Positions 1 to 64,000 of a stretch of DNA of 64,000 nt are shown in pieces. Origin of the DNA: Piromyces finnis finn. Taxonomy: Eukaryota; Fungi; Neocallimastigomycota. The DNA is taken from the NCBI GenBank assembly GCA_002104945.1, contig MCFH01000022.1, positions 248,001 through 312,000 of the forward strand. Reading direction: 5' to 3'. A program made the translations under genes and the position numbers. How positions within the stretch are numbered: position 1 is the stretch's first letter; every line of letters starts with the position of its first letter. The notes under the pieces were generated by a model. The model had not been told where the DNA came from and did no database searches. It was given only the letters and a program-made list of their open reading frames with translations.

Positions 1-621
1 TATAATGATAGTTTTAATATTTAAGCTATTTACCATTTATATTTTTAATATACCAGAAATGTAATCAATAAAATTTATTAATTTATACATAGATAAAAAT
101 TTTAAATCATGATACAAATTAATTATTTTTTTAGTCTTTTTTATTTATTACTTAATAAAATAATAATATAATAATATTAAAACTTTAGTATTATTTAATG
201 ATCATTTCATTAAAATGCCTTTTAATATACCATATTTTCTTATTATATTGAAATGTATCCATTTTTTGTTAATCTATCCTATTTTTTTACCCATTACTAT
301 ATGACATAAGGTTTATAATTTAATTTATAAAAAAATATTAAAATTTGTGAAAATATTTATGTTATATTAAATTTATAACATAATTAAAGTTAAGCGAGTT
401 TAATATTTAATGTTTCCTCTTTTTTTTTTTTATATAAAAAGCTTTGTTTTTCCTTTTCACTTTTTTTTAAAATCATCTTTAATTATTAAAAAGTAATTTT
501 AATAATTAAAATTTTCACTGGTTGAAAAAAAAAATTATATAAATATTAATAAAATATAATAAATTTTGTAAATAAAAGTTTAAAAAAGAAAAATAAAGTT
601 AAATTTGTTATATTAATACAT

Positions 622-3600
622 ATGAATTATACAAAATTAATTCAATTTTTGGCTACAGTTGGGCTTGTCAGTGCCCAAAGTTTCTGTAGTTCAGCTAAAC
701 ACTCTGGTACTAGTGTTACTGAATATAGTAATAAGGTCGGTTCCATTAGTGGTATCGGTTATGAATTATGGGCTGATAGTGGTAGTAACAGTGCTACTTT
801 CTATTCTGATGGTTCTTTCTCTTGTTCTTTCAGAAATGCAAAGGATTACCTTTGTCGTACTGGTCTTTCTTTCGATAGTACAAAGAGTCACGACCAAATT
901 GGTCACATGTACGCTGATTTCAAACTTGTCAAACAAAACATTCAAAATGTTGATTATTCCTATGTAGGTATTTACGGTTGGACTAGAAGTCCACTTGTTG
1001 AATTTTACATTGTTGATAACTGGCTCAGTCAATACCGTCCAGGAGATTGGGTTGGTAACAAGAAACATGGTGATTTTGTTATTGATGGAGCTACTTACAC
1101 TGTTTATGAAAACACTCGTTACGGTCCATCTATTGATGGTGATACTCAATTCAAACAATACTTCAGTATTCGTCAACAAGCTCGTGATTGTGGTACTATT
1201 GATATTACAGCTCACTTCCAACAATGGGCTAAACTTGGTATGAATCTTGGTAAGATGCATGAAGCTAAGGTTTTAGGTGAAGCTGGTAGTAATGGATCTG
1301 GTACTAGTGGTACTGCTGATTTCCCATATGCTAAGGTTTACATTGGTAATGGTAACAACCAAAGCAACAACAATCAAAACGACAATGGCAATAATTTCGG
1401 CAACAACAACAATGGTTTTGACTTTGGTGGTTGGAACTTTGGTGGTTGGGACTTTGGTGGTAACAACAATAACAACAACAACGGTAACAACAACCAAAAT
1501 GCTGCAACATCTAATAATGCTTCAAGTTCTGAATATTGTAGTTCTGCTAAACACTCTGGTACTAGTGTTACTGAATATAGTAATAAGGTCGGTTCCATTA
1601 GTGGTATCGGTTATGAATTATGGGCTGATAGTGGTAACAACAGTGCTACTTTCTATTCTGATGGTTCTTTCTCTTGTTCCTTCCAAAATGCTAAGGATTA
1701 CCTTTGTCGTTCCGGTCTTTCCTTCGATAGTACCAAGACTCACGACCAAATTGGTCACATGTACGCTGACTTCAAGCTTGTCAAACAAAACATTCAAAAT
1801 GTTGATTATTCCTATGTAGGTATTTACGGTTGGACTAGAAGTCCACTTGTTGAATTCTACGTTGTTGATAACTGGCTCAGTCAATGGCGTCCAGGTGATT
1901 GGGTTGGTAACAAGAAACATGGTGATTTTGTTATTGATGGAGCTACTTACACTGTTTATGAAAACACTCGTTACGGTCCATCTATTGATGGTGATACTCA
2001 ATTCAAACAATACTTCAGTATTCGTCAACAAGCTCGTGATTGTGGTAAAATCGATATTACAGCTCACTTCCAACAATGGGAAAAGCTTGGTATGAAGCTT
2101 GGTAAGATGCATGAAGCTAAGGTTTTAGGTGAAGCTGGTAGTAATGGATCTGGTACCAGTGGTACTGCTGATTTCCCATATGCTAAGGTTTACATTGGTG
2201 ATGGTAATTCTGGTAATTCTAATTCTAACACTGGTAACTCTTTTGGTGGTAATACTGGTAATACTCAAACTGGAAACAACCAAAGTAGTAACAACCAAAG
2301 TAATTCATCTGCTTCTTGCCCAGCTTCTATTACTAAACAAGGTTACAAATGTTGTAAGGCAGGATGTGAAGTTATTTACACTGATGCCGATGGTGATTGG
2401 GGTGTTGAAAACAATGAATGGTGTGGTTGTGGTAACAGAACCACTAGCTCTGCTTCAGGTACTTGTTCTGCAAAGATTACTAGTCAAGGTTACAAGTGTT
2501 GTAGTGCTGGATGTGTAATTTACTACACTGATGCTGATGGTGATTGGGGTGTTGAAAACAATCAATGGTGTGGTTGTGGTGGTGGTAACTCAAACACCAA
2601 CAACAATAACACTAGTAACAACAATAATAACAACAATAACAACCAAAGTTCTTCATCTAATGCTTCAAACACTAACTACTGTAGTTCTGCTAAGCACTCT
2701 GGTACTAGTGTTACTGAATATAGTAATAAGGTCGGTTCCATTAGTGGTATTGGTTATGAATTATGGGCTGATAGTGGTAACAACAGTGCTACTTTCTATT
2801 CTGATGGTTCTTTCTCTTGTTCCTTCCAAAATGCTAAGGATTACCTTTGTCGTTCCGGTCTTTCCTTCGATAGTACCAAGACTCACGACCAAATTGGTCA
2901 CATGTACGCTGACTTCAAGCTTGTCAAACAAAACATTCAAAATGTTGATTACTCCTATGTAGGTATTTACGGTTGGACTAGAAGTCCACTTGTTGAATTC
3001 TACGTTGTTGATAACTGGCTCAGTCAATGGCGTCCAGGAGATTGGGTTGGTAACAAGAAACATGGTGATTTTGTTATTGATGGAGCTACTTACACTGTTT
3101 ATGAAAACACTCGTTACGGTCCATCTATTGATGGTGATACTCAATTCAAACAATACTTTAGTATTCGTCAACAAGCTCGTGATTGTGGTAAAATCGATAT
3201 TACAGCTCATTTCCAACAATGGGAAAAGCTTGGTATGAAGCTTGGTAAGATGCATGAAGCTAAGGTTTTAGGTGAAGCTGGTAGTAATGGATCTGGTACT
3301 AGTGGTACTGCTGATTTCCCATATGCTAAGGTTTACATTGGTGAAGGTAACTCTGGTAACGCTGGCAATTCTTTTGGTGGTAATACTAATGCCGGTAATT
3401 CTGGCAATACTTCTAACAACTCTGCTACCACTTATCCAAAGGGTAGTGGCTTCAAATTCTACACTCAATGTAAAAACAGAAATCACTGGGCTTTAACTTA
3501 TGATGATGGACCAACTCAATACGCTGATAGTATCTTAGATCTTCTTAAGAAATATGACATTAAGGCTACCTTCTTCCTTGTTGGTGACATGTACATTAAA

Positions 3601-4092
3601 TCTTATGATTCTGAATGGACTAGAATTGTTAAGAGAATGTACAATGAAGGTCACGTTGTTGCTTCTCACACTTACAGTCACAACGATTTAACTCAAATGT
3701 CTTCTCAACAAATTATTCAAGATATGCAAAAGCTTGAAGATGCTGTTTACGGTGCTATTGGTAAGAAGCCAGCCTTTATGCGTCCACCATATGGTTCAGG
3801 TAATGGTAACCAAAATGTTATGAGTACTCTTCAAAACTTTGGTATGACTGCTGCTTGTACTTGGCATGTTGACCCAATGGATTGGGATAATGGAGGTAAC
3901 ATTAACTATGCTAAGCAAGTATTTGGTAAATTAAACGGTGAAGGTGTTATCAGTTTGAACCACTTAAAGTACAATGGTGACAGTCTTCAAGGTATTATTG
4001 ATTTATCTACTGCTGAAATCGAATTAATGTTATCCAAGGGTTACAAACCAGTTACTATGGAAGAATGTCTTGGTATGAGTGCCTACAAATAA
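622..4092 (+). CDS. Modular cellulosomal xylanase/acetylxylan esterase: signal peptide - GH11 - GH11 - 2x fungal dockerin (CBM10) - GH11 - CE4
   Basis: Intronless 1156-aa ORF with an N-terminal signal peptide. Three near-identical GH11 domains (~682-1350, ~1534-2199, ~2677-3342) each carry LVEFY and VLGEAG catalytic-Glu motifs. Two Cys-rich dockerins ending WGVENNxWCGC lie at ~2317-2433 and ~2464-2580. A C-terminal NodB/CE4 domain (~3460-4089) has TYDDGP, HTYSH, RPPYG and DPMDW motifs. Confidence 0.96.
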   Translation: MNYTKLIQFLATVGLVSAQSFCSSAKHSGTSVTEYSNKVGSISGIGYELWADSGSNSATFYSDGSFSCSFRNAKDYLCRTGLSFDSTKSHDQIGHMYADFKLVKQNIQNVDYSYVGIYGWTRSPLVEFYIVDNWLSQYRPGDWVGNKKHGDFVIDGATYTVYENTRYGPSIDGDTQFKQYFSIRQQARDCGTIDITAHFQQWAKLGMNLGKMHEAKVLGEAGSNGSGTSGTADFPYAKVYIGNGNNQSNNNQNDNGNNFGNNNNGFDFGGWNFGGWDFGGNNNNNNNGNNNQNAATSNNASSSEYCSSAKHSGTSVTEYSNKVGSISGIGYELWADSGNNSATFYSDGSFSCSFQNAKDYLCRSGLSFDSTKTHDQIGHMYADFKLVKQNIQNVDYSYVGIYGWTRSPLVEFYVVDNWLSQWRPGDWVGNKKHGDFVIDGATYTVYENTRYGPSIDGDTQFKQYFSIRQQARDCGKIDITAHFQQWEKLGMKLGKMHEAKVLGEAGSNGSGTSGTADFPYAKVYIGDGNSGNSNSNTGNSFGGNTGNTQTGNNQSSNNQSNSSASCPASITKQGYKCCKAGCEVIYTDADGDWGVENNEWCGCGNRTTSSASGTCSAKITSQGYKCCSAGCVIYYTDADGDWGVENNQWCGCGGGNSNTNNNNTSNNNNNNNNNQSSSSNASNTNYCSSAKHSGTSVTEYSNKVGSISGIGYELWADSGNNSATFYSDGSFSCSFQNAKDYLCRSGLSFDSTKTHDQIGHMYADFKLVKQNIQNVDYSYVGIYGWTRSPLVEFYVVDNWLSQWRPGDWVGNKKHGDFVIDGATYTVYENTRYGPSIDGDTQFKQYFSIRQQARDCGKIDITAHFQQWEKLGMKLGKMHEAKVLGEAGSNGSGTSGTADFPYAKVYIGEGNSGNAGNSFGGNTNAGNSGNTSNNSATTYPKGSGFKFYTQCKNRNHWALTYDDGPTQYADSILDLLKKYDIKATFFLVGDMYIKSYDSEWTRIVKRMYNEGHVVASHTYSHNDLTQMSSQQIIQDMQKLEDAVYGAIGKKPAFMRPPYGSGNGNQNVMSTLQNFGMTAACTWHVDPMDWDNGGNINYAKQVFGKLNGEGVISLNHLKYNGDSLQGIIDLSTAEIELMLSKGYKPVTMEECLGMSAYK

Positions 4093-4589
4093 ATTTGAGA
4101 AAATAAATCTATTTTAAATATTATCAAATTTTTATACATATAAATTTTTTTAAAATTCTTTTTTTTTTTTTAAATTCTTGTCAGTTAACATTACTATATA
4201 TATTTAAGTATAAATAATTAAATGATAAATTATAATTTAAATTTATTTATACATAAATACATTTAAAAATTTTAAAATATGTAAATATATATATGTAAAC
4301 ATATATAAAGAATAAAATTAAAAAAAAAAAATAAAATAAAAAAAAAAGAAATATTTTATTTTAATATGTGTTAATATTGATATTTAAAATAAGAAAAAAA
4401 AAATAACAAAAAATTTCAATTATTAAATTTTTAATTGAACTATTCAAAAAGCATTTTATATAAATAATATTTTTTAGAATTATTCTTTTGTCAGTTTTTT
4501 AAAAAAAAAAATACTTTAGCTATGCTAATAAACTAAAATTAATACTTTTTTTTTTTAAAGGAAAAAAGGCTTATCTAATTTTATTTTTT

Positions 4590-5890
4590 ATCTTCAGAAA
4601 GTTTATGATTACTAAACTTAACAATGTAGGGATTCATAATATAAGCCTTTATTTCCTTATTAATCTGTATTTTTCTTGGAAAGTGCAAACAATTATCAAT
4701 GGTAAAACTTTCAAAAGAGTTCTCATTTATTATAATGTGTACATACACAAGTTAAATCATCTCCAATAAGAAATTTAAATTCAGCATTACCAACAACTCA
4801 TTTTTTTATGAGGGATTGAATTAACTATTATAAATATAATATTAAATTAAAACCATTATCACAAATATTATTCAACTTAATTTATTTTGATAAATGTTAA
4901 AAAATGTGGTGTTAATGTTGAAGGTAACAAAAAAAAGAATGTTATGTTGTGCTGATTGTAATTAGTGACTTTTATACAATGATTAATTTTGTATAAGTCC
5001 CTTAGGTACAGTATTAGATCAATTGCTTTTGTTGAGAGTGTTGATGTAGAAAGGATAAGGAATAGAAAAAATTCTGATACAGAATTAAATGATAATAATA
5101 ATATATAAGAAATTATCATTGAGAAATGTGATTTTTTTTTTTAACGGCATCAAATATTATTAAACTTTATAATTAATTTTGAGAAATGGGAAAAGTTAAG
5201 AAGGTTCGTTCTTTCGTCCTCTTACATTTTTTTAGACTAGAAAGAGAATACATTTCTTCTTGTATTTATTTATTTAATTTGAAATATTACATTATATTAC
5301 ATATTGATATAATAAATGATAAACAAAAATAAATAAATATAAATATAAAATAAAATATAAATATAAAATAAAATAAGATAATTATTAAAGTTGCATAAAA
5401 GTTTAATGAACTCTACAATTAGTACTGTGTGGGATTGGTCCCTACCTAATAAATTAAATGAAATAAAAAAGAGAAGTAACATCAGGTATGATAGTGTGGT
5501 GTCCACTGAACTCTCCCATGAGCTCACAATGTTTTCATTCGAAAAAATACTAACATTGAACCCTGTGTACGGAACATTGAGAATGTTCCTTTGCCATATC
5601 GGTACGACGTCGGCGCTCTTGATTACGTTAGGTGTCTTACTAAACCTATCAAAAAGTAGCTTCATAGAGCTATTAATGATAGGGATTGTTTTAGTAAGAA
5701 AAGCCGCGAGACCCTCTACATATGGAACATGAGACCCCGATGAAGTGTAAAGCTGTTCATTCAAATGTCTTTGTTCCGCCTTATCGATTTGTAGCTCATC
5801 ATAAGCTAAAGTTTCACCAAGAAGGATCGTAAAAATATAGTTATAAATTGTTTTTCATACTTCCGTTTCGGGGAGTAAGTATGTGATGAA
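4590..5890 (-). other. Unassigned GC-elevated coding-like island (degraded gene or retroelement gag-like fragment)
   Basis: GC content is above the flanks. An open frame runs from ~5850 through 5764..5297, reading TIYNYIFTILLGETLAYDELQIDKAEQRHLNEQLY...SSWESSVDTTLSYL, and further short minus-strand open segments lie at 4590-4800. No diagnostic motif was recognised. Confidence 0.3.
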
Positions 5891-6497
5891 TTGATTATTG
5901 TATTTATTTCGTCATCTTACATGTAATTTTCTTTTATTAATTTATGTTTCATTTTAATTATATATATTATTTTATTTTTATTTTTTTTTATTATATATAG
6001 TGTATTTTTAATTAAATTAAAATATTAAGGAATAAAACTGACATATTTCCAAAATCTAAATAAAAAATATATTTTTTTAATAAAGTTTTAAAATATTTGT
6101 TCTTTTTTTTTTTTTTTAAAAAAAAAAAAGAATTTTTATTTTTATTTTTTTCTTTTATTACTTTTATTATGAATAAAAGATATTTTATTTACATATTTAT
6201 TGAAATCAAAAAATCAAAATTTTATTTATTTATGATAAAAAAAAAAAAAAAAAAAATTAAATTGAATATATACATCTGTAATAAAATAATAATAAAAAAA
6301 AGATTATACCTTTATAATATTTAATAAAAAATATTTTAATTATATTTTTATATTACAAGAAATAATAATTATTTTTTTTTAATTTTAATCTATATTTCTA
6401 AAAATATGATTATATATATCTTATTATTATTCTATTTCCTTTTTTTTTTTTTTTAATGTTTCTTTTTTTAAAAAATTAAAAAAAAATTTTTTTTTAT

Positions 6498-9297
6498 TTA
6501 ACAATCTCTATTTTTAATTGGTACTGTGGAAATTACGTTATTTTTATTCACATTACTACCATAAGAATGATTTAAATCTTGAGCAGAATTGGCTGTTTCA
6601 TAATGACATTTTATAATCTTATTGAAAAAGTTTTCTGAATTATTACTAATACTACTTTTTGTACTGGTCATTTTACTTTCACTGTTAATAAGACTTAATC
6701 GAGTTATATTTCTCATATTAGTTTCATTTGTCTTTTTTTGTAAGTAAGCTTCTTTTGATTCCAAATCATCAACACCAGTAGTAAATATTGAAATATACTT
6801 CCAGACATAAACAAAGAAGAAATTGGATAAACCAAATAGTAGTGCTGGTCCAACTTTTGTCCAGAAATAAAGTTCTTTACTTTTAAATTCAGTAAAGTAA
6901 AATGCAGCAAAGATTAAAAAGGCAATAACATCAAAAGAAATACAAAAAGTTAAACTAATAATATCGGTTTTTGTAGCAGTAATATTCCATTCGGCAAAAA
7001 TTAAAATAGCAAAGATTAATATTTCAATCCCTTTATCAGCAATATCCACAGTTAATATTAATTTTGTTAAATTATTTGTACAATCACAAGTTTGGAAATT
7101 TTCTAATCCGTCTGATAAGTAGAGAAGATGATTATTGACTGTAAATGGAAAGAGAAGGTATAATACGCAAAGTAACAATTCAAAGAGAATATGATAGCAA
7201 AGATAGTTTGAGAAGTTTCGACTAATATGATTTGAAATTCTATTTGATTCTGGGAAGAGAACAATTAATCGTAAAAGTAGTGGTGAGAATGAAATTGGTA
7301 AACCGAGAGTAAGAGCAATAAAACGTAGATTACATTTAACTTGAGTCATTTCTCCAACACTTATTACAGTGTAACATAAAATAAGGAAAGTTCCATACAA
7401 GAATACAGCCCAATAATTATTATTTAAGAAAACAAATAAAACGTTTATTTTTCTATGGAACATTAAAATGTATGATACAACGATAAAAAATGTAATAATT
7501 AAAAATAATGCTGAGATGAATAATCCTGAAGGTGAGTCTATTCTAACAAAATGATTGAGTGTGAGGTCATCGATATGTTTAAGAGTTTCTTCTGAGGTTA
7601 ATTTATTTTTGTACAAATAATTATCGATAATATTTAAAAACTCGTTGCTAAAATCGTCGTAACTGTCGTAGTAATTTATTGGTTTATTGAAAAATTGAAG
7701 ATTTGAAATTAATTCGCAATCAACTTTTTTGCATACATTATTATTAGTAGTGGTTGCATTTTGAGAATATAATTTTACTAAAGGACTGTACATATTCCTT
7801 GAAGATGCAAGATATTTTTGCATATCTTCAGAAAACAAATAGTCTAAAACAATAGACATTTTATGATGCTTATCCTCATCGACATATTTAGAAATACCAA
7901 TATTGTATCCATAAATACTACTGCCATATGTTCCTGGATTGTTACCGGGTATTGGAATGAAATTAAATATCTTTTTATATTCTTCACTCATTGGGAAATT
8001 AAACATTCTTGCAAAAACAACATTTCCAGTTAATATTTTTTGTATAACTTCCGTTTGCTCTAATTGGAAATATTCCTCTATTTTAATAATAATAGAAATA
8101 GTTTGGTAAAAAAAAAAAAAAAAAAAAAATAGATATATTAGTTAAAATGTTTTTTTGTATAATAAATAAAATTTTTTTTATAGTATATATATTTACTTGA
8201 AGAATAATTATCTAATAAATATTTTAGCATTGTCATTGCTTCTATAGAACTTTTGCTTTGATAATCTGGAATTTCATCACTCTTTTTATTTTCTCTGTAA
8301 GAAAAAATCATTTCTTGAATAGTATTTATAGTAACATAATTTTCTAATTATCAAATAGTAAGCAAAATATATTATTTAAAATAAGAAATATGACTATTAG
8401 AATAAATCATTATTTTATTTTAAAAAAAAAAAAGCAAAAAAAAAACATTTTATTTGTTAATTATGATATATACCTGGTAAACCTCCTATATATCCAATCA
8501 AATCTTTATTGATTTCTTTTTCTTTGCTATATATATATGAAAGTGTCTCGTTAAGTTGTTTCCAAGTTTCCGGTACAGGTAAATTGTATTTTTCTAATAA
8601 CTCTTTATTATAATACATATTACCATAATTGGCTAATAATGGCTAGCATGGGATTTTCATAATTTATATAAAAAATATAATTAATAAAATTTATTTTATT
8701 ACATTGTATTTAGTGATTATTAATTATTATATTTATGTTAAAAGTATTAATAAACCCACATATATGTATATGGGTATATTTTAAATACATACTATACCGA
8801 CTAAGGAGTCATCTCTATATCCAACATATTTTATAACACCTTTATTATATTGTTCAAGTGTATTAAGAGAGATAAGCTTTTTCATATTAATTAAATTTCC
8901 TCCAACACTGTAAGTATGATGAATATTATATAATATAAAATCATATTCTGTAGATTTTTTTGCTAATATATCTTTAATTTCTAAGCCATATTCAGATTCA
9001 TCTTTATCAGAATAAACCATTTTTATATTGTATTTTTTAGATTGTTTATAACGATCTCCTTTAATACTATTACTACCATATTCATTAGTTGATATTTCAT
9101 CATATTTTTCAACTACACTATCCAATAAGGGTTTGTATATTGAAGGGGCAAAAAAAAAAAAGTATCTCCACTTCTACTAGCGGCACTAATTGCTAATACA
9201 TCTTTTAAAAAATTATATATAAAAAAAAATAATATTTTTTTTAATTATTAATTTAAATATTTTAATATTTATTGATAAGGATATCATGTTTCTGTTC

Positions 9298-9358
<61 letters not shown>

Positions 9359-9427
9359 TTGCATATAAATTTTATATTTACTTGATAGTATAATAAAAAA
9401 TAGTAACACTAAATATTTGATTTTCAT
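6498..9427 (-). CDS. Class C-like GPCR (7TM) with N-terminal bacterial-type extracellular solute-binding domain; 5 exons, apparent 1-nt frameshift in a homopolymer
   Basis: Exon 1 (from 9427) encodes the signal peptide MKIKYLVLLFFIILS. Later exons give NYGNMYYNKELLEKYNLPVPETWKQL, a family-1 sugar solute-binding motif. The last exon (from ~8075) has seven hydrophobic segments including CNLRFIALTLG, ENFQTCDC and IFAEWNI, then a Ser-rich tail. GT-AG introns are frame-consistent except across the 12-nt A run at 9150-9161. Confidence 0.85.
9299..9357. repeat. (AAT)n microsatellite in intron 1 of the GPCR gene
   Basis: Uninterrupted att/tat repeats; these produce the poly-Asn in the ORF track entry 9284..9505. 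Confidence 0.9.
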
Positions 9428-9570
9428 TCTTCTAATAATATCTTTTATTACTTTTTTGATTTTTCTAATAAATATCTTTTTTTTTTTTTTTATAATTTTT
9501 TTCAAGATAAAAACTATGTTAAAAATTTTTGAAAAGAAAAGAAATAAAAAATAAAAATAAAAAGCAAAAA

Positions 9571-9610
<40 letters not shown>

Positions 9611-10354
9611 TTTTAAAGTTTAACTTTAAAAAAAATAAAATAAAATGAATAAAATTTTTAAAGTTTTTACATTAAGTATTAAAATCTTATTTTTCTTCAA
9701 CTTCTTGAAAATTTTAAAATATATTTTTGATTGTTTAAAATGGTTATTTAAACAATAAAAAGTAAATAGAATTACATTTATTTAAATTTAAAAAATTCAA
9801 ATTATTTTTATCTTTTTCTTTTAAAATAAAGAACCAAATCACATTTTTAATTATAAATATTATATAAAGAATAAATTTACTTTTTTATTTTTTTGTTTTT
9901 TATTTTTTCCTAAAATTAAACAAAAAATAATATTAAAAAACATATCATTTCTTAAACTTTTTTTTTTTTTCTTAGTATTATTATTTTTATTAATAATATT
10001 ATAAATATATAACAATTTTTATAATTATATATTTTTTATAATTTTTTTTTTTTTCATTTTTAATTTTAATTTTATTTTTATTTTAAATTATTAAAAAAAG
10101 TGTTAACTAATTCTTTCGAAATTATATACTTATTACAACAAAACTTATAATTATAATTTATTTGTTTGTTACAATTTTCATTAATACAACAATATAAACC
10201 ACAAAAAATAAATAAAAAAAAAAAAACTATTAATATTTATTATTATTTTATTTTTGTTAGAATATTAATATTGATTAGAGTATAGTTTAAAGTTATCAAA
10301 ATATAAATGATTAGGTTTTTTATTATCTTTTTTTTTTTAATTATTTTTTAATTA

Positions 10355-11203
10355 TTATAAAAAGAAAATATTAAAGAGAATAAAACCAACTAATAAAGCA
10401 ATTTTCTTATCATATGAAATTGATTCACCAAAATTTGATTGTTCTACATTGATATCTTTATTATTTGAAGAATTTTCATTTTCATTAGAATTATTATTTA
10501 TAATATTACCGTTTGTTACACCTCCGTCGGATACAGAATTTGTTGATGAATCAAAATTATTTTGTATTTTATCGTTTGAACCGGCAATTCCAGAGTTTGG
10601 ATTACTTGTAGTACCTACTTTATTATTTACATTTGGACTTGTATTTATTTCATTGGTTTTATCATTGATATTTTTAATAGCATTAGTATCCGTACAGGTT
10701 AAAAGTTCATATTGTAATTTGAAATTTTCGGAAAAACTTTCAATTTTATTAGGATATTTTAAATTATAATATTTTTCTTTTGCTGCGACATAGCTATTTG
10801 TTACTTCAGTACAAACCTTACTATGACATGCATTTAGTATATAATCATTTTCATTTACTGATGTATCTGTAGAGATATCAATGTAATATTGACCAACAGG
10901 ACATCTTTTATTTGTTTCATCAGCTTGACAAACAGCTTTAGCTTTTTCACGATGATAATGAATTGTGACTATGTCTAATTCATCATAATCTGCATTTAAT
11001 ACCTTATCCGGGTTATTATAATAATTTTGACATTTTTCAGAGGTGAAAATTGCATTACAAAATGTTTGACTTTCTTCTTCAGAAGACGGAATAGAATTAC
11101 ATTCACCATATGTGTTCAAGTAACTGTCTGTGGCTGAATTAACAAAATTTATAATACTACCAAGTGATGATAATGTCGTTAATATGAAAATAAATGACTT
11201 CAT
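10355..11203 (-). CDS. Secreted Cys-rich, probably GPI-anchored surface protein of unknown function
   Basis: Intronless 282-aa ORF with an N-terminal signal peptide, a Cys-containing globular region, an Asn/Ser-rich stalk, and a C-terminal small-residue site followed by the hydrophobic tail IALLVGFILFNIFFL. Confidence 0.75.
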   Translation of the reverse strand: MKSFIFILTTLSSLGSIINFVNSATDSYLNTYGECNSIPSSEEESQTFCNAIFTSEKCQNYYNNPDKVLNADYDELDIVTIHYHREKAKAVCQADETNKRCPVGQYYIDISTDTSVNENDYILNACHSKVCTEVTNSYVAAKEKYYNLKYPNKIESFSENFKLQYELLTCTDTNAIKNINDKTNEINTSPNVNNKVGTTSNPNSGIAGSNDKIQNNFDSSTNSVSDGGVTNGNIINNNSNENENSSNNKDINVEQSNFGESISYDKKIALLVGFILFNIFFL

Positions 11204-12121
11204 TTTTCTAATATTACAATTTTTATAAAAAAAAAATATTTATTTTTTCTTTTTTTTTTTTTTTTTTAAAATGAAAAAAAAAAATTATGAAATAAAGTAC
11301 AATATAAATATTAAAATTCAATATAATGAATTTATTAATTCAATATATGTATATTTTTTAAAAAAAAAAAAAAACCTATAATTAAAAATATTAATTATAA
11401 ATTATAGATATATTTACAATGACTTAATTTATAAATATTTAAATTTCAAAGTTCATTTTTTTTTCCTCTCTTTCTTTTATTTGGTATAAACCATTAATAA
11501 TTTTTATGATAATCAATAATAACAATAATTAAATAAAATAATGTATAAAGAAAGAGAAATTTTATTGAACATTTATTTCTTTAATTATTAATGTCCATAC
11601 TTCATTTTATTCTTTTCATTATATTTTTTGATACTATGATTAATTGGTGTATTAATTAAATCAACTTTACAAATTATAAATAAAATTAAATAAAAAAATA
11701 TCTCCCAATTAATATAAAAATCTGACAGCAGTAAAAAATAATAATAGTTAAAAATTTTTATTTTATTAATGTTTTTTTTTTTTTTAAGAAAAAGTACATT
11801 TTTATGGTTTATTTTTAAAAAGATATTCTATTAAAATTATACTTTAGTTTTTTTTTTTTTTTTTTATCCAATTTATTCATAGGAAATATTGTAAATACAT
11901 TTATTTTTTAAATTTGAATAATGTTTAATTGTTTAATTATTATTGATTATTAATTTATTCAAAATTGTAGGAAGGATTCTTGTAAAAAAAAAAAAAAAAA
12001 TATTATTTATTCTTTTCTTTTTGACTTTTAAAAAATTTTATTTGTTTTTCATTGTAATATTAAATACCTTATTTAGTTTAATAAAGTGTACATAGAGATA
12101 GATTTTAATTAAAAAAAAAAA

Positions 12122-12997
12122 TTAAATCATATTAATAGGACGACGGATGGTTGGTGCTGGGAATTCATTATCAAGTCGTTGTACGTCTTCTTCACTTAAC
12201 TTAATTTTATCACTAAGAACGTCATAATTATCACATAAATGTTTGATTTGTGTAGATTTAGGGATTGTTATATAGTTGGGTTGGGAATGAACAAATGCTA
12301 ACATAATTTGATAGATTGTGCAATTGTATTTTTCGGCAAGTTCTAATATTAATTCATTTTTAAAAATAGAACGATCTCTTACAATTGTTCCTGCTCTTGC
12401 CAAAGGTGAATATGCCATTAATGGGATACCAAATTTAACAAGTTCAGTATCTGCTTCTCGAGAAGCAATATGATATAATACTTGATTAACTACACAATTT
12501 TCACCGTTTGGTATACTTAAAAGTTCTTCCATATCTTCTACATCAAAATTAGATACACCCCAACGTTTTATTTTTTTTTCTTTTACTAATTTTTCCATAC
12601 AATAAACTGTTTCACGAAGAGGAATACTACCACGCCAATGTAATAAATATAAATCTAAATAATCTACCCCTAAACGTTTTAATGAATTTTCACAACTACG
12701 GAAAATATTTCTTTTTCCAGCATTGAATGGATAAACTTTTGACACAATGTAAAGATCTTCTCTTTTTACAATTCCATTACTAATTGCCTTATTTATAGCT
12801 TTACCTACTACTTTTTCTGCACCACCCTCACCATACATTTCAGCAGTATCAAGCAATCTTATTCCTAATTCAATACTTTTATATATAGATTCAACTTCTA
12901 AATCTTTTTCATCTTCCATTTCTCCCATTTCCCAAGTACCAACACCACCTTTTGGTATTAAACTACCATCTTTTAATTGAATTGTTTGTAAACCCAT
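12122..12997 (-). CDS. Aldo/keto reductase, bacterial (YeaE-like) type
   Basis: Intronless 291-aa ORF with AKR motifs GTWEMG, LDTAEMYGEG, IVSKV, LYLLHWRG, GVSNF, NQVLY and AYSPLA. Confidence 0.93.
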   Translation of the reverse strand: MGLQTIQLKDGSLIPKGGVGTWEMGEMEDEKDLEVESIYKSIELGIRLLDTAEMYGEGGAEKVVGKAINKAISNGIVKREDLYIVSKVYPFNAGKRNIFRSCENSLKRLGVDYLDLYLLHWRGSIPLRETVYCMEKLVKEKKIKRWGVSNFDVEDMEELLSIPNGENCVVNQVLYHIASREADTELVKFGIPLMAYSPLARAGTIVRDRSIFKNELILELAEKYNCTIYQIMLAFVHSQPNYITIPKSTQIKHLCDNYDVLSDKIKLSEEDVQRLDNEFPAPTIRRPINMI

Positions 12998-13299
12998 TTT
13001 TAATTATTTATAATTCATATATATAATATATATAATATATATATTTTATTTAATTCTTTTTGAATTCTCTTAATTTTAAATGAAATGTATTTTTTTAACA
13101 ATATTTAATTGTTATTTTAATTTATATTTTTAAATAAAACAAACTAGTACGTTATGAGAAATTATTGGTTGAAATAATAGATATTAATAATAATATAATT
13201 TTAATAGATACATAATTTATTATTATTATAATAATAAAAAATAAAAATAAAAATAAAAATAAAAATTAATAATAATATTTATAAAGAAATAATAATAAA

Positions 13300-14271
13300 A
13301 TGAATGGAAATATAATAAAAAACTCAACTAGATTAATAAACAAATCTCAATATTCAGTATCCACTAATTGTTTAAATAACATTTACAAAAAACTTTTTTA
13401 TTCTACAAATGCTAATAATAAAGGTTTATTGGGATTAGTATTAAATCAGGATGGAAGAGGTGGTTGTCTTATTGATATTGGAGCTCGTGAACCATTAATA
13501 ACTCGAAGTGATTATTTTAAAAGATTTACAAAACGTGTAGGAGCAACTTCTCTTTTTCTCGGTAAAGATATAAATGATATAGGTATAGATAATACTTCTT
13601 TAAATAAAAAAAAAACCAATAAAAAGAAAAAATCAAAAGCTGGTAAGCTTCAAATGATTGATATTCAAAAATTATTAGTTAGTCCACTTTTACCCCACCC
13701 GGATGCCGATCCTGTAGATACTTTTGAATTTGAATTTCAATTAGTTAAAGAAGCTCTTGATAATTGTTCATGGAAACTTAATGATTCATTAGAAATTCGC
13801 CGTTCAGTAATTTCTCAACATGCAGCAAGAATAGTTACTGGAGGTTTTATTATGACAGCACCAAAAAATGGATCAATTAATAATCCATATGATATTCTTA
13901 ATGCCATGTCAGAAGTATCAGATGAAGATAAGGAATTACAGGACCAAGGATTTGGTGAATTGGCTACAATGTTAACTCTTTCTTTAAAAGGTAAAAGATC
14001 AAAAGCTGTTTCTGTTTGTAGAAAAATGTCAAGATTTGCAAATCAATTAGCGAAACATATAACAATTTTTAATCCTCGTTACATTTCTGAGGAAGAATAT
14101 AAAAAAGAAACAAAGAAAACAGAAGTTCCAGAAGAAGATAAAGAAAAAATATTATTAAATCAAAAATTCATGTTTGATAACGAACAAACTGTAGCTGAAG
14201 CAATTGAAACTGTAGAAAGCATTGATGAAGTTAAGGTTACTGTATCTTCATTTGTTCGTTGGACATTATAA
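13300..14271 (+). CDS. Divergent organellar elongation factor Ts-like protein with putative hydrogenosomal presequence
   Basis: Segments match the EF-Ts core and C-terminus: KGLLGLVL...CLIDI, FKRFTKRV, KLNDSLEIRRSV, ANQLAKHITIFNPRYIS, LLNQKFMFDNEQTVAEAI and VSSFVRW. The N-terminal UBA-like domain is absent, and the NCETDFV motif position reads GAREPLI. The first 50 residues contain no acidic residue. Confidence 0.7.
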   Translation: MNGNIIKNSTRLINKSQYSVSTNCLNNIYKKLFYSTNANNKGLLGLVLNQDGRGGCLIDIGAREPLITRSDYFKRFTKRVGATSLFLGKDINDIGIDNTSLNKKKTNKKKKSKAGKLQMIDIQKLLVSPLLPHPDADPVDTFEFEFQLVKEALDNCSWKLNDSLEIRRSVISQHAARIVTGGFIMTAPKNGSINNPYDILNAMSEVSDEDKELQDQGFGELATMLTLSLKGKRSKAVSVCRKMSRFANQLAKHITIFNPRYISEEEYKKETKKTEVPEEDKEKILLNQKFMFDNEQTVAEAIETVESIDEVKVTVSSFVRWTL

Positions 14272-14328
14272 AATAAATATTTAAAAAACTATAATTTAAG
14301 AATAAATTTAATTGTATATTAAATTTAA

Positions 14329-14330
<2 letters not shown>

Positions 14331-14403
<73 letters not shown>
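14331..14403. repeat. (AAT)n microsatellite
   Basis: Pure aat repeat run downstream of the EF-Ts-like stop codon. Confidence 0.9.
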
Positions 14404-14407
<4 letters not shown>

Positions 14408-15074
14408 TAAGAATAATAATAATAATAAAAAGAAATATTTTTTTTTTTAAAAAAGTAATAGACCAATTTATATAATTGGATCAAAGGATGTTATTAAAGA
14501 TTCGACAATCTAGTGAGAGTGAGAGAAAAATAGTCAATATTTTTCAAAGAGTTACTTAATCTATGAAAGAGATGTAGTTGATAGTTAAAGTAAAACAATA
14601 TTATTTATAATAGAATAAATATATAAAACAAATAAAGTTTTTAAATATAATTAGAAAAAAAAACAACGACCTAACCTTTTGATTTTTTTTTTTTTTTTAA
14701 ATGGATCATTTAGTATTTATTCTACATTTTATATTTAATTAATATAAATTAATTGTAATACCACCTGTAGAATAATATATATATAAATTTTTTTTTTTAC
14801 AATGTATGAAATGATATATTATGATTAAATCTTAATTTTAAACAATATACCAAAATAAAAAAACAATATAATTAATATAAATTAATAAATGTATCAATAT
14901 ATTATTTTTTAATTGTCTTTCTTGTATTTTTTAAAACTATAAAAAAAAAATTTTTTTTTTTTCATCATTTTCTCTTCATTTTAACTTTTTATTTATCAAT
15001 TTATATAAAAGAATTTTAAATAAAAATCTTGGAATTTAAAATAATTCAATTTTAAAATTTAAAAGAAAAAAAAA

Positions 15075-16907
15075 ATGGTTAAAGATATTGATATTTCTTT
15101 ATATTTAGTTACTGATTCTTCACTTGTTCCAAAAGGCAAAACTTTAGCTCAAGTTGTTGAAGAAGCTATTGAAGGAGGTGTTACCTTTGTTCAACTTCGC
15201 GAAAAAGATTGCGAAACTCGTGAATTTATTGAAAAGGCTTTTGAAATTAAAAATGTATGTCAAAAGCATAATGTCCCATTCGTTATTAATGACAGAATTG
15301 ATGTTGCTTTAGCTGTTGATGCTGATGGTATTCACCTTGGTCAAAAAGATATGTCTATTGAAATGGCTAAGAAAATTTTAGGTCCAAACAAAATTATTGG
15401 TATTACTGCTGAAACTAATGAACAAGCTATTGAAGCTGCTAAGGCTGGTGCTGATTATATTGGTAGTTTAGCTATCTACCCAACTCCAACTAAGGATATG
15501 GGTGAAAATTTCAAGGGTTTAGGAAAGGAAGGTCTTGTTGACTTATTAGATACTCTTTATGAATATGATATGAAGGTTGTTGCTATTGGTGGTATTAATG
15601 CTACTAATTTGGATGAAATTGTTGATTATTGTAATAAGAACATCAAAAAGGGTAAGAATTTAGATGGTGTTGCTATTGTTTCAGCAATTATTGCTGCTCC
15701 AGATTCAAAGAAGGCCTCTGCTGAACTTGCTTCTATGATGGCTAAAATTGAAAAGGTTAATACTGAAACTCTTAATGCTGCTACTCCAGACTACGAAATT
15801 GTTAAGAAGGTTGGTGAAGCTTTATACCGTATTAAGGAAAATTCACCATTAATTCATACTTTAACTAACTTTGTTGTCATGAACGATACTGCTAATGGTA
15901 CAATTGAAATTGGTGGTAGTCCATGTATGGCACATGCTGTTGGTGAAGTTGAAGAATTTGCTACTATCGCTGGTTGTGTTGTTATAAATGTTGGATCTTT
16001 ATCACCAGAATTTAATGATTCTTTCTATTTAGCAGGAAGAGCTGCTGAAAGAGCCGGTACTCCAGTTGTATTTGATCCAGTTGCTGCTGGTGCTACTCAT
16101 TATCGTTTAGCTACTTGTAAAAGTCTTCTTTCTTCATTTAAGGTTACTGTTTTAAAGGGAAATGCTGGTGAAATATCGGCTATTGCTGGTTTTGGTGGTG
16201 CTGTTTCTAAGGGTGTTGATAGTACTGGTACTGTTGAAAAACCATATGAACTTGTTTCTAAATTAGCTACTAAACTTAATACTTGTGTATGTATGACTGG
16301 TGCTGTTGATTATATTAGTGATGGTAAAAAAACTATTTCTCTTCATAATGGTGATAAAATGCTTGAAAATATTACTGGTTCAGGATGTACTGTTGGTAAC
16401 TTAGTTGGTAAGTTTAAAATAAAATATAAAAATGAAATGTTTATCCTTAGAAAAATAAAATTTTTAATTCAAAGAAATCAATTATCCAAAAATAACAATA
16501 ATAATTTTAAAAAAAAAAAGAAAAGCAATTACAATTTTTTGAAATTTAATTCAAAATTTTAATTAATTTTAAATTGCATACAACTAATTCAGAATGACAA
16601 GTTGGAATAAATTATTATTATTATTATTTTGGAGACTTTTTAAATAACCTAAACAAAAAATATTTTTTAACTTTTTTTTTTTTTTTTTTTTAAAAAAATA
16701 GGATGTTTCGCTGCAATAGAAAAAGATCCTGTAATTGCTGCTGCTGGTGGTGTATTATCTATGAGTATTGCTGCTGAATTAGCAATGAAGCAACCAATCG
16801 TTCGTGGACCAAGAACTTTCTTTGCTGCTCTACATGATGAACTTTATCTTTTAACAGCTGAAAAGTTCCAGAAATATGCAAAGATTCATGTTGAATCATG
16901 GGAATAA
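15075..16907 (+). CDS. THI6: Bifunctional thiamine-phosphate synthase / hydroxyethylthiazole kinase (ThiE-ThiM fusion), 2 exons
   Basis: ThiE motifs QLREK and INDRIDVALAVDADGIHLGQKD; ThiM motifs TNFVVMNDTAN, DPVAAGAT, LKGNAGEI and ITGSGC. The intron 16408-16701 (GTAAGT...TAG) joins to exon 2, GCFAAIEKD...RGPRTFFAALHDELY...ESWE, with the stop at 16905-16907. Confidence 0.95.
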
Positions 16908-19839
16908 ATTAATAACTTTTAAAATATAAAATAGATACCATAGTTTAATTTTTTACTTCAAAAAAAAAAAAAAAAATACCATATCTATAGATTTAATATT
17001 TATAAATATTATATACCACAACTAAAAAAAAAATTTCCAAAGAAAAAAATAGATTCTTTTGTTAATATTTTGTATTTCTTTTAAATAATTAATTATTATT
17101 ATTATTATTAAATAATTAATAATAATAATAAAAAAAAATACATATTTCTTCTTTACTAATAAAAAAATATTATTAGAAGAAAATTAACAAAAGAAAAAGG
17201 TTTTATTTTAAAAGTAAAAAAAAAAAAAAACATTAATGTTGAATTTAAAATCAAACCAAAAAAAAAAAAATAAAATAAAATAAAAAATAAAAAATTAAAA
17301 AATTAATATTTTGTTATAATTTTTTTTTCTTTCTTTTTTCTTCTTTTCATTTTCTTTCATTGTAATGACTTTTTTGAATGAAAATTTACTTTTTTTTTCC
17401 AAGATTATTTAAAATGATGTTATTCTCTTATCATTCCTAGAGTTTTTTTTTTTTTTTTGTTTGTTTTGATCCGATTATAGGGTAAAATAAGATTATCCAT
17501 ATTTTATTCATTCATCGATGACATCTATTGTTTTTTTTTTTTTTTTAGGTTTTTAGATTTTAACCCTAAAAATTTCATAATATCGATTCCATTCAAAATT
17601 CGACTATAATCATTTAAATATTATATACTATCTTATATATATATATAAAAACTCCCTTAATTTTCAATGTTTGAGAATTTTAATAAATAAATTGTTTGTA
17701 CCCTATGCAATCATAATTCATGTATTAATTTTTTTTTCACCTTTATTTTTTTTATACATTAAATTTTTCACTTCCACTTTGAGTATTGTTTTATTATTGG
17801 ACGCCATCTACAATCAACTTAAAATTTTGTAAAAATATATATCATTGATCAAATAGATAAAGTTTTTTTTTTACCATATAAAAAAAAAGGTTTCTAATTT
17901 TTATATTTCTTTTTTTTTTAATAATAAATATTTTCTTATAAAAACTGTTTTTTCTTTCCTTTTTTTTCCCTATACTTTTTATATCATGTAAAAAATAATA
18001 GTTTATGAAGATTTATATAAATAAATTGTTATTTCTTTTTCTTTTAATCAATATCCTTTATCTATATGAAAATAATAATACCTTCTGGTTTTATTTTGAA
18101 AAGATACTGTTATACTTTTAACTTTTTTTTTATAAAATTTTTTTTTATTGTGCTTTCTTTCTCATCTTACAAATTGACTCTTACTACAACAAAAAGTATA
18201 TATTATTTTTCTCTAAAAAATTTACAGAATTGAAAAAAAATAAACATCTATTTTCATTTATTACTTTTTGTTTATTATAATATAGTTTATTAATAAGAAA
18301 AAGCATTGTTTCATATTTTTAATTCTTTTGAATAAATTAAAACCAAATGTTTACTCTGAGATAAATTTTAATCATAGCTTCCTGCATTTTTTCGTTTCTA
18401 ATACCATAACTTTCAGGTCAAATTTATGTTCATTTTGTGTAATAATCATTATTTAATAATATTTATTGTAATATTCAAATATTCCGAATATGAAAATATC
18501 ATATTTCTTAAAAGACTTTTCCAGTTTCTTTATATAACAATATTTTTCTTTTCCATTTATTTTACTTCCTGATAATAAAATCTTTATCCCATTGTTATTA
18601 TCATAAGGTGAAACTTCCAAATTTATTATGTGTTATTGAAAACCTTAAAAAGTATTTATGTTGGAGGTTTGTTCCATTACTTATTATTATAACTAAATAG
18701 TTTGTATATTTCTATTTAATACCTTATGATACAAATATAATATCATGTTTTATTCAATTTTTATGAAAAACTTTCTACACTTTCAAATATTTCCTTTTTC
18801 TAATTAAAAGTAAAAGGAAAAAGAAATTAAAAATTAAAAAGATTTATCCTCCATTATATACTTTTTTTTTTTTTTCGTTTTTTAATGAGTAATAAAAATT
18901 CATTGGCTTAGGATGATAACATTTGATGGTTTTAAAATCATTGCCATGTTTTAAGTTATTGCCATGAAAGAGTTAAAAATTTATACAAGAAAAATAAATA
19001 TTAAATTTTAAAGGTTGCTTTTTTTAATTTGTACGACATAAAATTTACAGAAAAAATTAATTTTATACCAAACTTTTTTTTATAAATTTTTTTAAAAGTT
19101 ATATAAAAAATCTCTTTTCAACCATAAAATATACATATACATTATGTATATACATTATATATACATTGCATTACAGTTTACATTATTATTTTCTATAAAA
19201 AATAATGTATTAAATAGTAAAAATATATTTAAATGTAATATTATTATTTTTTTTTTTTATTATCAAAAAGAGAGTAATGAATATAATAATATAGACCTTT
19301 TAACAGAGTTATGTATATAATTTAAGCATTTATAAAATAAATAGTATATTATACATATTATTCATTTGATTTTTACTTTATTTTAAAAGATATTTTATAT
19401 TCAATTATTTATTTTTTATTTTTTTATTTTTTATTAAATAAAATACTTCATATATATAATCGCTTTTTTTTTTTTTTTTTTTTTTTTTTGAATATTAAAT
19501 ATTTGCAAAAAATTAAAAAACAAAATTAAAATGAAAATTCGATAAAAATTATGTTTGAATACAACTTTTTTTTTTATACATATATATTATTTTTTGAATA
19601 AAAAGATCATAATTTTTTTTTTTATTATTGTTATTATTATTATTATTATTTTTATTTCTGATATAAAAAAATTGGTTAAAATAACTTATTATTTTATGTA
19701 GCTTATCAAAAAGTTCTAAATTATTAAATATTGTATTAAAAATTGTTTTTTTTTTTTTTTTTTTTTTTTTGGTTATATATATACATATATATATAATGTT
19801 AAATTTTAGAGTTTATTATGATAAATTTTGGATAAATAT

Positions 19840-21495
19840 CTAAGATCTGTAATCAGCATTAATGTGAACATATTCAACACTGAAATCACAAGTGTACATT
19901 CTAGCTTCTTCCTTACCAAGACCTAAATCAATATCAAATAACATTTCTTCTTCCTTTAAAATGGAAGAAGCAACTTCTTCATTAAGATCATGTGGTTCAC
20001 CATTCTTGAAAATAGCTAACTTCTTTTTACCGTCAGCAGAACAGATGTTAAGAGAAACCTTGTTAGCTTCAATATCAACACCACTGTAACCAACAGCACA
20101 AATAATTCTACCCCAGTTGGCATCTTCACCAAAGACAGCAGTTTTGATTAAGGAAGAATTAGCAATAGCTTCACAAACAGTCTTAGCTTCTTCAAATGTA
20201 CGAGCATTCTATATTTTAATGATTGTATTACATTAAATATTTTAAAATTATATTCCATAATAATAAAATATGTATCTATTTTATTTTAAAAAAAAAAAAA
20301 ATAAATAAAAACATATAAATTAGCTTTTTACTTACTCTAACTTGAACTGTAATGAATTTAGTGGCACCTTCACCATCACGAACAATTAACTTGGAAAGTT
20401 CAGTGGCAAAATCGGTTAAGGCTTGTTGAAATTGAAGGTATTCTTCTGAATTTGGATCATCAATAATGATATCAGCATATTTACCAGTCATAGCAGCACC
20501 ATTAGCTAAAACACAGAATGAATCATTAGTAGACATATCACCATCAACACTAATAGCATTGAAAGAACGTTGAGCTGCGAAATTTAAAGCCTTTTGTAAA
20601 CATTCTTGAGAAACACGAGCATCAGTATAGATGGTGGAAAGCATAGTAGCCATGTTTGGATGAATCATACCAGCACCCTTACATAAACCGGCAATACGGT
20701 ATTCACAACCATTACGAAGACGGTAAGTGTTAGAAAGAAGCTTTGGAATAGTATCAGTGGTCATGATAGAAGTAGCAGCTTCCATCCATGAATCATGAGA
20801 AGTACCAACCTTTTTAAATAAGGCAGAAATACCACTCTTAATCTTATCCATATCTAATGCTTTACCAATAACACCAGTGGACATAACTAAGGTTTCCATA
20901 GATGGGTTAGTAGTACCGGAACACTTGGTAACAGTCTTACTAACTTCACGAGCATCCTTTAAACCATCTAAACCAGTACAAGCATTGGCACAACCAGAGT
21001 TAATTAAAATACCTTTTATATATAACAGATAAAAATTATTAGTTATTAAGCTATTTTTTCAAAAATTTTAATTTCCATCATAAAAATAAAATATTAAGAA
21101 AACTAAAAAAAAAAAACTTTTTAAAATTTATTCATAAAAATATATAGTTGTAGTTAATAAAAATATTTACCTAAGAATTTTTTGTCTGGTTGTTGGCTAA
21201 GAAGTTCACGATCTAAAACAACTGGAGCAGCCTTAAAAGCATTAGTAGTGAAAATACCAGCACCAGTACATGGATATTCAGATTGAATTAAAGCAAGATC
21301 TTTAATATTATTTTTTTTTAAACCACAGTGAACACCACCAGCTTTAAAACCTAAAGGATAAGTACCGGAAGTTGGAATATAACGCTTCTTTGATTCAGAA
21401 GATATAAAATTAACATTGTTTAATAAATTTAAAGCAAGTTTTCCATTTTGGAATAACTTGTTCTTTAAAGAAGAGGAATTTAAAAATAAAGACAT
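19840..21495 (-). CDS. ARG7: Ornithine acetyltransferase / glutamate N-acetyltransferase (ArgJ family), 3 exons, organellar presequence
   Basis: Motifs GFKAGGVHCGLK, NSGCANACTG, KGAGMIHPNMATML, DGDMSTND, DGEGATK, KTAVFGEDANWGRI and INADYRS. Exons 21495-21171, 21012-20336 and 20208-19840 are joined by GT-AG introns. Confidence 0.96.
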
Positions 21496-22595
21496 CTTTT
21501 ATATCATATATTTATTTGAGTTTTTATTTTTTTTTTTTTGAAATTTTTTGTTTAATTGAAATATTTCAATGCATTTTATTGAATGGTATTTATAATGAAT
21601 ATTAATTTCCATAGTACATATATATAATTATATTAATAGGGAAAAAAAAAAAAAAAAAAGGAATGTATATATTAATTAAAATGTTCTTGGATTTCTTATT
21701 TAAAAATTTATATTTTTAAATTTATTTTTTTTTTTAAATTTGAATATATAATATATATATATACTTATAATACTTTTTTTTAAAAAAAAATAAAATATTA
21801 TATATTTGTTTAATATACTTTTTTTTTTTATTTTACCTTTGAATAAAGGAAATGAAATAATTATATAGAGGTGAAATATAAAAAAAAAATAATTTTTATA
21901 TATTCTTTGTTTAAAAATTAATATATAATATTTTAAAGATTAATCTTAATTATTATAGGTTATAAAATTTATGATTAAACTAAAATATATTACAATTACA
22001 TTATAAATATATAATTAAAATGTAATACATAATAATTTTTCAAAAAAAGTAAAAAAAAAATATATATGTATTTTTCAAGAAGTAATAGCAACTAAAAAAA
22101 AAAAAATCAATGGTATTATTTTAAAAAATATAAAAAGTTCTCTTTAGATAAACTATTGAAATTACTATAAAATAATGTTTTTTTTTTTTTTTTTCGACAC
22201 TTTATAAATTTATTTTTATTATAAAAGCATTGATGGTGGTAGTAAAAGTCAAATTATCTATTTTTGTTTTTAGTATTACAAAAATTAATTTTAGAAAATG
22301 ATAGGTTACTATTTATTACATTCTTTATTTTTATGATACATTATCAATACATTATATATAGAAAAATGATTCTACATCTTTGTTTGGATGATGTATAAAA
22401 TATCCCTTTCTAGAGATTACTTTAAAAAGCATATTAATTTTTATTTTTATTTTGTTTTTTAGTTTGTTTTTTGAGCTTGTTTTAATAATCCATATGTATT
22501 TTTTAATATGGTTTTTATATTGGCTAATATAAAATATGTATTATTAACATAGTATTATAGTTTTTCTTTTTTTTTTAGTTTTTTAAATTGTTAAA

Positions 22596-23469
22596 TTAAA
22601 ATTCTTTAATGGAGCGAACCTTAGCCATTTCAATTGCAGTTCCAGCCCAGTCAATAGCATGATTATGACTATTTTCACCAATACCAGCACGTAATAAAGC
22701 TTGTTCTTCATTTAAACAAGTTAATACACCGAAAATAACTGGGGTGTCGGTATCAATATTTACTCTCATAATTCCTTGAGTAACAGCTTCACAAATATAT
22801 TCAAAATGAGCAGTACTTCCCTTGATTAATACACCAATACAAATAACAGCATTGAAAGGTTTATCTGCTCTTTTTGCAGCTTCAATAAGATGGTGAGCAG
22901 TGTATGGAAGTTCATATGCACCTGGAATACCGTAGATACAAACGTTTTCTTCTTTAACATTATATTCATTGATTAAAGTTTCCTTAGCACCTTTAACGAG
23001 TGGATCAACGACAGTTGAATTCCTATTTTTTTTATTATAAAATTTTTAAATTAATTTTTCAGAAAGATTCTTAAATACATTTATTTTTATAACTAAAACA
23101 GATTTTAAAAACATTTTAAATTTATTTTATATACGGATTAAACTCGGTTATTTTTTATATATATAATAAATTTAAATAAAACAAACAATCATTATAACTA
23201 ATGCATATTGAAAATTATATAAATGATGTATCCATTGCAATTTAAGTTGAAATCTTTTATTTTATAATTTTATTATGAAATTTCGAATTAAGATTAATCA
23301 TCCAATTTTAACATTACTATTATTGATATTATTATTGTTACTGTTTTAGTTAAAATCCTGATTAAAATATTAATTACCATCTAGTGTGTACAATTAAAAT
23401 TCTGTAGTTTGAGCCATCGATTTTTAAATCGTCTGAAAGTGGTTTTAATCCCTTAATAGTTTTATCCAT
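22596..23469 (-). CDS. RIB4: 6,7-dimethyl-8-ribityllumazine synthase, 2 exons (not in ORF track)
   Basis: Exon 1 (23469-23378) reads MDKTIKGLKP...RILIVHTRW. Exon 2 (23022-22596) reads NSTVVDPLVKGAKETL...IPGAYELP...CIGVLIKGSTAHFEYICEAVTQGIMRV...PVIFGVLTCLNEEQALLRAG...NHAIDWAGTAIEMA. Confidence 0.96.
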
Positions 23470-23719
23470 TATTACCTAAATTATAGTTATTTTTATATAT
23501 ATATTTTTAAAAAAAACTTTTTAATTAATCAATTCTCTTTTCTATTTGAATTATAAATTTAAATGTATAATATTAATATATTTCATACTTTTCAAATGTT
23601 ATGTTTAAAAAAAAAAAAAAAGAGTTGGAATTTTAAATTAATAATATTAATATTTTTTTTTTAAAATGTAATACAATTTTTATATATTGTATACATTTGT
23701 TAAACATTTTTTTAAAGTA

Positions 23720-24272
23720 TTTTTTTTTTTTTTTTTTAACTTCCGAGTGCATTTCTCCCATCGATCAGAGTTAGCTCCAATGATGGTTCTTAGAGAAACG
23801 TTGGCTCATTCCTATTGCTAGGTGGTTGTGACCCTCCTGGTCTGTCATACTGTTTCTTCAGCTTCGACGCTCACTTAATCCATGTACATTAAATGCATGT
23901 CGTTGTACGATATTTCACAACTACAATGCTAAGCCTCTTATAGTCAATTTGATCACGTGTCAACCGCCCCCTAATGTTTACACTTAAATTGATTAAGGAA
24001 TATTATGTGTTTTTGGCATAGCCTAAGTCACCACTTATTAAGTTCTAATTTGGAATGTACCATGTACACTAGACCCTCTCAGGCCGGCTAGACGAGTGTT
24101 ATTATCATAGTAGTAAATTAGAAAGTTCATTTATACTTACCTGAATATCATAACCCAACCCATGGCAAACCCAGTGGGAAAATCCACAGGCACTGACATC
24201 TGCGGGGTCGAACCAGAAGCCTTATGTATGCTAAGGAAACGCCTTAACAACCAGGATAAAAACTGGAACGAC
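23720..24272 (-). mobile_element. Retroposed SINE-like element with tRNA-like head, poly(A) tail and 13-bp target-site duplication
   Basis: A ~550-bp GC-elevated non-coding island flanked by identical TTTTTTTAAAGTA copies at 23707-23719 and 24273-24285. A T run at 23720-23737 is a poly(A) tail on the minus strand. The 5' part has an A-box-like TGGTTGTTAAGG, a 5-bp/7-nt hairpin CCTTA-GCATACA-TAAGG and a B-box-like GGTTCGACCCC. Confidence 0.8.
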
Positions 24273-24426
24273 TTTTTTTAAAGTAATCTTTAGTAAAATT
24301 AATAATATAATACACATTTATTTAATTTTTTTTTTGAAAATATATATATATATATTCCTTGCCAAGATAAATATCATTTTTCATAAATATATCAAAATTA
24401 TTAATTTAATAATTTTATTGGTATAT

Positions 24427-25320
24427 TTATATATTTCTTCTTTTTGGATTAGGTCTTAATTTATAATTTGTTCTTATTCTACTCCAACGATCATTTTCCA
24501 AATTACATTTATATTTTTCAAATTTTTCTACCAAGCAATCATAATTTCTTTTATTGCAATTTATTCCTACAAGTAATATCTTTTTGTATTTTTTAACACC
24601 TTTTGATAATACTGCTTATTATATATTTGTTTAATAACTTGTTCTGGTAATGCCCAACCTTAATTTCTAAAATTATTACTGGGTTTTTATATCTATCATT
24701 TGGATAAAAAATAAAATCAGCACGTCCTTTTCCAGCATTTGATTCTTGTTCTATTTCATATATTTCTTTTACATAAAAGAAACTATATTTTATAATAAAT
24801 CCTAAAGTATTTTCATCATATTTTGTAAAAGATGTTGCTTCATTATTATGCATAGTTTCTAATATATTTTTCATAGTTCCTATATCTTTAGTTATTGTTG
24901 CTTTTTTAACATTTCCTTAGAATTTTTCATTAAATCATAAAAGTATGTAAATTTTGTTTTTATTACATCTTTAAATACTTCTTTCAATTCATTATTTGGA
25001 ATTGAAAGTTTTTCATCATGATATACATTAAAAATCCATAAGTTACCATAGCAGAATATACTTCTTCCTTTGTATTTAAACTCATATTTTCTGTTCCATT
25101 TTTTTTTAATTTTAAATATAAAGTTTCACCATTGGTTAATCGTAAAATTTCATCTCTTTACACCACTAAAATTAAAATTAATTAAATCAACTACTTCATT
25201 CAATGGACCTGTATTTGTCTATACTCTTATCTTTAGATACATTGAGCTTATCAAAAATTCCTTTGGAGTCAATATTTTTACTATAGTAAGATATTAACAT
25301 ATTTGTGATTGATGTTTTTC
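24427..25320 (-). pseudogene. AAA-ATPase-like / PD-(D/E)XK nuclease (PDDEXK_9-type) C-terminal remnant
   Basis: Fragments TNTGPLNEVVDLIN, YSAMVTYGFL, LSIPNNELKEVF, EQESNAGKGRADFIFYP, PVIILEIK and KILLVGINCN fall in shifting frames with internal stops. The N-terminal ATPase part is missing. Confidence 0.85.
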
Positions 25321-27395
25321 TTTTATATTGTAATGATTTAATATATTAGTTAATTATTATTGATGAAATCTCTTTCTAATAATTCTCCTTTTTTTATACA
25401 ATAAGTTTAAATGAAATATTACAATAAAATGTAACTCTATATTTAATAATAAATATAAGAAGGAAAAAAAAAAAAAAAGATATGCATATAAATATTTATA
25501 TATCATTTGTAAATTTAGTTCATAGTATATCTTTAAACATCATTATTATTTATTTTATCTTTCTTTCTATTTATAGTATTTGAAGATGAATCTATATATG
25601 TCTAAGTAGAAATATAAAATTAAAAGATACGTTTACTTAAATCTATATTTTCTTTATTAGGAACAGTATTTTTTTTTATTTTCATTTCTACACATACCTT
25701 TTTATTTTATTAATGCTTATATTATTCAAAAATTATAAAACCTAATTATTATTGAATAGTTAGAATAATATATATCGTGTATATAAAAATAAATATAATA
25801 AAATAAATTTTTATTTTTGTTTTTATAAATAATAGTTATTTCAAATATTACATAAAATTCACCAAGTAGATAAGCTCACTTATCTTTTCTTACTGTATTT
25901 GATTGTAGCTCATACATGTAATTATTATTATATAATATAAATTTAATTAAAAAAAAAAAAGCAATGTAAGCAATCATCATGAATTACTTCAATATTCTTT
26001 TAATATAATTACTAATCAAAATGAAAAGAATTTTCAAAATTTAACCATGAACTAATAATTATATATACTTTAAAAAAAAAAAAAAGAAAGAAGATTTTAA
26101 AAAATATATAATTATATAATCAATAATGATTTAAGTGAATTTTCGGGGCATGGTTACTAACCAAATATTTTTTCAAAAAATCCCATAGATCAGTCTAAAA
26201 AGGGATTTAAATGTTTTTTTCTTCTTATTTTATAAAAAGTATTAAATTATTTTAAAATATTTAATAATAAAAACAGTTTATATTTTAAATAATACATTTT
26301 AGAAATAAATTAAATTAATTATTAAATTAATCATTTTCTATGAATAGAATGGTCTAAAAAGACTAATGAAATAAAAAAAAGAATATCAAATACTATTATA
26401 TTTCATTTCTATTTTATATTAGTTAAGAAGAATAAAAATAATGTGAATATTATAAAAAAAAAAAAAAACCCAAAGTGTTCAGGTTTGAAAATGTTACTTT
26501 TAATTATTTTTTAAACAAAATATTAATAATAAAATGGAGACATTAATAATATTAAAATGAAATGAATAATTCTATTAAAGAATTTTTTTTTATTGGATAG
26601 TTATTTTTCATGAGAAAATTAAAAAAAAAAAAATGAAATTTATGGAAAAACATTATTATTATTATTATTATTACTATTATTATATTTAATAAAAAGTAAA
26701 AAATATATATATACTTTTATTATTTATTTATTATATTCAATATTATTTATTAATATAATTTCTTATTTACTTTTCTTATTGACCTTTTATTATTAAAAGT
26801 CATTTTCTTATGACCAAAATGGTCAAATTTTAAATTTTACCAAAGTTTAAATTTTTATTTTTTAATTAATAATCCATATATTAAATGTATATTGTAAATG
26901 TATTCATATCTACATATTAATAAAATTAATATATTATCATGAGTTTAATAAATTTCGTGTAACCTTCCCTGTTTTAATATTAAAAAAAAAGAATAGGATA
27001 AAAAATATTATCTATTTACCTATATATTACCATCGTATTATAATATATATGTTTGGATATTCCATTTATATTATTAATATTTACAAGAATACATTATAAT
27101 TTTATTTATTAAATTGTAAAAAAAAAATAATATATACAAATTTGGTTAAATTTAATGCTTTAATAAAAATTAATTATATTGAATCAAATAAATGGAAGAG
27201 ATAGGTTTAATGGCGGTTATTTGATATTTAATTATTAGTTTTATCAAATTAAATTTTAAAACAAATTAAAATTTTATATTAAAAAAAAAAAAAATGTATA
27301 ATTTAATTTAAAAAAAAAAAACTATAAAAAATGAAAAAAAAATTTTTTTTATAATTTTTTTTTTTTTTTTAAATTTTTGATATTAAGTATTAAAA

Positions 27396-29681
27396 ATGGC
27401 TAGAGATAGGTCTTATAGCTATACATCATTAATGTCAGAAAGAACTTATAAAGGTGATGTTGATGATGTTTCTTTTGAAGAAAATAATACACTAATAAAT
27501 GAAAATAATGAATTAAAAACAAATACAGAAAATAAAAATATTTTAAAAGTAGATAATAATGAAAAGATACCAAATGATTCTGTCGGAGTAGAATATGAGA
27601 ATCAAAAAAAGTTAATAGAAGAAGTTGAAAAAGCCAGGTTAGACAAAAAGAAAATTAAAATTCGAGATTTAATAAAGGAACGTAAAGATACAATAGCAAA
27701 AACAGAAAAGATATTAAGTATTTTAAATACATGTATTATTCATAGAAAAACTATAGAAAATCAAATAAAAACGATTGTTAAAGATGTACCTGAAATAAGT
27801 ATTTCAGACCTTAATATAAATGATGAACCTATTAAAATTGATATTGAAAAGATTAATGGTAAATCAAATGGTCCATATGATAATACACAAGAAGAATTAA
27901 CCAATACCAAAAACGCTATAAAGATTGCAATAGAAGAAAAGGATAAAGCTGTATTAGAAAATGAAAAATTGAAAAGAAATATATATGAAAAGGAAGATGA
28001 AATTGAATATCTTAAAGACCAAAATATTAAACAATTATTACAATTAAAAATATCAGAAGAAAAGCAAGAACAAGTCCATTCTGAAATTGAAAAAATTAAT
28101 AAAGAAAAAAAATTGTTATTAAGTAGTATAGAAGAAAAAAATAATGAAATTTCTTCTCTTAAAAGAAAAAATGAAAGTCAACAAATAATAATAGAGAAAA
28201 CAAAACAAGAATTGGAAAAATCTAGAGAAGAAATTGAAGAAATTTTAAAAGAGAAAAAATCAGCTATTAGAGAAAAAGAAAGAATAATGGATGAAATAAG
28301 CGCAAAAGAATGTGAAATAGAATTACTAAAAGAAAAAAATAAAAAGCAAGCATTATTTATAAAGGAATCTGAAGAAGAATTAGAGTATACCCAAGAAGAA
28401 GTTAAAAAAACTAAAATAGAAAAGATAATGAATATGAAGGATATAGAAGAAAAGAAAAGCGAAATTAACATACTTAAAGAAAAAAATAAAAAGCAACAAT
28501 TATTATTAGAAAAAAGCAAAACTGATTTAGAAAAGGTTTTTACCGAAGTTGAAAATACATTTTTATTTATCAACAAAAAGAATGAGGAAATAGAAATCCT
28601 AAAAAATGAAAAAGAAAGATCAATTGAAATAGTCAATAATAAGGTAAAAGAAATTGAAAGTATTGTAAATAATATTAAAAATATAAAAATAATTGAAAAG
28701 GAAGAAGCTAATAAAACGGTAAAGAAGATGGAAGAAGAAATAGCATCTCTTAAAAGAGAAAATGAAAGAAAGCAATCTATTATTGATGATACTAAAAAGG
28801 AATTTGAAAATACAATGAATGAATTGAAAACCGCTCAAAACGATAAAATAAATATAAACCGGAAAATAGAAGAAAAAGATAATGAAATTGTATTGCTCAG
28901 CAATTCAAAAAAGGCTCAACAAATATTAATTACTAAATTACAACATAATTTGGAAAAGGTTCAAGAAGAACTCACAGAGTCCGAAAAAAACAACGATGAA
29001 TTGAAAGATGAAAATCAAAAAATAATGAACAAGGTTACGGAAATGCAAAACATAATATCAACCTTGAACAAAGAAAAAGGATCAAAGCAAAAAGAATTAG
29101 AAGAATTAAAAGCGAAGCATTCTTCTTGTAATTCCAAGGAATTCTTAAAGGTCGAACAAAAAAAAGCTGATAAATTAAATGAACAATTATCGTTTATTAA
29201 AAACAATATTAATGAAGCAAAGTTTGAATTAAAAAAATACATGAAAGATTTAGAAGTAATTTATCCTGAACTTAAGATTAACCCAAAACAATCCAATATG
29301 TATAACAATATTTATAATTTATTTGTATATTCCATTGACAGTTTATCCTATATAAAGGAATCTAACGATTGCAGTAAGCTAAATAAACATTTTAATAAAT
29401 GTATAAATATAATGGAAACCGTACTTAATAAAGTTGATCATCCTTGTTCCTTAATACGTTTTGATCTTTGTGATTACGAAGGCAAAAATGGTAAAATCTA
29501 TGGAAATATTAATGAAACAAAATCTGTAGTTAATTCAAGTTGTGGATGCAAGTATCATACTACTTGTTTAAAATCAGCCTTAGCTGTTCGTAATTATAAT
29601 GATTTAAATCAAATAAATAAACCAATAAAGTTTAAATGTCCAAATTGTCATGAAGATACTACTGCAACGTTATTATCATAA
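27396..29681 (+). CDS. Long coiled-coil protein with C-terminal atypical RING-like Cys/His cluster
   Basis: Intronless 761-aa ORF with E/K-rich heptad repeats and a C-terminal C...C...CGCKYHTTC...CPNC pattern. Confidence 0.7.
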   Translation: MARDRSYSYTSLMSERTYKGDVDDVSFEENNTLINENNELKTNTENKNILKVDNNEKIPNDSVGVEYENQKKLIEEVEKARLDKKKIKIRDLIKERKDTIAKTEKILSILNTCIIHRKTIENQIKTIVKDVPEISISDLNINDEPIKIDIEKINGKSNGPYDNTQEELTNTKNAIKIAIEEKDKAVLENEKLKRNIYEKEDEIEYLKDQNIKQLLQLKISEEKQEQVHSEIEKINKEKKLLLSSIEEKNNEISSLKRKNESQQIIIEKTKQELEKSREEIEEILKEKKSAIREKERIMDEISAKECEIELLKEKNKKQALFIKESEEELEYTQEEVKKTKIEKIMNMKDIEEKKSEINILKEKNKKQQLLLEKSKTDLEKVFTEVENTFLFINKKNEEIEILKNEKERSIEIVNNKVKEIESIVNNIKNIKIIEKEEANKTVKKMEEEIASLKRENERKQSIIDDTKKEFENTMNELKTAQNDKININRKIEEKDNEIVLLSNSKKAQQILITKLQHNLEKVQEELTESEKNNDELKDENQKIMNKVTEMQNIISTLNKEKGSKQKELEELKAKHSSCNSKEFLKVEQKKADKLNEQLSFIKNNINEAKFELKKYMKDLEVIYPELKINPKQSNMYNNIYNLFVYSIDSLSYIKESNDCSKLNKHFNKCINIMETVLNKVDHPCSLIRFDLCDYEGKNGKIYGNINETKSVVNSSCGCKYHTTCLKSALAVRNYNDLNQINKPIKFKCPNCHEDTTATLLS

Positions 29682-32218
29682 CTATTTTTATAATTAAACA
29701 ATATTATCATTTATTAACATTATTATCATTATTATCATTATTATATCCCCTCAAAATATCATTTAACTTATTTAATTATTCATTTTTCATTAGTTAACCT
29801 ACATTTATATTTAAAAATTAATAATTTGAATTATCATTTAAATAATCCATCCATTTTTTTATTTTAATTTATTTGTAATATATTTTATCAAAAAATAGTA
29901 AACTATAAAGTGTTGTATTTTTTATTATATATCCTAATAAAAGCAAGGTCATAGGAGTTAAATTTTAATTGAAAAAAAAAAATGTATTCACTGTCTATAC
30001 TTTGTATTAAATAAAAAAATTTATTTAAAAATTAAAGCTGTATGTCAAAAGAGAATATTTTTTAGTTTACTTTTTGCCTTATTATTATATTTCTAATGGT
30101 TTGCATTGCTTGCTTTGCTTGCTTTGTTTGCTTAAATGTAGTATTCCTATTCTTTTTTTTTTTTTAAAAAAGAAAAATAGGGGTTTTTCATTCTTAACAA
30201 ATTATCTATGACTATTAATATATATAAGATAACAAATTTTTAAAATAATATTTACCAATCATTTAAAAGAGAATATTACAGAAAATAGATTGTTTTTTCT
30301 GGACACAAATTTTTTTAAAAGAAAACAAAAAAGTGTATTGATGACTTAATAGAACATTTATTAATAAATAATTATATTCCTATATATTATATTTTATATT
30401 AAATAAATATATTCGTATGCATTATTAATTTATTATTAGTCATCAAAAACGACAATGAGGATAAAGTAAATAATAATTTTTTATTTTATACTATGTTGAA
30501 AGGTTTAAATAATATTTTATATCTATGTATTATTAATATAAAATAAAATAAATAAAAAAAAACAAAGTAAGTTTATTTTAATAATTTTATATATATTTTA
30601 ATAGTTTTACTAGGTTTATTTATAGTGTAGTAAGAATTCTTAAATATTATAATTTAATTAAAAATATAATAATAGGTTTAACTATCAAAATTTTCTTCAA
30701 GTCATACTGATGTTTAGACAGTCACAGATTCACTATTAGAATTGTAATAAAATAAATTTTCATAGGTTTAATTCAAAAAAATAAATTAAAAAAAAAAACT
30801 TTTTTTTTTTTTACTCTCTTTCTATATTTGTCGATGCAAATGGAATATGTATAAATTGAAAAGCCTAACAAAATATTTCTTTTAATTTATTCAAAATTAA
30901 ATTTATTTTATCCTTTAAATGCTTTTTTAACAGGCTATGAGAATCTTTAAATTTTGTATTTATTATTGTAGAGAATAAAATAAAAAAAAAAGTGGTTGAA
31001 ATTACGTTTTTTGTTGTTTTACAAAATATCTTATATAAGTTAAAAAAAAAATTTTATTTTTAAGGTGATTTCATTTAATGAATTGAGATTCTAAAAGCAA
31101 TTATTATTTTAGGATACCTTTTATAGAAAGAATAAGGATAATGGCTAGAAGTAATATAAAAAAGTCAATAAAAACGATCTATATTTTATTCTATCATTAA
31201 AAAATATATATAAAAATAAAAATATTATATATTTTCATTATTTTTAAAATTCTAAAAATTAAAATATTAATTTATTATTATGGATAATAAATTTTGAATT
31301 ATTAAAACTAATATTATAATTTATTGATTTATAACATTAACATCAATACATATATAATATTAATAATTAATAAATATATTTTATCTGTCAATTGAGCATA
31401 TTAAATATTAATTGCTCTTAGATATATTTTGTATGTTTTATAAAAACTTTTTTTTTTTTAGATTGAATCATTACTTTTAATAAATAATAATAAGGGTTAC
31501 AATAACAAAATGTTTTTATTAAAATTCATTTTATTATTATTATTTTTTTAATAAACTTTTATTACATTAGAAATAAAGGAAAATATCAAAAAAGAATAAA
31601 ATTATGTAAAGTTTATTAAAAATATATTATTTTTTAGTAATATACAAGTGATTTATATATATATATATATATATAATTGCAAAAAAAAATATAATTTATA
31701 TCTTTGTGACAAGAGGTATTCCATTTTTTTTTTTTTTTTTATTTATCATCATTAATTGTTGATAAATTTTTATATTTCTTTTATATAATTATTCTTCTTC
31801 TTTCCTCCCTAATTTCTATTTTCTATAGTCAAAAACTGCTATATTTTTCAATTTAAAAAGATATTATAAAGAAGTCTTTTTTTTTTTTTTTTAAACTTTA
31901 TTTTGAATAATTTTTTTTTTTTTTTTTGAAATGTAAATATGTAAATTAAACTTTAAAAAATTTTATAAACAATTTTTATTTTTTCAAAAAGAAAAACCAA
32001 CAAACTCTATATTATATCATTCTCTATTTAATTTTTAATAGTTAATTTTTTTTCTATACTTTTTTTTTTTTTTTTAATTTTCTTAAATAATAATTATATA
32101 TTTATAAAAAAAAAATAAAGATAATAATTATATATTTATAAAAAAAAATAAAGATTGATAATTTATACATATAAAATAAAAAAAAAATAAAGTAATACTA
32201 AAATAACAAATATTATTT

Positions 32219-36060
<3,842 letters not shown>

Positions 36061-36762
36061 AAATAATAAACTTTTTCCTATAATTTTTTTTTCTATTTAA
36101 TTTTTTTTTATACCTAATTTAGAGAATTAAAATAATTTCATACTTCATACCTTTTTATATTTTTAAATATTAATATAATATTCTTTTTTTTTTTTTTTTT
36201 TTTTTTTGCATATCGAAATAAGCATAATTTTCATTACACATTTTACTTTTTTTTTTTTTAATTGCATTTTATTTTTTTTGTTTTTTCCTTTTTATTTTAT
36301 TAAAGGTATAAATCATACATATAAAATAACTTTTCTTTATAACTATAAAATTATATATTTATTTTTCTTGTTAATATTCATATTTATAAAAATATATATA
36401 TACTTTTTTTTTTTATATTGATAAAATAGTTATGTAGGTGTGAATGAAAAAGAAAAAAAAAAAAAAATGAAATTCATTACTAAACTTAAAAATATGGTTT
36501 TCATATTTCTTATAAAATAATTGCTGAATAAAAATATATTAATTCTAAATTATTATTTAATTTTTTTTTTTTTTTATTTTTTTATTTTTTATTTTTTATA
36601 TGTGGTTAAAAAAAAGATAAATTAATTTTTAAATATATTTATAAAAATAAGGATAAAAAAAATAAAAAAAGAATATATTTTTATATATAAAATATTATAT
36701 ACATTTCAATTTATATAATATTTGTAATCAAAAAATGGGTTAACCATATAATATTATTATGC

Positions 36763-37842
36763 TTAAACACGAGAAGCAAGATCAACAAGGTTACTGGTAC
36801 CAGTTAAGGAACTAGTAACACGTTCTTCATTCTTAAAGGTAGCAATACCGTAAGAAATGGCACTGCAAGTAATAGTAATGGTTGGAAGGATAAAAGCGGT
36901 AAGAGCACCATTGAATTCAAAAAGCCAGTTAACAACAGCAATACTATTTTATTTTTATTTAAAAATAGTTAATTAAAAATCTTTTACTTTATAATTACTA
37001 TATTGGTTGATAAAAAAAAAAAAAGATAAAAAAAGACATACGCAGCATATAAAACAGCTCTCATTGAGTTCTTTTCAAAGAATTTAATAAGTTCATCACT
37101 ATTTAAATTTATTTATAAATATAATTGAATAAATATATTGTGATTTTATTATTATACTTAATTACCTATAATACTTACAACTTTGGGCTTGATGGAACAC
37201 ACTATTATAATTAATTATTATTGAAAAATATATAAAATATATTTAATTATCATAACTTAATACATATTTATACATAAACATACATATCGATTGTTTTTAT
37301 TTTACCTTTAAAAAGATTGGAATTTCAAGTAAAATAATACCACAACCAAAGACACTTTTATTAATATTTTTTAATAAATATATTTATAAAAAAAAATTTA
37401 AAATTTAATTATATTAATATGAAAAAAAATTATTATTCAGAGAAATATAATTTTATTACAGATCGAGGATTCCTTGTAAACTTTCAGCAGCATGTAACAT
37501 AAGAATACCTAAAATGTTTGCTGGAGCAAAGATAAGGAATACTATATTATATAAAAAAAGAATAAATGTTAAATATTTTAATAATCTTTTATACAATATA
37601 TCTAAAAAATATAATATCTTTTTGTGTATTTATTATAAACTTACATATGGAAGAAATAATGGCGAACCTTTAATATTTCATTATTTTAATTTAATATAAA
37701 ATAATTAAAAATTATTAATTTTTTTTTTTCTTGAAATAAAAATTAAAAGCTTTTACTTTTATAAAATAATTTTATATCAATACCATTGACCGTAAATGGT
37801 ACATTGTCCTGAGGTTAATTCTTTAACAAAGTCGAATTTCAT
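36763..37842 (-). CDS. TVP18: Golgi membrane protein Tvp18-like (FLOWER/Cg6151 family), multi-exon
   Basis: Spliced pieces read MKFDFVKELTSGQCTIYGQW, IILLEIPIFLK, ELIKFFEKNSMRAVLY and AISYGIATFKNEERVTSSLTGT...SRV-stop, resembling fungal Tvp18. Most exons are too short for the ORF track. Confidence 0.8.
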
Positions 37843-39117
37843 TTTGTATCTTTACAAAGTAAAACATTGATAATACGTTTTTTTTCCGTTTTTTTTTTTT
37901 TTTTTTGTGATTAAATAAAATCCATTTAGAAATATGTATGTATATATATTTGTTTTTATTTATATATACATATAAATAAAACATTTGTAATTGAAACCAT
38001 TATAATAATATATAAAAATATAAATTAAGGTTAGTGTTATTCGATTCATCTATATTTATTTTAATTTTTATTTACAAAATTAATTATTTAAAGTATATTT
38101 ATTTCCCCTCTTTTTTTTTTTTTTTCATTTAAAAAGCTTTATTTTATCACTTTGTTTAACATGAAGAAAAAAAAAAGATCAATTTATTTATTTATTATTT
38201 TGATTATAACAATTTCTATTCAAAATTCTTTTTTCTTTTTATTTTCATTTCAATTTTTGTTTATATTTATTTATTTATAATAAATTTATTATTTATTTAT
38301 ATTAATAATTTCCTTTTTTTTTTCCTTCTTTTCTTTTTTTTATTCATTTTTATAGTTTTACCTTTTATTATTTCTATAAGTAATGTTATAATTGTCTTTT
38401 TTTTTTCTTTTTTAAAATTTTTTAATCTTAACTCTACTTTAAAACACTAAATTGTTTTCAAAAAAAAAAAAAAAAAAAAAAAAAGTAAAATTGATTTATA
38501 ATAATAATATAAAAATTTATATTATCAATAATAAATAATAAATTGATAAAATATTGTATTAAATTTAATATTTATTAATATTTCTTTTTTGTGTATATGT
38601 ACATTTTACAAATAAAAAAAATTAATTTTATTATTAATTAATATTTAGATTAATATATGAGAAATATAAAAATTCAATTCATTTCAATGGCTGTCTATAT
38701 AAAATATTAAAAAATATATTAAATATAATATATATAAATAATACTATATTAAAATATAAATTTAAATTGTAATAAATTAACTTTATTTGATATTGTTTTA
38801 ATTACATACAAAGTAATACATTATATTAAATAATGTATTTTAGTTAAGAAAAATCTTTTTTACCATATTTGGAAATTTTTAATATAAATTATATTTATTT
38901 CTAAATTTGTATTAAAAAAAAAAAAACGGTTCATTTTCATTTTCACCAACAACAAAAATTAAATTAATATGGAAAGAGTACTGAAAAGGAATCTTTTTCA
39001 GAGTATTGCAGTCAATAAGTTAAAAAGAAAGGATATGAAAAGATATTTAAAGAATAAGGCGATATATCTATTTTTTGATTTTGAGATTATTATAAATTTT
39101 GTTGTAAAAATTATATC

Positions 39118-42100
39118 TCAAAATATATTGTCTTCCGCTTGATCAATTTCATAGTATAATCTTTCCACATAGGTAATAATCTCTATGACTCTTTTTCTAT
39201 TTCTTTGAGTTTCTTCATTATGGGTTCTTTGTATTTCATCTTCTAACTCTTTATTACAACCACTAGACAAACCATCTTCCTGTTATTTTCGTTAAGGCAG
39301 TAAAATATATATAATAATATTTTGAAGAATAGTAGTAACTGATTAGATTATGCTTACTTTATAAAAAAGGAAATATTATTATTTATTTCCTTTTTTTTTT
39401 TTTATCGTTTATTTAATATTTATACGATAACAATATCTATAGTAATTATGAAAATAGTAATAAAATTATATACCTGTTGATCGAATTTTAGTAGATGGAA
39501 ATCATGAGTTGCATTTAATGAATTTAATATAATTTCTTTATCACTTATAAGCTAATATGGAAATAAAACATCAAACAGTATAAAAAAAGGGGAAAATATT
39601 AAAATAAAGTATAGATCAAGTATATTCATTTTTGCTTTTATAGAAACATAATGAATTCTATATTAAAGTCCATATGCTCTATTATTTGACTTAACATTTA
39701 TTATAAAAAAAAAAATTTTTTTTTTTCATAATATTACCTCTCGAAGATCATCATTTTCTATTGAATCCATATCACTTTTATGTATACGGTCATAAGCAGA
39801 CATAATACATTCTGTATATCTTTCAAAATAATTATTTTCTAACTCACGAATACGAGCCATAGTATATATTAGGAATTATTAAAAATAATATTAAAAAAAA
39901 TTATAAAAAAAAAAAAAAATCGTCGTTAAAGTTAACAACTTTTATTTTAATTATTATACGTTGATTTTGTTTTCTTAATTTTTAATAGGAATACTTGTTT
40001 CCTTTTTTTAATATATAAAATAATAATTTATTTATTAAAATATGAAAAGGATATTTTGTTTGTCCACATTCTAACATAGAATTAAATAATTCCTGTAAAT
40101 TTTTTTCGTATTCTCTTAATATTTCCTATATATATATAATATTATTTTAGAAAAAAAGTAGATGTTGATATTAAAATAATGCTATATACATATTTTGAAT
40201 TGATATTTTTAATTAAAAAAGGAAGTAGAAAAAAAGGAGGTATAGGTTTATTAGAGTATTAATTTTTTGACACCTACTTCAAATTGTTCAACTATGGTCA
40301 TTTCTAATGCCATTAATTCATTAGACGTTTCATCTACATCAAATTTCATTGCTTTCACAGCTTCATCAATTTCTTTAACATCTCTCATATTTGATACTGT
40401 TCTTATAAACTGTTTTTTTTTTATGAGAAAAAAAAAAGGAAATATAAATTTTAATATTATAAAATGATAAGTTTCAAATAGTGAAATAATAATTAATTAT
40501 AATTGTTTCATATATTAAATTATTATTTAATTGATATAATACAGCTTTTTTCCTATGTTCTAAATCATTAACAAGTTTTATTCCTTTACTGTCTGTTTCT
40601 GCTTTAGCATCTTCTATAGCTTTTGTTATTAATTCTTTTTCTTCTTGAACCTCTGAATGCTTCTTTAAAATAAAGTCCTTCATTTCAATAATAATAATTT
40701 CAAATTTGGCTCTATAAGTGTTTATATGAAAGGATAAACGCAATTTAAGTTAAAGATATATTTTTTTTTATTTTCATTTGGGGTAATAATAATTATATTA
40801 TTATTATTGATCTATATATTTATTTTAATTTAATTTAATAAAATGTTCATATATTCATTTTATATATATATATATATATATAAAGGATATTCCTCATTTA
40901 GATCTTGTATTTTTTCTGGTGCTAAAATATTTAATTTATGAAAATCTGGATCTTGTTCAAACATATCTTGAAATAACATATCAATATTTTTTATATGTGC
41001 TTCCTGGTATAATTTATAAAAATTATATATTTATCAATTGTATATTATTAATATATATATCTAATAATAATGTAAAAATATTTATTATTATTATTTATGG
41101 TATGATAATAGAAGGTTATTTGACGATTCATTTTATTTATATTATATTTATTTATATATTGTATAATAAATTCCAAAATCTTTTATATTTGTATTCCTTC
41201 ATGTTAAATTTCATTATAAATTTTTTAATAAAGGATTATTATTAACATTGAAATAACTAGTTTATTTATTCAAATTTTTATTCCTCATTATTATTACTGG
41301 TCTGATAGAATATAAGTATTAACTAATAATCAAATTGTATAAAAATTTTTTCTATTTTCCACATTTCCTTACAATAGGAAAATATTTTATTATTTATTTT
41401 TGATTTTAGTGTTCCATATAAAAATACAATTTTTTCTTTTCTTTTTTTTTTTTTTTTTGGATAATAAATGCTATAACACCTTTATTTTAAATGTATCATA
41501 TATATTTTATATTAGACAAAAAATTACTTCAAATAATTGTTCTAATTTTCTCCTTTGTTCTAGTTTTTCTTTTTTACTTTTAGTAATTTTTTCTTCTTCT
41601 TCCAATGCAATTAAATCATCTAAATATATTGCTCTACTTTTTTCAACCTTTATAATATTCATCACGGATTAAAATAAAATATGATTGTTTTTTTTTTTTT
41701 TTGAAGAATAATATAATTAAAATAAAATATTTAAATAAAATACAAGTTGATAAATAAACTAATATTACTATTTTAACATTTAATAGGTCAAATATTTATA
41801 TATTATTATTTACTTCTTCTTGATTAATTAATCGATAATCTAAATATTTGAGATTTTTAAGATTTGCTAGTATGTATGCTTTATAATTTTTATCATTGCA
41901 TATTTTATTTCCAGCAGCATTCAATACTCTTAGATTTTCAAATCTAGTTAGGTATAGAATCTTATTAAATCATATATATATATAATATGTTTAATAATGA
42001 CATTTCCAAAATATTTAGAATTTAAAAATATTTTTTTTTTTAAAATTATTATTTGCCATTGCTTATACAATTTTGTATTATAGATATTTACATTTTCTAA

Positions 42101-42801
42101 ACTACTTAAATTATTGTTCCCTATAGAAAATACTGTCAACTTTGTTAGTTCATCCATATTTTCAATTTTTGATATTCTATTATTGAATAATGATAAATCT
42201 GTAAGGTTTACTAGTTCATTAAGTCCTTCAATCACCGTAATATTATTAAATGAAAGATCTAATGTGAAAAAAATAAAAATAATTTTTTATTATTATTATA
42301 TTTTTAATTTCAATTGTATTATATATAGTTATTAATATATTATCTTTTTATTATTCATACCAAGCCATGTTAAATTTACCAAAAAATTAATATTTTCTAT
42401 CTTTTCTATAATATTATTATCTAATTGTAACTTTGTTAAATTTTTGAGGGACCATAAGTTATTAATTTTTAAAATATCTGTTATATATATATTTATATAA
42501 TATAAAAAAAAGTAAGCATATACACATGTTCTTAATGTTCTCTTTTATTCTCTTCCTATCCTAACTTGAAAATTATAATTATTTAAAAAATTTCCCTTTT
42601 TTTTTTTAAAAGAAAAAATATTAAATCTAATTACTAACTTTTATAATCCAATCGAATGGCTTTTACTTCCTCAGGATCAATTCCTTCCTTTTTAGCAATT
42701 TCAGCAATTTCAGGTGTAATCTGTTCATTAATAGCTGTATTTATCAACTCTTCGCTAATGACCACAGGATCAACGGAAGCATAACTCACAAATGTAATCA
42801 T
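39118..42801 (-). CDS. DRC3: Dynein regulatory complex subunit 3 (LRRC48), multi-exon LRR plus coiled-coil protein
   Basis: Exon 1 reads MITFVSYASVDPVVISEELINTAINEQ...AIRLDYK. The LRR exons include LTKLQLDNNIIEKIEN, LSFNNITVIEGL, LSLFNNRISKIEN, FSIGNNNL and LKYLDYRLI. The last exon reads EETQRNRKRVIEIITYVE...DNIF-stop. Confidence 0.85.
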
Positions 42802-45363
42802 GGATTTTTATTTATATATAAATATATTTTTTTTTCCTTACAAAAAGTAAAATGATTTTTTATCTACGTTATTTATAATGAATTAAAAAATAAATACTAT
42901 ATAAATACTTTAATAAAAACTACAAGTTAAAATGTAAAGTTGTCCATTTATAATCCTAATTTTAATTATTATTATTTTAATTTTTAATTTCAAGTTATCA
43001 TCGGAGTTCTTATAAAACATCATGACAGTAACGTGACATACATAGAACTATGTTTAATGTTAAAAATTATTATTAAACATAAAATTTAAAGTTTTTGTAT
43101 AAAAATAAGGGAATAGAGTTAAAAAATGAAACACAATGATAATGCATATTTCTTATATAAAAGTGCAGTAATTATGGAAAACATTTTGAATTGAATATTG
43201 TTAAAGAATAAATTATTTTAAAATTCAAAAAAATAAAAAAGTTTTTTTCCTAATTTTATTTGGTGTATATCATAAAAGTCTTGTTAATCTTATTAGTAAA
43301 TGATAATTCAAATTATATTCAAATTGTTGTTATTAATTTTTTTTTTTTTTTAATCATTATTAAATTGACATTTTTGATATATTTCATATCATTGGAATTT
43401 TCTATTCTTTTGAATTCAACAATTTTTTTTTTTTTTTTGAATAAGGTTACCTTCCCTGTTTCTCTTTTATTCATTATTACTTAATATAGAAAATATAAAA
43501 AAATAAAGTAGAAATCTGTTTCAGTTATTCAATAAAGATGATGTTTTACTTTATTTTAGTAGGGGAATTGTTCCAAACTATACCAATGTTTCAAATATTT
43601 GGTTTGGTTTGTTTTTTTTTATTTTTCTTTCTATTTTTTGTGGTTAGGGAATTATTTTGTTATAAGAGAATTATTATGGTAAAATTGCCGGCGGTAATTC
43701 TATATTATAATATTCTTTAATATTCCAATTGTTAGTTTATTATAGCACCATCCATTACTTTTTTTTTAATATTTACAGTTTTAAATTCTTTGTTTTCATT
43801 TCTGTGATTTTCTTAATATTTTGAATAGAAGGATAATAAGATAAATTAATAATAAATTAATTAATTTATAAATTTTTTTTGAGTAACGTATAATCTTTAT
43901 ATATTTATAATTTAATATATGTATATCAATATATTATTAAATAATAATAATAAAATTAATAGAATAAAAACTTTAATCCTATTAAAATAGAATAATAAAA
44001 AATAATTGATTATTAAATATAGATTAAAAGTTTTTTTTACATTTAAATAAAATTAATATATATGAATCAAATTCTGATATATAAACACTATTGATTGTTG
44101 TATAAATTTAATTTATTATTTCATGTGGAATAAGCGGAATAATAACTTATTATATTTTCTATTATATTTTATAATACTATTGTCATATATTAATTTAAAT
44201 TAAAAAATATTTAATTTAAATTAATACTATTATAATAATTGCCAAAATTTTTTATTATTAAATAAAGTTCTTAATAAAAATAAAAAAATTTTACCTATAA
44301 ATTTTGGTAATAACTTTATTTAATAATAATTTATATTATACAATACACAATATATAAACAATAAAGTATAATATATAGTACTAATATATATTGACATTTC
44401 ATAAAATGTAGGACAAAAATTACTAAATTTTTTTATTCTAAAGCATAAATATCACCAACTATAATTAAATAAATGAATAAATAATTAGAATCTAATTAAA
44501 TTTCATAAAAAAATCATAAATAATAAATGGATATATAATTAATTAATAAATAAATAATAATTTGGTAGTTTTTTTTTTTTATTTTGGCTACGATGATTTT
44601 ATATTTTATTAAATAAAATTTTTGTAGAATATCACAAAAAAAATTTTTTTTTTTATATATATAAAGTAATTTAATCTTTTTTTTATTTCTTAATCATTTT
44701 CTTTTTATAAATAAATCTAATCTCTTTTAATTTAATTTTATTATTAATATTTTTTTCAATTCAGAAAAAAAAAAAAAAAAATACATTATTTATAATAAAT
44801 AATGATTTATTATTAATAAGGATAACATTTAATAAAAAGTTCATATATTTAATTTAAGTTTATACATAGCAACAATCCCAATACTTAATATTAAATATAT
44901 CAACTTTAATTATAACAAGAATACAAAATACATTCAAAAAATAAAAAACAACAACCTAGTAATAACAACACTTTAAAAATTTATTAAAATAATATAAAAT
45001 ATAGTAAAACAATAAATCAAAATAATCAATTAATTTAATATAACAAAAAAATTAACAAACTAAATAATTTAATCAAACTAAAAAATAAATAAATTAATAA
45101 AAACCAAAATTAAAATAATACTAAATAAATAATTCGATTAAAAAACAAATATAATAGATAATAAATAAAATAATTTATAAACTAATTCAAGATAAACTTA
45201 TTATTTAAGCAAAATATTTATTATTATTATTAATTTTTAACCTGAAGATTATTGATTGATAGTAATAATAAAAAATTAATTATAAAATTTAAAAATATAT
45301 ACATTAATTTAAAATAATAAAAATATATATCCTAGATTTTAAATATTATACATAAATATAAAA

Positions 45364-47883
45364 ATGCTAACAAGTGAAAGTAAAACAATAAATGAGCAAA
45401 GCTCAGTTAAAGATGACCAATACAATAAAAACAATAACTATGCTAAATCAATAAATGAAAAATCAGCATTTGCTGAATCAATATTTGCAAACTCAATATT
45501 TTCGGAAGACAATAACGATATAAATGAAACTATAAATGCTATGTTTTTAAATGAAAAATATATAAAAGAAATACCTGAAGAAGAAGAAATAATAGAAGAA
45601 CAAGGAGAAAATGAAATTCAAAATAATCAAATTATTAGTGAAAGTATTTTAAGAGAGAAATCTATAAAATCAATTCACGAAGAATCTATCATAGAAAAGT
45701 CAGAAATAAAAAAATCCTCTTCTCAAAGCTCTAAAATTATCGAAACACAACACTCATTTATTGACCAAGCTGCAATAGAAAGGCAACAATCATTTTTTGA
45801 AGGCGAAATTGATAAAAGACCATCTTTTATAAATAATTCAATAATTGAAGAAGAAGATCCAAAATTTATAAATGAAGATATAATTGATGAAAATGATAAA
45901 CATTATATGGAAAGATCTATTATTATTGAGGAACCTATTAGACAAAGTACAATTATTGATCCAACAATTACTTCATTTGAAAAATCAAAAATAAATAAAA
46001 GTAAGATAGAAAATACAAGTATGAATAAAAATGAAAATTCTAAAATATTAGAAACTAATGATACTCAACTTGAAAGAAATAATAGTGAGAGTAATAAATC
46101 TGTAATAAGTGAATCAAATGTATCAACTGTTAGTAAGAGTAATAAAACATTATCTTCTGTTGATTATAGTTTAACATCAGATGCTGATCGTTCTACCACC
46201 AGTGTTAAAAGAAAGATATTAAGTATGCTTTTTATACCCAATACTCGTTCAAATCACCTTTTTAGTAGTGGTAGTAGTATTCGTTCAAGTAGATTTTTTA
46301 TACCATCATCAAAACCAGTTGAAAAAAAGAAGAAGACGGTATTCACTGATTTACCAGATAATGCTATACAATTAATTTTCAAATATATTGGTGAAACTTA
46401 TTCAATTGAATTTAAGCATACCTGTCAAAAGACTTATCGTGTTGGTAACCATCCAGATACCATTGCGAAATGGCTTTATTACTACTATGATCCAAAAGTT
46501 TTAACAATTCCAGAATCAGATCAACAAATTGCATTTAAAAACCGTCTTATTGTTACCAATGATGTTATTGCTTCAATAGTAAATAATATTGATGAAAATG
46601 TAGTAGAAGATTTTGATGATAATTTAAAAAATTCATTAACAGCTTATTCCTTAAAAAAGGATGATTTACATTTATTACAATCACTATTTAAGCCATTCTG
46701 TTTCAATGTAGAAGTTGGTTTAGTTAGTATTGCATGTCAAAACCAAAATCGTACATCTCAAGAATTTATTACTTATTTATTTGAGAAGGATTTTATACTA
46801 CCAAAATCAACTTTTTACGAAGCATGTTTACGCTACAACACTTACGTTATTAATTGTTATCTTAATTATAACGATATTTCTCACAAGGAAATCGATGATT
46901 ATTTCAAGAGTATTGAAAAGAGACCATTCCATCCAATGATTGCTGCAGCTCGTTCTGGTGATATGTCTTTGATTAAAAACTTGATTGAAGACATTGGCTG
47001 TAGTGTTTCTTTATTTGGTTATTATGCCTTTATTAAAGCTATATCCCATAATAAACTTAATGTTGCCAAATATATTTTTAATTTGTATCCACAACTCGAC
47101 TTAAATGATAATGAAATGATGAATATTGTTTCTAAGGCTGCAGAAAGAGGACGTTTAGAAACTATTCGCTTAATCAAATATGTTTATGATAAACGCTATG
47201 GTAAATCTAAAACAGTCAATGTATTTAGAAAACCTGGTATTTTAGCAAATGCCATCACTGCATCTGCATTAGCGGGTCAATTGGAATGTTGTGTATGGCT
47301 AATGGAAAGAGAAAAGAAGTATATTAATGCAGAGTATGTTAATAGAATTCTAGAATGTTTTAACAACCACTTAAAGGGTAAATCACATTTACCTTTACTT
47401 CATCGTGCTCGGTTCCTTCAATATCTTAGTCGTTTTCCAGTCGATTTTAAGGGTAAAACGGGTTATGATCTTTTAAAAATTTCAATTGGTAATGATGATG
47501 TTGATTCCATCACTGTTCTAATCGACAATGGTGTTAATTTTAGAGCCGATAATGAACAGCCCTTACAATTGGCCTGTGGATTAGGAAAATTAAAGGCAAT
47601 AAAAATATTATTAGATAAAGGTGCCCAGCCAAATAAATATGTTATTAGAACCTTGAAAAAAGGAGTAATCATCAATGGTAATATTATTCGTTTAGATCGT
47701 GAAAAGAAGAATGAAGTTACTAAATTATTAAGCAACGTCCAGGTAAATATTAATTTTCTTTAACCGCTAGATTTATTGTCATAAAAATTCCATTGAATTT
47801 ATTTTATTTATTCTTTTTATTCTATAATTAATATTTGTTATTTTTAGACTTCAAAAAGATTTTCCCTTTCATTCCAGAAATAA
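45364..47883 (+). CDS. Ankyrin-repeat protein with acidic/Ser-rich N-terminus and F-box-like motif, 2 exons
   Basis: F-box-like segment FTDLPDNAIQLIFKYIG; ankyrin-like segments AAARSGDMSLIKNLI, KAAERGRLETIRLI and PLQLACGLGKLKAIKILLDKGA. A phase-0 intron 47743-47847 leads to a short last exon with the stop at 47881-47883. Confidence 0.8.
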
Positions 47884-49173
47884 AAAGTAGAATACAAATG
47901 GAACGCTTAAAAACTAATAATAAACAAATAAATTGTCATTCATACATAGAAAAAGTTCATATAACTAACAAAAAATGTCATCCAAAATAAAATTAAATAT
48001 ACATTTTTTATTTTTTATATAGCATAAAAAACACAAAAAAAAATTACTAATTCGCTAAAGACAAAACAAAATAATAATAATTAAAAGAACAAGATTTTTA
48101 TGTACAATATACAAAATCAATTCGATATCAATATCAATATAGAACAAAACAAAACAAAAACAAAAACAAAAAAAAAAAAGCGACAAATACAAATACAATA
48201 CAAATATATTTATAAAAAAAAAAAAAAAAAAAAACTAATCATTTATATATATACTTTATAATAATCGATATAAAGTTATATGTAATTCATTAAAGATTAG
48301 ACAAAAAAAAGAAAAATTATAGAACATTAGTGATTAATATATTTTTTTTTTAAAAAAAAAAATTTTTGTAAATAAAATTATTTATTTTTTTTTTCATTTA
48401 AAAAAATTTATAATAAAAATAAAAAAAGATAAAAAAAAAAGCATAGTCACAATATCCTATAATTATTTTTTTTTTAAATTAAAAAAACATAAACACTATT
48501 ATTAATATAAATATACCAGTTTATAAATACTATCAATACAATCAGTATAAATAATAATATCAAAATATATTAATAATAATATCAATAGAATATTTAAAAA
48601 GAGAAAAACCAAAAAATAAAAATTATATATATATAAAGTAGATATAACAATAAGAAAAAAGTAATGATATAATTTTGATAATTTTTTTTTTTTTTTTCGA
48701 AATAGTCTTTTTTTGATAAAAAGATTTCAAAAAGAAAGAAAGAAATTTAATATTAATACTTTTTTAAAATTCTTATAGAATATGACTTTTTATATATATT
48801 ATTATTATTAAATAATATTTTCTCTTTTTATAAAAAAAGAAATAAATATAACAACAATTTAATATAAACAACAATGATGATTATATTGTTATTTTTTTTA
48901 TTTAAAAAGTAGTCGTAATAAAAAGAAAATATTTTTTTTCTTTTCTTTTTGAGAAGTATATAATATTATTTGTATTTATAAAGAAAAAAAAAATTTTTTT
49001 TTTTTTTACCAAAGCTTTTTACTAAAAATTTTAACAATAATCATTAATATAAGCAATAAATCAAAATATAATATAATATAATAACAATAATAATAAATAC
49101 AAAATAATAATAATAATATCAAATTATCTTTAATAATAATAAAATAATAAATACAATAAAAAGAATCATTAAA

Positions 49174-49210
<37 letters not shown>

Positions 49211-49469
49211 GATAAAAATATTAATAATAAAATTTATAAAAAAAAAATACTTTTAAAAAAAAAATAGTTAAAGCTTTTGAAATTAAAAGTTTTTTTCTTA
49301 ATTTTTATTATCTTGTTTAGTTTTAATAATTTTAAAAAGTTGGATTAATTTTTAAGGAAAAGATTGATTTTAAAATTGTACTTTCAATGTCTATTATTGA
49401 AATTTTCATTTTATAAATAAAAAAAAAAAAAAATATCTATATAAATTAGTTTTTTTTTTTTTTTTCTAT

Positions 49470-49780
49470 TATTATTTTTGGTGAATAGTTTTCATACTTT
49501 TAAAGTTATTTATAGAAACAAATAAAATATAGTATTATATTTTTTTTAAAAAAAAAAAAAGAAAAGAAAGAAAAAGAGACAAATGATTTATCATTAAAAA
49601 ACCTAAGAGTTATTAGTAGGTTAGTTACACAAAGAAGCAACCCTTGTTCAAGGAAATACTATTCCATTAGCTTTATCAAGAAAAAATATTTTAGCTCAAG
49701 CTAGAACTGGTTCAGGAAAAACTTCAGCTTATTGTTTATCAGTTATACAAAAAATCATTTTAAGTAAAGAGGTAATATAC
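49470..49780 (+). pseudogene. Partial tandem duplicate of DBP9 upstream region and exon 1
   Basis: 49583-49771 closely copies DBP9 exon 1 (GAAGCAACCCTTGTTCAAG...GCTAGAACTGGTTCAGGAAAAACTTCAGCTTATTG...AAAGAG-GTAATATACC) but has an eroded 5' end and no downstream exons. The upstream AATAGTTTTCATACTT...TTATTTATAGAAACAAATAAAATAT block is also duplicated near 50723-50770. Confidence 0.9.
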
Positions 49781-50810
49781 CATATATATATAAATAGTAT
49801 TTTGTTTAAATATATATTACAATTCCTATTAAACGGACGTTAATGCACTTAAATTGTTTTTAAGAAACCTTGCTGTGATATTTTAAGAATAAAAAACCAT
49901 AAGCGAGAAATACAATTTTAAAGATTTAGAGAATGAAGAACTAGAATCAAAAATAAACCAATATTATTACAGATAAAAATTAAAAAAAAAAAAAAGTTAA
50001 AAATAATTATTATATCGAAATACTAATTAACTAATTAAAAAAAAAAAAACTGATAAAAATATAAATAATAAAAAATTTTTTTTAAAAAAAATTAAAGTAT
50101 GAAAATAAAAAAAACGTTAGTTGTAATTTTTATATATTTTCTATCATTTCGGTAGGTTATCTCTTTTTTAATACTTAAAATTTTCATAAATGGAGGGATT
50201 AATTTTAAGGAAAAGCATGGAATATTAATTTCAATATTAATATATTATTGAAATTGTAATTTTAATATGCTACAAGTATAATTATCATTGTTATACTTTT
50301 ACATTACTTTTAAAAAGAAAATAACTATTTTGATAATTATTTCCATGTAATATTTATCCTTTTTTTAAAAAATATATATATATATATATATATTAAAAAG
50401 GTAACTTTTTAAAATTTTAATTATTTTTTCAAAAAAAAAAAAAAAAAAAAAAAAAACATTTTTAATAGTAATATATTAGTAATTGAATAGTTGATTTATT
50501 TATATAAATATGATTGGTAGAAAAGTGAAAATAATTGAAATAAATAATTATTAAAGTTTTCAATTTTTTTATTAATAAAAAAAAAATTATATATATATAT
50601 AATATAAATTGTTATTAATATTAGAGAAAAGAAAAAAAAAAAAAAATTATAATAGAGCATATTAAAAATTGTTTTTTTTTTTTATTCTTATTTAATATCA
50701 TTTTTATCATTATTTTTTTTGTAAATAGTTTTCATACTTTTTAAGTTATTTATAGAAACAAATAAAATATATATTATCGTAATAATAGAATAACATTTAA
50801 AAAAAGAAAA

Positions 50811-53576
50811 ATGACCAACTTCAGTGATTTATCATTAGATTCAAGACTTTTAAGAGCTATCAGTAAGCTTGGTTACAAGGAAGCAACCCTTGTTCAAGAA
50901 AATACTATTCCATTAGCTTTATCAGGAAAAGATATTTTAGCTCAAGCTAGAACTGGTTCAGGAAAAACTTCAGCTTATTGTTTACCAGTTATACAAAAAA
51001 TCATTTTAAGTAAAGAGGTAATATACCCTACCACATATACTATATATATAATAATATATATATATTTTCGAATTATCAATCATAAATATAAATATAAATA
51101 TAAAAATGAATAATATAATATTATTTTATTAAAAATTGGTGAAACTATATTATTGTGTTTTAGTATTTTATTCAACTATTTGAAATTTGTAATTTGAATT
51201 TTAAAATTATTTAAATTTTAAAATTAATAAAATCTAATTTCATTACTATTTTAAATATTTATATTTAAATTAATAAAAATAGTTATTACCAAGTAATTCA
51301 AAAGAACGTAACAATGTTAGAGCTATTATTTTAGTTCCAACCAGAGAATTAGCTGATCAAGTACACAAGCATATTAAGGAATTAACTATTTATTTACCAG
51401 ATATTACTTCCATTAACATTTCTTCTGGTGAACAAAGTCAAATAAAGTAATTCTATATATTATTATTAATAACAAAAATTAAAATAGAACCAATCGAGGA
51501 CTAATAAAATTAAATTTAATTTTTGAAATTATACCATTTATCCTTTTTTCAAATTTAATTAACAAATAAAAAATAAAAGCTCTTTATTATCAGAAAAGCC
51601 AGATATCATTGTTGTTACTCCAAGTCGTATGCTTAAACAATTTGAATTAAAAGTAAATGTCTAAATAGTTATATATATTTTATTTTAATCCAATTATTAC
51701 ATTATGGATTAGCTTTTTCTCAAACATGACAATATGTTATTTGTTTTAAATTGAAATAATTTTAATTTTATAAAATGATATTAAAAATAAAACTTATTTT
51801 TATTATACGTAATACTATATATAGAATGTCGAATTAAATGAGGCATTTGAATCATTTGTTATCGATGAAGCCGATTTAATTGTTTCTTTTGGTTATGATG
51901 AAGATTTAAGAAAAATATTAAACTATTTACCAAATCTCTATCAAAGTTATTTACTTAGTGCTACTGTTGACGCCGTAAATATTTTCGTCATTTATATTAT
52001 ACTAAATTATATTTATACAACGTTATCATATTTTACTATAATATTAAATATTTATAAATTATATAAATATATATTATTATTATTATAAAAGGATGTTAAT
52101 GCTCTTAAACAAATTGTTTTAAGAAATCCAGCTGTATTAACTTTAAAGGATGAAGAACCAGAATCAAAATTAACTCAATATTATTATAGGTAAAAATCTA
52201 GAAATAATTATTATCCTATTTAAATTCATTATCGATATTAATAATAAAATATCGGTTTCATTTCAATAATAACAATAATATACCTATCCTAACAAATCTT
52301 TTTTATTTGATATTATCAATTATAACAAAATTAAAATAATAATAATAAAATAAAAAAAGATGTACCGATAAGGAAAAATTCTTACATGTTTACTTCTTAT
52401 TCAAACTTAAAGTTGAACCATTTGGATCACATAAAACATTAATTTTTGTCAATGATATTGATAGATGTTATCGTTTAAAACTTTTCTTGGAACAATTTGG
52501 TATTAGAAGTTGTGTTTTAAATAGTGAATTACCAGTTCAAAGTCGTATTCATGCAGTCGAAGAATTTAACCGTGGTATGTACAATTATTTAATTGCTACT
52601 GATGAAGCCGGTGATATTAAGGGTAAATCTAAAACTCAAAATCCAAAGAAAAATGAAAAGAAAAAGTCTGGTAAAAAGAAGAGTGATAATGAATATGGTG
52701 TTTCCAGAGGTATTGATTTCCAAAATGTTAAGGCTGTCATTAATTTTGATTTCCCAGAAAGTCAAACTTCTTACATGCATAGAGTTGGTCGTACTGCTAG
52801 AGGTGTAGGTAATGAAGGTTTCTCTTTAAGTTTTATAAATACTGATAATAAAGTTAATGATCAAGAAGAAAAGGTTTTCAAAGAAGTCGAGGAACATTTT
52901 GAATGTAAGTCAATTATACGAATTTTTTTTTTTCTTTACCTTTTTTTTTTTCTAATCTATAAATCAATATTAATTTTATTTATCCATGTTTTTATATTTT
53001 CTCCAAAAAAAATAATAATTGTTATTGTATATATAAAAAAAATAATGGAATATTAGCTGTCAACCAACAATTATTACCATTTGAAATTGATAAAAATGCT
53101 ATTGAAGGTTTTAGATATCGTGTCGAAGATGGTATTCGTGCTGTTACCCGTGTTGCTGTTCGTGAAGCTAGAATCAAGGAATTAAAATCTGAAATTATTA
53201 CTTCCGAAAAATTAAAGGCTCACTTTGAAGATAATCCAAAAGATTTACAAGCTCTTCGTCATGATAAAGCACTTCATACTGCTAGAGTTCAAGCTCATAT
53301 GAAGCATGTTCCAGATTATTTATTACCAGATTCTGTTGATGGAGAAAAAATTAAAAGTCAAGCTGGTCCACAAAAGGTTTATTTCAAAAAACAAAGATAT
53401 AACCCACATAGAAGAAATCAAGTATGTATCAATTAAAAAAATAATACTATTTATATCATTAAAAAAAAAAAAATTCTTTTATTAATATTTTTTAATTTAT
53501 TTATTTCTATATTATATTAATGAAATATTAGAAAAAGAAGTCAAACCCATTAACTTCCTTCAGTTACATGCAATAA
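50811..53576 (+). CDS. DBP9: ATP-dependent DEAD-box RNA helicase Dbp9/DDX56, about 8 exons
   Basis: Motifs [31 protein letters not shown] and HRVGRTARG, plus the Dbp9-type C-terminus [25 protein letters not shown] and HVPDYLLP. The last exon is 53532-53576. Confidence 0.95.
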
Positions 53577-54248
53577 ATTAATTTATATTTAATATCCTCA
53601 TTCCATTTTTTTATTATTATTATTATTTTATCAAATTATTAAAAAGGAAATCTTTTAATTTTTTTTTTTTTTTAATTTTATTTCTATAGTAGAGTAATTA
53701 TAAATTTTATTTATTCTTTTTTAGTATTAAAAAAAAGTATTCATTATATCAGTATAATATTATAATATCAAAGTAATTTTATACAAAAATAATCTCTCTA
53801 ATTTAATTTATTTTATGAATTATATCTAATTTTTATTTTTTAATTTATCTCTAACACATATAAAAATGATTATGGTATAATAAACAGAAAAAAAAAAAAA
53901 CTAGTTGTAAATAGTTTTAATCCTATTATAAATTATAATTTTAAAACATTTTCTTTTTTTCCTTTTTCTTTTTCATTTAGTTTTTTTTTTTTTTTTTTAA
54001 GATGCTAATAATGAGTAGTATTACTAAAATAATTCTTTGAAGCACTTTTTTTGTTAGGTTTAATAGGACACCTTCCCATTGGAAGTCAAATACAATTATT
54101 ATACTTTATAATAATGGCTTTCTTTAATTAAAATGGCTAGAAAATACATTATATCCAATTTTTATTCATTTGTATTTATTTAAACCTATTTTTTATTTTT
54201 AATTTTTATTTTTTATAATTTTAATAAAGTTTAAAAAATATTTGATGC

Positions 54249-54281
<33 letters not shown>

Positions 54282-56349
54282 TAGTAGGTCATCTAATATA
54301 ATTAAAAGGTTGTACTAATATGACAAAGGAATATTCTAAATGTTAAATACACAAGATCTTTGAGTTGACAATTCAACTAAAAAAAAAAAAAAATTATCAT
54401 GGAAAAGTTTAATGAACACACTACCAGACATGATTCCTTTTTTTTTATTATTATATTTTTATTAATATATATTTTTATCCTGTTTATTTTTTTTTATTTT
54501 TAATAAAATATATTATTAATTAATGTAATTTTTTTTTTTTTTTAAAAAATTACAATGTATTCATTATAAGATTTAAAGTTATCATATTATAATAACCACA
54601 ACTTTTAATATTTGATTTTAGTAATGTATAAAAAATATTGTATTTTAATGATTAATCAACTTTTACATTTGATTATTCCTTATAAATACAATAATCTTAT
54701 CCATTAATAATTCAATGTCTTTTTTTTTTAAAAAAAAAAAAAAAAGAATTACATAGTATTATTCCTTTATACATTTACAAATTGTATAAATGACTATGGT
54801 TATAAAGTGTAATTTATTACAATTTTTTTTTTTATTCAACCCAAAATACTACCAGTTCAATTAATCCAATCATGTTGAAGATTTTTGGTTCTTTTAATAA
54901 TGAAATTAAAAAAAAAAAAAAGTATTTTATTTTCTATTTTTTATTTTTTTTCAAAAAATAATTTTTTTGGCTTTAAAATAAAAAATTATATTATTTTATT
55001 ATTTAAAAACAAAAAAGTAATAATCGTTTGAAAAATAAAAATAAATAATTTATTTGTAGTATTAACAGTTTATATTTTAAATAGTATTTTAAAGTAAAAA
55101 TCCAAAATAAAGCGTTTTTTTTTTTTTTTTAATAAAAAATTGAAGTCACTTTTAAAAAAAAAATAATAAATAATTTCATATCATAAATGGTGGTTAGTAT
55201 TTTTTTAGGATGGATAAAAATTAATATTCTATAATTTATATTTATAACAAAAATATTCTTTAACACTACTATTATTATCAATATTTTGAAATAGATAGTC
55301 ATCTCATTGATGAGATTGATGAACAATCTAAATAAAGGTGTAATTAAACAATCAATAAAAATAGTATGCATTTGTTGGGTAGTTAAATAAAATACACAAA
55401 TGGAAGACTATAACATTTAAAAGTAAATATAAAAGTAGAATGGAAACGAAGAAAAAACAAAAAAAAAAAATAATAATAATTTCATGGATTGGATTTTTTT
55501 TTTTTTTTTTGATTTATTCTATTTTTACATTTTTTATCAGAGCCACATAATTAAACAATAAAGGAAGCAATAAGCAACATTTTTACAATTAAGAAATGAC
55601 AGGTAAATAAACTATAAATAAACAACAACAATAAAAAAAAAAAGGATAAATAATCAAAGAGTCATTTATTCATCAGGAAATAAAATAGTATTACGTACGT
55701 ATTACAATATTTATTATTAAAAAGAGGTTTGTAAATTTCATAGCTATTTATTAAAATATAAATTAATATATATAAATATTTTTATTATTATTTTTTGTTA
55801 ATATTCTGTAAATAAAAAACAATAATATAAAATTAAATATATTATATAAATAATATTTATATATGAAAATGTATAATACATCATATATTATATTATATAT
55901 AATATAATATACAATTAATATAATAAATAAAAACTATCTTTTAAAAAATATATTCATTATATTTTCCAATTCAAATATATGTTTATTATTAATAATTGTT
56001 TTTTTATTAATAGAAATATTTTTACTATATTAGTAATAATAATGTTATCAATTTAAATATTATAATATATGATTTTTATTATATAAATAATATTCATAAT
56101 ATTATTAATTTTAATATTCGATACAATAATGAATTTTAAATTATTTTTATTTTTTTATTTATTTATTTTCAAATTTTACAGAAGATAAATAATTGCTATA
56201 AATTAGTTTTTATTTTTATTTTAAAATTATTAAAATTATATAAAAAAATAAGTATTTTTTTTTTTTTTTTACTCTTCGAAACTATTTAATTTATATATAA
56301 TAAATAATGAAATAAAAAAAAAAAAATAACATTTAGAAGAATATATAAA

Positions 56350-58078
56350 ATGGATAATATTGAAGAAAATATTAAACTATTAATTAATAAGGATAAACAA
56401 AGCCATGCCAAAAATATCAATTTGATAGATTTATTTATAAATTATATTCCACTTTCATCCCCTGAACAGACTACAAATCCATATAATATTCAAAAATTAC
56501 TAAAAAAGGACTATGAAATAGAAAATGTTGACACTTCTTATTTTCATTATATTAATGAAAATTTAAAAAATATAAATATAAATATTGTTGGTCGTCCTTT
56601 CTATCGGCAAACACATGATATAATAAATTGTAATAGTCAAAAGGAAACATTATCTAAATATTATCAATTTATTGTATCTTCTGGTCAAGAATGTTATCAA
56701 TTTTTAAATAATTATCCTCTATTTAAGCGGGCTTCTCTTCAAAAACCATTAATACAAAAACGCGAAAAAATTGAATATATAACAGCATTGGTAAAGTTAA
56801 AAAAAGAATTTTTTTTTTTTTTTTTTTAAATTCTTTTTAATTGCTCTATATTTATAGTTTATATTTTCTTTCTTTCTTTCTTTCTTTTTTATTTCTTTCA
56901 TTATTTAATATTATTAGTATAATACAATATTTTATTGTAGAACTATTATAATCAATCTATTATTTATTTATATTACCCCGTTTATTAATATGAAATAGTT
57001 GTAATTGTTTAAAAAAAAAAAAAGGATTTTTTTTTATAAAAAAATTTAATAGTAATTATTACTTCTTTTTATTTTAGTTTAAAGAATATTAGTTTTTCTT
57101 TTTTTTTTAAAAAAAAATAAAAACTATTACACTATTCTTTTTTGATATGGTGTTAATTTTATATATACCTTGTTTAAATATTGAATTATTTAGCCAGTAT
57201 CTGAAAATTCGAAAAAAGATAAAAATTTTTTAAAATATGAATTGAATCCATCTGGTAAAGAATTTTTATTGAAAACTAATAAGAATATTAAAATTTCCAC
57301 AATGAAGGTTTTTATTTCTACTTTTGTTCTTTATTATTAATAATTATATTATTATTACTACTTTTTATAGTAAATCATGCTTAATTTTTTTTTCTTTTTT
57401 TTTTTTTTTTTAACTTTATAATGAAAAATATTAATTATTAACAAAATAATTAAAGTTATTCTATACACTAGATAATGATGCACTAAGAATGTTTGAATTA
57501 AATGAAAATGATATTACATTTAATAGCTTTATTGTTAGTATTGATGTTTATATAAAATATCTTTCAAATATAATTATTACTTTGTATCCAGTTAATCTAG
57601 TAAAATTAACTTCAAATTTGAATAACTATGGTCAAAATGAAGAAAAAGAAGAAGAGGATTTAGAAGCTACATTAGTAAATAAAAAAAGAAGTTATAGTGA
57701 TATAAATAATGGAAATAATTCATCAATACTAAAAAAGGTAAAAATAGAAGAAAATGGAATAGGTATAAAAGAAGGGGGGGAGATCCAAACATTAGAAAAA
57801 TTAAATTTAAAACAAAAACCTCCCCTTCTACGAATTATTGATAACATTTTTAATGTAAATTATTTATCTCTAAATGATTTACCTTTTTCAAAAATTTGTA
57901 ATCATGGTCAATTACTTTTTATGAGAGAAAATGAAGAAAAAGATCAATATTTATATATTTTTTCTAGTGACTTTGCATTAAATATTGCGTCTCAATCTTC
58001 CTATTTTGATTTAGGTAAGAATAATTAAAATAAAAATGGTTGGAGTTTATAATATTTTATTTAATTTTTTTTAAATTT

Positions 58079-58113
<35 letters not shown>

Positions 58114-60060
58114 TTTTAAAATGTTTTATTATTAAAAAAAAAAAAAAAAGATATAAAAAATAATTATGTCCATAAAAATAAATATAAATTCTATTTTGAT
58201 TACTACAGTATTAGAGTCTTTAGTAACGATAGTATAGATAACTCATATGATTATTATGAAAACTATTTCTTAAAGAAAAACGATAAAACTAAAGTTCTTC
58301 AAAATACAAGTATTCCAGTTATTTATGCGCTCAGTAGAAACTTGAGTTCTTCAATAACATTAAAAATTATTTTATTTGTTTTAAGAATGAATTTGAATTA
58401 CACTAAAAAAGGAAAATATTCATCATTTTCGACTTCATCAGCTAATTCATTTTATACTAGCGATGGAAAGGACATCAAAGAAGATTTATCTTTTAAATTT
58501 AATGAAAAAACAGGATTAAGTTTTTTAAATGGAAAATATTCATCCGAACCATATCATTATTTATGGTTAAAAGATGATTTTATAAGTCATCCGTCTACTC
58601 ATTTTCAACATCAAGATAATAAAAAATATGGTAATGATAACATAAACAATAATGAAGATGAAAAGGATTTATTTGCATCATCATTACATTTTTCAAATGA
58701 AAACCTTGATGCGTCTATGACCAGTTATGATATAATTCGATTTAATGATAATAACTTTAATTCCCCTAATAATAATGAACTCCATCTAACAATTCCTATT
58801 AATAATAATGGAAGGACATCAATTAAGGATTATACAAGGGAAGAGACAACTTCGAAAAATAAATTATATTTATTTATGAAATCAACAAAAAAGTTTATTG
58901 CCACTTCCTATCAAATGGATTTCGTTCCTATAATATCCATTAACTTTTTTATGAAATCTTTGAAGCAAAGAATTATTCAATTTATCAATCAGCAGCTTTA
59001 TACTTCATCTTCAGAATTTCTTACTTTTTCTCGAAAATTTAATCATTTAGATCATCAAAATTCACTAACCTATCATGATTTTATATGTATACCAAGTATA
59101 ATGTTTGTACTTGCAGTTAAATTATATTATATTCATCCATCTCCCAAATCATTTGCTCTTATTCGATTATTATTAATGATCCATATAAAAAAACAAACAT
59201 TTTTAAATCCATCCATTGATAATAAAGGTAAAAAAAAAAAAAAAAATTAAAACATGATTAACTCTTTTATTTATTTAATATAAAAATATATTGATTACAA
59301 CAACAATAATAATATATATATATATATACTATTTGTCAGATTATAACTTTTTTGTTCAAGCATTGGATGAATTTTTTAAAATGATTAAAGAGATGTGGGG
59401 TTCATATTATGAGGATGAGATTTTAAATAATAAAAATTACATTATTCATCCTCAACTTTATAATAGAAAGCCTCATAAAGATCTTCAAAATATTTTCCTT
59501 AATAAAACTAAAAAAACACTTTCTTTTCGTTCCTTTATTAATATTTTATTTGGTGATGAAATAATTAAATATTATAATGGTAATTTAAAAATTATAATTT
59601 ATGTAATTATCTATTATTCAATAATTTTATTAATAATTATTTTGTTGTTAGAACCTTCATCTCATGAAATAATTCTAGGTAAAGATCAAGATGGTACAAT
59701 TCAAGTTACAGATAAGAATGAGAGAAAATATATTGAAAAAAGTCCAGATAATTATGGAATTGAAGATAAAAAATCAATCTTTAAATATTTTTCTACACTT
59801 TATACAAATCATTGTTTAGCAAATTATTTATTGAAGCAATGTCGTCTCAATCCTACAGCATCATTCACTTTAGGATCTCCCCAAAACAATAAATCGAAAA
59901 AAAAATATGGTAATAATCCTCCTGTTTATTATCAAGGAATTTATTTATTTTTAAGTCGTAAGGTATAGATAAAACATATTGTTTAATAATTATTATTTTA
60001 TAATGATTTATTATTTTTTCATTCCATCCATTATTTTCATTATTAATAAATTTAATAAAA

Positions 60061-60096
<36 letters not shown>

Positions 60097-61497
60097 AAAT
60101 TTATATAAATTAAATAGATTAAAAAATTATATGTTGAAGATATAAACAAAAAATTGGATTATTTTTTAATTGAAGATAATTTTGAAATTTTACAAGTTAT
60201 TGAAGAAGATGATGATATCGAATTAGAAAAAGGAATAATAGACATTTACGAAAAAATTGATATAAAAAAAGAAAATATTGGAAAAAAGGAAAAAAGAAAT
60301 GAACCTGATCCTAAAGTATCCCTTAGAAAAGCTTGTTCCCCTTTAACAAAATCGTTATTAATACGAATCTTTAGACCTTATATTATTCATCTATTTGATA
60401 TCCATTGCCAGTGTATGTATTGTTGTCAAAATCAAACATTAAATAAAAATCATCATAGTCATTCTAGCCATTCTAATTATCATCAGCATTATATTTGTGT
60501 CAATCAAGTTATGAAATATTTACTCTCTGCGTCATCAATATCATCCTCTTCACCCTATGTTCTTTTAGAAAAATATAATAAAAAAATTGAAAGTCTATAT
60601 GTTAAAAATGAATTCGTTTCTTCACCTACTACTACTCCATCAAATTCTCATAGATATAACCATTTTTTTTCTCTTGAAAAAAAATGGAAAAAATGTGTAA
60701 AAGAAAGAAAGATAAATGAATTTTTTTCTAACCCTCAATTTTATGATATGAATTTAAAAGAGGAGAAAGCAATTCATGATAGTATCACCTTTTTCCGGAA
60801 ATATAAAGCGGTTGTTTTACAAAAATTAAATGAAGAAGCAAAAAGTTATTTATCATCAATTCAATTATCATCATCATCGACATCATCGGCTCCCACAACT
60901 TCAACGACTGCATCATTAATTCCATCGATTACTTCTTCCTCTGATAAATCCGTGAAGGAAACACAAGAACAGCGATTTATTTGTCGTATTCCAAGCTTTT
61001 TAAAAAGAAATATTAATCCGCAATTAAAAAGTAATGAAATTAATTTTAAAATGATGTTAAATGAATTTAATAGAAACCGATCGGAATATTGTTGTACATG
61101 TTATGTAAGTCTACATAAATTAGTAAAAGAAATCATCAAAACAAAACAAAACTTTTCAATTATATTAATTAATTAATTAATTTTATATATATATATATTT
61201 TTTTTTTTTTTTTGGTTATTATTTATCTTTTAGGACTATTTATATCATGGTGGTCATTATCTTTGTAGACATATTATTGCAGGACAATTGAATAATATAT
61301 ATGAAAAACAAAAAAGCAGGGGTAGAAAAGGAAATACAAGTACCAGTACAATATCTCATTCTCAATCATTATTATCATCCTATCCTTCTTCTAATGCTAA
61401 AATGTCTTTACTAGAAATAAAACGAAGTAAATATTCTACTACCAATCCATTCTTAAAATTATTACAATTACAATTATTAAATATTATTAAACATTAG
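56350..61497 (+). CDS. Intron-containing Mutator (MULE) transposase-derived protein with C-terminal SWIM zinc finger, probably domesticated
   Basis: Eight frame-consistent exons can be built: about 56350-56790, 57194-57254, 57472-58014, 58238-59227, 59340-59579, 59652-59962, 60118-61104, 61234-61497. MULE-core-like segments appear in the expected order: LYIFSSDFALNIASQSSYF, IPVIYAL, MDFV, LDEFFKMIKEMW, TNHCLAN. Splicing yields the SWIM motif YCCTCYDYLYHGGHYLCRHII. Confidence 0.7.
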
Positions 61498-62426
61498 AAT
61501 AGAATTTCCAATTCTAAAACTATAGAGTGAAATGTCCATAATCCTAAAAATCAGATACAATTAGGATAATAGTTTTATTTATACATTACTATAAATAAAG
61601 AGTTTAGATAGTTTAACTTTATTAATATTATTGCTTTATTTTTGAACTATATAGAGGGAATAATTAATGTTTTTTTTTTTTTTTATAAAAAAAATAACTA
61701 TATAGAAATATTTATAAAATAAAATAAAATAAAATAAAAATAAGAAAAAAAAAATTTTTTTTTATTAATAAATAATTGTTAAGTGATAATGCTTATTATT
61801 ATTATTTTATTAATTATTATTATTATTTTAAAATAGATTAATACTAAAAATCTTAGAGTTTATTTAAAAATGGGAATATTAAATAATTAATATATATATA
61901 TTTTTTTATTTTTTATAAATTCAATATTTATAAAAATAAAACTTTTTTTCCTTTCAAATGAAATATTAATAGTAATAGTTATAGAATAAAGGGAATAATT
62001 TAATTAGATAATAATATTAAATATAATTTAAAAAAATAAAAAGTTTTATAATAAATAATATATTATTAAAAGTATAGTATAGTATATAAAGAAAAAAACA
62101 AAAAAATAAATAATATATATTTTAAAGATAATTAATGATACAAAATGTATAAAATGACAATTAGTTTTTTTCTTTTTTTTTTATAAATGTATATATTCAA
62201 TTTCATTTTCGTTTTGATGGATGATAATAAAAAAATAAATTTTCTTTTATCTTTTTTTTTTTTTTTTTCGTTATTAAAAATATTATTGATGATTATGTTA
62301 ATATTATTAATATGAAAAGAAAAAAAAATAAATAAAATAAAATTTCATTTTTTTTATTTACAAATAATGATAAGGATGCTTTTTTTTTTTTTTTTTTTTT
62401 ATTTATTTATTTATTTAAAGTTGAAA

Positions 62427-64000
62427 TTAATTTAATACGGTGGCCGAAGTAGTCTCTTCATTTGTTGAATTTATTATGTCGGTTGTAATATCGGAAGAAT
62501 AGGGAATAGGTTTCATGGTATCGAGATTTGTAGAGGATGAATAATTTTTGGAATTAATTTGTTTGTTGTTGTTGTTGGAGTGATGTTGTTCTTCATTGCC
62601 ATCACATTTTTTTTTAAACTTTTCTAATATTTCATTGAAAGTTACATTACTACTTCCACCATTTTTATTAGATATATCTGAATTATAAATAATATGACGT
62701 GGACCATACTCTTTTTGTAAATCTGATAATGTAATATTATCATTATCTGTATTACAATTTCTTTGGAATTGCTTTAAAAGATTTTGAAAGGATTCACGAT
62801 GATGATGACTACTATTGATGTTTCCATTTAGATGATGAATAGGATAGTTTGGATAGGATATATAGCTCAATGGATTATTTAAATCTACAGAACCTCCCTT
62901 TTTTGCAAAGGAGGCATAACTATCATACTGAGTATTACGAGCTTTGTCATTGTCACCATTCAAATTACTATTTTTATTATGGGATGATTTAGATAAGGTA
63001 GGTGAAGAGTTTTTATTAAATATATCATTGGTAGAAGGATCATGATTTCTATATGAAAGAGATGAGGATGATGAGGATGATGAGGATGATGAATAATTAC
63101 AACTATTTTTAATTTTATTATTTAAAATTTGATGATGCACATTCTTTGCATTGTTTTCATTATCAAAGACTAGTTCTTTATCACAAAAATATTTATTATC
63201 ATCATCAATGTAGCCTTGACAATCATAATCAGATTTGTTGGATGAATATGTAGGAGATCCTGCTGAAGCAGTAAATTTGTTAAGACAATTTTTTTTATTT
63301 ATCTTTGACTCATTCTTGTATAGCGTGTCATTTTTTTTATTTTGAATTATTATATTCTTACCTTCTTTATCCAAACTTGTATGATAATTATTTTCATTTG
63401 TTTGATCACGAAGATAAACGTTACTCTCAGTATCCATGAGTACTTCGGTTATTTCTTCTGTGCAATTTTGACTAATATCTTTCTTTGATTCAAATGTTTC
63501 AATTGGATATTCCTCTTTCTCAGTTAAATAGCTGTCGTTTAATCTTCGTGTATTATAATAATCTGAAAAATTTTTACCTTCTTTTTTCTGTAAATCCTTT
63601 CTGTCTGTAAACGCTATTTTCTCTACTTCAAGCTCGGAATGTTTAGAAGGACTTGATATAGCACTTTTACCATCTTTAGCCGAGGATGAAATATCGGTAG
63701 ATGGAATTGAAGTAATAAAAGAAGAAATATTAGTCATTTCTCCTTCTTCATTTGATACTTTTGAAAAATCTGCATTAATTGTTTCATTTTGTTGTTCAAG
63801 GAAATTTTTTATATTATGAATTTCATTTTTATATTCATCTGTATTACTATCGCCACATAATTTATAATTTTTTTTTTGTCTAACTAATTCGGACTTTGAA
63901 GGCAATATTAATGATGACTCATTATCACTTTGGTCATTAGTTGCCTTGTAATAATTTTTAAGAATATTTATATTCTTGGCATCTTGCTTTAAAAGATTAG
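62427..64000 (-). CDS. Low-complexity Asn/Ser-rich protein, 3' portion (frame open to the window edge)
   Basis: The ORF 62427..63905 stays open upstream to position 64000. It has poly-Ser and His/Asn-rich tracts and no recognisable domain. Confidence 0.6.
   Translation of the reverse strand, partial: NLLKQDAKNINILKNYYKATNDQSDNESSLILPSKSELVRQKKNYKLCGDSNTDEYKNEIHNIKNFLEQQNETINADFSKVSNEEGEMTNISSFITSIPSTDISSSAKDGKSAISSPSKHSELEVEKIAFTDRKDLQKKEGKNFSDYYNTRRLNDSYLTEKEEYPIETFESKKDISQNCTEEITEVLMDTESNVYLRDQTNENNYHTSLDKEGKNIIIQNKKNDTLYKNESKINKKNCLNKFTASAGSPTYSSNKSDYDCQGYIDDDNKYFCDKELVFDNENNAKNVHHQILNNKIKNSCNYSSSSSSSSSSSLSYRNHDPSTNDIFNKNSSPTLSKSSHNKNSNLNGDNDKARNTQYDSYASFAKKGGSVDLNNPLSYISYPNYPIHHLNGNINSSHHHRESFQNLLKQFQRNCNTDNDNITLSDLQKEYGPRHIIYNSDISNKNGGSSNVTFNEILEKFKKKCDGNEEQHHSNNNNKQINSKNYSSSTNLDTMKPIPYSSDITTDIINSTNEETTSATVLN

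Follow-up and report, generated by a model that had tools for sequence, protein, structure and literature searches.

Elongation factor Ts (EF-Ts) has the textbook job of recycling EF-Tu in bacterial and organellar translation. A descendant of this factor is encoded in the anaerobic gut fungus Piromyces finnis, at positions 13300..14271 (+ strand) of the window, the 64,000-nucleotide stretch of contig MCFH01000022.1 that was analyzed. We consider it reasonably likely that this is a nuclear gene for a degenerate, neofunctionalized descendant of the fungal mitochondrial EF-Ts, and that its product is a hydrogenosomal protein-binding module and not a translation exchange factor. All feature positions below are those of the window and lie on the + strand unless stated otherwise.

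The gene is a single exon of 323 codons plus a stop, and it starts at the first ATG past a stop in the ORF list. The first-pass annotation described this reading frame as intact, and it is open over all 323 residues here and also intact in all 11 gut-fungal clusters. The orthologs of Piromyces sp. E2, Anaeromyces robustus, and two Neocallimastix species (N. californiae and N. lanati), which are 54-84% identical, have the same length and the same start, and the syntenic position also supports this gene model. A divergently transcribed aldo/keto reductase gene (12122..12997, - strand, from the ORF list) is given as context only. The spacer between the two genes is about 300 bp and AT-rich and leaves no space for an upstream exon. 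The aldo/keto reductase gene is also the neighbor in N. californiae and on gut-fungal contigs from metagenomes, and the order aldo/keto reductase, EF-Ts-like gene, thiamine synthesis gene is kept. The EF-Ts-like gene was detected in four sequencing runs that may be RNA, and also on short, ORF-sized contigs; on this basis it may be transcribed.

The Pfam profile EF_TS (PF00889) matches the protein with 31.7 bits (cut-off 27, E 1.4e-7), and it matches 11/11 gut-fungal orthologs. The NCBIfam tsf profile gives 19.3 bits. Since this score is far under the threshold of 104, the protein is not a tsf equivalog. Three collinear segments align with Thermus thermophilus EF-Ts (1tfe/1aip), and the EF-Ts core covers residues 38-323. 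The earlier claim that EF-Ts core and C-terminal segments are present in order is therefore borne out by the profile, by the alignment, and by all of the orthologs.

The fold was examined with a predicted structure. A model from gut-fungal sequences alone was unusable (pLDDT 41.5). With canonical EF-Ts added to deepen the alignment, the AlphaFold model has a pLDDT of 86.3 and a pTM of 0.81, so that this confidence depends on an input that already included EF-Ts sequences. A Foldseek search of the PDB returned EF-Ts structures for all of the best 20 matches, the first being bovine mitochondrial EF-Ts (1xb2_B, E 2.3e-12). With VIA, the model aligned to 1xb2_B at Z 18.7 (212 residues at 3.5 Å, model 38-323 with chain 114-328), to E. 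coli 1efu_B at Z 16.0 (model 38-323 with residues 55-260), and to Thermus EF-Ts at Z 10, and the first unrelated fold had a Z of 4.0. The closest clusters in the ESM Atlas are labelled "Elongation factor Ts, mitochondrial". The two-subdomain alpha/beta core of EF-Ts is thus present in the predicted model (Z 16-19 vs 4 for unrelated folds), and the structural comparison proposed by the first-pass annotation did find EF-Ts. The equivalent of subdomain N comprises residues 38-175 (13411..13824, from the VIA alignment) and includes a PLLPHP segment, which the gut-fungal protein has in common with fungal mitochondrial EF-Ts and which bacteria do not have. The equivalent of subdomain C comprises residues 176-323 (13825..14268, from structural and sequence alignment). 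The protein ends three residues past the conserved F-V-R-W and is missing the C-terminal GEGIEK module, which is also absent from some canonical fungal EF-Ts, such as that of Hyaloraphidium.

Searched exhaustively with a profile, 1.84 billion representatives yielded 33 proteins in total. All scanned or source-traced matches outside the query's own gut-fungal cluster are EF-Ts, and each one with a source name belongs to a chytrid or to a member of the Mucoromycota, Glomeromycota, or Zoopagomycota. The tree nests the gut-fungal clade (100/100) in the fungal mitochondrial EF-Ts clade (100/99), and the gut-fungal stem is 2.98 changes per site long vs a median tip length of 0.38. The gene is a vertical descendant of fungal mitochondrial EF-Ts, not of a bacterial one. 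Gut fungi carry many bacterial genes (PMC10978972) and this gene is intronless, both of which would suit a bacterial EF-Ts fragment gained by horizontal transfer. Such a transfer has next to no probability: the tree contradicts it with 100/99 support, the named nearest profile matches are all early-diverging fungi, and the protein has the fungal-specific PLLPHP and F-V-R-W end and does not have the bacterial coiled-coil.

The phylogenetic parent group is represented by the mitochondrial EF-Ts of Hyaloraphidium (KAI9028486.1), Phlyctochytrium (KAI9098169.1), Mucor (GAN08426.1), and Rhizophagus (PKC09860.1). The P. finnis protein shares with them the two-subdomain core, PLLPHP, the F-V-R-W end, the lack of a coiled-coil, and an N-terminal leader. 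It differs from them in its sequence (19-29% identity), in the loss of the EF-Ts_N/UBA-like domain, in the replacement of TDFV, G126, and H147, and in having two lineage-specific insertions. A second, canonical copy was sought with a profile built from 18 canonical EF-Ts of fungi. Among its best 120 matches, which include many chytrid and other fungal orders, none was named as a gut fungus. The nearest canonical EF-Ts (P0012) was considered as a working gut-fungal copy and rejected, as its contig has a GC content of 33-38% vs the gut-fungal 20-28% and comes from a different metagenome.

The N-terminal UBA-like domain of EF-Ts contacts domain I of EF-Tu. This domain had been reported as missing, and the profiles and structures agree. 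At a threshold as loose as E<=1, all 11 proteins remained without a PF25025 or UBA match, while 8/8 tested full-length canonical fungal relatives match PF25025 at E<=0.01 (only one of them reaches the curated cut-off). The structural alignments begin past the domain, at residue 55 of E. coli EF-Ts and residue 114 of the bovine protein.

Replacement of the T-D-F-V exchange motif by E-P-L-I, also noticed earlier, is seen in the alignment at 13489..13500. Asp80 and Phe81 of this motif are the wedge that displaces Mg2+ and GDP (PMC3747624). All 65 canonical EF-Ts that could be aligned here have T79/D80/F81, and the corresponding residues are E/P/(L, I, or V) in 11/11 gut-fungal proteins. Further contacts with EF-Tu are made by G126 with domain I and by H147, K166, and A174 with domain III (PMC3747624, PMC9529903). 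At 13774..13788, K-L-N-D-S aligns in place of K-(I/L)-G-E-N, the site of the E. coli I125/G126 contact; G126 is found in 66/69 canonical sequences, and all 11 gut-fungal proteins have N or D. At 13840..13854, G-G-F-I-M aligns in place of G-x-Y-x-H, the site of the H147 contact; this histidine is found in 67/67 canonical sequences, whereas the 11 gut-fungal proteins all carry M instead. K166 is changed to N and A174 to V or I, again in 11/11, and A174 is invariant or nearly so among canonical EF-Ts (65-69 sequences per contact position). A deep-branching ortholog (P0011) is equally degenerate. Judged from these replacements, canonical GDP exchange on EF-Tu by this protein is very unlikely. Since F81 is exchanged for a hydrophobic L, I, or V, and since the C-terminal module is also lacking from some working fungal EF-Ts, some residual exchange activity is possible.

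The same losses are evident from the known structures. Compared with bovine mitochondrial EF-Ts bound to EF-Tu (PDB 1XB2 chain B), the best structural match, the protein has no counterpart of the residues before 114, which form the N-terminal domain, and no TDFV wedge. It shares the core fold and the collinear segments with bacterial EF-Ts (E. coli 1EFU; T. thermophilus 1AIP/1TFE), but the bacterial N-terminal domain (1-54), coiled-coil (180-228), and C-terminal module (264-282) are lacking, and the contact residues named in PMC3747624 and PMC9529903 are replaced.

Gut-fungal hydrogenosomes are described as having no genome, in a passage of PMC8318970 that cites van der Giezen 1997 and also in PMC10978972, where a possible organelle genome is raised for tortoise-derived gut fungi. 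Due to this proposal, the lack of a genome, which the first-pass annotation treated as established for the whole phylum, is established only for mammalian-derived genera. Neither the predicted hydrogenosomal proteins nor the other supplements of PMC10978972 include an entry for "elongation factor Tu", for TUFM, or for the mitoribosome, apart from one assignment of MRPL48. By this indirect evidence, mitochondrial EF-Tu and mitoribosomes may be absent from the P. finnis genome.

Another possible explanation is that the protein is still a working exchange factor, which co-evolved with a retained, divergent mitochondrial-type EF-Tu that takes part in residual organellar translation or moonlights. 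We consider this unlikely. S. cerevisiae shows that the dependence between EF-Tu and EF-Ts is evolutionarily flexible. The old EF-Tu-facing positions are also invariant within gut fungi, as they would be in a maintained interface, but a new partner would explain the invariance of the replaced contacts just as well as co-evolution with the old one. Mitochondrial EF-G1, PTH1, and an Era-like GTPase are among the predicted hydrogenosomal peptides, and the proposed tortoise-derived organelle genome would fit as well (PMC10978972). On the other hand, the whole N-terminal domain has been lost, and T79/D80/F81, G126, and H147 have all been replaced, even though these contacts are invariant or nearly so in working bacterial and fungal EF-Ts. 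The near absence of EF-Tu and mitoribosomal entries noted above and the reported lack of a genome in mammalian-derived hydrogenosomes also speak against a working factor, as does the deep-branching ortholog, which is just as degenerate.

Alignment revealed two insertions specific to gut fungi. The first, which emerged in comparison with fungal and bacterial EF-Ts, is a lysine-rich loop of residues 94-118 (13579..13653). It is disordered in the model (pLDDT 57-66) and contains a K-K-K-K-S-K run; its dN/dS is relaxed (0.15-0.84), and K108, K111, and K116 are invariant. The loop resembles a nuclear localization signal. The second is an acidic insertion of 31 residues (186-216; 13855..13947) within subdomain C. 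It is missing in all canonical EF-Ts and is modelled as two helices, 196-204 and 208-215, with a pLDDT of ~95.

The N-terminus had been likened to an organellar presequence, and the orthologs strengthen the likeness. By composition, residues 1-36 (13300..13407) form an N-rich, presequence-like leader with 5 K/R, 0 D/E, and 8 S/T, which ends in KKLFYST; the first acidic residue of the protein is at position 51. The leaders of 11/11 orthologs are 33-43 residues long with 3-5 K/R, 0 D/E, and 3-9 S/T, compared to 6 and 9 acidic residues in the first 36 residues of the two flanking cytosolic-type genes. The leader has a low pLDDT in the model, with a helix at 22-33. Its sequence drifts among orthologs, with relaxed dN/dS, while its composition stays constant. 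In the ortholog alignment, the leader closes with K-L-F-Y-S-T (13390..13407), a candidate processing site in which all 11 proteins share K31, F33, Y34, S35, and T36, and residue 32 is L or K. Leaders of canonical fungal mitochondrial EF-Ts finish in an analogous R-x-Y-(S/A/T) right before the N-domain. In the candidate motif, a K stands in for the customary R at -2/-3, and the register is uncertain. Cleavage may occur near K-L-F-Y-S-T. The ArgJ gene within the same window bears a similar leader.

A 2024 supplement lists "tsf, TSFM" among the DeepLoc-predicted hydrogenosomal peptides of gut fungi (PMC10978972 Dataset S3), and this entry and the composition of the leader together point to a hydrogenosomal location. 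The protein could instead be functional but cytosolic or nuclear. Its leader would then be no more than an extension rich in N, K, and S, as is typical of AT-rich genomes, and the lysine-rich loop would serve as a nuclear signal or a patch that binds nucleic acid. The lysine run with its invariant K108, K111, and K116 would agree with this, as would the unusual K and the ambiguous register of the processing motif. We give this explanation little weight. The leaders are free of acidic residues in 11/11 proteins, and their composition and invariant end persist while the sequence drifts. In addition, the protein descends from a matrix protein with a similar motif at the end of its leader, and the published DeepLoc screen counts TSFM among the predicted hydrogenosomal peptides (PMC10978972).

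Selection on the gene was estimated from dN/dS across gut-fungal genera. Pairwise dN/dS is 0.13-0.37, all bootstrap 95% intervals are below 0.46, and 0/1000 replicates reach 1. The core regions are more constrained (0.07-0.25; subdomain C 0.07-0.21). dS is near saturation at 0.6-1.9, while the core remains 70-85% identical. The orthologs are under purifying selection, and by this pattern the gene is clearly functional. The loss of the catalytic and contact features and the very long stem branch might suggest a functionless relic that has been slowly decaying since organellar translation was lost. This is very improbable. Decay as a pseudogene is contradicted by the dN/dS values and the bootstrap, none of the 11 clusters has a broken frame, the core has stayed similar at near-saturated dS, the residues specific to gut fungi are invariant, and synteny persists across genera with a split dated to tens of millions of years.

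The explanation we favor, a remodelled EF-Ts that binds protein in the hydrogenosome, would account for these observations as follows. Rapid change along the stem branch of the anaerobic gut fungi left only part of EF-Ts. The N-terminal, probably targeting leader and the two-subdomain core were retained, the UBA-like domain was dropped, the residues that grip EF-Tu and expel GDP were substituted, and the lysine-rich loop and acidic two-helix insert were acquired. Purifying selection has since maintained the protein in all sampled gut-fungal genera. The precursor would enter the hydrogenosome matrix by means of its leader, and processing near K-L-F-Y-S-T would yield a mature protein of ~285 residues. 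This would be a protein-binding module whose remodelled surface is specific to the family, and it would not perform nucleotide exchange for organellar translation. The first-pass annotation had proposed repurposing for a non-translational hydrogenosomal role. The EF-Ts descent, the kept core fold, the lost UBA-like domain and exchange motif, the purifying selection, and the presequence-like leader are supported here, and two outcomes that it had named as refuting, a lack of structural resemblance to EF-Ts and a lack of constrained orthologs, did not occur. The particular role it named, as chaperone, scaffold, or partner of another GTPase, is one the protein might have.

A more specific and rather doubtful possibility is that the EF-Ts core was recruited as the dedicated partner of a non-translational hydrogenosomal protein, or that the relics mark cryptic organellar gene expression. 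The client could be a GTPase still present in the organelle, such as the hydrogenase maturase HydF, the Era-like GTPase, or a mitochondrial EF-G relic, and the EF-Ts-like protein could be its exchange factor, regulator, or assembly chaperone. In the rarer variant, the EF-Ts-like gene and the EF-G1, Pth1, and Era-like relics may be a remnant of cryptic organellar gene expression in gut fungi. If recruitment to a client is true, it would be the first time that a translation exchange factor took on a different client once translation had ceased in its organelle.

Two known systems can be compared with the favored hydrogenosomal module. EF-Ts is a subunit of Q-beta replicase (3MMP, 4Q7J, and 4R71, which are among the structural matches), a precedent for the EF-Ts fold as a scaffold in a role other than nucleotide exchange. 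The replicase uses unmodified host EF-Ts together with EF-Tu, whereas the gut-fungal protein is itself remodelled and would have a different partner. The mitochondrial-type arginyl-tRNA synthetase described in PMC8318970, with Neocallimastix as one case, is likewise a mitochondrial-type translation component that outlived the organelle genome. It took a cytosolic job with its catalysis kept, while the canonical function of the EF-Ts-like protein has apparently been dismantled.

Among the papers searched, none describes the degeneration of EF-Ts in gut fungi or treats this factor in its main text, and TSFM is a row in a supplementary table. The predicted hydrogenosomal translation factors, including the "tsf/TSFM" row, have been read as suggestive of an organelle genome in gut fungi from tortoises (PMC10978972). 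Since the gene is equally degenerate in Piromyces, Anaeromyces, and Neocallimastix, the hydrogenosomes of which are reported to lack a genome, the presence of TSFM alone is not evidence for organellar translation. In these fungi, purifying selection has kept an EF-Ts-like gene for tens of millions of years past the end of organellar translation, minus the elements that performed its job, and the protein probably has a new, non-canonical one. The gene is thus a natural experiment on other uses of the EF-Ts fold and a testable candidate for a hydrogenosomal function in fungi of biotechnological interest.

An uninterrupted open reading frame of 323 codons occupies positions 13300-14271 of the forward strand, and its start is the first ATG that follows a stop codon. 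G+C content in the window is 14-38%. By sequence and by fold, its product is EF-Ts. The protein scores 31.7 bits against Pfam EF_TS (gathering score 27), a model matched by all 11 gut-fungal orthologue clusters, and falls far short of the NCBIfam equivalog model tsf (19 bits; threshold 104). In a phmmer search of PDB sequences, three collinear pieces align with Thermus EF-Ts. AlphaFold reached a pLDDT of 41.5 from the 11 gut-fungal sequences alone. With an 80-sequence alignment, to which canonical fungal and alphaproteobacterial EF-Ts were added, the pLDDT was 86.3 and the pTM 0.81, and the fold evidence is dependent on sequence homology because EF-Ts sequences were in this alignment. The structural match anticipated by the first-pass annotation was found: the top 20 Foldseek matches in the PDB were all EF-Ts, the best being bovine mitochondrial EF-Ts (1xb2_B, E 2.3e-12). 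VIA-align gave Z 18.7 to 1xb2_B, pairing model residues 38-323 with chain residues 114-328, and Z 16.0 to E. coli 1efu_B (residues 55-260); the best-scoring unrelated fold reached only Z 4.0. The closest ESM Atlas clusters are named "Elongation factor Ts, mitochondrial".

The closest named relatives are from Neocallimastigomycota. Orthologues fall into 10 further 90%-identity clusters, with 312-339 residues and 54-84% identity, and include proteins of Piromyces sp. E2 (OUM62694.1), Anaeromyces robustus (ORX71727.1), Neocallimastix californiae (ORY73766.1) and N. lanati (KAG4097877.1). These are labelled hypothetical or uncharacterised in NCBI and UniProt and "translation elongation factor EF-Ts" in JGI/IMG. 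Nei-Gojobori dN/dS over 28 pairs across gut-fungal genera, a comparison that the first-pass annotation had proposed, was 0.13-0.37, which is purifying selection. Since dS was 0.6-1.9 for most pairs, these ratios may, if anything, be overestimates. Codon bootstrapping of six pairs placed the 95% intervals between 0.09 and 0.45, and no replicate reached 1. The folded core is at 0.07-0.25, while the first 30 codons and a lysine-rich loop are relaxed. The gene is maintained by selection in gut fungi, which contradicts the idea that it is a functionless relic and leaves that explanation very improbable.

Gene order is also kept. A divergently oriented aldo/keto reductase gene lies about 300 bp upstream across an AT-rich spacer, and this pair is conserved in N. 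californiae and metagenomic contigs. In most contigs the next gene is the bifunctional thiamine-synthesis gene (TMP-TENI plus hydroxyethylthiazole kinase; 15075-16562, forward strand), which in the window begins about 800 bp downstream. Its reading frame has 495 aa and the N. californiae product 447 aa; reading on into an intron or UTR probably accounts for the K/N-rich tail of the frame. A long (TAA)n run at about 14331-14405, directly 3' of the EF-Ts-like frame, probably sits in the 3' UTR or the spacer. Four sequencing runs, whose status as RNA is a guess, contain 60-78% of the words sampled from 13100-14500. Farther away, a reverse-strand frame (6498-8006) matches class C GPCR (7tm_3) below threshold, and its syntenic N. 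californiae gene carries bacterial solute-binding domains and 7tm_3. There are also two large forward-strand frames: a 761-aa frame (27396-29681) matching nothing but SLX1_C, weakly and at its end, and a 799-aa frame (45364-47763) that contains ankyrin repeats. On a related contig, an ankyrin gene comes after the EF-Ts-like gene.

The losses reported on first reading, of the N-terminal UBA-like domain and the TDFV exchange motif, both hold. Even at E<=1, models of EF-Ts_N and UBA found no match in any of the 11 gut-fungal proteins, and the structural alignments begin exactly past the EF-Ts N-terminal domain. All eight full-length canonical fungal relatives tested matched EF-Ts_N at E<=0.01, but just one of them attained the curated cut-off. 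We numbered residues from E. coli EF-Ts (NC_000913.3) and took EF-Tu contacts from PMC3747624 and PMC9529903. T79, D80 and F81, identical in 65 of 65 alignable canonical EF-Ts, are E, P and L/I/V in gut fungi. G126 (66/69 canonical proteins) is N/D, H147 (67/67) is M, A174 (A/G in 69/69) is V/I and K166 is N, and the N-domain contacts R12, M19, M20, K23 and K51 have no counterpart. Among 35 core columns conserved in at least 75% of canonical EF-Ts, 16 are identical in gut fungi, 11 similar and 8 different, the last concentrated at the TDFV loop, the G-E-N turn and the Y-x-H strand. The structural hallmarks G42, F73, R167/R168, P259, L285, Q288, F318 and R320 are retained. The C-terminal GEGIEK module is missing, but this is not diagnostic since some working fungal EF-Ts, such as that of Hyaloraphidium, also lack it. 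The lineage has also gained two insertions of its own: residues 94-118 form a disordered loop rich in lysine, and residues 186-216 an acidic insert of two helices. The most divergent orthologue, found in the Logan assemblies for two runs with 2023 numbers, is sister to all the others and has the same losses. Its source may lie in the deep gut-fungal lineages associated with tortoises, dated to 104-112 Mya (PMC10978972).

The presequence-like leader described earlier as basic, hydroxylated and acid-free keeps that composition in all 11 proteins: 33-43 residues precede the core, with 3-5 K/R, no D/E and 3-9 S/T, ending in an invariant K-x-F-Y-S-T. The same span in two neighbouring cytosolic-type genes holds 6 and 9 acidic residues. 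A very similar acid-poor, N/S/K-rich leader opens the first exon (21154-21495) of the multi-exon ArgJ (glutamate N-acetyltransferase) gene at 20276-21495 on the reverse strand. ArgJ is on a published list of predicted hydrogenosomal proteins (PMC10978972), and its leader is a probable same-genome example of a hydrogenosomal presequence. Because canonical fungal EF-Ts leaders finish R-x-Y-(S/A/T), with the N-domain directly after, it is plausible that the gut-fungal motif marks where the ancestor was processed, a site now fused directly to the core. From these sequences we infer import into the hydrogenosome and cleavage of the leader. A location outside the organelle, with the lysine loop acting as a nuclear signal, seems unlikely to us.

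When the gut-fungal profile was run as an HMM, exhaustively, against 1.84 billion representatives, it returned 33 proteins in all, and every match outside the query's own cluster that was scanned, or whose source name was traced, was EF-Ts. The named matches are all early-diverging fungi (Hyaloraphidium, Phlyctochytrium, Nowakowskiella, Polychytrium, Batrachochytrium, Powellomyces, Rhizophlyctis, Basidiobolus, Mucor, Rhizophagus and other Glomeromycota, Linnemannia and Jimgerdemannia). Among canonical EF-Ts, the one nearest the profile (E 9e-15) has a UBA-like domain and TDFV, and its branch in the tree is long. It was rejected as a gut-fungal protein by composition, its JGI metagenome contig having 33-38% G+C and gut-fungal contigs 20-28%. 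The phylogeny with chytrid mitochondrial EF-Ts suggested by the first-pass annotation (maximum likelihood, LG+C20+F+G4, 55 rows) nests the gut-fungal clade (100/100) within fungal mitochondrial EF-Ts (100/99), with alphaproteobacteria separate. The gut-fungal stem measures 2.98 substitutions per site compared to a median tip length of 0.38, and branches within the clade are short. The placement of its sister group within fungi is likely a long-branch artefact, and ancestry is resolved only to the fungal mitochondrial clade. A PLLPHP segment, an F-V-R-W end and the missing bacterial coiled-coil are fungal-only features and thus support vertical descent. Together with the tree position, they lead us to reject horizontal transfer from bacteria, which we regard as virtually ruled out.

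Neocallimastix hydrogenosomes have no genome according to van der Giezen 1997, as cited in PMC8318970, and PMC10978972 restates this for mammalian-derived genera. The latter study took out 155 mitochondrial families for BUSCO, after an earlier suggestion cited there, and saw in the "translation factors" predicted for hydrogenosomes of tortoise-derived isolates a hint that these may have an organelle genome. Its Dataset S3 has rows, taken here without strain attribution, for "tsf, TSFM", "Efg1" (mitochondrial EF-G1), "PTH1" and an Era-like GTPase, which may jointly form a group of relics of translation in gut fungi. Apart from one MRPL48 assignment, the supplement text contains no "elongation factor Tu", TUFM or mitoribosomal protein. 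We give little credence to a divergent EF-Tu having co-evolved as partner of the EF-Ts-like protein. The best 120 matches to a profile built from 18 canonical fungal EF-Ts came from many fungal orders and included no named gut fungus, which suggests that gut fungi have no EF-Ts homologue besides the degenerate gene.

The reading we favour, with somewhat more confidence than doubt, is that this EF-Ts core would enter the hydrogenosome with its EF-Tu-gripping elements dismantled, and that its surface, remodelled and by now invariant, would be used by a different partner and not for nucleotide exchange in organellar translation. The family is already named EF-Ts in automated JGI/IMG annotation and has a TSFM row in one supplementary table. 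Our literature search found no discussion of EF-Ts, or of its degeneration, in hydrogenosome- or mitosome-bearing organisms. For organelle evolution we consider the matter moderately to highly interesting, because a defined protein lets one ask what role a translation factor has once translation is gone.

Follow-up and report, generated by a model that had tools for sequence, protein, structure and literature searches.

Does a gut fungus carry a Mutator (MULE) transposase that has been turned into a host protein? This question is raised by a locus at positions 56350-61497 (+ strand) of the window, a 64,000-nucleotide stretch of the Piromyces finnis genome, for which a first-pass annotation had proposed an independently domesticated MULE transposase with a SWIM zinc finger, acting as a host regulator. 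On balance, we lean toward the view that the locus is a lineage-restricted host gene of gut fungi (Neocallimastigomycota), encoding a 1330-aa non-catalytic SWIM protein with a diverged and dead MULE-like core.

Gene model and C-terminal finger

We found a single gene at this locus, with eight exons, seven GT-AG introns (the number annotated earlier) and compatible phases. The disconnected open reading frames had been thought to splice into an open protein of about 1280 aa; they do form one gene, but its product is longer, at 1330 aa. The public P. finnis hypothetical protein ORX49979.1 (915 aa) corresponds exactly to exons 1-6. That model reads through into intron 6 and stops at 59968, its stop being formed by 'gta tag', the intron donor itself, and it is therefore short by about 416 C-terminal residues, the SWIM finger among them.

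The N-terminal part of the protein comes from three exons. Exon 1 (56350-56790) runs from the ATG to a GT donor, encodes aa 1-147 in exact agreement with residues 1-147 of the public protein, and forms a conserved block without a known domain (no Pfam match; 62% amino acid identity with the L003 orthologue). The small exon 2 (57194-57307; aa 148-185) also matches the public protein, has AG/GT borders and is conserved in L003 and L009. Exon 3 (57456-58014) encodes aa 186-371 and the first base of Asp372, with a donor of G followed by gtaag in four taxa. It ends in the block QLLFMRENxEKDQYxYIFSxxFALxxASQSxYFDL, which had been read as the opening MULE landmark and is 66-79% identical in orthologues.

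Exon 4 (58151-59227; aa 372-730) completes the split codon of Asp372 and carries FDYYSI(R/K), PVIYAL and the helix SSxxLKIILFxL, a variable Ser/Asn-rich stretch with the conserved blocks YHYLWxKDDF and YDxIRFND inside it, and SYQM(D/N)F with a conserved helical block terminating in LLRLLLMIHIKKQ. Conserved segments continue through exon 5 (59340-59579; aa 731-810; FFVxAxD...IKEMWG...IIHP...SFRSFxNxLFG) and exon 6 (59652-59962; aa 811-914; KSxFKYFSTxYTN...PxxYYQGxYLFLSRK), the last exon of the public model. Exon 7 (60118-61104; 329 aa), which is absent from that model, begins at phase 0, as ATT AAA directly behind an AG, in three taxa; it contains the blocks IKKLY..YFLIxDxF, LLIRIFxPYI, EKYNxKIExLY and RFICxIP together with a Cys cluster, CxCxYC...C..QVxKxLLS, and ends in CCTCY, the first half of the SWIM finger. 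The second half (DYLYHGGHYLCRHIIAGQL) lies in exon 8 (61234-61497; 87 aa and the stop), whose tail is a conserved C-terminal LExKR..Y...PFLKxLxLxLL. Comparison across taxa supports the splicing of exons 6, 7 and 8 as modeled here.

Joining 61104 to 61234 yields CxCx11CxH, i.e., C-T-C, 11 residues and C-R-H, just as the first-pass annotation had described, with intron 7 (129 nt) dividing the finger. The motif and its flanking G-H-x-L-C-R-H-I-I-A-G-Q-L are invariant in the three covering taxa (P. finnis, L003 and L013), and the intron position inside the finger is kept in L003 and L013. By chance, CxCx11CxH would be expected at 0.0018 sites per protein. Neither half of the finger alone, divided as they are by the intron, gave a match to the SWIM profile PF04434, and a six-frame search of the genome with this profile returned nothing at the locus and a single sub-threshold match on another contig (E 0.21, 17.6 bits). 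At the level of the pattern, the motif supports a C-terminal SWIM-type zinc finger, which may bind zinc.

Conservation of the gene among gut fungi

We then considered whether the locus behaves as a host gene. It is present in a single copy in the 56.5-Mb P. finnis genome, between ordinary neighbors: a DEAD-box helicase gene upstream (50811-53056) and a minus-strand open reading frame downstream (62427-63905). A search of the flanks returned no terminal inverted repeats, in agreement with the first-pass annotation; the sole inverted matches were poly-T/poly-A runs. Collinear orthologues were found on AT-rich metagenome contigs (GC 18-24%) from at least four other taxa (L003, L009, L012 and L013), with about 42-62% amino acid identity to the P. 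finnis protein. Introns 3, 6 and 7 lie at identical codon positions across the orthologues, and the reading frame is open in all five taxa. The NG86 dN/dS ratio was 0.20-0.55 for every exon, including exon 7 (0.55) and exon 8 (0.32), all of these values being rough, given saturated and AT-biased sites; the value below 1 proposed earlier as a sign of domestication was thus obtained throughout.

Wider searches returned orthologues of the same gene. A word-based protein search with exon 4 led to three orthologous metagenome open reading frames, while the same search with exon 7 and with the 915-aa protein gave nothing new, low-complexity words swamping the candidates. An exon 4 HMMER profile run against 1.84 billion representative proteins gave four matches, all orthologues, and a pattern search for related loci over metagenome contigs matched 95 patterns, of which none was confirmed. 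In these searches, loci L001, L015 and L016 (covering 58051-58138) were left out, and exons 7 and 8 were searched one exon at a time. The gene thus shows the marks of domestication: it occurs once, lacks transposon ends, is shared as orthologues by several taxa and evolves under purifying selection. It is well supported that the gene is real, retained by the host and under selection in related gut fungi.

Origin of the core

Host-gene status was one part of the domestication claim and held up; the other part, descent from a MULE, has a lead from structural neighbors in the ESM Atlas. The landmark strings quoted in the first-pass annotation are all present, but no profile method detects a MULE core around them. 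Pfam searches at E<=10 with the 915-aa protein, ten sub-regions and single exons gave no MULE, ZSWIM1-3_RNaseH-like, Transposase_mut or SWIM match; NCBIfam and PHROGs gave zero matches, as did sequence searches of the PDB with protein and profile queries. Six-frame genome searches with PF10551 and PF00872 found nothing at the locus and no MULE anywhere in this genome; a search with PF21056 was silent across the genome and equally so in control genomes, and so is uninformative. The quoted strings are partly conserved in orthologues, with MDFV, LDEFFKMIKEMW and TNHCLANY varying, and the conserved blocks are ordered as expected of a MULE core, with the SWIM finger after them.

For residues 299-470, which include the block at the end of exon 3, six of the ten distinct sets of structural neighbors in the ESM Atlas were MULE, ZSWIM1-3_RNaseH-like or FLYWCH-MULE clusters. 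These neighbors aligned with a TM of 0.48-0.51 over about 105 residues, and the named feature neighbors (0.88-0.89) belong to the same clan. By the calibration of the tool this is weak evidence, with a shared-feature count of 136 (below 170), a TM of about 0.5 and an ESM model pLDDT of 0.33; the two Atlas searches count as one source, one in three shuffled proteins has all ten sets in the same clan, and over short stretches a TM of about 0.5 says little. Queried by itself, exon 4 yielded no usable Atlas match. A fold comparison had been suggested alongside the first-pass annotation. AlphaFold2 models built with orthologue pieces as the alignment, from which exon 5-6 rows were dropped and in which MAFFT had misplaced many exon fragments, were unreliable (pLDDT 39 for residues 299-915 and 46 for residues 299-470), and searches of the Atlas and the PDB with the pLDDT-46 model stayed at noise level and did not return a MULE. 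Among its best matches were Atlas rows including one IS1380 DDE transposase at a TM of 0.44, and the best PDB match had a Z of 4.4. Taken as a lead, the Atlas neighbors suggest that the P. finnis gene may descend from a MULE.

When the catalytic positions were compared across the orthologues, the first candidate Asp (YFDLD) proved invariant. At the second candidate Asp, in 'MDFV' (QMDF), four of the five taxa, i.e., all four covering orthologues (P0001, P0002, P0003 and P0005), have Asn. The candidate Glu position in 'TNHCLANY' reads A/T/A/T, and no CxxH follows the second candidate position, in agreement with the earlier remark that the third catalytic Glu and the CxxH seem lost. The DDE triad and C/DxxH of a MULE transposase are therefore missing; with neither the second Asp nor the Glu conserved, any transposase activity would have been lost, and a DNA-cutting role appears unlikely from these residues.

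Three other accounts of the locus were weighed against a diverged MULE core. The most serious, to which we give a smaller though substantial probability of about one in three, is a lineage-specific SWIM host protein of non-transposase descent, in which the MULE-like strings and Atlas neighbors reflect chance or composition and the finger was gained independently. It would account for the negative outcome of all conventional MULE tests and for a genome without a detectable MULE source element; it is also helped by the frequency of Atlas clan agreement in shuffled proteins and by the weakness of a TM near 0.5. However, six independent MULE-labeled sets out of ten for the very stretch that the motifs of the first-pass annotation had singled out, combined with a SWIM finger in canonical order, is more than chance would be expected to give. 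Moreover, where a eukaryotic SWIM finger follows a large alpha/beta region, it is in most cases of MULE origin (FAR1, MUSTANG and ZSWIM1/3).

That the locus instead holds two adjoining genes, one for the 915-aa product of exons 1-6 and another for a SWIM protein from exons 7-8, seems improbable. The end of ORX49979.1 would fit this arrangement, and the junction 59962/60118 is drawn from comparison; yet the annotated stop is an intron donor, the GT after SR(K/Q) and the AG before IKKL lie at matching phase-0 sites across three taxa, and IKKLY at the start of exon 7 directly follows the AG, with no Met ahead of this conserved start in the window. The remaining account, a Mutator transposon that is either ordinary or in decay, has the motif resemblance and nothing else in its favor and is effectively refuted: the gene is a single copy without terminal inverted repeats, its seven introns keep their positions, its frame is open in all five taxa with a dN/dS below 1, and the genome holds no detectable MULE family.

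In the preferred reading of a diverged, dead MULE-like core, the protein would probably be nuclear and non-catalytic, with the SWIM-type finger at its C-terminus and a second conserved Cys cluster ahead of it. Residues about 300-460, perhaps to about 900, are most likely a highly diverged, dead RNase H-like domain of the MULE or ZSWIM1-3 type, a remnant that would be stretched by long low-complexity inserts. By analogy with FAR1/FHY3 or ZSWIM1/3, we infer a DNA- or protein-binding role as an adaptor or regulator, the regulator function being pure conjecture. We see roughly even chances that an old, independent MULE domestication in Neocallimastigomycota gave rise to a dead SWIM protein with a Cys4-type module, one that is shared among gut-fungal genera, has diverged beyond profile recognition and would be comparable, in fungi, to FAR1/FHY3 and ZSWIM1/3.

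Comparison with known MULE-derived genes

The animal host proteins ZSWIM1/ZSWIM3 (PF21056 and PF04434) likewise place a SWIM finger after a MULE-type RNase H-like region, and PF21056/PF10551 clusters are the named nearest Atlas neighbors of P. finnis residues 299-470. In contrast, HMM searches did not match the P. finnis protein to PF21056 or PF10551. The P. finnis protein also differs in its much greater length, its large low-complexity inserts and additional Cys cluster, the placement of its finger at the extreme C-terminus and a distribution in gut fungi only. Among fungi, alpha3 of Kluyveromyces lactis sets a precedent for host service by a MULE-family gene. Reportedly, alpha3 continues to work as a nuclease/transposase at MAT, whereas of the three catalytic positions the P. 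finnis family conserves one. As summarized in PMC4629796, alpha3 is a MULE-family transposase gene used in mating-type switching (Barsoum et al. 2010).

FAR1/FHY3 and MUSTANG of plants are MULE-derived, single-copy, intron-containing host genes with a core-then-SWIM layout that serve as transcription factors (PMC6446971). The likeness of the P. finnis gene to FAR1/FHY3 is one of domain order only, with no detectable sequence relationship: residues 1-372 gave no Pfam match to the FAR1-type (WRKY-GCM1-type) N-terminal DNA-binding zinc finger, and a single Cys of exon 1 is conserved between P. finnis and L003. Autonomous fungal MULEs (Hop, Mutyl and MULE-Mucorales) have terminal inverted repeats of 22-99 bp, 9-10-bp target-site duplications, usually one or two open reading frames and many copies, and MULE-Mucorales of Mucoromycota combine the DDE core with a SWIM finger (PMC6446971). 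Such elements are a possible ancestral source, although the P. finnis locus has none of their inverted repeats, target-site duplications, reading-frame layout or multiple copies.

If MULE descent is correct, the cases of plants (FAR1/FHY3 and MUSTANG), animals (ZSWIM1/3) and yeast (alpha3) would be joined by another independent host recruitment of a transposase and SWIM module, this one in an early-diverging phylum of fungi where gene regulation has hardly been studied. The family also illustrates that homology can escape standard profile methods when sequences are extremely AT-biased and carry low-complexity inserts, and the truncated public ORX49979.1 lacks the sole recognizable motif of the protein. 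Four sequencing runs from the same organism contain 55-73% of the words of the locus, a proportion near its exon share (0.78); judged by word content only, it is possible that the locus is expressed.

Gene structure and public annotation

The locus (56350-61497, forward strand) lies in a very AT-rich stretch (GC 12-29%) of a 56.46-Mb assembly in 232 contigs (window handle G000:C135:248001-312000). By exact look-up, its first six open pieces correspond to ORX49979.1 ("hypothetical protein BCR36DRAFT_62468 [Piromyces finnis]", 915 aa). When this protein was mapped back onto the window, exons 1 to 6 were placed on the + strand at 56350-56790, 57194-57307, 57456-58014, 58151-59227, 59340-59579 and 59652-59962, with GT...AG borders; intron 3 carries a TTTA-type simple repeat at 58051-58138. 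Two phase-0 pairs, donor 59962/GT to acceptor AG/60118 and donor 61104/GT to acceptor AG/61234, add exon 7 (60118-61104, +) and exon 8 (61234-61497, +), giving 1330 codons in eight exons with seven introns. The first-pass annotation, which had proposed seven introns and roughly 1280 aa, was therefore essentially right, and every open piece it listed is present in the window.

ORX49979.1 terminates at "gta tag" (59963-59968), i.e., at the intron 6 donor. Since its stop is a read-through of this donor, the public protein is truncated and misses the conserved C-terminal ~416 residues encoded by exons 7-8, among them the SWIM finger. Exon 7 itself reads as an internal exon and not as the beginning of another gene, because its conserved start, IKKLY..YFLIxDxF, directly follows the AG and lacks a preceding Met in the window. 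In four public runs of this organism, 55-73% of the sampled words of the locus are present, a proportion near the 0.78 made up by exons, which would fit spliced transcripts.

A conserved, single-copy host gene

Using exon 4 as a query, we recovered three metagenome ORFs with 46-54% identity. The same exons occur in the same order on the AT-rich contigs of these ORFs (L003, L004, L009 and L012) and on the more distant L013 (GC 18-24%), among which L003 contains the whole gene and L013 covers it from inside exon 4 to exon 8. Introns 3, 6 and 7 occupy identical codon positions in all contigs covering them. The first-pass annotation had called for dN/dS below 1; the ratio was 0.20-0.55 in every exon, with exons 7 and 8 among them, and in each pair compared. 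Extreme composition and a dS close to saturation make this Nei-Gojobori estimate rough.

Exon 4, exon 7 and a profile of residues 299-470 each found one genomic place, namely this locus, so the gene is single copy in this assembly. The reported lack of terminal inverted repeats also held, the flanks sharing only poly-T/poly-A inverted matches. Upstream lies an intron-containing DEAD-box RNA helicase gene recognized by its motifs (50811-53056, +) and downstream a Ser/Asn-rich 492-aa ORF (62427-63905, -). The general features of a domesticated gene (single copy, no transposon ends, orthologues and purifying selection) are all found, and the locus holds a genuine host gene, conserved among gut fungi.

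The orthologues also vary. L003 has an extra intron (6663-6892) between "...KNNE" and "DINF...", where exon 7 of the window is continuous (61020-61030), as well as a run of ~37 glutamines, and L013 has Asn-rich stretches hundreds of residues long; within the family, therefore, introns have been gained or lost and low-complexity tracts have expanded. At an offset of 456 bases, L004 can be matched to L003 beginning with exon 3, with no match at exon 1, exon 2 or the last two gene pieces, so the two assemblies differ at both gene ends.

Possible relationship to Mutator-type transposases

The gene had been proposed to be a domesticated Mutator-type (MULE) transposase. All motif strings quoted for it occur in the protein, and YxYIFSxxFAL..ASQSxYFDLD, FDYYSI and PVIYAL are strongly conserved among orthologues, while SYQM(D/N)F is conserved more weakly; in LDEFFKMIKEMW conservation is confined to the IK(E/S)(M/I)WG portion and in TNHCLANY to YTN. 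Profile methods, however, see no MULE. Pfam at E<=10 matched neither the exons, the 915-aa protein nor ten sub-regions; NCBIfam, PHROGs and PDB sequence searches gave no match; and PF10551, PF21056 and PF00872 found nothing in a six-frame search of the whole genome, elsewhere in which no recognizable MULE was detected either. A HMMER profile of exon 4 retrieved four proteins from 1.84 billion representatives, all orthologues or the protein itself. Two AlphaFold2 runs with a few orthologue pieces as alignment reached pLDDT 39 and 46, and the second model, used for fold searches, gave nothing above noise (IS1380 DDE transposase, TM 0.44; best PDB Z 4.4).

Among the methods run, only the ESM Atlas look-up was positive for MULE. 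For residues 299-470, all named neighbors by language-model features (0.88-0.89) were ZSWIM1-3_RNaseH-like or MULE clusters; by structure, six of 10 distinct neighbor sets were MULE, ZSWIM1-3 RNaseH-like or FLYWCH-MULE clusters, at TM 0.48-0.51 over ~105 residues with the Atlas's low-confidence model as query. On calibration this result is a lead and not a finding, both searches counting as one source. Since the lead coincides exactly with the stretch picked from motifs in the first-pass annotation, and the SWIM finger then follows in canonical order, we consider MULE descent plausible, if unproven, and marginally the likelier reading.

If the alignment is right, the candidate first Asp (YFDLD; Asp372, its codon split by intron 3) is invariant, whereas four of the five taxa carry Asn in place of the candidate second Asp and the candidate Glu position reads A/T/A/T. 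On that alignment the protein cannot be an active DDE transposase, because the second Asp and the Glu are not conserved. The host-gene part of the proposal stands (single copy, no ends, orthologues, selection), and the gene might conceivably act as a regulator, as first proposed, but its MULE origin is unproven: neither a profile match nor a DDE triad was found when tested for membership in MULE or PF21056. ZSWIM1/3 and FAR1/FHY3/MUSTANG are single-copy, intron-bearing, selected host genes with an RNase H-like core and then SWIM (PMC6446971), which the P. finnis gene resembles in its putative domain order, copy number, introns and selection; unlike the FAR1 family, its protein lacks a FAR1-type N-terminal domain. 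The gene can therefore not yet be assigned to MULE, PF21056 or the FAR1 family. K. lactis alpha3, as cited in PMC4629796, is a fungal precedent, and confirmed MULE descent would place the gene among the known MULE+SWIM domesticated genes.

SWIM finger and a second cysteine cluster

Splicing 61104 to 61234 across intron 7 yields C-T-C-Y / D-Y-L-Y-H-G-G-H-Y-L-C-R-H-I-I-A-G-Q-L, i.e., CxCx11CxH, as anticipated from the sequence. L003 and L013 keep both halves and the intron position, and for a protein of 1330 residues with 18 Cys and 36 His, chance would give 0.0018 such sites. PF04434 matched neither half searched singly, intron 7 splitting the finger; its pattern makes a convincing candidate SWIM finger at the C-terminus. 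Exon 7 also holds a cluster absent from the first-pass annotation (60390-60510; CxCxYC ... (H)xxC..QVxKxLLS), which matches no Pfam family and may be another zinc-binding module; four of its Cys are invariant across three taxa. The sole PF04434 match in the six-frame genome search was sub-threshold, at G000:C1:498919-498993 (L014; E 0.21, 17.6 bits).
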